Shown here one piece after another: positions 1 through 64,000 of a stretch of DNA of 64,000 nt. Source of the stretch: Oopsacas minuta (lineage: Eukaryota > Animalia > Porifera). A model generated the notes under the pieces. The model saw only the letters and a program-made list of their open reading frames with translations. It made no database searches and was not told where the DNA came from. The stretch is from positions 1 to 64,000 of the forward strand of contig JAKMXF010000001.1 in assembly GCA_024704765.1 (NCBI GenBank), in the 5' to 3' direction. A program made the position numbers and the translations under genes. Every line of letters begins with the position of its first letter. Position 1 is the stretch's first letter.

Positions 1-52
1 AACTACCTGTTTAAATAGCTGGAGTATTGCACTAGCTAGCTACTTTAATAAA

Positions 53-1942
53 ATGAGCAGCAACAAAGTTTTTCTGTTATTATCATCACTGCTAATTTAC
101 CAAATTGTGCATGCAGGAAATGGAAGCTGTATAGCTAACCAAGATGTAAATTGTACAATTACGGACTTAGTATCTCGATGCACCATCATCAATAATACAG
201 GACTTATGCAAGAATCATTACAGAATTGTAGCCAGAGGGACGAGTTGATATTAACGATAGAAGCAAACATCACAGGTGTAATCACCATAGACCTGACTAA
301 CATAACCTACAGTTTAGTACAGTTGTGGATAATTGTACTGGAAAACTCTATAGTAATGCTAGATATTGAGTCTGTACCAGTTAACATGACTGCATTAACA
401 TTAGCTGGTGGAGGTACAATAAAACTACAGAACCAACAGGATATAGATGGTACTGGAAAATTAACATTCTTCCAATATTTCGAGAATATCTCAAGACTTA
501 TTTTTATTGCTAGATTTCAATTTTCCTTCTCTCCATCTTTTACTAAACTGAAGAGTTTAAGAATCTTGATAATAGTAGTATTAGAAGGATTGAATAGTGA
601 CACCGGGTTTGGAGGCGTGTTATGTCTGGATAGTAGTGTAGTTAGTGGGTTAGGGAGTCTCGAATATTTCAGCTGGATAGGAGGGAACATTGGGAAGATA
701 ACATCCAATGCATTCGAAGGAACCAACAGGATTAGATATCTAAATTTAAGTCATAATAGGATTAAAATAATAGAATCGAAAGCATTAGATCCATTGACTG
801 AGGTTGAAGACATTGACTTTAATAGAAATATAATTCAATATGTTACACCCCCTGTATTCTATGCTTCAATTAATCTGGAAAATCTACGTCTCTCAAACAA
901 TCCATTTTTCCCTCTAGAAGCACTGGCTGGTACTCATGCATCCACGATATTTCTAGATAACAACGGCTACGAGACGTTGAGAGCAGTAGACTTCGTGAGC
1001 ATAGTAGCCAGACCTGTGGTGATATCATTAACAGAGCTACTGAACTGTGACTGCAGTTTACAATGGACGAGTGGAGTAACACAGTTCGGTATTACATTCA
1101 ATGATGCTATCTGTATTGAGCCCATTAGTAACATTGGGAGAGAAATACAGCTAGCTTCGTATGACAGTTGTAACTCTAATCAAACATTTGAGTGTTTTGG
1201 GCAAGACGGAGCATGTCTAGACGGGCTATCATGTATAATCCAATCTACAGGTTCAAGATGTGGGTGTTTAGTAGGATATAGTTACAACTCACAAGAATTG
1301 GTATGTGAAGACATAAATGAGTGTGAATTGAATGGAACCAATACTTGTGGACACAGTTGTTATAACACATTAGGATCATTCTCCTGCAGCTGTGATTCAG
1401 GATATGAGATAGGACTAAATGGCAGAGACTGTGTAGACATCAATGAGTGTTTGGTACTGAACGGAGGGTGTGGGTATGCTTGTATTAATACAGATGGAGG
1501 ACATGATTGTGTGTGTGAGAATGGAGCAATAGTAAATGAGATGGAAGAATGCATGGAATTAAGTATAATGATGAGACCTGGGTTCATTTGGGGACTAGTT
1601 GTATCTATTATTCTAGCTATTGTTATAGTACTATGCGGCATTACAATATCAGTTTATCTTATATTTCTATGCTACAAGAGAAGCAAGAATAGAAACGATA
1701 AAGTAATTGAGAAAAGTGTCAAGAATGCAACTAACCAATCAAACACTCAAGGTATATATTATGAAAACGAAAACGTGGATCCAAATTTTGAGCCCTATGC
1801 AGTTGTAGTCAGAAATAAGACAAACAGAGACAAACAGAACACTATCGAGACAAACAAAGACAAACAGAACACTATCGAGACAAACAGAACACTAAGCGTT
1901 AATTCAGGGACAACTGAAGAAAGAAAGTATTACGTCATTTAG
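53..1942 (+). CDS. Single-pass receptor: signal peptide, LRRs, LRR C-cap, EGF/cbEGF repeats, TM helix, short Tyr-containing tail
   Basis: 629-aa ORF. Hydrophobic N-terminus; LxxLxLxxNxI repeats (IRYLNLSHNRIKII, LENLRLSNN); LNCDCSLQW cap; DINEC-type cbEGF repeats; hydrophobic segment FIWGLVVSIILAIVIVLCGITISVYLIFLCY followed by KRSK. Confidence 0.85.
   Translation: MSSNKVFLLLSSLLIYQIVHAGNGSCIANQDVNCTITDLVSRCTIINNTGLMQESLQNCSQRDELILTIEANITGVITIDLTNITYSLVQLWIIVLENSIVMLDIESVPVNMTALTLAGGGTIKLQNQQDIDGTGKLTFFQYFENISRLIFIARFQFSFSPSFTKLKSLRILIIVVLEGLNSDTGFGGVLCLDSSVVSGLGSLEYFSWIGGNIGKITSNAFEGTNRIRYLNLSHNRIKIIESKALDPLTEVEDIDFNRNIIQYVTPPVFYASINLENLRLSNNPFFPLEALAGTHASTIFLDNNGYETLRAVDFVSIVARPVVISLTELLNCDCSLQWTSGVTQFGITFNDAICIEPISNIGREIQLASYDSCNSNQTFECFGQDGACLDGLSCIIQSTGSRCGCLVGYSYNSQELVCEDINECELNGTNTCGHSCYNTLGSFSCSCDSGYEIGLNGRDCVDINECLVLNGGCGYACINTDGGHDCVCENGAIVNEMEECMELSIMMRPGFIWGLVVSIILAIVIVLCGITISVYLIFLCYKRSKNRNDKVIEKSVKNATNQSNTQGIYYENENVDPNFEPYAVVVRNKTNRDKQNTIETNKDKQNTIETNRTLSVNSGTTEERKYYVI
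1829..1888 (+). repeat. 30-bp coding tandem repeat (DKQNTIETNK/R x2)
   Basis: gacaaacagaacactatcgagacaaacaaa followed by a near-identical copy. Confidence 0.85.
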
Positions 1943-2215
1943 TATGCAATAAGGACAACATTGATAATATGATTATAGTATTTAAGACATATACTTTAGA
2001 TTGTATATGTATTGTGTGATGTCTTGTAATGTGTTAATTAATAATAGTCATTGCTGAAATAACAAATTATTCGTACTACAAGGACAAGTCAGGGGTTATC
2101 AGTTATGTACCATGTAGATACATATGTTGTTTCATGTTAACACAGCCAACAACCAAAGGATATACTGAGCATTTTCAGGAAGGTAAATGGAAAAATATTC
2201 TAGGTCAAATACGTA

Positions 2216-2320
2216 CAGTAGAACTCGGTTAGCACGCACTATTCTCCAAAACTGGTTTTCGATTCTTACACTAATTTGTATAGTAAAAATATTCGGATAT
2301 GACGTACTTCGGTTAGTACA
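2216..2320. mobile_element. Truncated Tc1/mariner-pogo-like MITE end (CAGTAGAACTC family)
   Basis: TA then CAGTAGAACTCGGTTAGCACG, matching the termini of the 39607-40413 element. No partner end found. Confidence 0.4.
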
Positions 2321-2354
2321 TATGCATACACTACTTTTTGTTGGGTACATCTGT

Positions 2355-2715
2355 CGTATACAATAAAATTCTTGAAATTTCTATAATTATCAATAAAGAA
2401 GAAACATGGATCAATAACCTCCAAGCCCTTTAGAAATAACACTCTTCTGTAGTATGTGATTGTAATCGAAGAGATAGAGACAAGGATTTGTCATAATAAC
2501 CAGAACTAATATGGAATTTTCTGTCAGTTTTACATCAAGAGGGTATGAGTTTGAATCTTTTCCAAACTGAGATTAAATTCGAAATCATTTAAAAGTATCT
2601 GAACCTGATGATTACCAGTATCACAAATATAAATATCTCCATTAGATTTATCAATTGGTTGAAATTCTATTTTCACCTGCTCCACTTTCACCTAAGATGG
2701 ATTAGCTGTAGCCAT
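2355..2715 (-). pseudogene. Internally deleted NHL-repeat family pseudogene
   Basis: Minus strand reads MATANPS*VKVEQVKIEFQPIDKSNGDIYICDTGNHQVQIL, then after frameshifts PLDVKLTENSILVL..NPCLYLFDYNH..SVISKGLG and VIDPCFFFI. IDxSNGDIYxCD also occurs in the 33589-34761 ORF. Confidence 0.65.
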
Positions 2716-3247
2716 CAGTTAATTAACACTGTGGATGTATAATTTACGTAGAGACTTGCTTTAAAAGGTTAAACAGGGATAAAGCTGAATCCGAATTTCG
2801 CATTTTCAAGTTTAATAATTATCGAAGTAAAATAATAAAATTATTTAATTATTGCCGAAACGTGATGCGAGATTTGTGGATCATAAATTGGTAGCATTGC
2901 CTATATTCGACTGAGCTAAGATGGTTTGATATTCCCAGACCAGTCAAGGACTAGATCCACAGAATGCTCGAAAAGTTGGAGGCAAAATCTTAAAAGTTAG
3001 AAATGTTGAGAATTCAATGGCAAAACTATCACCTCCCCCCCTCCTGGTATATCCCTATCCGTCCGTAGGATATTAAGTCTCTGTTAACTATTTTTAGCTA
3101 TTAAATAAGAACGTACTATTACAATTGTAAACGATACACAATTCGAATATAGGTAGATTCTCTTCAAACTATATAAACCATAAACTAAAGAGGAGATACA
3201 CATACTGCGTAGGATAATTACTAAATTTTGCGAATATTTTAGAAATA

Positions 3248-4747
3248 TCATTTATCTGGTTTGTCAAATTTAAAGTCTTTATCTGGCTTTTTGAACGCAA
3301 AATTGTTATTCTTCAAATCAGCAAGACACTGCTTTTCTAACTTATCGAAATAATTTTCAGAAGATCCTATATAAGGAGTAATACTCCTCTCCTTCCTCTT
3401 GTGTGAACTACAAAACAGTTTAGAAACCAGAGCAGCTGTTTCAGGACAATAATGATGCTTCAGATTCTCTAATTCCCACAAACAACTATCAATAGCATTT
3501 GACTTAATCGGGTCTTGTTCATCTGCATGGTAGGGGTCTCCATTTGTGTATTTTCCCTCTGGACAAGATAACATAACTGAACAGTTAGGATGTCTAGCTA
3601 ACAGATTAGATATTATAACGAGTATAGGTCGTATAGAGTGACTAGGTGCTACTAGAGCTATGCAGGCTAATCGCTTTATGTAAGCAGCTACTAGATACTG
3701 CGGGAGGTGAGTAGAAGTAGTAACCATGTCAATTAGAGTGAGGAAATCGCCAAAATCATTAGAGTATGTGATTTCTGGGGTTAGTAGTGAATATATCTTC
3801 GTGTAGATATGAGGATAGTCCAGTTTATACTTTTGAATGAGAATAACCAAACTTTTCAGAGATAAAATACTCAACACACCTCCTGCGTCAAGTGATGACG
3901 TCAGAAAGTCTAATAGGATACGAGGGTCCAACAGGTAGGGTAGAATATCAGTATCCATAACACGTAGTACTAGTATAAGTGTTTCTTGTGTCATATTATA
4001 GCCTAGAAAATGCATCCATATCTTAGAGATGAGCTTCAATAGATCTTTCTTATCTATCTGCTTCTGGTCAGGATTTTGAAATACAACTAGGTATTTATAC
4101 TCGCTGGTATTCTGCGGTAAGTGTTTCTGAATAGAGAGCATTAGTTGTAGGATATTACTGTGTGAATACCTATCGCCACTCCCGGGAGTTAGGGTACGTC
4201 TAAGGGTACATAGACAGCAGTATATGACGTCACAGAATTGTAACGCTTTCTCAAACAGCTGTAACAGAGATTCAGTGTATGGTTTACTTGCTATTAATCT
4301 TGTTACTAAATTACTTATAAAGAATGAACAAAAATTGCCAGAAACAACAGATTCAGATCTCACTAGTTGTATCGAAATGTCAAGAAGCTCTGCCTGGTGA
4401 TTAGGATGGCAAATGGAATTCACTAGTTTGTTACGATAAGTAAAGTATTTGTCTATGATCCAGTTCTGAAACTGAACTATTTCCGAATGTTCCTCACTAC
4501 TTGCTAAGGATGTCTTCTTTGGTATTAGATGACCTGTATCAAGGAAGTTTATGAATACACGTCCTAGTGCTTGTAGTGCAGCTAATTTAACCTCTGCTTC
4601 CTCATCATTAGATAGTTCAATAAGTGATGTTATCTTATCTTTATTCAACTTGTCTGATTTAATATTGCCCGCTAACTCTTCAATAGAGTCTAGCTTACTT
4701 AAATCTGTGTGAGGAGAGGCAATAGTATTACTATCTGATTCTGCCAT
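3248..4747 (-). CDS. NOC4L: Nucleolar complex protein 4 homolog (CBF/Mak21 domain)
   Basis: 499 aa. LLDFLTSSLDAGGVLSILSL, LDYPHIYTKIY, HLPQYLVAAYIKRLA, DPY..D...SNAIDSCLWEL..HHY. Confidence 0.9.
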   Translation of the reverse strand: MAESDSNTIASPHTDLSKLDSIEELAGNIKSDKLNKDKITSLIELSNDEEAEVKLAALQALGRVFINFLDTGHLIPKKTSLASSEEHSEIVQFQNWIIDKYFTYRNKLVNSICHPNHQAELLDISIQLVRSESVVSGNFCSFFISNLVTRLIASKPYTESLLQLFEKALQFCDVIYCCLCTLRRTLTPGSGDRYSHSNILQLMLSIQKHLPQNTSEYKYLVVFQNPDQKQIDKKDLLKLISKIWMHFLGYNMTQETLILVLRVMDTDILPYLLDPRILLDFLTSSLDAGGVLSILSLKSLVILIQKYKLDYPHIYTKIYSLLTPEITYSNDFGDFLTLIDMVTTSTHLPQYLVAAYIKRLACIALVAPSHSIRPILVIISNLLARHPNCSVMLSCPEGKYTNGDPYHADEQDPIKSNAIDSCLWELENLKHHYCPETAALVSKLFCSSHKRKERSITPYIGSSENYFDKLEKQCLADLKNNNFAFKKPDKDFKFDKPDK

Positions 4748-5401
4748 CTGGATATATGATTAGGGAGTGGATTTAAAGGGTGTGTTGCTAAACATTTCGC
4801 ATCGAAAAATCCAAATTATATCAAAACACATGTCTTTTATAGTATTTTAAGACCGAGAAACACTATTTGTGAAAGTTGGATTTTGATTGATACATGTATG
4901 TAGAAAAAGGTACAATGGTAGAGGTTACCTTCTTCTTATGCTAAGACTATTGGAGTATTGTTAAAAGGATAAGATTTTAATTATTATAGAAATAAATATA
5001 GAAAGTTGGGTGTCCTCAGAATCTTGACCAGCGTTTCTTAAACCCTCATGGCCATGCAAACACTAGGCATAAAATTTTGTATCATGACTACACAGTTGAC
5101 ATTGTTCAGGTTTGGTCAAGATGGCCAAAAATCGCGGAAAGATCTATGTGGCAAAGTTTTGATAATATGACCACAGGTTGAGAAACCGTGATCTAGGCAG
5201 CCTACTTGTTCATACTCATATAATTCCAAAATATGTTGATTCATTTTAATAATAATATTCTCTAATATAACATGCGTGATCGCACAATTAGCATGAGTGA
5301 TCAATTAAACATTCACTCATCATGAGCAACAAACATAAATAATACCACTAAGTATGGTTGTAACAACACAATACATACATGCATAATACAATAGTGTATA
5401 C

Positions 5402-6598
5402 TCATACAATAGCTTCTAATGTTATTGTACTTTTGTAGTGTTTAATATTTCGTTTCAACAGCTCTGCTATAGGACCTAGTACCCTCTCAAACCTCGCTCT
5501 GTCTAACTTCACACATTTCAGTTCTCCAATACTGATTACAGTAGCAGCACGAGGTCGCTTTAATAGAAGGGATATCTCTCCGAAGTAGTCAGAGGGACCT
5601 AGAGTCCCGACTTGAGTCTCTTCACCTGTCCCATCCTTGCTCTGTAGGACTATAGCTGTTCCTTTCTCTATTATATAAAAATCCTCTCCTATATCCCCCT
5701 GACATACTACACGCTCTCCGTTAGCGAAGTGACAAGGCTCCAGAGAGTCAGCTACGGTCAGTAGCTCCCACTGATCAAGACTTTGTAACACAGATACATC
5801 CTTGAGGAGATGTTCATAGAGACGCCTCTTACGTATAGTATTCTTCATTAGGATACGTCTGTAAGAATCATGATCTAATATCCATAACACAACCAAACTA
5901 CGAGCCTTTATAGTAGCTGCCCTAGGTGTACCATGGATGAGAGCCAACTCTCCGAATGACCCTCCCTCTCCGATAATCTTGACAACTCGTGTGTCAACAA
6001 TAACCTCTACCTTCCCAGAGTGTATAATATAGAAATTGTCTCCGTGAGCCCCCTGTTGGATTATAGTCTCCCCACTGATGAATTTATCCATATACATAGC
6101 GTCAAATATGTCACTACGCTCAGTCTCGTCAAGATGACAGAATAGAATATTATCTTTGATAGATTTAGAAAGTGCATTCATTGTTTTGTAATCTTTCGGT
6201 ATTACTCTCTTTATATAAGTGTTAGCCTCTTCCTCCTGAATAACTGATACACTGATCCCATTCCTCCTGGTACGCATGCCTGGAGGCACTAGAGGAGACT
6301 CTGGGTTAGGTGTGAGGGGTAGAGAGGTATGCGTAGTGTCTAGCAGTCTGTACTTAAGGGGGAGGGAGGCTGTCTCGTCTATAGGAGTAGCAGTAAATGG
6401 ACTGAGGTTTGTCAGTTTCCGAGCAGCACATATACGAGTAAAATAGTCTCTGAGGAATATCTCAGGTATAGCAGGTTGAGATTTAGTCAGATCATTAACA
6501 GCTGTTTGTAACAGAGACAGTATATCGTGTTGAGAGCAGTAAGAATCTGCTGTGACGTCACTTAAACATAAGTGTAGCGACAGGTTATCTTGTGTCAT
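5402..6598 (-). CDS. PRKAR1A: cAMP-dependent protein kinase type I regulatory subunit
   Basis: N-terminal dimerisation helices, pseudosubstrate RRNGIS (non-phosphorylatable P-site, type I) and two cNMP domains (FGELALI..TPRAAT, FGEISLL..RPRAAT). Confidence 0.92.
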
Positions 6599-7071
6599 TT
6601 GGCATACACTATTTGAGAATATAATCTATAGACTATAGAATTGTTCCAAGACCTCTCTCTGACAATATGCTCCTGAGGGATGTTTGAAATATTATACCTG
6701 AAACCAATACTTTTGGAGGAAATATGCAACTTCCCTCAGGTAGTTTCAACTTATTGTACCCGCAAAGTAAATGCAAAATTTGTATAATGTACGCACATGA
6801 GATGTCGGATTATACAAGTGAAATTGTATTGTCGGAAGCTAATGCGGACTATAAACACTGCCAGATTATAGAGGTCTACCGGATTATGACTGTATATGAT
6901 ACTTTCTTAAGAAATAAAGCGCTATTCAACACAATAATCCACCACAAACAGTTTCCTTCTAAACAATTCCGCCCAATAAAGCTAAAAACAAAAATAAAAC
7001 GGTTTAGAATACATAAGTTTAAATCAGTTACGTCATAACTTCTCTGTGACAATACTATCTGCAACCTATTA

Positions 7072-8634
7072 TTACTGCTCTTCATCTGAAGAGATCAGTA
7101 TCGTAGCATCATGATCAAGTTTAACCCTTTTGGTAGCAGAACTATCAATCGTACATACTCCATCAGGGGTATATCCATCTGTATTATATCTTGATGGGAA
7201 ATATTTAGATGTATTTGTATCATCAAATAGTAGAGGAGTAATATTCCTTTTGGGAGAAAAACTTTGAGTAGTATGCTTATTTGGATCATAACATGAACTA
7301 GATGGAGTGTACTTACGTTTTTGTGTGATTATATCGGAATTCTGAGGAATTGTCAGTAGTTGGACCCTCCTAGGGGAGGAACTATGACTTGTACACCCTC
7401 CCTCAGTAATATATCTATTCACAGTAGGACTTGATGGTAATTGTTTGGATAAGATTATGTTAGAATGTTCAGGATTTTCTGGCAGATCAATCACAGGCGA
7501 TTCTTTAGAAGGAATAATCTCTGTAAACTGAGAGATATCACTAGGTAGTATAGTAGGAGAGAATAGAGGTGAGTCTTCTAGATCACAGAATGTACTCTCT
7601 TCTAATTTACCATTATCTAAAGCAGCATCTCCCTCGGTAGCACTACTTCCACCAACCTCTTGATCCTGTTGCTGACAGAAGTGACCTAACGTTTCTTGTA
7701 ATTTAATCTTGAATGAAGTATCATTTTCCTCAAGCCGGGCCTTATACACAGGGTCATGTAATAAGGGGTCAGGTCCTATAGCCAACTCGTCATTCTCAGT
7801 CCTGCTTTTTAGCACCTCGTACAAATCCGCCCTCCTACGCTCAGACATGAGGTTACCAACGAACTGCAGCACCTGCTTAGATAGACGTAATATTTCTGCT
7901 TTACCCAGAGCAAGTCCTTCCTTCTTACTGACCTTAGATATCATATCAGATACATCTACTATGTCAGGTAAGTCTAGGGTGTTCCTCTTAAAGAACCGCT
8001 CTATACGCTGGTTAATAGCAGGATAGTTAGTACAGGTCACGTTCTTGAGTAAGTCTGACATTACTATTATTCTGTCAGATTTACCTTTCAGCTCACAGAT
8101 CTGCTCCCAAATCCCTGCAGCCTTCTTCTCCAGCTTACTGAGTCTCAGAAGAGAGTTGTTCTCGTATTTGAGGTCGTCTAGACTCAGCTCTGTGCTGCCA
8201 GCTTCCTCTATACTGTGCTGGTATATAGCTAGTTTCTTCTCCAGACGAGATATGAGGTATTCTTTACTGGTAGTGTCTTTCTTACGAGGTAGTTTGATTG
8301 TTTTACGCTTTTTAAGTGGAGATATTTCAGTCTCTGTTTGAGGAGCTAAGCTCTGTACAGAGCTTATTTCTAGCATACATTCTGCCTGGGAGCTAGAACT
8401 GCATGGTATTGGTGCGGGAGTAAGTAAGTGTGAGTCAAAGGGGATACAAGCAGGGTTAGGATTCTTAGAGGTAGGAATTAGTACTGGTGTAGAGGAAGGG
8501 TATTGGGATACCTGAGGACAAGGGGTTGCAAGAGTAGGAGGATATATAGCATTCTTCATTGATGGAGATGTTTGACGTACTGAATCAATTATATGAACTG
8601 AATTACATATGTTGTCAGGCATGTTGTGGGACAT
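7072..8634 (-). CDS. DAXX: DAXX-like H3.3 chaperone (histone-binding domain plus C-terminal SIM); start revised to the first ATG
   Basis: RLEKKL..ELSLDDL..LCELKG..YPAINQRIER..LPDIVDV..ERRRADL..DPLLHDPVYKARLEEN matches the Daxx histone-binding region; ends TILISSDEEQ. The ORF-track start at 8847 is a GTG; the first ATG is at 8634. Confidence 0.8.
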   Translation of the reverse strand: MSHNMPDNICNSVHIIDSVRQTSPSMKNAIYPPTLATPCPQVSQYPSSTPVLIPTSKNPNPACIPFDSHLLTPAPIPCSSSSQAECMLEISSVQSLAPQTETEISPLKKRKTIKLPRKKDTTSKEYLISRLEKKLAIYQHSIEEAGSTELSLDDLKYENNSLLRLSKLEKKAAGIWEQICELKGKSDRIIVMSDLLKNVTCTNYPAINQRIERFFKRNTLDLPDIVDVSDMISKVSKKEGLALGKAEILRLSKQVLQFVGNLMSERRRADLYEVLKSRTENDELAIGPDPLLHDPVYKARLEENDTSFKIKLQETLGHFCQQQDQEVGGSSATEGDAALDNGKLEESTFCDLEDSPLFSPTILPSDISQFTEIIPSKESPVIDLPENPEHSNIILSKQLPSSPTVNRYITEGGCTSHSSSPRRVQLLTIPQNSDIITQKRKYTPSSSCYDPNKHTTQSFSPKRNITPLLFDDTNTSKYFPSRYNTDGYTPDGVCTIDSSATKRVKLDHDATILISSDEEQ

Positions 8635-10127
8635 TTTAGTGGGGCAAAGTATGAACGTTAAAACAGTACTATAAGTGAATTCAAAAAGATTGAAATATGT
8701 GAAAAGATTGTAAAGGAGATCTTCATTAGAATATTCATATCTATATGCTAGAGTGATCCGTGTGCTAGCGCTGTAGGTTCGTGTAGTAAAAGGGATACAT
8801 TCAGACGCATCACATATATAAAATGTAATTTTCTTCGGCTTCCCCACTACTTCAGTACGATCTCACAACCTACAGCTACAGCTTACGAATTACATCCTCT
8901 ACCACATAGCCACACCACCTTTGTAGGGACCACCCAACCTCGACCCGAATGCCATGGCAAACAGAGGAAGCAAGAAAACTCCTAGAATGGAATACTTAAA
9001 GCAAAGCGGTGGAAAAATATACATATACAGCATTACATCTTTAACTAGATTGTGATGAATGAATTTAACGCTTTTGAAATAACAGGATTGGGACTCCAAG
9101 TTTTCGAGAAAAATACTCTTGTGTGGACAATATAATTCCAAGACTCAAGCGAACGTGATTCTCATACAGAAACAATTGTATATAGAATGGCCGTGGAGTT
9201 GCAGTTCGAAAATGTCATAACACCAGTTATGGATGCAATGAAATGCAGGTCGAACCAGTAATTAGCTGATTGCTTGGGGTTTATGTCATGTTAATACGTA
9301 TATAATTTAAATATGTACGTGACTATGGAATTTTTGAAAAGGTAACATCATTAGTTTAGAAATCATAGAATTAATTATAATTTATCTAGGAAGTGAACTC
9401 AATAATTCTAGAGTATCATAATTCAGAAATGTAATAAGACACGCATTCCAGAGCTATACTTTGAAACATAGGTAGTTCTGGCAGTAATATAAATTGGTAA
9501 TTAAACTTTACCATCTAGTCAATTTTCCTGTTGGATTTAATGATTTTAGTGAAATAATATTTCCTTCGAAAGATGATTTAGTTTTACAGGGCACATATGG
9601 TATGAATAAATGTAAGCACAATATATCATTAATTAGATAAAGATATGCGTAATAAGAAATAAGGGTGATTCAAGTGAAAATTGTTCATCAATATAATACA
9701 ATAAATAAGTCCAACGCACATACGTAGTACGTATATTGCATTTTCTGGAAATTATTATGTAAGTTAGAAGTAAGTAGTATATCTACCATTTTAATGATTC
9801 AGATAATCATAATGTATTACAAGTCTTTAGCAATCAAAATGTAGTATATATTAATATATTTAATAACACTTGATGAATTAGCATGTTGAATATTCATGAG
9901 TTACGAAGAAATTGACAGAAACCTCATGGCTATGTAGTCATGGATATAAAATATTTGTCTCAATATCAGCAACTGTTTACTCGAACTTTGAGATGTCGAG
10001 TCCAGGTAGATTGGCTTCTCAAGACTTTCTCAGAGCTCAGATACATAATTATATAACTGTCTATCACTAGCAGATTTCTATAATGGCAAATATTCTCAAT
10101 CAATCAATCAACGAAAGGCTAACGCAA

Positions 10128-11021
10128 TTACTTCTTAATGCCCAGCTGTGGTAACTTGAATGCAGTCTCACATACATGACAGATAGGAGTGAATTTACAG
10201 TAGACAGAGAAACAGACAGAACATATGTGACCTAGTTCTGTCATATCACCGTGACAGCAGCATGATGCTCGAGTATCAACAGAACTCTTCGGGGGTTGGA
10301 GGAACCAGTCACGAATTTCTACCTCTGGAAGATAGAACCACAGCAAGTACTGAAGTAGAGCTGAGTGCCCAGCTTTACGGAGATACAGCCCACCAGTTAT
10401 GCTTGTTACTTGCTGCAGCAAACTACTGTCCTCTATCAGCAAGCAGGTGTCAATAGAGATACTCTCTTTCTGAGCAGCAAAGCTAGCATTCATAAATGTC
10501 ATGTATTGAGAACTGTCCACTGGACTAGAGTTAATAACGAGTGCACGTGCTAGCAGTCTGACTCCAGGAGGTACGAGTCCTTTGAACTTATTAGCATAAC
10601 AAAGTGAGCGAGCTAGTGCACTAGGTAATCCTGATACGTCACGGGTAAGCAGGGTACCACAGGTCTCTGCTAACAGCTTTCTACTGTTAGTGATAATGGC
10701 AGAGCTAACCCCACTCATGTCTACAGAGTCGAATAAAGATTTGGTGTCAAGAGAAGCTATACCAGCTGATGGGTAGAGATAGTAAGATGCATTATTATGT
10801 GCTGCTAGTACTAAAACCCGATTGAGTCTGTCCATAGAGAGAAATGAGTTAATAAACACAATAACAGTCTCGAGGTATTCCTGCAGAGATAAGGAGTCTG
10901 TAGTACGTCCCTGTCCCGCCCAGATTGAAGAAGAAGTCTCTATTATGACTAACAACAAACGGTAGTTGACTTCCACTACCGTGTCTTTAGATGACTCGAA
11001 ATCCTGTAAGAATTCTGCCAT
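10128..11021 (-). CDS. GTF2H3: TFIIH subunit p34/Tfb4
   Basis: vWA-like fold (LLLVIIET, FINSFL, ALARSLCY, QYMTFMN..FAAQK..ID) and C-terminal DTRASCCCH..CSVC..C.VC zinc finger. Confidence 0.92.
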   Translation of the reverse strand: MAEFLQDFESSKDTVVEVNYRLLLVIIETSSSIWAGQGRTTDSLSLQEYLETVIVFINSFLSMDRLNRVLVLAAHNNASYYLYPSAGIASLDTKSLFDSVDMSGVSSAIITNSRKLLAETCGTLLTRDVSGLPSALARSLCYANKFKGLVPPGVRLLARALVINSSPVDSSQYMTFMNASFAAQKESISIDTCLLIEDSSLLQQVTSITGGLYLRKAGHSALLQYLLWFYLPEVEIRDWFLQPPKSSVDTRASCCCHGDMTELGHICSVCFSVYCKFTPICHVCETAFKLPQLGIKK

Positions 11022-11233
11022 TTACCACTTCAAACACTGACGATACACGTAGACACAATAATTTATTATTCGCTAACTATGTTTTCAAGTCAGATAGAGA
11101 TGTATGAGTAATTGAGTAGACCTCTATGCTGGCTACAATTGCATGAAATATTGTTGCTATAGATTCATAAATCAAGATATTCATGCGTCAATAGAAATGG
11201 AAATTAATTTAGTAGCCGATATAGTTGTACAGC

Positions 11234-13578
11234 ATGAATGAGAGGGAGGAAGATTACCACACATACTATTGGGTAAACATAATATCAGCTGTGTGACTGA
11301 GAAGCAGTCGATAGTCTTACATTCAATTAAACCTTCTTCAAGGAATGATTATAAGTTCTAGAATAAGCAACAAGCTGGCTGACGGATAAACGAGAATATA
11401 TTAATACATACATTTTACAACTAATCAATATGCATTAATGCAACATATAACTATTCTAAATGGTAGTGGGTATATAATGGAATGCATCATACGCTTGAGA
11501 AAATATACTCTGTATTTTCATATATTTAATATTCATTATTAGATCTATTGGAAAGTATAAATTCCCAGTAACAGAGAGAATACAACAATCTATATTCTTT
11601 GCAAGTTAGATCTACCTGGAAAGATGACTTTATCCGATCAGATTGCATTAGGACAGCAGAAGATAAACGTGCTGCTAGAAGGTATGCAGGAGCTGAATGA
11701 AGAACGTTTGATGCAAGAGGAAACTAATACCCTGATGGCTATCACACAAACATTCGATCTTCTAATACAAATATTAGTAGAAAGGAAGGAAAACTTGCTT
11801 TTAGAGACTAAAGCGATTTATGAGGAAGCATTCGCTAGTGTGTATCAGAGGAGGATAGATGTAAGTAGAATAAATATATTCTCGATCTGGTTAGTTTGAC
11901 ACAACCAGCTAAGCTCGGATCTTATCTTCGAAAATACGCAAGCTTCGAACCAAGGTGACCTAAATACACGGAGTCCACTAGAAATATAGTTGACTCTGTT
12001 TAATAGAGTCACTTTGGGACCAAGCCATTTTGACCCGATTAACCAGTGGCTAGCTTAAACATATAAACACAGGTCTATAGCCAAGTATACTGTAAGTATT
12101 TAAATTGTTCTAATAGAGTTTCGTGTTGATATTATATATAATATACCTAGGTTCAATCAATGATAGAAAACATTAAAAAGTTGGAAGAAGAAAGCAACAC
12201 AGCAACAAACAAACCTCTCTTTCAAGCAGAAACAGAAATCAGCTGTTTAAAGAAGAAGTATGAAGATGTACTGTTAGCTGTTGATGAACAGCTGGCAGAT
12301 ATTAAAAATCCTGTCTGTAGTTTTGAATTGGAGCAAGATACTTTTCTCCGTGGATTGTTAGATGTAAGTTAACTAACTAAGAATTACAATAGACCCTCGT
12401 TAATCTGAACGTTAATCCAAACGTGGCATATTGCTAATTCAATCTTTTGAAAATGGTATAAAATATTCAAAAGACCTAATTGTATCCAATTCTACTGCTG
12501 AGTTATAAATATAATACTATAGTATACATGCAGACTTTCCATCGTTTGTAAAACATCCGTAAATATGTATGCAATTTCATAATTTCATATAGTATTGATT
12601 CAATGCTATTCACTAATTAATAATCTGAACGATATTCTATTTTGATATGTAAAGTGTTCGGATTTGTGAGGGTCTTTGTAAACAATCAGCATAAATCAAT
12701 TCGTTACAATCAATGAAGTTGAGTCTATTTATGATCTTTTGGTACTGAGCTTGTATCTCTAGCTCTCCAACCAGGTGGAAGAAATTAATAAAAAGGAATC
12801 GTTTCCAAAGCGTACACTCTGCAAGTCACACTCTCAATCAATAAATAATGATAATAACGATTCTCTAGAAGTAGAATCAGATCGTCCTAACACCGCAGGT
12901 AATCACATAGGATCTGACACACCTACCTTAAGCTCCCCAGATAAGAAACACAAATTGCCTCTTACCATGAGAGAGTATACGAGAGAGCCTAATAGTCACA
13001 ACAGGTCAACACCAACCCTAGACAGAATACCATATAAGGATAACTATTATGATAAAAACGGTGGAAGAGATAATCTAACATATGCTGTAAACGGAGACGC
13101 ACCTTTCATACGTAAATCTATCCCTTCAGATAAACTTGTCATTCAAACAAACTATCCTAATACAACATTCCAGGACAACTTCCGTAGTCCTCAACTCCCC
13201 AAGAAAAACATATCTGCCAAAAGCCACAAAGTGCTAAAGAAACTAAATGGAGAAATGGAGGGAGGTGCCGTGGGAATGGGGGTAAGAAGGATTAATTCCT
13301 GTGACACTAGTGAGGTAACAGATTTTAATAAATTACAAAAATATCGACAAAGGGAAAACTACGCAAGGAAAGAACCTCTAAGGAAATTACAATCACAAGA
13401 TAGCATTGATTCAGGCGAAGGAAATGGTAACGCAAGTGGTCATACGAAAAGGAGGAATAGTAAGAGTTTACTGCAATCATACAAGTCTAAGAAAGATTCC
13501 AAGAGTGTGGGAGATATGGTCAGAACTCTGTCATTAAACTCAAAACAGAAAATTCGGCTACCTGAAGTTAACATTTAA
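11234..13578 (+). CDS. Spliced coiled-coil (TRIM BBC-like) protein with low-complexity tail
   Basis: Phase-0 GT-AG exons join three track ORFs: 11234-11272 (tentative), 11606-11860, 12151-12363, 12763-13578. Heptad-rich N-terminal half; S/K/N-rich C-terminal half. No RING or B-box seen. Confidence 0.55.
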
Positions 13579-14184
13579 AACGGTTGAATAGAATGAAGAA
13601 AGCTCTAGATTCACTATTTAGTAATATATCATAAAGCTATAAAGTAGGTTGAGTTTGTATGAAATCCCAACCATTCGTTGTTGGCTGCTAACTGCGCATA
13701 TCCCAGACACTACATATACCCCCAATATAATTGTGTGTTATTTGGACATATATTTGTAAGTTTTGCTAATATTGTATATTTTTTGAATTTTTACCTCATA
13801 TGGTGATGACAAGTACACGTATTGGGATCAGTAACCCTCGCTAATCCGAACATAGAATAGAGCCGAAATAAATTAGAAAATGATCCCTAATGTTGAAAAA
13901 GACATATTTGTTCACAGGGAAATTCCAGGCATAATATTTTTGTAATAAACTAGTAAATTGTACATGTCTGCAGATATTATTTTTTACAACATTTTGAACA
14001 TTAGCTCATATTTCTCTACCACTTACTAGTTACAAGTATTGTTTTAATGCAATTCACTAATCAGAAGAGTTATTTTGCGCAGGGCTGTTCAGGTTTGGCG
14101 AGGATGTACCGTGTGAAAGTGACATGTGATAATTGAACATCTCTAATAGGAGAAACCTAAACTTGAATAACAATAGCATAGATA

Positions 14185-14590
14185 CAGTAAAACCTCCAAA
14201 GGTTGACCACCCTGCGGACCAGCAAAAATGTTCACTTTTGAGAGGTGTTCCTTTTCATGATCGGAACAATTCAACTGACAATGACCACAGATTTCTGAAA
14301 ATGGAATTATAGGACCGCCATGTTTACACAAATGTGTGAAAGCATTGTACAGGCAAATATGTTGTTCTTCTTCCCATTGTATGAGGAAGCCTCTAGTATA
14401 TTGTGAAGTCACATCATCAAACATCTCTGCTTTCACAACTAGTGTGATAACAAAGCTGACAGCCTAGTCAAAAATCTGGCAGAAAAGCCGATGTTCACTT
14501 TTAAGAGGTCATATCCTATGTAATTTAGACATTTGGGGCCAAATTAAGTGTTCATATTTTGGAGGTGTTCACTTGTTGGAGGTTTTACTG
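14185..14590. mobile_element. Tc1/mariner (pogo/Tigger-like) MITE, 406 bp
   Basis: Perfect 15-bp TIR CAGTAAAACCTCCAA...TTGGAGGTTTTACTG. TA on the left, TC on the right. Confidence 0.8.
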
Positions 14591-14865
14591 TCCTATGAAT
14601 AAATACTACATAGAATAGATAGCGGTACGGATTCTCAAGGGTAATTATATTATCAGGCTAAATGACCAATTTGGGGAGTAATCTACAAATATCCGAAAGT
14701 ATTTATTTTGCTAATTACTAATTAATCCATTTAGCTATGTAACATTTTATAATCTGAATCATAAAGATAATTACAACAAAATAAGTGAATTTAACCATCC
14801 ACGTATTAGTGAATAATTGAATATGTACTAACGATATATAACAGTTCTTGAAGTGAGAATTAATA

Positions 14866-15831
14866 TCAGACATCTTGAGCACATCTGAATCCGATATGCA
14901 CAGCTGATGAGTCAGCTGTGTTCTTAGTACGAGATGCACACCTGTATCTATAACAGTAGTCCCGATGGCAAGCGAAGCTACCACCCTTCATCACTTTATC
15001 CGGTCCCACCCCCTCATTAGCCGCAATTGGTCCCTTACTCCCCGGAATATACCAGTCATCTTGTACCCATTCCCATACATTTCCAGCCATATCATACAAA
15101 CCTAACTTGTTAGCAGGAAACTGTCCCACAGGAGCTGTTGCTATATAGCCGTCCTCAGCTGTGTTACGTTCAGGGAAGTCTCCCTGCCATATGTTAGTGT
15201 AGTGCTGTCCTGATGGCATCTCCTTGTTTCCCCATGGAAATAGTCTGTCTGCTAGACCGCCTCTGGAAGCTTTCTCCCATTCAGCCTCTGAGGGAAGTCT
15301 CCCATGTCTCCAATGACAGTAAGCATTTGCATCTGTCCACGAGACATGTGTCACGGGGTGATGCCATCTGATACTAATGTTAGAGTCTTTACCTTCAGGT
15401 TGGTACCAGTTAGCCTCGTCAACCTTAAGCCACCATGGAGCACTAGCCACTGACTGATTTATTTGACTATTGAGCTCCTCAGATATGAGGTTATACATCA
15501 CAAAACTGTTACCGAACTTTTCTGCATCTGTTACATAACCAGTTTTACGAACAAACTGAACAAATTCCAAGTTAGTAGTCTCATAACGGTCTAGATAGAA
15601 TGAAGAGACCAGTGTTTCTCTCCGCGGCCCCTCTCCATCAAGAGGGAAAATAGGAGAGTCAGTACCCATATAGAAGTTTCCTGTCTCTATTAGTACCATG
15701 GGAGTGAGATCTACATCGTGAGGAGCACTGGATAGGTGCATGTGATCAGAAGGTGGGTACCATACACCCTGTGATATCACTTGTATGATACTATACATCA
15801 GTATCAACAGGAGATAGTGTTGAATGGACAT
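14866..15831 (-). CDS. SUMF1: Formylglycine-generating enzyme
   Basis: FYMGTD..DGEGP, APWW, HPVTHVSW.DA..YC.W...RLPSEAEWE, GLYDMAGNVWEW, GGSFACHRDYCYRYRCASR, GFRCA. Likely start MSIQHYLLL (signal peptide) at 15831. Confidence 0.93.
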   Translation of the reverse strand: MSIQHYLLLILMYSIIQVISQGVWYPPSDHMHLSSAPHDVDLTPMVLIETGNFYMGTDSPIFPLDGEGPRRETLVSSFYLDRYETTNLEFVQFVRKTGYVTDAEKFGNSFVMYNLISEELNSQINQSVASAPWWLKVDEANWYQPEGKDSNISIRWHHPVTHVSWTDANAYCHWRHGRLPSEAEWEKASRGGLADRLFPWGNKEMPSGQHYTNIWQGDFPERNTAEDGYIATAPVGQFPANKLGLYDMAGNVWEWVQDDWYIPGSKGPIAANEGVGPDKVMKGGSFACHRDYCYRYRCASRTKNTADSSAVHIGFRCAQDV

Positions 15832-16609
15832 TGTATATGTATGGACGGATATAAAGAGCAAGAATGAATTCAAAAGTAATAATTCTTTCTATTCAGAGAT
15901 TCTAGCTCTTAGTCTGTAACGTTTAAGAGGTTCTGAATCAGCTTGCTTACAATACCCCAGGGAAAAAAATTAATTAATACAAGTCACACTAACCCTTAGA
16001 AACCAAATTATACATATTGGGGGTATTTAACAAACATACTATTTTGTATTGAGAAACCCTGCTTTAGACTATGAGTTAATCAATAATTATATAATTATCA
16101 CATCCCAACCTATCTGGTAACGATAAATTACTCCTAACAGGGCTCTCAACCTGGGAACACTCAAAATCGTGATTTCGGATAAACTCAAGATTCTATCATG
16201 AGGTGTACTAATTAGTATTAGTCTTTTGTTGAGAAGGCTGGGCATAGAGTTTAGATAGTCGTACATACAACCTAAGCTCATGCCCAGTCTCTAAGTATAT
16301 TTCGAGAATTCAACTATTTGTTTACTCTATATTTATAAAAACGACAATAAATTTACATATGAGAACCTAGAAAATGCGAAATCCGGATCAGCGTACTCGA
16401 TCACCCCAATGTAATTGTTTACTTTTCCTATATCGTTATTCCCTATATTATATACGTAAGTCATATTCCCCTGTTATTTTAATACAAAATGGACAAACAA
16501 ACAATAATAGAGTTTTAAGTAATAGAATAAATAGATAGATAACTATAGTAGCTAAAATAAAGACGTAGAAACAAACAATAGGTTAGTAGTTGCTTTTACA
16601 ACCAACTAG

Positions 16610-17453
16610 TCACCACACATAGGGGATGAGTCGCTTTACACTAGCCTGATAATCTTTGTAGGTTGATTCACGTTCGTACTTAGCTGCTTGCTTTTCAGAC
16701 ATGTCATAGGTTACGAAAAACATCATTGGGACAAAGCATAGAGGGATTATTCCTACTAAAAGCCAGCGAGAAATACTTGGAAAAAGAGAATAACCGGAAA
16801 TTAAAACTCCCAGATGGTAGAGAATTTCTCCAAGGTAGTTAGGATGTCTACAGAGCTTATACACACCATCCTTACAGTACGAGTAAGGTCCGTGTATATA
16901 TTTATGTCTCTTCTTCTGATGGTCAGCGGTTGCTTGAAGAACAGAGCCTAGTGCAATGAGAGACAGGCCAAGCACCCCAGTAGGAGATGAACCATCCCCC
17001 CCTTAGTGTGTATATATAGGGGATAGCATTCCAGCAGGTCATAACCCCAGTTATAGCTAACCAGTTAATAATTCTAACCAGTAGAGAGGCATCACGAAAT
17101 GCAGTATAAGCATTACTTGTTTCAACTATGTGAGTGTTGAGATGCTCGAGAAATGTTTTGTTCTTTCTATAGTACATGTATGAACTAAGTATTATTCCGT
17201 GAAACATCATAGTACTGTTGTAGAGGAGAACGGGTGTAGAGAGAACTGTGCCACTCTTCCATGCAGAAATAGTATTGTATATTGGAAGTATAGCCAAGGA
17301 GAGAGGAAATCCATGTTCATATACGTTGAATGTAGAAATGAGACCGCTGCTGCAGACGATAAGGGGGATACTAGAACTAAGGAGGAACTCCTTCGTGAGA
17401 CCGGGGTCTATTTTAGCCAGGAGAGGTAGTACTTGATGTATATCCAAGTTCAT
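16610..17453 (-). pseudogene. DUF1295 / steroid 5-alpha-reductase-like membrane protein, frameshifted copy
   Basis: Split into two track ORFs by a G7 run (C7 at 16996-17002 on the plus strand) where the intact copy has G6. Confidence 0.75.
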
Positions 17454-17949
17454 TGTGATGGTATATCTATATAATGTATTCAAGATATGTTTGAGTATAC
17501 TTATATAGGCAAAAATATGCACCTAAAATAATACCTCACTTTATTGGCGCCAAGTTTTAGGAAACAAAATCCGACCTGTGGGGACCACCATGGGAAATTG
17601 TTGCTACCTCTGTGTAAATTCACACAAAGTACTGTCTCAACCACTAAACCTGGGGAGTCTAGTCCCCCAGGTACCCAAACTTGGCGACTATGCCTGACTT
17701 CATGTTTGCACCATTATATCTTACAAAATGTATGGCATGAAACTATAGGAAGATAGTCAGGACTGCAATTTATGTACCTATAAAACAACTCTTACCATAC
17801 AAGGTGCAATAATGTTGCATCGTGTATGGTGGCTTAACCTGCACTCAGCGCATATATATCACGAATCATCAGGGTGTTCAATTACTTCGCTTCGCTTCGA
17901 TTTCAAATTGAAATCCTCCAGGAACTCTATGCAGACATGATCAACGTCT

Positions 17950-18440
17950 GAAATGGTAAACGGACATTTCGTCGCTAGGTGCCTAGACCGTATCTGAGAC
18001 TTTTCTATCAATCTATACATATATTGTCTGACTATTTCTAGACCTAGTGCCTCCCTACCTTACTGGGTGTTGGTTGGTGTGTATTTGGGAGCGATATCTT
18101 ATTGTTGACGGTTTTTGATCGAACTGTAGTGTACAAATATACCTTGGATTAGTGGCAGGCTTGTTCCTGGAAGTTGTCAGGATCTCTGACTACCTTAGGT
18201 TGTTGGTTTGGGTCTTTAGAATCTATTGTACTTACTGAATTGGATTTTGTTCGGATTTGTTATCAATATTGCTTATAATTGATTTTCTTCCATAATTGGT
18301 CTTCCCTGGACCACTTATGGTCGGCCATATCTGTATCTAGTCCTTGGACCATGTAAAGTGTAACAGGATCTCAATTTGAACACATTCAGTCCTAAATTTA
18401 AGTTATTCTATAAATTCAATTCTGCGAAATGTCCGCCATT
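17950..18440. mobile_element. Putative non-autonomous DNA transposon inside the duplicated segment
   Basis: 11-bp inverted repeat CGGACATTTCG (17961-17971) / CGAAATGTCCG (18425-18435), with flanking AATGG/CCATT. No TSD identified. Confidence 0.35.
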
Positions 18441-18482
18441 CGTTTGGAATAACCGATACCAAGTTATAATAATGATATAGGA

Positions 18483-18873
18483 CAGTGGTACTCAAACTGC
18501 GGTTCGCGGCCCTAGTGGGCCGCGAGTATGTTGCAAAGAGGCCGCAGAACGGTAATGGAAAGTGATTTACGAAGATTTTATTTTTTAAAAGTTTTAGTCA
18601 TTCCACACAACTTCTACGATAATATCGGAATTCCTTTCGCTTTCCTCGAATAGTAACAAATTACACATATTCCACTTCCCAGAATGCTATTTATACTTAC
18701 ATCATATTATGTTGTTGAAGCGTATATGCCTCTTGCTACTTAAGTATATACACTGATATGATACAATACTATTGAAAATTATATACTAAAAGTGAAACCA
18801 AAAAGCAGGGGTCCGTAAAATTGTGATGAAGAAATTTTTGGGCCGCGACATAGAAAAGGTTTGAGAAGCACTG
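18483..18873. mobile_element. hAT MITE, 391 bp
   Basis: TIRs CAGTGGTACTCAAAC / CAGTGCTTCTCAAAC (13/15); 8-bp TSD ATATAGGA/ATATAGAA; empty site present in the paralogous copy near 31070. Confidence 0.9.
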
Positions 18874-19006
18874 ATATAGAATACGATACCAAGTTATAAT
18901 AATAATATAGAATACGTTAATACTTGTAATTTGGATAATCAGACAATAAGATTAAATCCGTAACAATTAATAAGAGCTATAACTAATAATTTTCTTATCG
19001 AAATAA

Positions 19007-19162
19007 CTAATTGGTAACCTTCTTCTTCCTGAATAGTCTGTATAATACATAGATCCCGAAGACAGCACCGTAAGTACCTATCGCAACGTTTCTTCTACCA
19101 GTTATAGTGTATGTATTAATATACTTCCTCCATCCCTTGAAGTCTACCTCTACCTCAGTCAT
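19007..19162 (-). CDS. ATP5MK: ATP synthase membrane subunit k (DAPIT/USMG5), 51 aa, absent from the ORF track
   Basis: Manual translation MTEVEVDFKGWRKYINTYTITGRRNVAIGTYGAVFGIYVLYRLFRKKKVTN*. Matches the F.G..KY.N.YT.TGR.N....TYG + TM + basic-tail pattern of USMG5. Confidence 0.88.
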   Translation of the reverse strand: MTEVEVDFKGWRKYINTYTITGRRNVAIGTYGAVFGIYVLYRLFRKKKVTN

Positions 19163-19648
19163 AGCAGAATCCACACAAATATAACTAGATAATCAACGAA
19201 ACAGAGTAATTAAGGATATGAAATAATATCAGAAAAAAGATGAAATTTGTATACAGAAGTGTTTGCCAATTAGCAATTCGGATAACAGCAAGGATTTTTT
19301 CAGGGACTTAGAGTCACTTTTGTATCGGAAATAATATATTTGCTGGATTTGATCCCAACGAGTTAGATTAAGTATTCACTATAGTATTCAAGGGTACATA
19401 TTGTGAACACCCAGATGATCAAGAATCTTATCCATAAAGCTGATGGTTGCAATCTTATACACACATTTACGCTATAGAAATAGATTTTATGATTCAGTGT
19501 ATTGCATAACTATAGAAGATAGTGTAAGAACAAGTTGCTTATGTTGTAACCATTACAGAAATATGATATACAGTTTATACGAAGATATAATAGTCTCTGA
19601 AGCTGACTATAAGTAAATAGGATAATCTATAAACCTAGACTTCCAATA

Positions 19649-20257
19649 ATGTCATCTACTTCTACTAACAAAGTAACACTAATAGGAGAAAGTGGGGTAG
19701 GAAAGACGAGTCTATGTCATAGGTTTCTGTTCGGAACATTCCCTGATTATACGAGTGAAACAATAACCGCAAGTGTGAATGAGAAAATTTATCATAGCCC
19801 TAGAGGTCACTCTATAGCTGTTACATTTCAAGATACACAAGGATTCGAATCCTGTGGGTCTCTCCTACCGCCAAGTCTGTGCAGAAACACTAACGTAATA
19901 TTGCTGGTGTATTCACTAGATGATGAAGATTCTATAAAAACACTATACACGCTAGGTGACAGTATTTTAAAGTATATGCCAACTGCTAGGAAAATAGTGG
20001 TCGGGAATAAGTACGACATAATGAATCTTAACCCACGTATCGACAATCTGATATCCGGGAACAAAGACCTCTCTGATGTGGATCATACCATAAAAGTATC
20101 CGCAAGGACCGGACAAGGGATAGGAGAACTGGAGACTATGATTACCAGTTTAATTGGAAATTATAAAACGAGCGAATTTACGTTTAACACATCTGTCAAG
20201 CTTGATGATGTCACCAATGACCCACTTGACCACAAAGGTTGCTGCAAAAATATTTAA
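19649..20257 (+). CDS. Atypical Rab-like small GTPase
   Basis: G1 GESGVGKT, G3 DTQGFE, G4 NKYD, G5 SAR, C-terminal CCKNI prenylation-type motif. Confidence 0.8.
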   Translation: MSSTSTNKVTLIGESGVGKTSLCHRFLFGTFPDYTSETITASVNEKIYHSPRGHSIAVTFQDTQGFESCGSLLPPSLCRNTNVILLVYSLDDEDSIKTLYTLGDSILKYMPTARKIVVGNKYDIMNLNPRIDNLISGNKDLSDVDHTIKVSARTGQGIGELETMITSLIGNYKTSEFTFNTSVKLDDVTNDPLDHKGCCKNI

Positions 20258-20495
20258 TAGAAAATGAATATTGAGTTTGGATATTTAGAAATTAGTTAAA
20301 CAAGTATTATACGTACTTAATATTTCATTAAATTTTATATCTCAAAGTATTCTACATTAGATTAGCGAAGTTCTCTCCACCTACTTGTGTCTTAAATGTA
20401 TCATAATAGTTGTACAAACAAATATACACACACATCGAAACATGTACAACTTCAATAATTGTAATTCCTCATATTATAATTATTATTCTAATCCG

Positions 20496-23400
20496 TTAGG
20501 TCTGTTGGAATTTAGTAAAATCGATATTTAGAGGTTTTCCTATGGTTGATTTGGTCCTAGATTCCGTAAATTTCTTATTCTTCTCTTCGCTAGAAGTCTC
20601 TGATCGCTTCCTGCTGGATAGAATAGCTTGCTCCAATCGCTGTCTCATAGTTACGTCTGAGTTCATAACATCTTTAAACTGTGCGGGGTATTTAGGTCCG
20701 ATCTGTTGCAGAGATTGTAGACAGACCTGATGAGTCTTATTTACCTGAGGTGAAGAACTCTCTTCCTCACTACTCCCCAGTTTAGTCACGAGTACATGAG
20801 TTATGTTTCTGATAAGCTCCGTATTAGCCTTAGGAGGAGCTAGTGCTATCAATATCTCCAGACATGATACCAATTCAGATATGACAGTATCAAGTACATC
20901 TTGGTATTTGGGTGTGGCTAATAGCTCGAATAGAGAGGGTGCAGTCTTACAAATAAAGTTATTAGCTAGGTTCTGGTCACCTAGTGTATACAATTTCTTA
21001 ATTATCTCTATTGTAATAAGGATAATAGATGGATCTCTCCCTCTCAATACTTGACTGTATATAGAGCTACATTCTGATACAAGACCTCCATACTCTACAA
21101 GATATTCAGGTCGTGATAGCATGTAGATAGATAGAGCAATTAGCATAGGTCGTGATGTACGCTGTTTCAATAGCCTGACTACCTCAATGAATCCAGAGCA
21201 GATAACATCTCCCTGGGTGGACAGTTGAGTAGTATTACAGTTGATTAATAATCTCTTCAACTCCTCTAGTACTACAGTATGTACCTCAGAGAATTCCTCC
21301 TGATTGAGGAAGTTAATCATTAGTAGTTGTACAGGTGTAACCACCTGGTTAACTAGATGAGGAGATATTATCTGCGGTATGAGTGATACAGCTCTGAATA
21401 CATTACTCAGTATATCTGCCTGTGTAGATACAGATACGTTAGCTTTGAATACCATGTGTTTCTTGGTAGGCAGAACCTCATGTACTAGCACTCCTATAGT
21501 TAGCACAGTAATACGCAGAAGTTCGTATACTGTATCATCGTAGGGTACGAAGTCTTCCTGTGGGATGGAGCTGGTGCGTTTTGGAGCTAGAGAGTGGGTT
21601 AGAACAAGGGAGATCTTAATCACCCAGTTAAGGGTGTTTAGGTCTTGTTTAGCAAGAGCAAGTCTATGCAGGATGGATAATATCTCAGAGGGGATAGATA
21701 CCTGGTTGCCGAATACTCTGAGTATCCACCTGGATTTGAGAACTGTTTCTAGTGCGAATAGGCAGGAGAATAAAATCTCAACTCTTTCAATAGAGAGAGG
21801 GAAGAATAGGACCTGTGAAACACACCCTAATATCAGGGTTAACTTGTCAACCAGTGGCTGACCAATGTAGCTATCCGACTCGTCCTGACCTGATTGAGAT
21901 AACCAGAGGGAACAGGCCTTGAGGACTTTAGTCCAATGCCGTCGGTAGATTGCTCTAGCATTTTCTGCAGAGTCAAACGTGAAGAAGTGACACTGTTGTG
22001 GTCTGATCATGGACAACTGTGAGGAGGGTAGACTTAAGAGAGAGTAATCGTAGAGGGCATGGAACCAGGAGACGGAGAGCTGAGGGAGATGAAGCTCCAC
22101 AAGAGGACGTAGACTGTTGGAGAGGGCACAATCATTCTCTGAAGAGCTCTGAGGAAACTGACTTCTGTAGTAAACCTCTGCCCAGGCACCAAGTACAGAG
22201 AGAGTTTCTAGAGTAATCATAATGTCTCCATAGAGGTGTTTGGAGCTAGACCCCTGTCCAATCTTGTTAAGACTAGACTCCAGGAGACCAAACACCTTCT
22301 CCAGCTCCTGTCCCCCGGTGGATACCCCACTCACGATCCACTCCCCGCACACCTGACAGGCTAGAGCGGATATGTTAGGTGGCATGTCTGTTTGGAAGGC
22401 GGGACGGAACGCTGCTCCAATCTGAGCTTGGTACTGGATGAGGAATGGACTGCCGGGGAGGTTCGGATCCTCAGATGCTGAGAAGAGACGTATTAGATCT
22501 TGGAGAGCAGTCAAACCAGTCAGTCTTAAATCATGCATACTTCCCGTGCTAGCTAGACACACAACCTGTACCAGATCTCCAAGATAAGTCACTAAGAATT
22601 CTCCACTCTCTGATTTCCCGCGTTTACACAGCTGAGCGTTGAAATGTGCAGGATCTGTACTGCAGAGATCGAACAGTTTTCTCAAAAGCTGAACAAATAT
22701 AACTTGAGTTTTCCACTTGTGAGATTTTGTCTTCTTTATACTAAAGTCTGCTATTGATAAAGTCCTCAAATCCTCGTCATCTTCTCCCACGTCTTCATTA
22801 GATTTATCCTGATCTCCCGGTCCAATCTCTGGGCCTGCTGTTCTAACCTCCTCCTCTTGTAGTCCTGACTCTCTCTGCTCAGCCCCCAGTACTCTCTGAT
22901 ACAGGTATATCCATGTTGATAAACAGCTGGAGTATAGTGCATGCTGCAGACAGTCCAGAATCTCTCTCACATCTCTGACTAACGCGTGATCAGACTCATG
23001 TAAGTCTAGCAGATCTATGAGGGTAGTCAACAGTTGCATTTCATTTCTAGCAGCTATCTCCCAGACAGGTGTGGCATCTTTCTGCACACACTGTCTCAGA
23101 CAGGAGACAGCAGCGTGTGTAACCCATGAGAACGTGACGTCAGGTGTCATACAGGTGTATAGGAAAGGTATGAGAGATGCCTGACTAACATTGTCAGGAC
23201 AGAATAGCAGAGCTTTTTGTAAGGAAGTGATAGCAAACCCCTGCACCACAGGATCATGATGTGCTTTCAACACATAAATACACTGAAGTAGTCTCTCCTT
23301 AGCACGTACCATGCCTTGTATCTCTGGTCCCAGTGCGTCCATTAAGGATCCTAGACATTGACCAGCTGTTCGTATCAATTCAGACTCCAGAGAGGAAGCT

Positions 23401-26400
23401 GTGAAGAGTGACTCGTGTACGAGACAGAGACTTGGATGGATCTGGGGACGGAATAGAGGCCCCCCTGCGTCACACATCTGACTGAGTGAGTAAAGAGCAG
23501 ACATCTGGAGGTGAGGACTGGGGAGTACAGCCATGTCTGAGAGAAGTTTGAAACTTGTAGCTAGATGCTGAGGAGAGCCTAATCCTACATGTTTGTGTAA
23601 AGCAGATAACAACAAGCAGTAACCAGATTTAATACTAACATCTTTGGTGACGTCACTCAATACTTGTTCTATATGTCTGAGTAGCTGAGTGACTATCTGC
23701 TTGTTGGAATGATGAGAGACTGACTGACAGAAGCGAGCTATGGCTCCATTAGACAGACACGAGAGGAGAGGGTTAGAAGTGTTAAGAACCGCGAGTAGGA
23801 AGCTCAACCCTGTTTGAGTTATGTCAGATCCTGATATTAGCTTGCGGAGACTGGATGAGTTACGGAAGGCGAGGAAAAGCGCAGAAACCAGATTGAATAG
23901 CATTACCTGTAGGCGATTCTGTTTGGACTGCTTGACAACATCTTTGAAGTGAGTGAGCAATTGGAATTTATGCTTGTCGGTAGCCTGAGGAAATACTTTA
24001 CCGAACAAACGGATTGATACATTAATTGTAGCTCTACTCACAGGGAGGGAGTGTAAGAAACAGCTGTTATCTTCTTCATTTAATCTCTCCTGGAACAGGG
24101 CACCAGGTAGACATTCTACAGATCCTAATTGCTCTATACAGTTATTCCTGAGGATAGTATCTAGCTCAGAATCCATAGACACATAAGGCAATATGTCAAG
24201 ACATACTAAATCATCTGATTGAGTTAGTTCCCAAGCTAGTGTAGTTTGTAGCGGCATTAAGCTATCCGGCTGTACAAACTGAGCTACTACCTCTCTGAGG
24301 AGAGAACTCATGGAGTCTTCTAGCCAGGAGTCAGGACAGCTGAGTAACAGCTGATATAGTTGTAATTTGAGGAGAGGTATATTGAGAGCTAAATTAGTAT
24401 CAGATGATCTAATTATCTTAGGGAGAGTAGATACAAATGCAATAGCTGATTCTACTGGGAGTTTCAGTTTCTTAGTGACGTCATCAGAACACAGATCAGG
24501 ACACTGTTGTAGGAATATACGCAGAGATGCTAGAGCACCGATACGATGCTCAACTTGTAGTTGTAGAGTTTGTGAATCAAATCCTGACTTCTCCTTCTCC
24601 AGTTCCTCTGGAGAGTGAGGAAAGGAAGATCGCCAGAGAGTGAGTAGCTTAGAGAGGATAGGACGGACAAATGATACACCTAATGAAATGAGAGCTCCTA
24701 ACAGATACCAGCTAGCTCTGACACGAAACAGTTTAGCTTTAAGATCAGTAACACTCTCTAGAATAAGCATATCTTCTGACATAGCTAATACAGACTTAGC
24801 TTTAGTCAGAGGTAGACCTAGATCAGAACAAGTACTAGCACGTACTAGACTAGCAACAGCTAGACTGTATGCACACATATCTGGAGATGGGGATGACTCA
24901 GAGGATAGCTTGCTAAGAGCCCAGTCAATCAATAGACCATTGTGAGTAGGAACAGATATAGCTAGACACTGTAATGTCCATACAGCAGCACATCTACAGA
25001 ATCCATGTCTGTTCTCTAATCCTCCAGCTACAGCACTAACAGCTGATCCAGTCAGCATAGCTCCACTCATCTCTACCGATCCTCCTAGAGTCTCTTGTAT
25101 TAGCTCAGCGGATAGGGTGGATATCCTCTTTATTATAACTCCCAGTACTATAAGTAAACACCCTGATATAGCCTGGTCAGAGGTGAGAGAGGTGTCTAGT
25201 CCTGTGTTAGAGCCCTTCTCCTTACCAGGGGACTTCTGTCTAGCATGAGTAATCACTAGACTACAGAGATGCTTAGCTAGTTCTAACTGCATGTGTTCAT
25301 TAGGAAGTTGAGCTGTCAGCTGTTTCAATAGGAACACTACTAGTTTACGGGAGAGCAGTAAGTCTGTAGATCCATGTTTAGATAGAGACAGTAGCCCTAC
25401 TCCAGAACGCACTAGTTTGTATAGGTTTGATTCCAGCCATCTAGCTCCCATTGTACGTACTAACTCAAGGAGAGACATTACTATCCCTCCCCTACAGCCT
25501 AAGGAAGGATTCTTATTGTAGAGGATATGGATTAGAGACAGTACGTCATCAGGAGTTAGTCTCTTGCTACGACCCTTTTCAATATACTTATCCTCTAAAG
25601 AATGACGTAGATATACAGATACAAAGTGTGCTAGTTCTATCCTGAGGCTGTGATCTGCTCCTTCAAAGGTTTTGATAACAGCTGTAAGGAGCTGTTCAGC
25701 TTCTGAGGGAGAGAGAGTGTGCCAGACACATGAGACCAGCTGAGAGAGACAGCTAACACTCTTTAATCGCACTCTAGAACTCTTGTCCTGTAGCTGAGTC
25801 CTGCATACCTTTAGGATATCTTTGTAACTAGGGGAGAGAGCAGAGCCTAGTCCTACAACAACAGACTGTATGCAGTCTAGCAGGACACAGCGAGTTGAGC
25901 TGTCTCCTTGTTTGAAGGTTCTGAGTAGCAACTGTAATGTTTCAGTGGAATGTGGTCCTGTAGTACGTCCATGGTCTCTGTATAGATGAGATAGCATATG
26001 TATAGCACACAACTTCTGGCTGTACCACTGTTGTTCTGAATCAGAGTTATGTTTCACTCTCAGTACTTCTAAACATTTCTGCAGACTTGTGTTCATCAGC
26101 TGTAGACTGGGGCCAGCTCTATACGCTAGACTACAACACTCTCCTATGATAGGATGAGTACAAGGAGCTGTTGGTATAGAAATAAATGAGTGTAGGAGAG
26201 TGAGGACCTCTTGCTGTTCCTTCTCTCCCCACTCAGGCCAATCCTCTTCTGTATGAGAGGAGCTTGTCAGGGATCGCAGGAATTGTACCATAATTGTGAG
26301 CCAATCGTACATATACGCGTCTCTCTCTGGTTGACTCATGTCTTTGTCATGGAACTTCTTCATGTCGAATGCAAAAATATCCCTGGTTTCTGGTTTGGAC

Positions 26401-26456
26401 AAGCCATACAAATTCGTGGGAGGTATCCAACCTGTCTGATCTTTTATTGCTAACAT
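20496..26456 (-). CDS. HEATR5B: HEAT repeat-containing protein 5 (Laa1/p200 family), single ~6-kb exon
   Basis: ~1986 aa of HEAT repeats with YRDHGR..G, GLPLTKAK..L, LFGKVFP, APFLIQYQAQIGAAFRPAF and LYGD..ITLE.L..L.AWAE. Likely start MLAIKD at 26456. Confidence 0.85.
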   Translation of the reverse strand: MLAIKDQTGWIPPTNLYGLSKPETRDIFAFDMKKFHDKDMSQPERDAYMYDWLTIMVQFLRSLTSSSHTEEDWPEWGEKEQQEVLTLLHSFISIPTAPCTHPIIGECCSLAYRAGPSLQLMNTSLQKCLEVLRVKHNSDSEQQWYSQKLCAIHMLSHLYRDHGRTTGPHSTETLQLLLRTFKQGDSSTRCVLLDCIQSVVVGLGSALSPSYKDILKVCRTQLQDKSSRVRLKSVSCLSQLVSCVWHTLSPSEAEQLLTAVIKTFEGADHSLRIELAHFVSVYLRHSLEDKYIEKGRSKRLTPDDVLSLIHILYNKNPSLGCRGGIVMSLLELVRTMGARWLESNLYKLVRSGVGLLSLSKHGSTDLLLSRKLVVFLLKQLTAQLPNEHMQLELAKHLCSLVITHARQKSPGKEKGSNTGLDTSLTSDQAISGCLLIVLGVIIKRISTLSAELIQETLGGSVEMSGAMLTGSAVSAVAGGLENRHGFCRCAAVWTLQCLAISVPTHNGLLIDWALSKLSSESSPSPDMCAYSLAVASLVRASTCSDLGLPLTKAKSVLAMSEDMLILESVTDLKAKLFRVRASWYLLGALISLGVSFVRPILSKLLTLWRSSFPHSPEELEKEKSGFDSQTLQLQVEHRIGALASLRIFLQQCPDLCSDDVTKKLKLPVESAIAFVSTLPKIIRSSDTNLALNIPLLKLQLYQLLLSCPDSWLEDSMSSLLREVVAQFVQPDSLMPLQTTLAWELTQSDDLVCLDILPYVSMDSELDTILRNNCIEQLGSVECLPGALFQERLNEEDNSCFLHSLPVSRATINVSIRLFGKVFPQATDKHKFQLLTHFKDVVKQSKQNRLQVMLFNLVSALFLAFRNSSSLRKLISGSDITQTGLSFLLAVLNTSNPLLSCLSNGAIARFCQSVSHHSNKQIVTQLLRHIEQVLSDVTKDVSIKSGYCLLLSALHKHVGLGSPQHLATSFKLLSDMAVLPSPHLQMSALYSLSQMCDAGGPLFRPQIHPSLCLVHESLFTASSLESELIRTAGQCLGSLMDALGPEIQGMVRAKERLLQCIYVLKAHHDPVVQGFAITSLQKALLFCPDNVSQASLIPFLYTCMTPDVTFSWVTHAAVSCLRQCVQKDATPVWEIAARNEMQLLTTLIDLLDLHESDHALVRDVREILDCLQHALYSSCLSTWIYLYQRVLGAEQRESGLQEEEVRTAGPEIGPGDQDKSNEDVGEDDEDLRTLSIADFSIKKTKSHKWKTQVIFVQLLRKLFDLCSTDPAHFNAQLCKRGKSESGEFLVTYLGDLVQVVCLASTGSMHDLRLTGLTALQDLIRLFSASEDPNLPGSPFLIQYQAQIGAAFRPAFQTDMPPNISALACQVCGEWIVSGVSTGGQELEKVFGLLESSLNKIGQGSSSKHLYGDIMITLETLSVLGAWAEVYYRSQFPQSSSENDCALSNSLRPLVELHLPQLSVSWFHALYDYSLLSLPSSQLSMIRPQQCHFFTFDSAENARAIYRRHWTKVLKACSLWLSQSGQDESDSYIGQPLVDKLTLILGCVSQVLFFPLSIERVEILFSCLFALETVLKSRWILRVFGNQVSIPSEILSILHRLALAKQDLNTLNWVIKISLVLTHSLAPKRTSSIPQEDFVPYDDTVYELLRITVLTIGVLVHEVLPTKKHMVFKANVSVSTQADILSNVFRAVSLIPQIISPHLVNQVVTPVQLLMINFLNQEEFSEVHTVVLEELKRLLINCNTTQLSTQGDVICSGFIEVVRLLKQRTSRPMLIALSIYMLSRPEYLVEYGGLVSECSSIYSQVLRGRDPSIILITIEIIKKLYTLGDQNLANNFICKTAPSLFELLATPKYQDVLDTVISELVSCLEILIALAPPKANTELIRNITHVLVTKLGSSEEESSSPQVNKTHQVCLQSLQQIGPKYPAQFKDVMNSDVTMRQRLEQAILSSRKRSETSSEEKNKKFTESRTKSTIGKPLNIDFTKFQQT

Positions 26457-26626
26457 ATTGCTGCAGCTATCCACAATAAGTATATATACATAATTACCAA
26501 GCAATTGAACTCGTAAATTGCAAAAATAGGTCATAAAAAACATAATTTACATTAAAAGTTTTAGAATATGCGGCGCACCACTTGCCAGAAGAGCTAATAA
26601 CTAATCTGTAGTATATTGCTTACTAG

Positions 26627-27141
26627 CAGTGCCGTCTTTATCAAGGGCAAACTGGGCACTTGCCCAGGGCCTACCTCTCATGAGAAGAATTGTTGCTCCT
26701 TGTACAAATTTATAGCTGGATTTTGTCATAAAGGTTTCGGTATGTGTCCTAAACTCAGATACTGGATTGTGTCATAAAATGTACTAATCATTCTAATAGT
26801 GAATATAAATTGACAAATCCAACATTTTAAGCTGGTATTAATCCGCGTCCCTCAAGAACATTTTTATTATAATGTCCAGTGACTCGGTTTACGACAAGTT
26901 CCAACACCTTCCCACGCTAAGCCTCATGAAATATTGAATAAGAAATACAAGATAGCATCGATTTTGATGATTCGATAGATGATTTTGCATGAGCTAAAGC
27001 CCGCAAAATTTCTATCTGATTTGTTGTAATAGTCTAAACCTTTCCAAATATAGACAACTTCTTTATTTTGGAATTTTAGGGATAAAAGGGGTATAGTTAT
27101 TATTGGTGGCCAGTGCCTACTAACGCTTGAAGACGGCACTG
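26627..27141. mobile_element. hAT MITE, 515 bp
   Basis: Perfect 12-bp TIR CAGTGCCGTCTT...AAGACGGCACTG; 8-bp TSD CTTACTAG/CTTATTAG (7/8). Confidence 0.88.
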
Positions 27142-27290
27142 CTTATTAGTTCTTTCTAGGTTGCAAACTGGTATACGTAAGTCTACTTGTAAAATACATT
27201 TGGGCAATTAAACTATTAATAAGTAATTCAACAAAGAATTCATAATTATACTCAAATTGAAAACATCCTAGCTATCGGATAATAAATTTA

Positions 27291-30194
27291 CTAGAGATCG
27301 TAGAGTGATTGTAATTTTGAATAAAACAATACAAATTCGTTCTTCATAGTTTTAAAATCAATTTCATTTTGGTTTATTAGTGTAAAGTATTGCCTGGTGA
27401 GTTCTGGCTGTATGCAGAGAGAAGGGAGATAGGTTTCAGTGAGAAAAGTCGCGAGTGCTTTATCTTTGAGGATGATAAGTCTAGAGGCGTTTAAGATGTC
27501 ATTCAGGAGGAGGCTAGTTAGTCCGTCTTTCAAATCAAATGAACGCTTTGCTGGCGTGAGAAAAAGTGCAGGTAATAGATGCTGAAAGGTGAACTCAATG
27601 AGTGGAACAGGGAACTTGTCTATGAGAACTAGAATTACTTTAATAATACTGACAACTTGTTTCTGCAGAATAGGTTTTGAATAGGAGAGGAGTATCTGAA
27701 TGAGAGAAGAGAGGAATGAGTGTAGAGAAGAGGAGGGGAGTTGTATGAGATGTTCTACAAGAGTACTGTTATGTACTAGCGTGTGAGATAGAGAGAGGTA
27801 GGATTTTACCAGATCGAATAATACATTGGGATCATAATCAGGTTTATGCATAGAGCTGAGTGCAGTCATTACTGAAGTAATACAAGGAGATAAAAGCTGT
27901 TCTAGATGTGGACCTGTACGGTTTGGGTGAGCAGCTACTATTTGATTGAGCAGTATACAACACTCCTGAGGTCCTGTTTGAGTGGGAACATGCAGCAATC
28001 TAGTCAGGAGTTCTGGTAGAAAGGGAAGGAACTCTGCTCCCAATATTATAACCATTCTGTGTAGAAAGGGTCTGAATCCTTCTTGTAAGGTGTCCTGCTG
28101 CATAGGGATAGCTAGTATCTTAGAGAAGTGCTCCAACAGATGTAGGAACACATGAGAACATCCTGTCTCCTCTGCTACCTGTTGAGAAGACACGCATTTA
28201 GAAGCGAAACTAGCTAACCGCATGAGGTTACACAGGGTACGAGACAGGTCTACAATACCTGCAGGTACAGGTACATGATTCTGAGGAAGCTGTAACAGCT
28301 GGGTGTGTAGAGTATTAAATGTAAGAGTAAATTGGTCTAATATAGGAGTGAGTAGGGACTGGATTAGAGATCCTTTGTCCCCTTGAGGGGTTGATGAAAA
28401 CATGATGAGTGTACCAGCTGATTCATAGAGGAAGCGTAGGTCTTCTACACCCAGCTGAGAGTCTCTAATAAGACCCCCATCAAATACCTGTAACACTCCG
28501 TTGAGAAGATCAAGAGAGATATCCTTCAAAGATAACTTGAAGTCTTTCAAGAAACGAGTTAGTAAGAAGCATGCTCTGCTACGTACACGAGGATTAGAGT
28601 TCTTGACTCCTCTCTCATCAAGAAAGGAGGATAGGACTAGAGGTAGATAGCCTGTGTTAGCTTTTATGAAGGGTACAAATCTGACCAAGTTTTCTAGGAA
28701 CTGGTAGCTGACAGCCTCGTGTGGATACAGAGCTAATGAGCTGTCCAGTAGTCTATTTAGTATCATATTCCAGGTATTAGATAGCTCATCTCCTAGCTGT
28801 GGGTGTTTCCAGGGTATACTCTCATCAGACAGGTATATGAGATACAATACTACTTCTACATCCATGTACTGTAGTACTGTTAATCTATCTATGACATGTG
28901 ACAACAGCTTGTCTACTTCAGAGAGTACAAGTTGTGGTAGTAGGAGAGATATGGTAGAGAATAGAACTCTAAGCTCTCTACGATAATCAAGAAATAATAC
29001 TTCATTCTCTCCTTCGTTAGCGAAATCATGTGATTCATCGAACTTAAGTTTCTCAAAACATATTAATAAGAGTGTCATTACATTCCTATAGGATTCCTCA
29101 ACTAGCAGCTCCCTATGTGATTTGAATAGAGAGACATAACTGATAACACAGGGGAGAATATTCTCTGATACCCCATCATCTTCTGACTGTAGCATAGTAC
29201 AGATGTAAGAGAATACTCTGTGAAGAGAAGTGAGAAATGGATGAGCTGCTGTCGGCTGATTATTTTCTTTAACAGCTGATTGACAGGCAGTTACCAGCTG
29301 TGAGCCTGTTAGATTTAGGAATTTAGATAATTCAAAGTCTAAATCAAAATCAGTATCTGAATTATTCGTTTGGAATACACCAGCTCTAATAAGGAGTTCT
29401 GTCAGCATTTCTATCAACTTCAGCTTACTGCTCCTCTCCATACCTTTGTTTACGATACCTTGGAAGGTCTCTACCACTGAAATACGGGTCTCTTCTTTGC
29501 CAAGCAGTTGGAGGAAAATGTCTAAAAACCGTGAGTTTATTATGTAAGGGAGATCAATCCATTGAGTATATAATCCCACTACCCGTAGCGTGGTGCATAG
29601 GGTCTCAGGTGTGAAAGAAGTGGAATCAATGAGGATCTGTATCCAGGATTCTACCAGCTGACTGATACACCCCTCTCTCATGTTATCCTTTATGAGATTA
29701 GCTCGTTGTTGATCCTCTAGAGATCGTGGTATAGACTTATCCATGACTTCATCATTCATATAGAGGAGTATGTGTAGATACAGCTGGGTAGGTTCATGGC
29801 TGTATGAAGTGAGATAGGAGAGGATGTCGGAGAAGAATGAGGGCCAGTAGTCAGGATAATCCTGGAGGAACACGTGAATAAATATTTGACACTTCTTATT
29901 GAGGATGAAGGAGGGTTGGGGAGAAGAACTCTGTTCCAACCAGGAGAGTAGTAGCTTTCTGAAGAAGAGCTTATTGTCAGCTGATTCCTGTGAGTATCGA
30001 GTCTTTGAGAATTCCTCCAGGATTCTGAGACAGAAGAATATCACATGTTGATCGTAAGTATTAGACTCCTTAATAGTGTCAGCACATAGCATCCATCCGT
30101 TAGGAGCTGTCAATAGCTGGTTGAAGTAGATTAGGACTTGAGACTGGTTTGAAGTGTCAGGGGAGGATAGGAGGGATGACAAGTTGGGATCCAT
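27291..30194 (-). CDS. XPOT: Exportin-T (tRNA exportin), single exon
   Basis: 967 aa. FFCLRILEE, FILNK..QIF..VFLQDYP..WPSFF, ANLIKDNMRE, YRRELRVLF, FLDERG..NSNPRVRSRACFLL.RF. Confidence 0.9.
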   Translation of the reverse strand: MDPNLSSLLSSPDTSNQSQVLIYFNQLLTAPNGWMLCADTIKESNTYDQHVIFFCLRILEEFSKTRYSQESADNKLFFRKLLLSWLEQSSSPQPSFILNKKCQIFIHVFLQDYPDYWPSFFSDILSYLTSYSHEPTQLYLHILLYMNDEVMDKSIPRSLEDQQRANLIKDNMREGCISQLVESWIQILIDSTSFTPETLCTTLRVVGLYTQWIDLPYIINSRFLDIFLQLLGKEETRISVVETFQGIVNKGMERSSKLKLIEMLTELLIRAGVFQTNNSDTDFDLDFELSKFLNLTGSQLVTACQSAVKENNQPTAAHPFLTSLHRVFSYICTMLQSEDDGVSENILPCVISYVSLFKSHRELLVEESYRNVMTLLLICFEKLKFDESHDFANEGENEVLFLDYRRELRVLFSTISLLLPQLVLSEVDKLLSHVIDRLTVLQYMDVEVVLYLIYLSDESIPWKHPQLGDELSNTWNMILNRLLDSSLALYPHEAVSYQFLENLVRFVPFIKANTGYLPLVLSSFLDERGVKNSNPRVRSRACFLLTRFLKDFKLSLKDISLDLLNGVLQVFDGGLIRDSQLGVEDLRFLYESAGTLIMFSSTPQGDKGSLIQSLLTPILDQFTLTFNTLHTQLLQLPQNHVPVPAGIVDLSRTLCNLMRLASFASKCVSSQQVAEETGCSHVFLHLLEHFSKILAIPMQQDTLQEGFRPFLHRMVIILGAEFLPFLPELLTRLLHVPTQTGPQECCILLNQIVAAHPNRTGPHLEQLLSPCITSVMTALSSMHKPDYDPNVLFDLVKSYLSLSHTLVHNSTLVEHLIQLPSSSLHSFLSSLIQILLSYSKPILQKQVVSIIKVILVLIDKFPVPLIEFTFQHLLPALFLTPAKRSFDLKDGLTSLLLNDILNASRLIILKDKALATFLTETYLPSLCIQPELTRQYFTLINQNEIDFKTMKNEFVLFYSKLQSLYDL

Positions 30195-30499
30195 AGGATT
30201 GCCTGAGTGAGTAATACGTAATAACTGATTGAATACTAACTACATGCTGTGAATACTATTAGAGTAGTAATTTTAGCAATCATTCATGATCAGATGTCTG
30301 GAATGAATTATTCAAAATATCCAGGTTTTGCCAGATATTCGGAATGATATTTTGAGGATAGAACCAAAATTGGATTTCAATTTCCTAAAATTTGATCATT
30401 ATGATGAGGATATGGGTAATTAGAGAGAAACGAAAAATCTTTGTGATGTTAATTCTTCGGACTAATTCATATGAATAATTCACTCGCGCGGTTAGCTTT

Positions 30500-30515
30500 C
30501 TAGGTCGCTGCGCGA
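30500..30515 (-). repeat. Dispersed GC-rich repeat end shared with 50280-50295 (Helitron-like 3' terminus)
   Basis: 16-bp exact match TCGCGCAGCGACCTAG followed by a degenerate AAGC.AA.CGCG. Confidence 0.5.
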
Positions 30516-30800
30516 AGGCTAAAGTATCCTTGAGCTTTGTCCCTTGCTAAAACAAGGGACAAAGCTTTTAAGGAAGAAACAGCTATATTTGTCAGTACTT
30601 TTTGGGTCTCTACGCGACGGGCTATACTCAACAATATGTGCCTCGTGGTTAATTTTTGCAGGAAATTTTAATTTGTTATCCATGGTCCATCCAAATTCCA
30701 TTAAATGACATTCTGTGGTAATACTGGAGCTGTACGTGGCTTTTGGTTAGTAATCTCGGAACTTCGTACCTCGTGTATTAAGAATTTCTCATATTACACA

Positions 30801-30917
30801 AACGATCGGGACCGCGATCGTTTTTGAAATAAGGATCTTGATCGGGATTGCCGATCATAATTTCAGCTAAGATCAGGATTGGGATCGCGATCTTGTTTAA
30901 CACGATCGACTAATGCC
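30801..30917. repeat. GATC-rich repeat, probably a subterminal transposon remnant
   Basis: Nine GATC sites in ~110 bp (gatcggg, gatcgcgatc), ending cgatcgactaatgcctta. Confidence 0.4.
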
Positions 30918-31057
30918 TTAAACATAGGTCAAGTTTCACGGCACCAAGGATACTCACATATTATAGTCTATTAAATTCAATTTGTTTAAAAAGTGGCACT
31001 ATTAATAGGAAGCACTATGTGTAATGAGATTAAAACTAACCTCTCATAGTGCCTCCA

Positions 31058-33066
31058 ATTAATGTATTCTATATCATTATTATAACTTGGTATCGGTTAT
31101 TCCAAACGAATGGCGGACATTTCGCAGAATTTAATTTATAGAATAACTTAAATTTAGGACTGAATGTGTTCAAATTGAGATCCTGTTACACTTTACATGG
31201 TCCAAGGACTAGATACAGATATGGCCGACCATAAGTGGTCCAGGGAAGACCAATTATGGAAGAAAATCAATTATAAGCAATATTGATAACAAATCCGAAC
31301 AAAATCCAATTCAGTAAGTACAATAGATTCTAAAGACCCAAACCAACAACCTAAGGTAGTCAGAGATCCTGACAACTTCCAGGAACAAGCCTGCCACTAA
31401 TCCAAGGTATATTTGTACACTACAGTTCGATCAAAAACCGTCAACAATAAGATATCGCTCCCAAATACACACCAACCAACACCCAGTAAGGTAGGGAGGC
31501 ACTAGGTCTAGAAATAGTCAGACAATATATGTATAGATTGATAGAAAAGTCTCAGATACGGTCTAGGCACCTAGCGACGAAATGTCCGTTTACCATTTCA
31601 GACGTTGATCATGTCTGCATAGAGTTCCTGGAGGATTTCAATTTGAAATCGAAGCGAAGCGAAGTAATTGAACACCCTGATGATTCGTGATATATATGCG
31701 CTGAGTGCAGGTTAAGCCACCATACACGATGCAACATTATTGCACCTTGTATGGTAAGAGTTGTTTTATAGGTACATAAATTGCAGTCCTGACTATCTTC
31801 CTATAGTTTCATGCCATACATTTTGTAAGATATAATGGTGCAAACATGAAGTCAGGCATAGTCGCCAAGTTTGGGTACCTGGGGGACTAGACTCCCCAGG
31901 TTTAGTGGTTGAGACAGTACTTTGTGTGAATTTACATAGAGGTAGCAACAATTTCCCATGGTGGTCCCCACAGGTCGGATTTTGTTTCCTAAAACTTGGC
32001 GCCAATAAAGTGAGGTATTATTTTAGGTGCATATTTTTGCCTATATAAGTATACTCAAACATATCTTGAATACATTATATAGATATACCATCACAATGAA
32101 CTTGGATATACATCAAGTACTACCTCTCCTGGCTAAAATAGACCCCGGTCTCACGAAGGAGTTCCTCCTTAGTTCTAGTATCCCCCTTATCGTCTGCAGC
32201 AGCGGTCTCATTTCTACATTCAACGTATATGAACATGGATTTCCTCTCTCCTTTGCTATACTTCCAATATACAATACTATTTCTGCATGGAAGAGTGGCA
32301 CAGTTCTCTCTACACCCGTTCTCCTCTACAACAGTACTATGATGTTTCACGGAATAATACTTAGTTTATACATGTACTATAGAAAGAACAAAACATTTCT
32401 CGAGCATTTCAACACTCACATAGTTGAAACAAGTAATGCTTATACTGCATTACGTGATGCCTCTCTACTGGTTAGAATTATTAACTGGTTAGCTATAACT
32501 GGGGTTATGACCTGCTGGAATGCTATCCCCTATATATACACACTAAGGGGGGATGGTTCATCTCCTACTGGGGTGCTTGGCCTGTCTCTCATTGCACTAG
32601 GCTCTGTTCTTCAAGCAACCGCTGACCATCAGAAGAAGAGACATAAATATATACACGGACCTTACTCGTACTGTAAGGATGGTGTGTATAAGCTCTGTAG
32701 ACATCCTAACTACCTTGGAGAAATTCTCTACCATCTGGGAGTTTTAATTTCCGGTTATTCTCTTTTTCCAAGTATTTCTCGCTGGCTTTTAGTAGGAATA
32801 ATCCCTCTATGCTTTGTCCCAATGATGTTTTTCGTAACCTATGACATGTCTGAAAAGCAAGCAGCTAAGTACGAACGTGAATCAACCTACAAAGATTATC
32901 AGGCTAGTGTAAAGCGACTCATCCCCTATGTGTGGTGACTAGTTGGTTGTAAAAGCAACTACTAACCTATTGTTTGTTTCTACGTCTTTATTTTAGCTAC
33001 TATAGTTATCTATTTATTGATTCTATTACTTAAAATTCTATTATTGTTTGTCCACTTTGTATTAAA
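31058..33066 (+). repeat. Copy 2 of the ~2-kb inverted segmental duplication
   Basis: Reverse complement of 16478-18921 without the MITE. Confidence 0.95.
32096..32938 (+). CDS. DUF1295 / steroid 5-alpha-reductase-like membrane protein, intact copy
   Basis: Multi-pass hydrophobic ORF with ADHQK..HK, CKDGVYKLCRHPNYLGEIL and Y..YQASVKRLIPYVW. First ATG at 32096 (the track start is a GTG). Confidence 0.85.
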   Translation: MNLDIHQVLPLLAKIDPGLTKEFLLSSSIPLIVCSSGLISTFNVYEHGFPLSFAILPIYNTISAWKSGTVLSTPVLLYNSTMMFHGIILSLYMYYRKNKTFLEHFNTHIVETSNAYTALRDASLLVRIINWLAITGVMTCWNAIPYIYTLRGDGSSPTGVLGLSLIALGSVLQATADHQKKRHKYIHGPYSYCKDGVYKLCRHPNYLGEILYHLGVLISGYSLFPSISRWLLVGIIPLCFVPMMFFVTYDMSEKQAAKYERESTYKDYQASVKRLIPYVW

Positions 33067-33375
33067 CAAATTGAGTTTAATAGACTAAGCTGTCGGCACA
33101 GGTTGTGATTTATATTTTATCTCTCTGTTACGGCGATCATTCTTCAACTGTCCCCGGAGAGTAATCAATCTCTCTTCTATCAAGATGGTCTCTGATTCTA
33201 ATTTCTCCCGAACCTACTTTTCTGGGATTTGCCCTATATGAGATGCCATTGTTAATAATGTAAGTATTTATAATACTATTATGATTCAAGGTGTCAAAAG
33301 GCTATAATGATGCCAATTGCCCCCCTCACCTCCAATGCGGCTCTCAATCCAATCCAATTTTGGGAAACCGTAGAG

Positions 33376-33443
33376 CCGCGGTTCCTAACCTTTTCATCCG
33401 TGGACAACCAAGGAGTCCATGTACCCTAGGTCGGGAACCGCTA
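33376..33443. mobile_element. Minimal 68-bp hAT-derived element
   Basis: TIRs CCGCGGTTCCTAACCT / TAGCGGTTCCCGACCT (12/16); flanking 8-mers CCGTAGAG/CCTTAGAA (6/8). Confidence 0.55.
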
Positions 33444-33550
33444 CCTTAGAACACAAAACAGCATAAGTATGGTACTCTTTGGCAACCATGAATCTATAAT
33501 ATAGTGACTTGCAAAACTACAAAAAATATTGAAAAATATGAGAATAAAAA

Positions 33551-34930
33551 TTAAAAGAATTGTAGTTTGTGACAATCCTTCCGGTCCACTACAACAATAC
33601 GACCCTCCTCGTCAAAATGTCAATGCCAAGATGTTTATAGAATTCTCCAGGTCCTGTCCCTTCATGTCCAATAGTAGTCACAATATGTCCCTCAATAGAG
33701 ATTACTTTAATGTTATGAGCTCCCATGTCACTAACAACAATGTTCTGATGTCTGTCTAGACAGATATGGGAAGGATTAGTGAGTAGTTCCTGTGACGCAA
33801 TCACTTGAAAGATGTTCCCATCTCTTGAAAATGATTGTATGAGAGAGTCACACTTAAACAGGACTACGAATAGAGATGGAGTTGTTCTTAGGCGCCTTAG
33901 CCTTGTGTCTTGTGTTAAGTGAGGAGAGTTAAGTACTGTTATCTTGATTATACTCAAATCCTCCAAACTGTGATGAGCTATGTGATTAACTTCACGCATT
34001 CCTGTATACAGTGTATCTACGTCAGCTGATATACAGGATATGCTATATTCTGTTTCTACTTTACACATTATTTCTCCTGACACTTTCTCCAGCTTGTAGA
34101 TACCATCTGGAAGTAAACATTTAACAAACAGCTGATGAGGTGTTACAACTATATCAGAAGGAAAAGATATTCCTTGTAGCTTAACGGTCCTCGTATAAGA
34201 GCCATCATTACAGAACACCTGAATCCTACCAAGCAAATAATCACACACATAAATATCTCCGTTACTTCTATCTATTGAGAGACAAAGAGGAGCTAATATC
34301 TCATCACTTCCCTCTCCATACATGATGCCAGACCACACTGGTTTGTGTCTGTTCACGCAAGACACTCCTTCAACTACGCGACATAATGCTGCCATGCCAC
34401 CTTCCAACCACCCGTCATGCCATTCGAGCCACACAGATGAAACCCGATCAATAATCGCCTCCAGTCCTTGGATTTCATTGTCTAGCTCTCTTGACACATC
34501 TACCAAATTAACATTCAACTCATTGTATACCAAATTTTGTGTCACCTCAGCTTTGGTGATTCGCAGCTGATCCAATTTGTTTTGCCTGTCCACCACTTTA
34601 GCATCTGTCACACAGACCACTTCATCTAGTTGTGCCTCCACTTCTAGATGTTTCTCCCGTAGCACACGGAAATAGAACTGAAATCTGGCTCGGAGTTCTT
34701 CTTTCGCCATCAACACCTCTCTTCTAAGCCTTTCCAACTCTCTAGCTGTCTCTTCTTGCATACCAGCGCCAAATTCAGTACCATGTTCCTCAAGATATTT
34801 CTTGTGAGCACTATTCTTATACTCTTTTATGCAACTAATCTACTCTTCTACAATCCGCTTACACCACAGAACATACTGTACACTTAGTTACAGGTAGTCA
34901 CTGATCTCTCTAACATACACTACACACTCT
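33551..34930 (-). pseudogene. Coiled-coil + NHL-repeat (TRIM-NHL-like) gene with lesions
   Basis: 390-aa residual ORF. In-frame TAG upstream of the ATG (EE*ISCIKEY) and Cys-rich remnants with stops further 5'. The natural-looking C-terminus DEEGRIVVVDRKDCHKLQFF* is in another frame. Confidence 0.7.
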
Positions 34931-36060
34931 AGCAACCTACGAAACGATTTATTATTATAGAATTGATTTAATCGATTGAATATAGCACTAAACAATATTA
35001 TGAGTAGTAAAATATATAAGTGATAGTTCCATATTTCAATTCGGTGTTATAATGAACCAATCGCCTTTGAAAGGCTCGATCACTTCATCTTCAGTTAGTA
35101 TAACTATTTTGAACTATTTGTATAGTTCTTACATTTGAGACTTGTTGACAGGGGTGTAATCCTAAGTATAAAAGTAAGGGAACGCTCCAAAACACTGCCT
35201 CTTCCACTGAATTTGCGCCTCTTATGTGGTATAATCGGCGGCTTTGATGTCCTAGTTTTCCAGGCTTGTCTACACTGACATCTTATGAAATACAAGATAT
35301 TTAAACTAAATATGTAATATTCAAAGTAAAAAGCATGGAAGCTACCATATTTAGTACTTTTTAGCTGAAAATCGAAGGAACATAAGCATTTCCACATGTA
35401 AACGATTCTTACATAAAAATTGGATAATACAAACTATACTACTAAGCAATAAAATGTTGGCTATAATGTTGAACACAATTTCTAAACTGAAAAATATAGT
35501 TAAATAATCCAATATTTACAAAAAGAAGCGCATTCACGTTCCCCCATTCTCCCTCCAATACGCCCCTGAAGTGAAGTATATAATAGTGAGCTGTGATATC
35601 ATGTTGTAAATGTTCATGTAACGAGCGAGCGGGGTCTTATATAATCGCTGAGATGGTCTCCTGTTATGAAGATGATAATCCAAGCTGAAGATTTCCATAA
35701 AGAATTCAGATTTTTTGAAATGCTGGTTTTATTGAGACTTGGCTGGTCCGCTGGTTTGGCCAACCAAATGCTGGTCACTTGGGGTCTATGTAATAATTTC
35801 ATTAATATTCCATAATATACTATAAATATATCAACTTGAGGTTATTTCTGACACAAAATCAGAGTACATGGAAGAGGTCACACTAAACACGGAAGTTATT
35901 CTACTTTAATAATTGTGTCAGTTCAGCAGTTTTGGCTACAAACCATTAATTCTATTAGAATCTATAAATTAAATTTTGATAACAAAACAATAATCTAAAC
36001 GAACTCAAACAAATTCCAACATTTATGCGGTAGATATGAGCAACAGTTGTATCCAAATAT

Positions 36061-36720
36061 TCTCACATGTAGGAAAACACCTCAACATATTCGGAGATCA
36101 ACACCTGAAACAGCCATGGGGTATCCTAATCCATGAGGATAGCATTTATGTCACGGATATAGGTCATCACGCTATCTTTCAATCCAGCTACCAGACCTAA
36201 CAATGATAAAGCAAGTAGGTTAGGAAAGTTCTGGCAGTACAGAGTTCAATACTCCTGGACAACTCTTCATCTCTCCCAATCAACACCTTGATGTCCCAGA
36301 TAGAAACAACAACAGACTCCAAATTCTAAAAACTAATCTGGAATTCAAGGACTCGCAACATCACGAATGTCTAAACTTGTTGATGTAAAGTTCTCAAACA
36401 ATGAAATGTTTGTGTTGAGCTCTAGAGAGTATCCGTGTATTCATGTGTTTACGCTCTCAGGCGAGAAGTCCCGCTCCTTACTAGGTACCAGAGGTTATGA
36501 AACACTAGTGATCGGAACATTTTTCTTCTGCCTAGACGGAAAAAATAACATTCTCATTAGCGACTTGACAGCTAACATAATTAAAGTATTATCACCAGAA
36601 GAAGACATCCTATACACGATAGGACAGAGTAGACATGGCGCTGGAATTTTTTACGTCCTTTTTGATATTGAATACACAAACAAAACTCGTTTGAGTTTCT
36701 GAAAACAAGAGTTTTTGTTT
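36061..36720 (+). pseudogene. NHL-repeat family pseudogene fragment
   Basis: LKQPWGILIHEDSIYVTDIGHHAIF, frameshift, LPDLTMIKQVG*, EFNTPGQL..DRNNNRLQIL, frameshift into track ORF 36367-36702 (VDVKFSNNEMFVL..FFCLDGKNNILISD). Confidence 0.75.
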
Positions 36721-37123
36721 ACAAATATTTTGTAATTAATTTGCAATTTTGTATTGACTGTCTGTGTTCTCAATGGAGTATAGGAGACAAAGAATAACCT
36801 TCAAATATCCTATCTATATTAGATTACTATGTAAATTCCAAATATCGAAATTGTGTATTGATATCACTACAAAGTTGACATAAGTAATTCTCAAGAAGAC
36901 GGCCCATATTGGCTATGTCTGACTAGCTTGTTAATTAGGGAGGAGACAGACAATATTATAAATCCATCTGCTCTATCTAGAATATCTCCCAGTACAAAAT
37001 GTCAACGCAAATACTAAATATATAATTGAATTCCGAAATAATTCAATTTACAATTTGCATATCTAAGTTCAGACATTAAAAGTATGCAAATATTTAATTT
37101 ATAACCATATATCGACTGAGCAG

Positions 37124-37690
37124 TTACATACAACTACAACTAGACTTCTTCTTGCTTTTCTTTACAAGAATTTTGGTCTGATCTCTAATCTCAGTAATTA
37201 GCGTGGTGAACACTTCGTCTACGTTAATATTGTATTTAGCTGACGTCTCAATGTAAGATGCCTTTAATGCTCTCGCAAGTATCTCTCCCTCCCCCATCTG
37301 AACAACTCTGTGCTGTGATAGATCTGATTTATTAGCTACGATAACAACCGGCAATGACATGCTATCATCCATGCGTCTAGCTGTTCGTATACACTGATAA
37401 GTCTTCTTGACTCTAAGGAATGACTCTCTGCTGGTGATGTCATAGACAATAATGAAGCTATGTCCTTGTGTGTAATACATGGACCGAGTTAGATTCTCTT
37501 CTCCCTTGCCGTCCGTATCAATAATGTCCAGTTTATACATGAAATGCTCGTACGGTACATTAGTACTGTACGTGTCCTCTATCGTGTGTATGTATGAGAG
37601 AGGGAACTCTTCTCCGATATATCTTTTCAAGAGAGCAGTTTTTCCAACTTCTCCTATTCCGAGTACAATCACACGATAACATGTAGACAT
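37124..37690 (-). CDS. Ras-family GTPase with non-canonical G1/G3
   Basis: GIGEVGKT, effector YIHTIEDTY, DTDGKG, NKSD, ETSAK, polybasic tail KKSKKKSSCSCM. Confidence 0.87.
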   Translation of the reverse strand: MSTCYRVIVLGIGEVGKTALLKRYIGEEFPLSYIHTIEDTYSTNVPYEHFMYKLDIIDTDGKGEENLTRSMYYTQGHSFIIVYDITSRESFLRVKKTYQCIRTARRMDDSMSLPVVIVANKSDLSQHRVVQMGEGEILARALKASYIETSAKYNINVDEVFTTLITEIRDQTKILVKKSKKKSSCSCM

Positions 37691-38118
37691 TGTTCAATTG
37701 TAGAGTTGGGCATTGTCCTCCTTATAAATTTATGATATTGAATGATATGATATTTGATCCTACTCATAAACATACTATAAATATTCAGAAAGAATGTATG
37801 GATTAATTAGAGATTACACTCTAATTCATTGAAATAATGCAAAAATATTAAAATTGGTTTTGAGGGTGGATTTGAGAGGTATGACTATACAAATTAGATT
37901 ATCATACCCTCTAAGTATGATCCGGAGTACCTTGGAGTCATGCAATTAATTAACTGAATTAGGCGTATGAAAATTGACAGGAGGAGCATCAGAAGCGTAC
38001 TCCCAAATCCTATATATCTCTCTGCTTGTAGTTGTAGGAGTGTCTGAGTCAGGAGAAGAATTTAGCCCAACTAAATGTAATACACATTAACAACTATATC
38101 TTATAATAATTTAATATA

Positions 38119-38311
38119 CAATCTAACTTCTATGACATCCACTGAGGGGACTGGCCAAAAGTGGCCGTGAGAAATTTGAAGTTAATGACCGTATATAGAG
38201 GTAGTTATAGAAATGCCGTTATAAACAGACTCAATTCGTGTGAGGGTCCAGAAATGGTGGCCGCTGCCTGCAGATATTGCTATAAAAGGTGGCGGTTAAG
38301 CTACTTTACTG
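38119..38311. mobile_element. Degenerate Tc1/pogo-like MITE
   Basis: Right end reads TA-CAGTAAAGTAGCTTAACCGCCACC on the minus strand; left end TA-CAATCTAAC is poorly conserved. Confidence 0.3.
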
Positions 38312-38369
38312 TATTTAAATAGTACGATATAACAATTCAATACAAATGACAAAATATAGCAGTATTAAT

Positions 38370-39533
38370 TTATACGTACTCACATTCACTAGAAAGGTCT
38401 TCACATTTTCTGAATAGGGTGCATACGCCCAACGTATCCCAAATATACACAAACGTATTCTCATCTGCTACATACATTGTTCCAGGACAAAAGCATGATG
38501 ATAAATAACCAAAATCGGCTATTTGTCCCTCTCCAGTGTAACTAACGATGAATTTCTTAGGGTAGAGATCTGAATCCAAGCTACAAAGAATCCTTCCTCC
38601 CCGTGTGATATCAACATACACTGGTGTTTTTGTGTTCAGTTTATTCAAATGCTGACATCTAATTGAAATCTTGTCTCCAGGGATGTTGCTGTCCCCAGCT
38701 AGTTTCCTAACAAATATCATTCCATCTTGGTAGTAGACTAGTAGTAGCTCAATCCCATGTATAAAATAGTCACCTCTGTACACGCCAGGTGACAACAGCT
38801 GTGGTTCATCGGTATGTACTTTACACACAACTACCTTGGTTAAGTTAAGCTCACAGGTAGTATTATTATAGGATGAGTTGAGGTCTGAATATCTGTCAAT
38901 ACTGTATACATCCCGTGAGCCGAGGTCTTTGAGTTTAGGATTGTTGATTTCACATACGAGATTCTTACAAGCAGACTTACTCAACCGGATAATTTTGAGA
39001 GGGTCTACTCTCTCTCCCTCTTCAAATCTTCCTGAGCACGAAAATGTTACATTTCTCTTAGAAATTTTAAAAGAACTATCGTAGAGAGAGAATTTCGCAA
39101 TTTCGTGATACTCAAGTGGATTATTCATAAATTTAACATGTCTTAATCCTGGCATTTTTCCGATGAATTCTAATGGGTTAGTTGATGATTGAGCTATGCT
39201 TATTACTATGTTGTAAGGATCAAGATGGAGAACCCATAAACCTCGTAATTGGCATAGAAAATAGTAATATTTGTGGTACAGAGATTTGTTTGAGAGATCA
39301 GGAAGGAGATGAAATACACTTACATCGCGATACCGATATGATATAATGTATTTCCAAATAATATCAGTGTTACAGAGTACATAGAGTTCTTTACAACAAA
39401 CTGATAAAGCAGATAAAGATCTTGGAGTACATACGATAACAATTTTAATGAGAATATCTCGAGGAAGCTCCAACAACAGTAGAGGTTTGTGAGCAGGATT
39501 TTGCTTAACTAATTCAGAATTTGACTCTGCCAT
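38370..39533 (-). CDS. FBXO31: F-box only protein 31-like
   Basis: N-terminal F-box (LLELPRDILIKI..L..LSVCCKEL...C..D.IWK); PGVYRGDY..HGIELL, KLAGDSNIP, GEGQIA..G, FVYIW. Confidence 0.8.
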   Translation of the reverse strand: MAESNSELVKQNPAHKPLLLLELPRDILIKIVIVCTPRSLSALSVCCKELYVLCNTDIIWKYIISYRYRDVSVFHLLPDLSNKSLYHKYYYFLCQLRGLWVLHLDPYNIVISIAQSSTNPLEFIGKMPGLRHVKFMNNPLEYHEIAKFSLYDSSFKISKRNVTFSCSGRFEEGERVDPLKIIRLSKSACKNLVCEINNPKLKDLGSRDVYSIDRYSDLNSSYNNTTCELNLTKVVVCKVHTDEPQLLSPGVYRGDYFIHGIELLLVYYQDGMIFVRKLAGDSNIPGDKISIRCQHLNKLNTKTPVYVDITRGGRILCSLDSDLYPKKFIVSYTGEGQIADFGYLSSCFCPGTMYVADENTFVYIWDTLGVCTLFRKCEDLSSECEYV

Positions 39534-39606
39534 TTACAAATTCCATTCTACTAAAGAAATACGTATATATGAAATATAAGGAGGTTTATAACCTAGTAAT
39601 GAGCTA

Positions 39607-40413
39607 CAGTAGAACTCTCTTAGTACGTTCCGGGCATGGGCAGTTCCGGCCTAAGCTTTACTCCGGTTAGTATGTAGTACAGACAATTCGATACGGACAT
39701 ATCGCTATGCAGAGTTCCATAAGGACAGTTCGCTACTGGATAATTCGCTACACGGGAGACGAATACATGAATTAGACAGCTGACCCAGTCAGGCTTGTCC
39801 ATAGGTCCTACATAGTCAGGCCTTGTATAAATATGTGAGGTCAAGTCAGGTCAGGTAGGTCAGGTCTCAAGATTAATCAGATCAATTAACAATCAATTAA
39901 CAATCAATTAACTACAATTAATCAACATAGGAACGGGGAAACCATACACCAAGGGACGGACACACTGCCAGTATATATTTTGACAAAAGCCTATTACATT
40001 GAAGATATATCATACTCGAAACTAGTTAACCGTATTAGGGAAGTAATTCAATTCTATTTACGAGTTAATTAGTGACAGGATTAGCAAGGTAAGATTATTA
40101 GAGTCCCTGAAGCCTGAAAATGAGCTGTAAATGACGTAAAAATGACCTGCAAGTTGCTCAAATAATTTAGTCAGGTTTGGTCAGGTCATAACCAAAAATA
40201 TTCACGGGGAACGTTCTTCACTGTGACACCGGTATGCTAGTATAGAGTATACCCGGATATATTCCAGGAGGGGATAATCTGGGTTTGCAATTTGGTCTAG
40301 CTGGGCTAAATTTATCAGGCAATTATGGTCCGGGTTGATTTGGGTCTTATCAACAAATTTCTGATTTTTCGTAAGTGTCCGTGTAGCGAAGTGCCGTATC
40401 CCGAGTTCTACTG
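39607..40413. mobile_element. Non-autonomous DNA transposon, 807 bp, possibly composite
   Basis: TA-flanked perfect 11-bp TIR CAGTAGAACTC; internal inverted TTCGCTACACGG motifs, (G)TCAGG arrays and an AATCAATTAAC x3 tandem. Confidence 0.65.
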
Positions 40414-40892
40414 TACATATATGGCAATTATAACAAATACTCTGTTTGATACGTAGGTTATTCCATAACCCATATGATTATAAAATGCAACGTTGTGGAA
40501 TATTGTAGGGTATATTCCAGTAAATTGACTAACTATACAAATTTTGTAAATTACAGTATTAATAAGTATCCACAAACCATAAATATACATTATGGTAAAA
40601 ACATTATTAAACTAGGTTTGTTATTTGCAAAGTGCAGACCGAAAGATTAACATTTTTAGTTGATTATTCAATCTGTCGAGCACATATCTCCCTGAAAATA
40701 GTATTGGATAGATTATGTAGAGATTACAGAGGAAATAATACATTTTAAAAGTACAGCAATTCTTTTGATTTCCTAGGTTCCAAATTGTATCTAGTCAACT
40801 TCTGATAGCGTAAGTTTGGGGAAATAAGTAAATTAGTCTGACTTATATTTGGGATTCATAATTTAGGATTATTAGTAAATTTATCTCTGTTG

Positions 40893-40896
<4 letters not shown>

Positions 40897-40935
<39 letters not shown>
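40897..40935. repeat. (TTA)n microsatellite
   Basis: About 13 uninterrupted TTA units. Confidence 0.95.
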
Positions 40936-41283
40936 GTCTCTACCTCGGAATAGGATGGAAGACTTCCTGTGATTATAATCTCTCACACAAATTGACAATT
41001 TGGAATTATAAACACAATATAACCAGAGAGGAGGATAGACCCATTAGATAGCAGACTAATTACTCTATTTTCAATATTTACTACCCAGCACTGATATATG
41101 TATTGTATCATTTGTATGTATTCAGTGTTTCTCATGGCTAACTAGACAGAACAGTGCAGATAGTCTACACACATAAATGTATATAAACCAAATTAGATAC
41201 ACACTTGTAATAATATAATTCTTGATTTACTTCTTCATTTCTAACTACAAATTTGTAAATATTGTTATTCCGATATTAATAAA

Positions 41284-44200
41284 ATGGGACAGCAAATATT
41301 TCTCCTAACTGGACTTCTTTTGCTACAATTATTATTCTACAGAAACACAAACGGATTAGAACAATCAGGTGAGAGTTTAAAATCCAATTTTATTTATACG
41401 CGTATAAGACATAAATAATAATATTACATAAATTTGTAATTAAATATAGTAATTTCTTTACAGATATCCATATTTGCAATATATAATTTGAAGAGGTCCA
41501 ATGTGCCTATTTCTTATAGTTAGAAAGTGGATAAGGTAGTATCATAAGTGTAGGATTCTATTCAGCATGAGGCAGATAGTATCTGTACATCTGCATATTG
41601 CCATAATAGAATCAAATGACATCCATAAACTTATCTCAGAACCTGCAAACACCACACTTGTCTGAATGTCAGAGCTTTCTCATTTGCTGTTTGGCATTTT
41701 CATTTCCTAATTTAGATTGACGTGTTAAGTTGAGAAATCGATCAACAAATAGAGAAATTCACCATGTAGCCAGTCTATTGTTCGCCCCCGGTATCCTTAA
41801 GTTGATCATAGATAAACATTTTCTAGACAGAATACATTTACAGGAGAATATACTTTATAAGAAAGTATAATTAACAATCCAAAACCAAATTGAGCTATCA
41901 AGTACTGTATTCTACAAATAATAAATGCAAGTTAGTTTATTCAATACAAATATTCTCTTCAGAATTAACTATTGAGTACGTATTAATGCGAAAATGTAAA
42001 ATTCAGATTTCTTTCGTATTAAGAACTAGGTAATTAGGGATCTATGCTTGAGTATAATATTCATGGACAGGGTCGAAACAAAATATTCAACCATATGTGT
42101 TTGGTACATATTTTAAGTTCAAATTGCCAAAATGCTATCTATGTTGAACCTGAATTCACATACTACGAGTGACAACACGCCAAACTTCAAGAATGTCATT
42201 TGATTATTAGGGAGCAGATTACGAATAACTAATAAAATACAGTATTCAGGTGGAAAGGATAAATTCATATTGAGTTCTATTTTGAAAACAAAGCCAAACA
42301 TTGTTTGTCATTGAGACCAACAACTTAAATCTGATAATAAAGATATGCCATGTGATTACTGGATACGATAAACAACACTTGTACACTGGTGTGGTAATTA
42401 CTGTACATACTACATAGGTTTTGTGGAAAATTGAACTTAATGAAAAGCTTAAATGGAGTTAGGACGTGTATGTACAATTTTAATTACGCTTAAGCAATCA
42501 ATATTAAAGTGGTATTTGACATGTTTAGTTTAATCTTGATTCTACATAGAAGATATAAATAAGTGAATTTATCGAATAAATATAAGTATAAATCTATAGA
42601 ATTTCATCAGTTCGAGAATACTTTACGAGAAGTTCGTAATTCTTCTCAACTAACTGAACCGCTTCTTCTACAGTATCAAAGTATTCAACATATTTCAGCT
42701 GGCGTCGATCGGAAGAACCCTTCATTAGCTCCCAAGAGGTCTCTAGCACAACCTGCCAAGGATCCCTACACGCGATTATAGCTCTAGGAAATCCTGGGAC
42801 AGAATATAGAGCATCTACTGTTGTCATCCCCAATCCTACTAAGAGCTCTGCGAGAGTACCCACTCCACCTGGCATTGCTATTAAGATGGATGAATCCTCC
42901 ACCAATTTATCCGTCCTTTGGTTGAGACCATGAGTTACATACCTCTTTGACATACTCTTGTTTCCTTTAATATTTCGGAAGAATAGAGTTGGTGATAGTA
43001 TTCCTTCTGACATGTACTCGCCACTGCATTTCTTTTCTCCTATAATTGCGCCAGAATTAGCAGCTTCCATTATCCCAACATAGGCTCCTGTAATCACTTT
43101 AAATCCCTTAGAAGCAATTGACAATGCTATCTCGTGAGCTATCTTATAAGCATGTACATCCGGTTTGGTGTCTCTACCCCCGAATATAGCTACTCGTTTA
43201 GGAGGAGTCCTTACAGCATATCTCATGTCTGTTAGACGTAGTATATCCAGAAAGCGACTCTCCTCATATACACTGAGAGATCCTATCTTGTAAGCATTGT
43301 GTATGAGCTGACTAGCTTCATTGAGATTTATAGATAATGTTCTCATAATGTCTGAGAGAGGTTCTGTGTCAATAGATTCTCTACTCAAGCAGAAACAGAT
43401 CCCTCTTCCAAAGAGCAAATGTAATATATTACTAACTACTTCTAACTCATTCTGTTTGACTGATAATGTGAGTTTGTAATGAGATGGAAGTTCATTGAAA
43501 ATGTCTTCCAATTCCGCCTGACTAACTGTAGATAAATCTTGTAATAAGATTCTGTTAGTTGGGAGAATAGGAAAATCATTTGTAGACAGTTTTACCAACT
43601 GTTCAGCTCTAATCACTATACATGATATTTGAGCACCACTTCCTTGTAACTCCTCAATAATTTCATTGGAATGTTGTATAGTTTCAAAATCTACACAAAA
43701 CCCTGCGAATAGGTCACGCCAGAGCTTAGAGATAGATAAGTTTAATTTCAAATTGAGTGAATTTGGGTATTTACAAACGAATCTACATCCTGTAGTGAGT
43801 GAGCTCATTTTCTGAGAACATATTTGACGTATTTTGCTAAACGTTCTATCCAACTCCCCTTCTGACGTCAGGAGACTAAGATCTTTGAGTAGGAATTCAG
43901 TATACAATAGTTTGTGATAAAGGACATTCCTTTAGGTATTCTTGTAACCAAGTTGAGAATGCTTTGTCACTCTGGACGAATGCGGGTGAGATGTATAACT
44001 CTAATTTTGGAGCAGTCCACAGATAGAAGTTTACTCTATCTTCTATTTTAATGGGTTTGATAGCCATTTGTTGAATACGAAACTTGGTTAATTTCGTAGA
44101 GCTAATGTATGATTGTTAGTTACAAACTTACAATACGCAAAATACATGTAGCTGAAGTTGTGCTGTAATTCGTATTAGAACTATACAATGCTGTCAGCGA

Positions 44201-47200
44201 GTGGGATGTAGTGGTGTGTTAGGTTAATTTACAACATTCTAGACATAATGATGGTGTTACAGATAGTAAATAATGGTCTAAACAGCAATTATGAATAATT
44301 TATGATCACCTTTCTGGGTGAAGAAAAGCTAATTTCTATTTATTTCAAGTCCTTATGATGGAATTATGGGTCAGTTAATTATTCATTAAATATTTTGAGG
44401 TGAAATGCAACATCCCTATGCAATATATCAATGTTTTATTCTCTTGCTCAATTACATGTTACAATTTCAAATCGCCATTTCACAGCCAATAATTGCACCA
44501 TTTCAGATAGGTTACAATGATGGATAAGAAACGAACGTTATCTCAGCTGTTACACTAGAAACGTTTTTACCAAATAGCTTAATTAGTTCATATTAATATG
44601 AGTGTTAAGAATTTATTAAAATATGAGATTAGCTTACAGTGATTAAGTGTTAATTAAGTTGAGTTGGGTATTAATAAGAATAATTATACAACAATTATAG
44701 TATGAGTATATTCATTTTTAGATCCACAAATTACTTTATATTATTCTGATACGAGACACACTTACAGAGGACAGTCTGCCGCAAACTATCTGGAAATTCC
44801 AGTAGCTACAATAACCATCCGTCTCACTTGTGAGGGATCTGGTGTGAGATGGGTTACCCCTAGCTCTGAATCTGGTAACATCAATGATAACCAATGGGGA
44901 ACACTCACCATCAATTTGCTAACAGTAGGAGAAACTGGACTGTACAAATGTTACGGAGCTGAAGGAACATCTTCAGTGTACATCCAAGCAATGGGTATGT
45001 ATTGGTAGATATTAATTGTATGAATAAATATTAGTAAATTATTGCATAAATGATTTAGGTCTGGGAATGTATACTATACGAAGTGATAGAAATACTCCAG
45101 AGAGACTTTATCCTGGAAGAAACTACTTCATTGAAGATACACAAGATGTTAATTACGAATTTTTCTGTCTTATGAGCAACCCTTATTCCTCAAATGTGCC
45201 AAGTTGGACTTATCCTAAATACGTAATAGGAACAGTTCATGAAGATAGTTACGTCATAGAATCTGATGTAATACAAGCAATAACATCACTCAGGGTTATA
45301 GAGGATAATTGGAATATTCTACTAAGCGGGAGGTATACCTGTGTGGGAGAGGATATAGATGGAGTAGTCATGAATGTTAGCATCAATATATGGAGTCACG
45401 GTAAGAGTAAAGTACTACGTATGTATATTGCAATATGTAATACAGATAGATGTTTTAGACTTTGGAATTGTGTATATTATTTTGGGCTAGGTATTTAAAA
45501 TTGGTACAAAAGTCTTGAAATGTAATTTGATAAAATGTACTAGTATTATCTAAATATTATCTGTATAGCTACTCCAATCCAAAGAACAGCAATAACATCT
45601 GCACCCATTACACTCACATATCCTGACAATGATATAACAGATAAGATGGTAGCAGACACTACAACAGTTGCTAGCACACAAACAGAGACTAAACAACCAA
45701 CTTCTACTCCAACTAACACTGAGATAGTTATAGAAGAAATAACTTCAACTACAACTGATTATGGTAAGGATGAATTGATAATTTTATAGAAATTAATCCT
45801 ATATTAGATGCAGTGAAATATAAGAGTAATTACTTCTTGTATAGGCTATAGAAATTAATATGTATATCGATGTGTTGAATTAATTTCAACTTGAATCAGA
45901 CAAAACAAGACTTATGGTTATATTGCACTAGCACCTACACTAATGCGCACACAAAAGTTAAAAATGTGAACTATCATTGTTATAGCTCGAATAGCAAGTC
46001 ATAACATGGCTGGTATAATCTATATTATTAAATCTCAAAATGTTGTTTGTCTGTTTGTTTGTCCGTTGTCAAGGAAAGGATTTACGGTATGCAATTTTGA
46101 AATTGTCGCATAACTATGTATTATCGTGCTTATCAAGGAAGTGAATAGAGTTTAATAAAACTTCACTAAATATATCCAACATGCTGAATCCGATTTTCAC
46201 ACTTTTGGATTATCTTGGGAAATCGATCAACAAACAAAGAAATTCCCCATGTAGCCTGTGTATTGTTCGTGCTCGGTATCCTTAATCATATGTAAATTTA
46301 TTGTTGTTTTATGAATATAAAGTAAAAAATTAGCAAATCTCCAAATTTACTTAGACATTTGCTCTCAAAGGGTACAAAGGAGATTTATCTTACAAAATAA
46401 TTTAATAATACATATGCCATATACGTATATTTGTGGATTACATTGTTCTAAATATATCTATATTATAAAACTCGTAGGCCGTCAATTGGAGGATAATGGA
46501 TACCTCGAGGCGGAATGTGCCGACTTCATCGCGAAGCAACGAGCCAAAGGCTCGTTAATGTATGAAATAATAACTAGCAATAATTATAGTATGACATAAT
46601 CTAAGAAGGGCAAATATGATTGAATTGTACAATACTTGTAATATAACTTGGCATAACAGTAGTTATATAAAATTAATAATAAGGAAAAATGATGGATAAA
46701 GTGAAAGAGATTCTGAATCTATATAATAAAAGTATCTTCTTCCCTGAGAATTTTTGGTAAGGTCCGTAGTTTTTAGACAGAGAATCTTCGAGATTAAGAT
46801 TTCAGAGACCCGTGACAGTTTGAGATAATGAAATATTTGTGAGCATACATCTAATAATGATGTATCGTATTTAGTCATCCAGCAGGTGCAATATGTGTAA
46901 ACGAATCGTTATTTTATGGATATAATTACCATATATGACTTTGGGAAGATAGAGATGCTATGAATAATACATTACATAAACTTATTGTATATAATCTAAA
47001 TGTGTACTGTAATCATAGCCCACTTTATAGTCTCTAGTATTTGAATTTATTTCAATTTTTAGAAATCACCACTAGTCAACCTGGCAACTTTCAGAAAGAA
47101 GATATTATGAGTAAGCTAGTAGCTAGCATATAGAAACTAATATACTCTATTACTGTATATATTTCCATTATATTATTAATAATACATTTTTAGTTAAAGC

Positions 47201-47528
47201 TGGCTTTGCACTAGCCCTGCTAGTAGCCGTACTTGGCTGGGTATTCTCTATGACGATTGTATGCTGTCTGTGGTGCTATATCAAGAAGAGAAGAGGATTG
47301 AAACGAGTTTCCTATAAAACTAGTGACAAATCTCTATCTTATGAAGAGGCTAATGGGAATTCAATTGAGAACCACTTAAATCCTCCAAGCAAAAAATTCT
47401 CATTTAACGGGTACTATCCGTGTACAATCAGAAATTTTGAGAAGGAACCTAGTCCCATAGGAAGCAACAGATTCTTACGTACCTCTACTCCTACTTATAG
47501 AGTCCAATCTCAGGAAATGTTGATTTAA
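41284..47528 (+). CDS. Six-exon type I membrane protein: signal peptide, Ig, Ig, Thr-rich stalk, TM, Tyr-containing tail (~425 aa)
   Basis: Exons 41284-41368, 44722-44994, 45059-45400, 45569-45763, 47063-47110, 47194-47528; all introns GT-AG and phase 1; total 1278 nt, in frame. Ig signatures C..W..L.I..G.Y.C in exon 2 and C..W..GRYTC in exon 3. Exon 1 assignment is the least certain. Confidence 0.75.
41734..41800 (+). repeat. 67-bp dispersed repeat, copy A (intron 1 of the Ig gene)
   Basis: 59/67 identical to 46219-46285. Confidence 0.85.
42594..44067 (-). CDS. Degenerate adenosine-deaminase-like barrel fused to a LOG-family phosphoribohydrolase; 1-nt frameshift at 43931-43933
   Basis: LOG motifs VAIFGG, ITGAYVGIMEAANSGA, QR and PGGVGTLAE. 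An upstream ORF 43897-44067 (MAIKP..APKLELYISP) joins the 437-aa ORF in frame if one A is removed, giving 490 aa. Confidence 0.75.
46219..46285 (+). repeat. 67-bp dispersed repeat, copy B (intron 4 of the Ig gene)
   Basis: 59/67 identical to 41734-41800. Confidence 0.85.
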
Positions 47529-48087
47529 TTAATCACACAAACTTCAAAACACATCTCTTACCATTCTTCAATAGAGAAAATTCCCGGTTATTATTCTTAT
47601 TGTATAATAATCGGTCAATTCAATGGAAGTGACTGGACTATTGTATTTGTAATAAATAGAATTTATGATTTTAATAAAAGATAATAATTGAGTTAGTCTA
47701 TCTCTGGGCTTATTAGGGGTTTAATTAGTTTGCTATATAGAAAATTGTAAGGGTAATGGATTTGCATGATTAGATACTAGCAAAACAACAATAGAAGAAT
47801 CTATCTTTACTAAAATATTTTCGGAAAATTGTTTACACGGTATGCTCTAATTATTATGTTCCGTCGGGGCGTCTTATAGGATAGGAAAACCCCCTCTACC
47901 CGCTAGGGGTGCTTAACCTAGAACAGCGCCTGAATTAGAACGAATACGTCAATAGGATATACGCCCATAATACTTAGATGAAAGAGAAATCTAGGTTATT
48001 GGTATCATACCGATTACTATGTTCGGATAATATTCTAAACGAAAATAGAAATTTACTTTATTACTTCAATCAAATATTTCTGCTAAC

Positions 48088-49131
48088 ATGGAAACAGAAA
48101 ATCTAATAAGCAATGGATTGCTAGAGCGATGTAGAGAGTATATGGGAGATTATTGGACTCTGAACAAACCCAATATATCTGTATCAGTTGTTACAGGTGG
48201 ATTAACAAATTCACTATTTCTACTCAAAATAGAATCTAATGATATAGGAAACATTCCAAACAGCCCAATATGTTGCTTGCTGAGAGTATTTGCTAATATC
48301 TGGTCACAAGAACAGGTAGCTACAAATAATGTCATAAGCACTGTCCTAGCGGAGAGAGGGTTCGGTCCAAAGATATATGGAGTCCTCCCAGGCATGGAAG
48401 GAAGATTAGAAGAGTTCTACTTTTGTCGACAACTCCATACATCTGAAATGATACCTAATTTTGATACTATTGCAGAGATTACTGGAAAGTTCAACAGACA
48501 AACATTACCTCTGCCTAAGAATGGAAATTTCCTCACTAACTCAATGCAGGGATTTCTTGAGAAGATTAATTGTACTCCAATCAAGATAGAAGCGAATAAA
48601 CACAATATAGAGCAATTAAGGAATGAAGTGAATTGGAAGGAGGAAATACAGTGGATGGGTGAGTACTTACGTTCAATTGGTTCTCCTCTCCTCTTATGTC
48701 ATAATGACATCAATGAGAGTAATTTACTTCTGCTAACTGACGGACAACTGAAGCTAATTGATTTTGAATTTGTGAGCTATAATTACAGGGGATTTGAATT
48801 AGCTCAGCTCTTTTACGAATGTTCTATAACCATGACATACCCTGACTACCCATATTTTAAACACTCCCCCGGTGATTATCCAAGTTACGAAGCGAGGAGG
48901 GAATTTGTGGCCAAATACTTAGCAGTATACCAGCCAGGTAATATTCCCTGTGAAGAAGAGATACACTCAGTAGTTCTAGAAGTTGAGAAGATGAAGATAG
49001 CAGTGGATTTATATTGGGTTCTATGGGCTATTGCAATGGCATTCACTGACGATAGATTCGGATATCCTGAGTATGCTCAGTTGAGGATTGATCTATATCG
49101 CTTGGAGAAAGCTAAGCTACCAATAACCTGA
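48088..49131 (+). CDS. Choline/ethanolamine kinase paralog 1
   Basis: TGGLTN, LLRVF, GPKIYG..GRLEEF, Brenner motif CHNDINESN, IDFEFVSYNYRGFEL. Confidence 0.9.
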   Translation: METENLISNGLLERCREYMGDYWTLNKPNISVSVVTGGLTNSLFLLKIESNDIGNIPNSPICCLLRVFANIWSQEQVATNNVISTVLAERGFGPKIYGVLPGMEGRLEEFYFCRQLHTSEMIPNFDTIAEITGKFNRQTLPLPKNGNFLTNSMQGFLEKINCTPIKIEANKHNIEQLRNEVNWKEEIQWMGEYLRSIGSPLLLCHNDINESNLLLLTDGQLKLIDFEFVSYNYRGFELAQLFYECSITMTYPDYPYFKHSPGDYPSYEARREFVAKYLAVYQPGNIPCEEEIHSVVLEVEKMKIAVDLYWVLWAIAMAFTDDRFGYPEYAQLRIDLYRLEKAKLPIT

Positions 49132-49895
49132 TGAGTAATTTAGCATCAATTTGATTACAGGATATTATGGACAATTGTCTCTAAATATGAGCATGATTAT
49201 TCACCTGAATCTCATTTAGGATGGACTATAGCATTTATGTATCATAATTTAAGTCTACATAGTATTAGGAGAGGGCGGTACAGACCAATCGTATATACTT
49301 ATTAGGATATAATGTTACCTCGTGCATAGTGCATAGCTCCAGTGATTCGTGCTATCATTATAAGGTCATTCAGTTAGGTGGTCGGTCATTAACATGACAC
49401 GAGTAAGAAATAGACAAATAGAAAAGCTAGATAAACTACTCTTTAATTGTGAAACAATTGAAATCAGCAGTACATATAAAAGTGCTAGTAATCAGTTAAC
49501 TATCAATGTGTCCCTCATATCAGTAGAGTATACACATCTCAAGTACTGGTTGATATATGCATTAAAGATCTAGAAATCTAGATTAGTGTAAAAGCCAGTA
49601 CGAGTAATGCATTGATTGGTAGTGACACATTGATAGTTATGTGATAATTAGCACTTCTATACTGTTAGATTCAAGTGATTCATTATTAAGGACTAAATAT
49701 CAATTAATGAGACAATATGTTGTGTCATGTCTACCTACAATAGTAGATCTGTATTAATTGGAGCACATTGACACTCCTGGTAGGATTCTCAGCACCATAT
49801 CTAACTTGTTGTATGACATATAACATTTTACCAGATGTAGCTCAGCTGGTATAGGATAACTAGACTTTATGGCAACATTAGTATATACTCTATAC

Positions 49896-49970
49896 CAGGG
49901 GTGTTCCAACTTTTAAATGTACGAGCCACTTGAATAAATAATTAGGCTCCGCCTTACGGGCCACAAATCA
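49896..49970. mobile_element. Single hAT-like terminus
   Basis: CAGGGGTGTTCCAAC preceded by CTCTATAC (hAT-type target) and followed by GAGCCAC..CGGGCCAC subterminal motifs. No partner TIR found. Confidence 0.4.
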
Positions 49971-50279
49971 TAGATCGCTTCTGGCTTTAGTTTAATCAAT
50001 TTCCAAGCTATACTATTTGACTTGATATTGTATTAACAATGGATTCTACTTGTAAATTCAGGTTATTGACTTAAATTATATTCTTTTAAAATTTAAATGG
50101 ATTCGAATCATTTGATGTCTCTTTGTGACTCAGCTTGTTTCTAGCAAGTGGACAATAGAACTGTTGTATGAGGATTCAACTACTTCTATTATAACAACCA
50201 TGGATACTTCACAACCATGAGGGTTTAACTAACTTCTATTTATTGCTTAAGCTAACCTGAAGCACTAAGGCCTAAGCTG

Positions 50280-50317
50280 TCGCGCAGCGACCTAGCAAGC
50301 GAAGCGCGATAGTTAGT
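50280..50317 (+). repeat. Helitron-like 3' end
   Basis: TCGCGCAGCGACCTAGCAAGCGAAGCGCGATAGTTAGT: GC-rich, ends in a CTAGT-like TTAGT; shares a 16-bp core with 30500-30515. Confidence 0.45.
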
Positions 50318-50516
50318 AATTACATGTATAAACTCACTCTTTCACACCCACTAGATTTAAGATTATCAGGAATAATGTTTTTGTATGTTCTATAATATTT
50401 GGCACACACCTAACTGCCATAATTTGATTTATTTTTGTAAATAATGCAAATTATTCATTCCCGCTACCTCAATACCATCAGTAACACAATAATTATAGCA
50501 CAGTTAACATTGCTTA

Positions 50517-51260
50517 TCATTTAACAGGTTGTAAATCGAAGAACAAGCTAGGGAAGTAGTATCTTGTTTGAGGAGCTTGTTGGTCTACCCATACCATCCC
50601 CTCCTTAATCAGATGCTCCATAACGTGGCTAGCTCTCTCTGTAGTCCAGTTAAGGGGCGGGGCAGTAAGAGTACTAATGGTCGTGTAGCCTGTAGCCTCA
50701 GCTTGCTGCATAGTGGTAGTATGATCCATGTTAAGCTCACCAGGAACTGATTGCACTAGTTTCTTACCACCTAGAGGAATTATCTTAAACCCATTCCCTA
50801 GAATTGATAACTTCTTAATTGCTCTTGTTAAATCGTCTAAACTGACATCTTGCTGCTGAGTCTTGCTCCTGGAGGCAATCACTCGCTTCCTCAGATCTTC
50901 AAGTGTTATCAAACCTCCGTTTAAGTCCCTGGTAGCTAAACATATCTCTATTATCTGTATCCCTACCTCGAAATAGAAGTCCCCCACTCCTAGAAGCGAG
51001 GCCCAGAAACCCTTACTAGAGGCCAGAGGATCAACACCGATACGAGCACACATTTGTTGAAACTGAGCTCTGAATTCTGGATTCTTTTTAATCTCATTTT
51101 TGTGTTTTGCTGCAAAAGTTTCCAAATAAGATCGGAAGGACTCAATCTGAGTACTGACGTGTGACATCTCTACATCAGCTATCTCTGCTCCTTTCTCTCC
51201 ATACTTTGCTTTCTCAAGCTTTTCTTTATTGATCGCTCCCAGTCCTCTTCTCCGAGCCAT
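50517..51260 (-). CDS. SNF8: ESCRT-II subunit SNF8/Vps22
   Basis: [67 protein letters not shown]. Confidence 0.95.
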
Positions 51261-51760
51261 TCTAACAAACTAGCTAATAATAATTTTATTATACAATCAA
51301 ACCTGATAATAAGTGTAAGTGTGTAAGGGATTTTATATTCAGTTGGATACAGTTCGAGAGTTCCCCCGGGTACGAGCCCATGGAGCTGCTAATTGTATAC
51401 TGCATATAGAATATATGCAATATACAATAGGACTCATAAGAACTATGACATTATAGCTAATACCAACATCGTGAACATCAATCAACCTCGCACGGATATC
51501 TTTTCTAATTGTTTGCCTTCAATATAACGGGAGTTAACTGTGGGGCCAACTGATGCCCTCTAAAGTGTCCAATATGATACAAAAACTATCACAAGCTATG
51601 TATAACTATGTTATCATTGTCGTATTTTACATCATGTCCACTATGTATTACCCTACACTTTCACAATTCAGTGAATTTCAGTCAAATAGCTTTCAATAAT
51701 TTCCACTATTCAGTCAGATTGTATAACATTAGCGAGTAAAATGCACAATTGCTGAAATAA

Positions 51761-52831
51761 TTAGCTCTCTAATAACTTAGCCTTTTCAGATTTATACATG
51801 GACAGTCTAGTTTGTGCAAATTCTAGATAACAAAACGTAGCACGAGGTGACTCTATCATAGACAGAGCCCAGATGTATGCCAACATATCTGTTAGTATTC
51901 TACAACTCTCTATCTCTTCTACTATGCTCTCTATCTCAGCAATTGAATGAGTGATATTAGGTTGTAGTGCATGTAGATACATTCTAACAAACTTACATCT
52001 CATGTGGAAAGATGGATAAGCTGCTTCTGAGTAGGAGTAGTATGGAGGTTCTTTAACTGAGTAGTCAAATGCTGATTCCTTGAAAAGCTGAGCTATGTCA
52101 GCTCCTCTGTAATAGTAACTACTGAATTCAAAATCTATACACTTTATAGTTAACTCATCTCTGTCTGTGAGTAATAGGAGGTTAGCTTGACTGTAATCAT
52201 TATGACAGAACACTATAGGATAGTTGAGTTGTTTAAGATGTTGTTCTAACCAGTCTAACTCTTCCTCCCATTTCTTCTCACTCAACATTCCATTCAACAT
52301 ACTCTGTCTCTTGGAATCAGATAGACAAACTTCCTCAGTCTTCTTCAACCATCTTCTCATACATTTGAACACGAAGCTTGCATCCTTAGGTACTGGCATA
52401 TCCTGTAGATGCATCTCTGCTATAATTCTGGTAGTGTGTGTGAGAACATTCTCTTGATACAACTCTAGATTAGTTAGAGTTCTACACTGATAGAAATGTT
52501 CTAGTCTTCCTTGTGAGTGAGACAGGACTCCGTACAGCTTAGGAGCTAGTCCTCTCTCAGAGAGGATAGCGTAGACAATATTCTGAGTGATTATCTCTTC
52601 TTGTGACCAGATGTCAGAGAATAGTCTCAGAATGACAGTATCAGGAGTAGTAGCACTGGTAGAGGGTGTATGTTTCAGTTTTAGAATATACAGTTTATTA
52701 GTTTGTCCTTCTGTAATGGATTCTATATGGATTGGTGCTAGAGGTAGTGAGTACCAGTCTCCTCCCAGTAGTCTCCTACACATGAGTACTGTAGTGTCAG
52801 GAACTGGGATATCTACAGAAGTTGCCATCAC
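51761..52831 (-). CDS. Choline/ethanolamine kinase paralog 2
   Basis: TEGQTN, LAPKLYG, CHNDYSQAN, IDFEFSSYYYRG. Confidence 0.9.
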   Translation of the reverse strand: MMATSVDIPVPDTTVLMCRRLLGGDWYSLPLAPIHIESITEGQTNKLYILKLKHTPSTSATTPDTVILRLFSDIWSQEEIITQNIVYAILSERGLAPKLYGVLSHSQGRLEHFYQCRTLTNLELYQENVLTHTTRIIAEMHLQDMPVPKDASFVFKCMRRWLKKTEEVCLSDSKRQSMLNGMLSEKKWEEELDWLEQHLKQLNYPIVFCHNDYSQANLLLLTDRDELTIKCIDFEFSSYYYRGADIAQLFKESAFDYSVKEPPYYSYSEAAYPSFHMRCKFVRMYLHALQPNITHSIAEIESIVEEIESCRILTDMLAYIWALSMIESPRATFCYLEFAQTRLSMYKSEKAKLLES

Positions 52832-53895
52832 ACAAATACTTACTTGCTAATTTGATTAATAAATAATGTAAGGTCAAGGGTTGGTGGGCAAATTAACTTA
52901 GCTTTACACAGTTACACCATGTTACATCACCAGATTTTACCATACGTATACGTATTTGCAATTTGCATTAATTAATGGAAGTGTGACAATAGTCACAAAA
53001 CCATGCGATACACTCGAAATGGTCAGAGTCGAGTTTATTTACTAACAGAGTTTAGTATGCACTATCAGTACATCCAGTATCCATGCTTGCATATACTGGA
53101 TGGCATATTATGAAATCATTCTAGTACAGATTTACCTTGGATTGATGTAAGAAATGCCCAAGGACATGTACTCGAATTATAATACCTCATAATTTGACAT
53201 AATTGATAATATAATTAGTAATTACCAATAAATTTCATTTTGTAGCAAAATGGTAGAGTCTAATAGCAGTAGTGTAGATATCCCAGTTCCTGACACTACA
53301 GTACTCATGTGTAGGAGACTACTGGGAGGAGACTGGTACTCACTACCTCTAGCACCAATCCATATAGAATCCATTACAGAAGGACAAACTAATAAACTGT
53401 ATATTCTAAAACTGAAACATACACCCTCTACCAGTGCTACTACTCCTGATACTGTCATTCTGAGACTATTCTCTGACATCTGGTCACAAGAAGAGATAAT
53501 CACTCAGAATATTGTCTACGCTATCCTCTCTGAGAGAGGACTAGCTCCTAAGCTGTACGGAGTCCTGTCTCACTCACAAGGAAGACTAGAACATTTCTAT
53601 CAGTGTAGAACTCTAACTAATCTAGAGTTGTATCAAGAGAATGTTCTCACACACACTACCAGAATTATAGCAGAGATGCATCTACAGGATATGCCAGTAC
53701 CTAAGGATGCAAGCTTCGTGTTCAAATGTATGAGAAGATGGTTGAAGAAGACTGAGGAAGTTTGTCTATCTGATTCCAAGAGACAGAGTATGTTGAATGG
53801 AATGTTGAGTGAGAAGAAATGGGAGGAAGAGTTAGACTGGTTAGAACAACATCTTAAACAACTCAACTATCCTATAGTGTTCTGTCATAATGATT
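52195..53895. repeat. Perfect 623-bp inverted repeat (52195-52817 / 53273-53895) with a 455-bp spacer
   Basis: Line-by-line comparison found no mismatch; both arms measure 623 bp. Confidence 0.95.
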
Positions 53896-54335
53896 TATAC
53901 TCACAGAATATAATCAGACTACTAGACAAAGATGAGTTCAATATTCGTGTTATTGACTTTGATATGGCTTCATACAATTATAGAGGTTATGAATTTGCAC
54001 AGCTGTTCCATGACTTATTATTTGACTATTCGTGTACGGCGCATCCTGGCTTCAAGTACTTACCAGATCAGTACCCTTCTCTAGAGCAGAGACAGAATAT
54101 AGTCAGACTGTATTTACAGAGATTATATGACAGGGATACTACCAAGGAGGAAGTAGATCAGCTGGTGAATGAAATACAGCAGACAAGACTGTATTCTTGT
54201 CTGTTCGTGTTTTTATGGGGCTTGAGAGCCTCAGTGGTTTATAACTATCCTTTCGATTCTTTATACTTTGCTAAGGTATATCTTTCAATGTACAATACTG
54301 AGAAAGAAAGATTATCTAAACAAAAATTTGAATAA
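53250..54335 (+). CDS. Choline/ethanolamine kinase paralog 3
   Basis: Identical to paralog 2 from VDIP to CHND, then LYSQN..IDFDMASYNYRG. Confidence 0.9.
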   Translation: MVESNSSSVDIPVPDTTVLMCRRLLGGDWYSLPLAPIHIESITEGQTNKLYILKLKHTPSTSATTPDTVILRLFSDIWSQEEIITQNIVYAILSERGLAPKLYGVLSHSQGRLEHFYQCRTLTNLELYQENVLTHTTRIIAEMHLQDMPVPKDASFVFKCMRRWLKKTEEVCLSDSKRQSMLNGMLSEKKWEEELDWLEQHLKQLNYPIVFCHNDLYSQNIIRLLDKDEFNIRVIDFDMASYNYRGYEFAQLFHDLLFDYSCTAHPGFKYLPDQYPSLEQRQNIVRLYLQRLYDRDTTKEEVDQLVNEIQQTRLYSCLFVFLWGLRASVVYNYPFDSLYFAKVYLSMYNTEKERLSKQKFE

Positions 54336-54507
54336 CTACGCGTAGATATTAAAGCTTGAATCCTTGAGTTATTTATTACATATTATATCAAGTTAGTGTG
54401 AAAATTGAATTGAATAGTCAGTGGTTTCTGAATTAACGAAAGTCCACTGCATATTCAATACAATTTCTATATATCTCTACGATCCTAGTGTATATATCAA
54501 AATTGTA

Positions 54508-55944
54508 CTAATTAGCTAACTTTACGCAACACCATAACTCAGAGTTATCTAGGGGAATATGTATTGTACCATCTCCTCTGTATTGTACAGCCTTGAGGGT
54601 GAGATCTTTTGAATGATTAAACTTGAAAGGATAATTTTGAAAATTAATCACATGTTTGTAGTACCATTTATCCAGGATATGGTGTAGTGATACAGGAATA
54701 TCATTCTTCAATTCACTCATGTGATCATTAGTAAGGATGTACCCCCGCTGTTTCATGCTCAGAGCTCCGTAAACTGCGAATAGATCGTCTCTTGAATCAT
54801 AACTAGTTGTGAATAAGCTATTTTGTTTTTCAAGTAATTTCCAGTTTGTAATATTAGAAGGAGTTCTCAGGACCACGCGACGGACAACAATAAAAGCATT
54901 CGAGATGGAAAAGACGTTTTTAACTTCTGCAATTCTATCCTTTAAGACTTCTATTCTAAAGCCTTTTTGGTTAATATAAGATACATTCATACCATCAACG
55001 AACAAAACTTTATTTTTAGTGTTGGCTACTGAATTAGAAAAAGTATAGAAAATATCCTGAAATGCTGAGAGCTCTGCCTTCATCTGTTCTGTACGTTGAT
55101 AGTTTATATATTGATTAGTGAATATGCGATTTACTTCTGAAAATAATATTTTGTACTCTTCATCTGTTACTTCTAGATCACGAAGCTTTGTTTCACAGTT
55201 AGAACAAAATCCTCTTTCTAAACGTACGTCACTATTAATGGATGGATTCAGTTTAGAAAATGTGGCAATCAGCTGATTGAATACTTCACTGGCAATTACA
55301 GCTAGTTTATGGTTGTGATAATGTAATAAAACTTTTTTGAATGTTCCTAATAACACAGAATTATTTGGATCCTTCTCAACAGCTATACTGAGAGCATTCA
55401 ATAAGTAATCTATCTGTTTACAGTTCAAACTAAGGAAGCTACTTACTAGGTTATCTACTGCTTGATAGTCTTTTGTTTGTGACAGTAAATAATCCATTGC
55501 TGAGGTAAATGCAAACTTTCTCAAAGGAAGTTGTTTAGAGAATATTCTATCTAACATCTCTAGCAAGAGGTCTGTCTGTTGATTAGTTATCGCATTAGAT
55601 ATCAGTGAGGATAGTAGAGCAGGTTCTGGTTGTATCGATAGCTCCTCGAGATAACTACACAGTTCATTGAAAGAGATTGGATTGCCTGTTTCAACAGATA
55701 AGTCTACACCAATCTTCAAGACTTGAGGTGAAAATTTACTCTTTTGTTCTTTCAAATTGGTGAAAAGTTGAAACGCATTATTGTAGTCTTTTGATTTAGC
55801 CAATCTATACAATTCTTTTTCTTCTGTAGAAGAGAATGTTTTCAATTTTGGAATTCTTAAACGATATTCAGTGTCATGAAATGAATTATTTGAGAACGAT
55901 CTCACATTTATGCCTGGAATAATTCTCCGATAGAAACAAAACAT
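54508..55944 (-). CDS. PRORP: Protein-only RNase P catalytic subunit (MRPP3)
   Basis: Transit-peptide-like N-terminus, PPR-like helices, CSNC zinc site, NYN motifs VDGMN, SRDDLF and LTNDHM, C-terminal WCC. Confidence 0.9.
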   Translation of the reverse strand: MFCFYRRIIPGINVRSFSNNSFHDTEYRLRIPKLKTFSSTEEKELYRLAKSKDYNNAFQLFTNLKEQKSKFSPQVLKIGVDLSVETGNPISFNELCSYLEELSIQPEPALLSSLISNAITNQQTDLLLEMLDRIFSKQLPLRKFAFTSAMDYLLSQTKDYQAVDNLVSSFLSLNCKQIDYLLNALSIAVEKDPNNSVLLGTFKKVLLHYHNHKLAVIASEVFNQLIATFSKLNPSINSDVRLERGFCSNCETKLRDLEVTDEEYKILFSEVNRIFTNQYINYQRTEQMKAELSAFQDIFYTFSNSVANTKNKVLFVDGMNVSYINQKGFRIEVLKDRIAEVKNVFSISNAFIVVRRVVLRTPSNITNWKLLEKQNSLFTTSYDSRDDLFAVYGALSMKQRGYILTNDHMSELKNDIPVSLHHILDKWYYKHVINFQNYPFKFNHSKDLTLKAVQYRGDGTIHIPLDNSELWCCVKLAN

Positions 55945-56231
55945 TCAAGCAATCGAGAGATTATATAGCTATTCACAAGAGTAAAATAATGATAATGCTT
56001 ATATGTATATACGTGTATTAACATTTTGCATGAAAATTCAAAATCATGCAGCATATATTGCAAGAAAATACTCAAATAGAATATGTCATTATTTTGATGC
56101 AAACTCTCAGCATATATGGCGTAACAAGCAAAGTATCTAGAGTCAGAACTAAGTAATCCGAGAAAAACCGAAAATTGTGACTATCTTCAGTCACTATTAT
56201 TGGAAATTTTGCTAACGCCCCATAGCAATAT

Positions 56232-56370
56232 AGCCCACCATAGTACTTTGCATACAATATGCAAATTCGTTGCATCGTGTATGGTAAGAGTTGCATACAA
56301 CAACGTTACAGGAAACTTGTTGCATGTAATTATATTTTTCATGAAACATTATTGCATTGTGTATGTTGCC
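56232..56370. mobile_element. Degenerate MITE related to a hairpin in the DUF1295 duplication
   Basis: TTGCA..GTGTATGGTAAGAGTTG shared with ~31735-31763; ends resemble GCCACCATACAC. Confidence 0.35.
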
Positions 56371-56679
56371 TTGTAGCATAAACAGTTGAACACAATTACA
56401 TATAACGGTAGCATTGTTGTGGGCTTTAGATGCTTCTTTTTATCGACTCTTAATAACAAAAAATTGATTTGATATAAAACTCTGTTGATCAAAACCCTCG
56501 CCCTCCTACCTCCAATGAGAATACGAAATTAATTAATAATATTTATTGAAAATATCAATCAAACAGTGAATCGTGTCCAACTTGAAGAGGGAATATACTT
56601 GTAATTAGAAATTAAATAAGAAAAGTTATAAAAGTTACCTAAAAACACAAAAAATGTATTAACAATATACAATAGAATA

Positions 56680-59600
56680 TCAGTGTAGTGGAGATCCACT
56701 AATAGCTGAGAAGATTAGATGAGAATGGAAGGAGGATCGGTCTCCCATGAATGAGTGATCGTGTTTGCCGGTATAGAACTCATTACCGTCCTTTCGTCTG
56801 CTTCCAACAGCTGAGAAGTGTAGTATCGGCTCCAGGGTATCCACCAGCTCCTGGTAGTTACCAGAGAGCTGCTCTTGATAATCTAGTCGTGTCTCTCCCA
56901 GAGTAAGACTGACTAATTCAAGAGCATGGAAAGAAGATTGAATGAAATATTTGAACGCATTTTTAAGGGATTCTACATGATTGACTGCTTGCTTCCTAAC
57001 CTTATCAGCTGACAAGAATACTCTATAATACTCAAGAGGCCCTTCATTAACTGTAGTACCTACACATCCTTGTAGAGTTAATTCTAACAGGTTTAAATCT
57101 GGAGGATCACATCTGATCATTTTATCTAAATCAGATGTTTTATTCTTCAGTGCTGATATAGCTACTTCAATAGGAGTCTGTTCTATCGTCTCAGAGTCTA
57201 TTACTTCTATTCTACGTTTAATATAAGGGAATACGTTACGAGTACGTAGTATAGTGATTAACATGTATTGAGAGTCTGCAGAGCCGTGAGGACGACCTGA
57301 TTTAGTGAAGGGAGTTTGAAAGAAAAAGTGAGAAAGATTATTTTCTCTTTCGAATTTAGTTAGTCTCTCTTCTTTATTTTCTCTTAGGAAATAAGGCTCT
57401 ACATGTGTTATCTGTATGTAGTTCTTGTTAGGAACTACAGATTTAGGTCCCATAGAGTTGGAGTCTTTGAATATGATTAGATCTCCTAGCTTAGTAGTGA
57501 ACTTATCTGTCATTTTATCTACGAATTCTGCTAGTGCTGTAATCCCTGGTTCTCTGTATATAAACTGTTTTTCATGATTACCTTCGAATCCTTTTCCATA
57601 GAACTTACATCTAAAGTATGTACCGAGGAAACGTTTACCGGTTTTCATCACCTGTTTTGTCTTCACCGTAGATTCGTGCATTTTGCGAAATAACCTCTCC
57701 ATCCCTTCGAAATCGCGGTTTTTCTCTAACAAAGGTAGAATAAGCTTGAATACAGGTAGCATTAGTTCAAACAGTTCTGACTCGTATAAAAACCGCAGAC
57801 ATTTCTCCAGCATCATGATGAGATCTTTTTCTGAGTAAGATTGATTCCCGCGTAATTCCTGATCAATCTTCATACGGCCTTCATCTTTAGGGATATTATG
57901 TGAAATGTTCTCAAAGTCACTGCTATGCAATTTGCCAATCGCGAAATTGTATAAATACTGTGCTACAATAGCCGCGATATGAAGATAGCACTGAGCTGCC
58001 TCTGCTTGGAACCCCTCCTTAAGATGCATACTAGCTAGATTATCTAACCAGGTTATCCTCAGTTCAGGGGTGTTAGAATATGAGGCTGCTAACCTCCAGT
58101 GTACTTCCACCAGCTCATCATAATCATGCTGTACATTCCTCATCTCATTCTGACTACTCAGTATATCATTCAGTCTCCTCATAAGGTCCTGAACTTCATC
58201 CTGGAATTGGATGTACTTCTTAACAGATGTTTCTGAGCTGGAGAAGGTTGTTATGGATTTGAGTGACCTCTTCAGGAATGTGTCTGATTGTCCTATTAGC
58301 CCTGCAGCAGATAGCTTAGATATTGAGATGGTGGAGTACAGCTGAGTACGTACAAAGTTTTCACCGGAATACTCCAAATTACTTCTGAGAAGGAAGTACA
58401 ACAGAGTACAAGCTTCATTCCTGACTAAAGCTAGTCTAGAGTTACAGTGAGCTAAGCATTTGAATATGATAAACTCACAGAACTCATTCTGACCTTTGAA
58501 TAAGAGAGATGGGAAGTTGTACACAAATGAGAACAGGTACGCATACCAATGTACCCATATTGCATCTGAGTGCTGTAAACTGAAGAAGGTTACGATAACT
58601 TTAAAATAACTCTTCATCATAGGAGAATTACTCTCTAGGTAGTTATGATAACGAGAGGAGAATACGTCTAACACTCCTATCAATATGAGTGACACTTCGT
58701 GGGACACTTCTGAGCGGGCTTTGGCAAGTTTCTGCACCCTCATGGCATGACTATCCTCAGAAGTAGTACTCCCATCCTCTGAGACTGTAGTGATGACTGT
58801 GTTGGTCTTTCCTTTATCACGTCCTCCCCGAGTAACTAGAGGTAAGGTTTCGTTATAAATCGCCTTCTTCCCGAAGTAAGAGAATGTGTATAGACACTCA
58901 ATGAGAAGATCAAAGAATGATAGAAGGGCACAGAAATCAGATGGTAGCTGTTCATCATCATCCCAGGTCTGTGCTGGGAGAGAATTAAGAGTAGAGAAGT
59001 ATTCGTCCCACCACTTAGCTAGCTGTACAGAATCTGAATTTTTGAGAAGGTTCAGGAAACACGCTAGTAACAGCTGTTTCTCCTCCAGACTGAAATCCGC
59101 CTGTCCTAATCCTAACTCCATATCAGTAGAATTATTCTGTCTACCTAGCTCAGAGCTATCCTCATCATGTAGTGTCATGTAGCTACTGCTTTGATTGATA
59201 CTGCTGATCTTCTTTCTCATCTGTATACTACTCTCAGACTCCCTCTTCCCATCTATCACTGACTGAGAGCTAGAGGACATAGGTCTCTCGTTAATCTCAG
59301 TCAGACGCATATCACTACGAGAGCTCTGAGTACCGTAGGTATTCCTGCTTGAATCAGAGCGTAGTGTAGTCGGAGGGCCCCGAGGAGAGCTGAAGGATAG
59401 CTTCTTGCCTTTAAGGTTACGACTAGCAGGAATCATACCAGAGGATTCTGTACTGATTGACTTGTTAAACTCAATCTGTGGGGATTGATATCCATGTGTA
59501 TCGTAACCGGATATAACACGGGGAGCAAACTGTAACATCATGGACAGGAAGGGGAGATAGAGAGAGGTGACCCTTGACCTCTTGAAGTGGTCATTACAGT

Positions 59601-62600
59601 ATCGAGGATCTGTATCATGTTTAGCTAACAGATCTTTAAGCATGTGTATAGCTACTATCCTAATATCATTCTTCTCGTACTTTAGAGTTATGTAGAATTC
59701 TCTTAGCAAAATACCCACCAAATAATGGTTCTGACAGAACTCATCACCTAGCTTGAGACTATCTCCAGTTGTATCATCACCTATAGGTAGATTTAGCTGT
59801 ATATAGTGCTCGTGACTAAACACTATCTGAAGGAAATTAAACTTCAGTTTAGTGAGGTGTACTGCTTCTCCTGGTGAGGAAGGTTGCGATACATATTTAT
59901 AAACCAACGTGAATACATCTCCTCTGTCCATGTAGGAGAATGCATCACGTACAAACACTGCTATACTCTGGTTAGCTATGTACGCTATTGATTTGTCTAT
60001 CTTACTGCGAATAAGAGCGATTAGAGAAGAAAGTAAGCTGTTGAGATGAGTGTAGAAACCTTGACCAAATCTACCCTTCCTATTACTTCTGAGAGATTTC
60101 TTATTGAATATATGATAGCCAATAGACTGAGACACACAACCCAGGAGGAACCATAAGTACTTTAACAGATTAGTACAATCAATTCCCTCCTGTTGTGTAA
60201 AGTACAGCATATAACGTATTAACTCTGTGTATATTTCCTTAGGATACTCCTGATAAGCTTCTGATCTGAATTGATATTTAACGTATGTAGCCAGATGGTG
60301 TAGAGAGCCGTGTTTGTCCAGTGTATGTGCGTAATCAACAAGTAGTGCTAATATCTTAATTCCTGTATCATTATTATTCAGTGTCTGTAGTGTAAATAGT
60401 TTTAACAGCTGATTGAGTATGACAGGAAGATGAGAGATAAGACTATCTAATGTTATAAAATGTAAATCTTGTAGTCTCTGTTGTATTTCTAACTCATCAA
60501 CTCCTCCATTCAATCTCTGTATCTTCTCTAGGAATACAAAGAAACTATGTACACATAGATCTTGTGGGGATATGGAGCTGATAGGTCGTATTAATACCCG
60601 GAAGAGATGTTTCCGGTTATCAATCCATTTAATGTCTCCACTCCTCCCGTCAAGTCCGTGACTGAGATAGTTAGGAGGTAGACTGGAGGAGATAGCGAGG
60701 GAGAATATGTCTCTATTCAGCAGAGTATCGTTATGAGGTTTAAGTACAGGTAGCCATGAGTATCCTATCACTACTTCAGGAGATGTCTTCTTAGGAAGTT
60801 TCTGTATATTACAGCTGATATGTGAATAAGTAAATAAGAGGTGATGCTTAGAGTCTAGATGTATAGGTAAGTATATCTTAACCTCTTCTGCGAAATCCGG
60901 GTTAGTGTAGTGATATATGACAGATGTCAGTGCTTTGTCTACGAAGATATTGCCAGGAGGTTTCCCGAATATATTGGGGAGGGGTCTAGCGTTCTTCTCG
61001 TCCGAGTCAAAGAATTGTATTTTTACACACAAGTTCTTGAACTTATTACCGAGCTTAACTCCCTCTAGCTTGAGACTCTGTGGATATACGTATAGGATAT
61101 GGAAGAACTCTTGAAAGGGCTGTAACTTGGTTGGGGAGGGTAGGATGTCTGAGTGTGTGGGGAACTCTTGGACCTCTCGGATAAATGGTGCTTGGTTATA
61201 TGTCGGCATCATGGGGATTAGGGGAACAAGACCTGTTGTAAATATACCAGGCTCTTCTGGAGTGAGGGGGGAGAGAGTAATTGAGAGAGAACCAGGAATC
61301 ACTTGGATTCTCAGACGCGGGATGTTCCTGAAGTCCTTGAGAAGTTTAATAATCTCCTCCTCACTAATTCTCTCTTTCTCCTGCTTGAAGATGAGAGGGA
61401 AATGTCCGTCAGTGTCCAAATCTCCATTCTGTAGAAATACTGGCTTAGCTGACCAAGCGAAAGGCTGTTTATAGTTACCAAGCCTTGGAAATACAGTTTT
61501 CATCTGGTCTGCAAGCTTCAGAATATTCTTTCTACCTTCTCCTCGTTGATAAGGCTCGACACATGAGTTAATTGATCCTTGTAGAACCTTATCTATCCTC
61601 ACAACAAGGTAGATGTCAGGGTGTGGGTAGGAGACTGTGAAGAGGGCACGACGAGCTTCCACTGGCCAGACTTCAAACCCCGGTTTCACAGGTATTGAGG
61701 TAGATACTCCTAATAAATTGCATATTTAATAAGATTGCATTGAAAGTAAGTAACAGAGAGTACAGTGGAGTTCGTCTATTAGCAAATCATATTTTGCATG
61801 AAATTTCCTTGCTAATATACGCACTATTTACCATACAAAATGCTATGAAAAAAGTTTCTAACAAATATACCACTCTAGTGTATTTCCTATACTAAATTCC
61901 TCCTTGAGTCAAAATAAATAAATACATAATTGAATCATTCGCTGTGGGAATAGCAGACCAACAGAGAGAATAGGAAACTGGAAACCCGTAACATATAATC
62001 ATATAAATCCTCCATAAAAGAGGTTGTCGGTTGATGTTATGTAGTAAGTGATCTTTATCATAAATATAATTATAGACCACCAGCTACAATTCGAGGAAAT
62101 ACAGTATACCTTGTATATCCATATCAAACTGCTCCAGCTCTAAAGTAGAGAGAAACAGATCGAACAGTTCCCTCTCTTCTCCGTTCAGATCAAAATGAAA
62201 CTCTTCAGATATCTTCTTACCAAATCTAGCATCATATAGAGCAGCTGATGTGAAGAAGGGCTCTATGTGAGTACGAGAAGTAGCAGAGCTAATGCGTAGA
62301 TCAAAGTTAAGCTTCTCTGGAGTAGCTATGAATTGAAATCCTGGAGTCAAGACTAATAAAAGAAACGTAGAATTAAGTAATAGTCGGAATATGTTATATT
62401 CCAATCCATTATTGTAAATAGTGGTTACATCATATATTAATAAATTGTTCATGTCCTCTAACTATTATAATATATATACTATGTATATGAGATATCTACC
62501 ATTCGAACAGCACTCTTGCATCTACTGTATTTTGTTTGTTTTTAGCAAATAGTAGACTAATCGGTAGATATGCAATTTCCGTTAAGGAATATATTTTCCT

Positions 62601-63948
62601 GAATAAGGCGCTGTGGTATACATACAACGTTAACATCAGTTGGCAGTCGGTATCTCTAACAGATTTGATATCCCCTGATGGTTCAATATAGCTGATATGC
62701 AAAAAGAAAGAAATTAATATCATCAGTTAAACACACACGTTACATACCTGGAGGAGAAGCACTCTGTACATACATCATATCATTATCATATTTGTTAACC
62801 TTCCTTCTAGCCAGGTTCTCATACAACCAGAATATCTTCTTCCTATTTATACGTCTCTGCTTAGCATTATCAGCTGATGCATCTCCTACACGCTGTAATC
62901 TCCCTGATAGGATGGTGGTTCTCTGTTGGGAATGAGCTCCTGTCATTGCTCCTCTCTTAAGAGTATCAGCTGTGTAGATAGAGAATCGAGAGCTACCTCT
63001 ACTGTCCATATATATGTCAGAGGATAGTACTGATGCTATAGCATTAATCCACTCAATCATCTCTTCGTTAGAATCAGCCATAAAACAATGAGATACCTTA
63101 AAATCAAATACGAACATAAAGCACTATGTATTATTATTAATTGAATTCAATACAAACCTTATTCCCACTGTTAATGAGTTCAAATGAGTATTCAGGACCT
63201 CTGATAGACTTCCTAACAGATATACAGGTGACTAGTGATACCACACTCTTACCACCTACCCCGGGGCCTCGTCCCGGCTTAGAACTCTCAATAAGGAAAC
63301 CAGTTCCATCCGAATTCATTTTGAGGGTGTGCCATCTCTTCTTGGAGGTTTGGATGGTCCTATTAGCTCCTATAAGTTTCCCTGTGCTGGCTATGTTTAG
63401 CTGGAGTAGATAACCAGAGCGTGTGAGAGCACTGTCTCGATTGGGAGTCAATTCTGAATCTTTCTGAAATACAACCAAAATATAACATAGTAATTAGATA
63501 GCATGTAAATACCAGACATTTCGTCTCCAGAAATTTATTCTAAGAATCTTAAGGGTAAACAGTTCCCTAGCAACAGAAAAGCATCCCTGACAAACTCAGG
63601 AATGTTGTATATAGGATATCTATTCCCCGTATAAACGTCCAGTGTATATACTAACCTGTTGCTGCTGTTGCTCCTCTGCTTCTACAATATCTACCTCATA
63701 TACAGGAGGTAGGTCAGGTAGAGAGGATGATCTCCTGCTCCCTCCCTTAGTAATCAGAGTATCAGTATCTGTTACAGGAGCAGGACCACTCCCCTCTGCT
63801 TCCTGAGCCTGTCCTGCCTCTAGAGCCATGAACTGGGGAGAAGTTCCGCAGAAATATTCTTCTGTTCTTCTCAATACATTCCAGTTCTGTGAGAATAGCT
63901 GTAGACACTCTTTAGCGAATAGTCCTGTTGCTTCAAACATCGCATGTT
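56680..63948 (-). CDS. DOCK9: DOCK-D (zizimin, DOCK9/10/11) Cdc42 GEF; 5' end lies beyond the window
   Basis: Phase-consistent exons 63656-63948, 63158-63463 (PH), 62748-63096, 62110-62340 and 56680-61709. DHR1/C2 (NPDFAEEVKIYLP..HHLLFT) and DHR2 (LQGCVGTTVNEGP) present. Confidence 0.88.
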
Positions 63949-64000
63949 CTATGAGAAATATACTTTATAAGACAAAATTTACACAAACTCACGTATTTTA

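Follow-up and report, generated by a model that had tools for sequence, protein, structure and literature searches.

The question raised by this locus is how two neighboring genes can be identical at every base over more than half of their length and then, from a point inside a catalytic motif onwards, diverge strongly. The stretch analysed, which we call the window, consists of the first 64,000 nucleotides of contig JAKMXF010000001.1 of the glass sponge Oopsacas minuta. Within it, two intronless genes, here A and B, lie head to head and are transcribed divergently across a short spacer, and a third paralog, par1, lies nearby. The features needed below are the following.

48088 to 49131, plus strand: par1, the third paralog, 347 amino acids, PF01633.
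51761 to 52828, minus strand: gene A, an intact open reading frame of 355 amino acids from the ATG, choline/ethanolamine-kinase family, with a C part of type A (HND-YSQAN...).
51764 to 52194, minus strand: unconverted part of A, orthologous to the type-A C parts of other assemblies.
52195 to 52817, minus strand: left arm, holding residues 5-211 of gene A and the first base of codon 212 (VDIP...FCHND).
52818 to 53272, no strand: spacer, unique, 455 nt, 33% GC.
53250 to 54335, plus strand: gene B, an intact open reading frame of 361 amino acids, choline/ethanolamine-kinase family, with a C part of type B (HND-LYSQN...).
53273 to 53895, plus strand: right arm, holding residues 9-215 of gene B and matching the left arm at every base once that is reverse-complemented.
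53896 to 54332, plus strand: unconverted part of B, orthologous to the type-B C parts of other assemblies.

A repeat search returns the two arms as a perfect inverted repeat of 623 nt each, 100% complementary, and a script comparison of one arm with the other counts 0 differences in 623 nt, synonymous sites included. The identity of the arms that an earlier note on this DNA had reported for the head-to-head kinase pair is thus borne out by both methods. Genome-wide (61,460,524 bases in 365 contigs) the arm is present at these two sites only, and the nearest other match is a 140-nt stretch, 71% identical, in par1. The arm takes up the 5' 58% of each gene. Its 5' edge coincides with the third base of the Ser codon just before VDIP (nt 12 in A, nt 24 in B), and its 3' edge in both genes falls one base past the Asp codon of HND in the Brenner motif, so that the claim that the tract ends at this motif holds to that precision. 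Homology with human choline kinase places the ATP-binding loop and all that follows, through the catalytic Asp (Asp-306, alpha-1 numbering), in the converted part; what is left of the Brenner motif falls in the unconverted part, together with the choline-kinase motif and the entire acceptor groove (residue list in PMC2871500). The term N-lobe, applied earlier to the shared half, is a loose one, as the arm contains the N-lobe together with that part of the C-lobe which precedes the catalytic loop. Beyond the arm, A and B share 51% of nucleotides, 40% of third positions and 36% of amino acids, with an NG86 dS of about 1.8 and a dN of 0.66; the strong divergence past HND is as the earlier note had described it.

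The 455-nt spacer does contain both start codons, that of A at 52826-52828 on the minus strand and that of B at 53250-53252 on the plus strand, and with them the type-specific N-terminal codons, MATS for A and MVESNSSS for B. The start MMATS given previously for A requires a small correction, as its first M reflects a GTG further upstream that the ORF finder used; translation from the ATG, the likely start, gives MATS. The spacer presumably carries a shared divergent promoter region. We see no significant internal symmetry in it (score 36, compared with a shuffle mean of 25.9 +/- 5.1 and a shuffle maximum of 44) and no notable motifs; the promoter and terminator scan used is of bacterial type and was uninformative, as expected for animal DNA. 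Residual homology was also sought between the 5' and the 3' flanks of A and B, and these are unrelated. GC3 in the arm is 0.367, against 0.35 in the pooled C parts (Fisher p = 0.78) and a window background of 0.365 +/- 0.038; it is not raised, and there is therefore no footprint of GC-biased conversion. Such bias is an accessory and not a defining feature of concerted evolution.

A, B and par1 all belong to the PF01633 family, with scores of 210, 204 and 194 bits respectively against a curated cut-off of 29. The E-values for the A and B open reading frames are 6e-62 and 5e-60, and the profile is covered from 1 to 300 of 300, which makes them full-length family members. Their best solved relatives are human choline kinases alpha and beta (PDB 2CKO and 3FEG; E 9e-50 and 7e-44), to which they are 30–34% identical. 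The similarity to the human enzymes lies in the fold family and in the equivalents of the catalytic residues Asp-306, Asn-311 and Asp-330, which are invariant in every A, B and par1 sequence; with these residues all three retain the choline-kinase-motif Asp as well as the Brenner phosphotransferase motif (HxDxxxxN). Because of this invariance both A and B are probably active enzymes, as far as can be judged from their sequences. [quoted passage not shown] The position of Trp-420 is occupied by Ala or Gly in every type A and by Val in every type B, Tyr-440 is replaced by Phe in both types, and type B has the further changes Phe-361 to Gly and Tyr-437 to Ser or Pro. The canonical choline pocket is thus absent from the A and B sequences, and since these residues are replaced the acceptor may not be choline, although fold and catalytic residues place both proteins within the family. 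Paralog par1 retains W420, W423, F435, Y437 and Y440, and it is a reasonable inference that it is an ordinary choline/ethanolamine kinase. It is 31–36% identical to A and B, lies outside the conversion, and serves as a near outgroup in the comparisons below. It would be equally reasonable to regard A and B as a glass-sponge-specific pair in which altered, type-specific acceptor pockets are set on a common nucleotide-binding module.

Homologs found by a word-based protein search of ENA and Logan assemblies (P0003–P0012 and P0121–P0125) provide further insights into the history of the pair. A tight group of homologs is 50–74% identical, and all remaining matches are ordinary animal choline kinases at about 33%. 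The source assemblies of the tight group are presumably other glass sponges, going by sequence. These relatives sort into the same two types of C part, type A reading HND-F/Y/L-SQAN... and type B reading HND-L/V-YSQN.... In four cases an A and a B type share a contig, as inferred from the equal size in bp of the source contig:

P0004 and P0008: A/B pair on a contig of 662,274 bp.
P0123 and P0124: A/B pair on a contig of 467,050 bp.
P0005 and P0009: A/B pair on a contig of 1,190,026 bp.
P0121 and P0011: A/B pair on a contig of 6,214 bp.

All comparisons across assemblies were made at the protein level. From VDIP to HND (the N part), the two members of a pair are 100% identical in O. minuta and 93, 94, 93 and 98% identical in the other four pairs, and between assemblies the same part is 57–80% identical. 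The C part shows the opposite arrangement, with 30–39% identity within a pair and 53–83% between same-type orthologs of different lineages. A two-rate maximum-likelihood fit places the change point at the Asp of HND in all pairs.

Trees of the N part and the C part, inferred separately with IQ-TREE under LG+C20, are in conflict with each other. The N-part tree clusters by assembly; forcing a type-A or a type-B clade costs about 440 log-likelihood units, and the AU test rejects the type-A clade at p = 6e-56 and the type-B clade at p = 7e-4. In the C-part tree the A and B sequences are split by a branch with 100/100 support and a length of 1.78, and within-assembly clades are rejected by the AU test at p = 2e-5 to 2e-9. 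The duplication that gave rise to A and B is thus older than the divergence of all sampled assemblies.

Two close relatives, s4a and s4b, allow a finer view. Of the variable N-part sites in this quartet, 5 group by ortholog and 1 by assembly, 2 show a swap between the paralogs, and 12 are singletons; the ortholog-specific sites cluster near the N-terminus. A mosaic of this kind agrees with short, frequent conversion tracts whose number drops as the inner edge of the arm is approached.

For some relatives the protein searches returned one type only: s3, s7 and s8 yielded no A partner, and s6 no B partner. A search with the type-A C part, submitted once as a region and once on its own, gave the known A types and one type-A fragment (P0126) only. 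These gaps may come from assemblies broken at the repeat or from the search's length filter. Related loci were also sought in a genome-contig collection, where there was no relative, and in metagenome contigs, where the 80 loci obtained are all distant choline kinases of at most 45% identity, none of them from glass sponges.

Taken together with the locus itself, these patterns lead us to propose that the arms are very probably kept alike by continual gene conversion from arm to arm, which has gone on throughout the diversification of glass sponges. The duplication is old, yet the first 58% of the genes is nearly or fully identical in each lineage, and continual conversion is the one explanation we find for that combination. 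The converted part groups by assembly and the unconverted part by paralog, and identity at the synonymous level stops at abrupt edges beside saturated divergence, which are the hallmarks by which concerted evolution is recognized.

Building on what is observed directly (the repeat, its sharp boundary, the discordance of the trees and the recurrence in other assemblies), a plausible course of events is as follows. Ancient choline-kinase-like duplicates would have come to lie head to head, with their 5' 623 nt forming the arms of a small palindrome. During homologous recombination repair, one arm would serve as the template for mending a break in the other, with a non-crossover outcome; in this way every lineage would have kept its arms fully identical or nearly so, from a time before the sampled glass sponges split. 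Inwards each tract would stop at the unique spacer and outwards at the diverged C parts (about 51% nucleotide identity), and the outcome would be one ATP-binding/scaffold module common to two distinct acceptor modules. Were such an event resolved by crossover instead, the spacer would be inverted. In the other species the two genes would have the same inverted orientation. Overwriting of the C parts would probably be harmful, because the acceptor pocket lies there and its type-specific substitutions are conserved across assemblies.

Identity of the N part may itself have a selective value, if it has any. One could suppose that this identity is what is selected, A and B sharing a partner or forming heterodimers, and that conversion is the means by which it is secured; this would refine the conversion model and is compatible with it, although we think it rather unlikely. 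In its favor, each of the five same-contig pairs is still homogenised despite deep divergence, and both types retain their catalytic residues and yet carry conserved, type-specific changes in the pocket. Mammalian choline kinases form alpha/beta heterodimers. However, a self-reinforcing neutral loop would lead to the same pattern, since conversion depends on homology and in turn maintains it. Between s4a and s4b, moreover, the N part differs more (93–96% identical) than the C part (98–99%), so that we see no sign of unusually strong constraint on the N part. A literature search on the choline-kinase dimer interface and on heterodimers gave nothing usable, and the idea of an A-B heterodimer is therefore speculative. 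A bolder version, to which we give a little less credence again, would treat the palindrome as a selected device by which glass sponges would have one ATP-binding/scaffold module co-evolve strictly for two kinases whose acceptor pockets are different and non-canonical, say through heterodimers or docking to a common partner, with an occasional flip giving rise to promoter-kinase polymorphism.

It is very improbable that the arms are not truly identical in O. minuta, or that the locus is mis-joined, through an artefact of assembly or polishing. The assembly (365 scaffolds, about 61 Mb, 36% GC) was made with SPAdes from Illumina and Canu-corrected PacBio reads and then processed with SSPACE, Pilon and GapFiller (PMC10280926). 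In a SPAdes hybrid assembly with k up to 99, bulge removal or polishing with multi-mapped reads can wipe out the few differences between near-identical repeats, and only reads or read pairs longer than the arm can establish which way round a spacer lies between inverted arms of 623 nt. Against this, both A and B are intact and in frame, and a second palindrome in the window, with arms of about 2 kb, retains about 10 differences (about 0.5%), from which it follows that the pipeline does not routinely erase small differences between arms. The same combination of identical N parts and divergent C parts, with the same break point, is also seen in the assemblies of other organisms with small real differences, which excludes an artefact as the main cause; the non-zero differences within the relatives' pairs indicate that these are separate and not collapsed copies. 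At most, an artefact accounts for the last 0–1% of identity or for the spacer orientation. The figure of exactly 100% in O. minuta could hide one or two real differences after Pilon polishing, and the orientation of the spacer as assembled is to be taken as provisional.

We place no more weight on a functional invertible cassette, in which crossover between the arms would flip the 455-nt spacer and swap promoters and N-terminal tags as a regulated or bet-hedging switch. The geometry permits such a flip without damage to either open reading frame, inverted repeats of this size can recombine, and reciprocal exchange could account for the two sites that are swapped in the s4a/s4b quartet. On the other hand, the spacer is without notable motifs or symmetry, a flip would exchange merely 4–8 N-terminal residues, and conversion alone accounts for all of the observations. 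Variable linkage of N-terminus and C type was not seen among the close relatives: in s4a and s4b alike, MAE... goes with the A type and MAFCSENT... with the B type. The longer N-terminus is on B in O. minuta, as it is in s4, which suggests stable linkage, and in s5 the N-termini of A and B are identical, so that there is no isoform to swap; with so small a sample, these are weak arguments. A switch function of the palindrome is thus unsupported. Occasional inversion of the spacer as a by-product of crossover between the arms is possible, and it is a known by-product in the palindromes of primate sex chromosomes.

The least probable alternative is that one very recent conversion or chimera event in O. 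minuta overwrote one previously divergent N half. It draws on the zero differences in 623 nt beside saturated divergence. We set it aside, since conversion requires homology and two halves with no more likeness than the C parts (51% nt) would lack enough of it to recombine, and since the same picture is seen in at least four further same-contig pairs, with N parts 20–43% different from that of O. minuta. To invoke a separate single event in every lineage, each ending at the same break point, is far less parsimonious than to assume continuous homogenisation.

The earlier note had left it open whether the shared half was overwritten very recently or continually, and with the same break in four further pairs it is the second that stands and the very recent single overwriting that does not. 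The accompanying idea that at least one gene is a chimera with an identifiable donor is mistaken, as the relatives' pairs show both genes to be perpetual mosaics.

The process that we propose, continual conversion confined to part of a gene, is already known, and this pair is a long-lived example of domain-restricted concerted evolution, such as is described for SIGLEC5/14, SIGLEC11/16 and CEACAM pairs (PMC4042635, PMC5701461, PMC2832619). The likeness is close in that neighboring paralogs have one part homogenised by repeated conversion in several species and the rest distinct. Those genes, however, encode vertebrate immune receptors, have introns, and are thought to be driven by pathogens at the ligand-binding domain, whereas here the genes encode metabolic enzymes of a sponge, are intronless, share the nucleotide-binding half, and have the boundary inside a catalytic motif. 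A second parallel is with the palindromes of the primate Y and X chromosomes, in which inverted arms around a unique spacer are held at more than 99.9% identity over the long term by intrachromosomal conversion. The arms of the primate palindromes measure from 10 kb to more than 1 Mb and include entire genes, in contrast to the 623 nt of this locus; as the arms here hold only the 5' 58% of each gene, the products of A and B differ. What is unusual is the small size of the palindrome, the position of the boundary within the catalytic motif of a metabolic enzyme, and the conservation of the arrangement across assemblies.

The A/B pair thus offers a very clean natural case of partial-gene conversion, with the same boundary in every related assembly in which both genes are present, and it indicates that small palindromes can last and homogenise over long evolutionary time in a compact animal genome. 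Gene trees of the A and B proteins will be misleading unless the two halves are analysed apart. The locus also amounts to a natural domain-swap experiment, in which one N module is joined to two acceptor modules; neither of these has the canonical tryptophan of the choline pocket, which points to a possible change of substrate in a kinase pair specific to glass sponges.

The head-to-head choline/ethanolamine-kinase-family genes A and B lie in a tightly packed stretch of genes, since the stop codon of gene B and that of the convergent gene for protein-only RNase P (PRORP; 54508-55944) are only 172 nt apart (54336-54507). Within the spacer separating the identical arms of A and B there is a small hairpin-capable element at 53071-53103, in which 10-nt arms, CATCCAGTAT and ATACTGGATG, flank 12 nt; in a comparison with shuffled sequence this element is not significant.

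A second palindrome, larger than that formed by A and B, is present in the same window. Its arms (16480-18480 and 31069-33070) are about 2.0 kb each and 99-100% identical, with approximately 10 substitutions, and are separated by a spacer of 12.6 kb. Each arm carries one gene for a DUF1295/steroid-reductase-like membrane protein, and the spacer holds two further genes:

16610-17522, DUF1295/steroid-reductase-like gene, left-arm copy, split
20496-26543, HEATR5-like gene, in the spacer
27291-30194, exportin-T gene, in the spacer
32027-32938, DUF1295/steroid-reductase-like gene, right-arm copy, intact, 303 aa

The left-arm copy is split by a difference of 1 nt within a run of C.

In s4a and s4b, two very close assemblies of presumed other glass sponges, the A and B proteins (P0004, P0008, P0123 and P0124) diverge more in the converted N part (93-96% identity between assemblies) than in the unconverted C part (98-99%). 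This excess suggests either that diversity is raised where conversion acts or that s4a and s4b represent haplotypes of one very heterozygous individual.

The third choline-kinase paralog, par1 (48088-49131), and gene A are separated by 2.6 kb, an interval that includes a VPS22/EAP30 gene. Because par1 keeps the canonical aromatic residues of the choline pocket, whereas A and B have lost them, it is probably the housekeeping enzyme.
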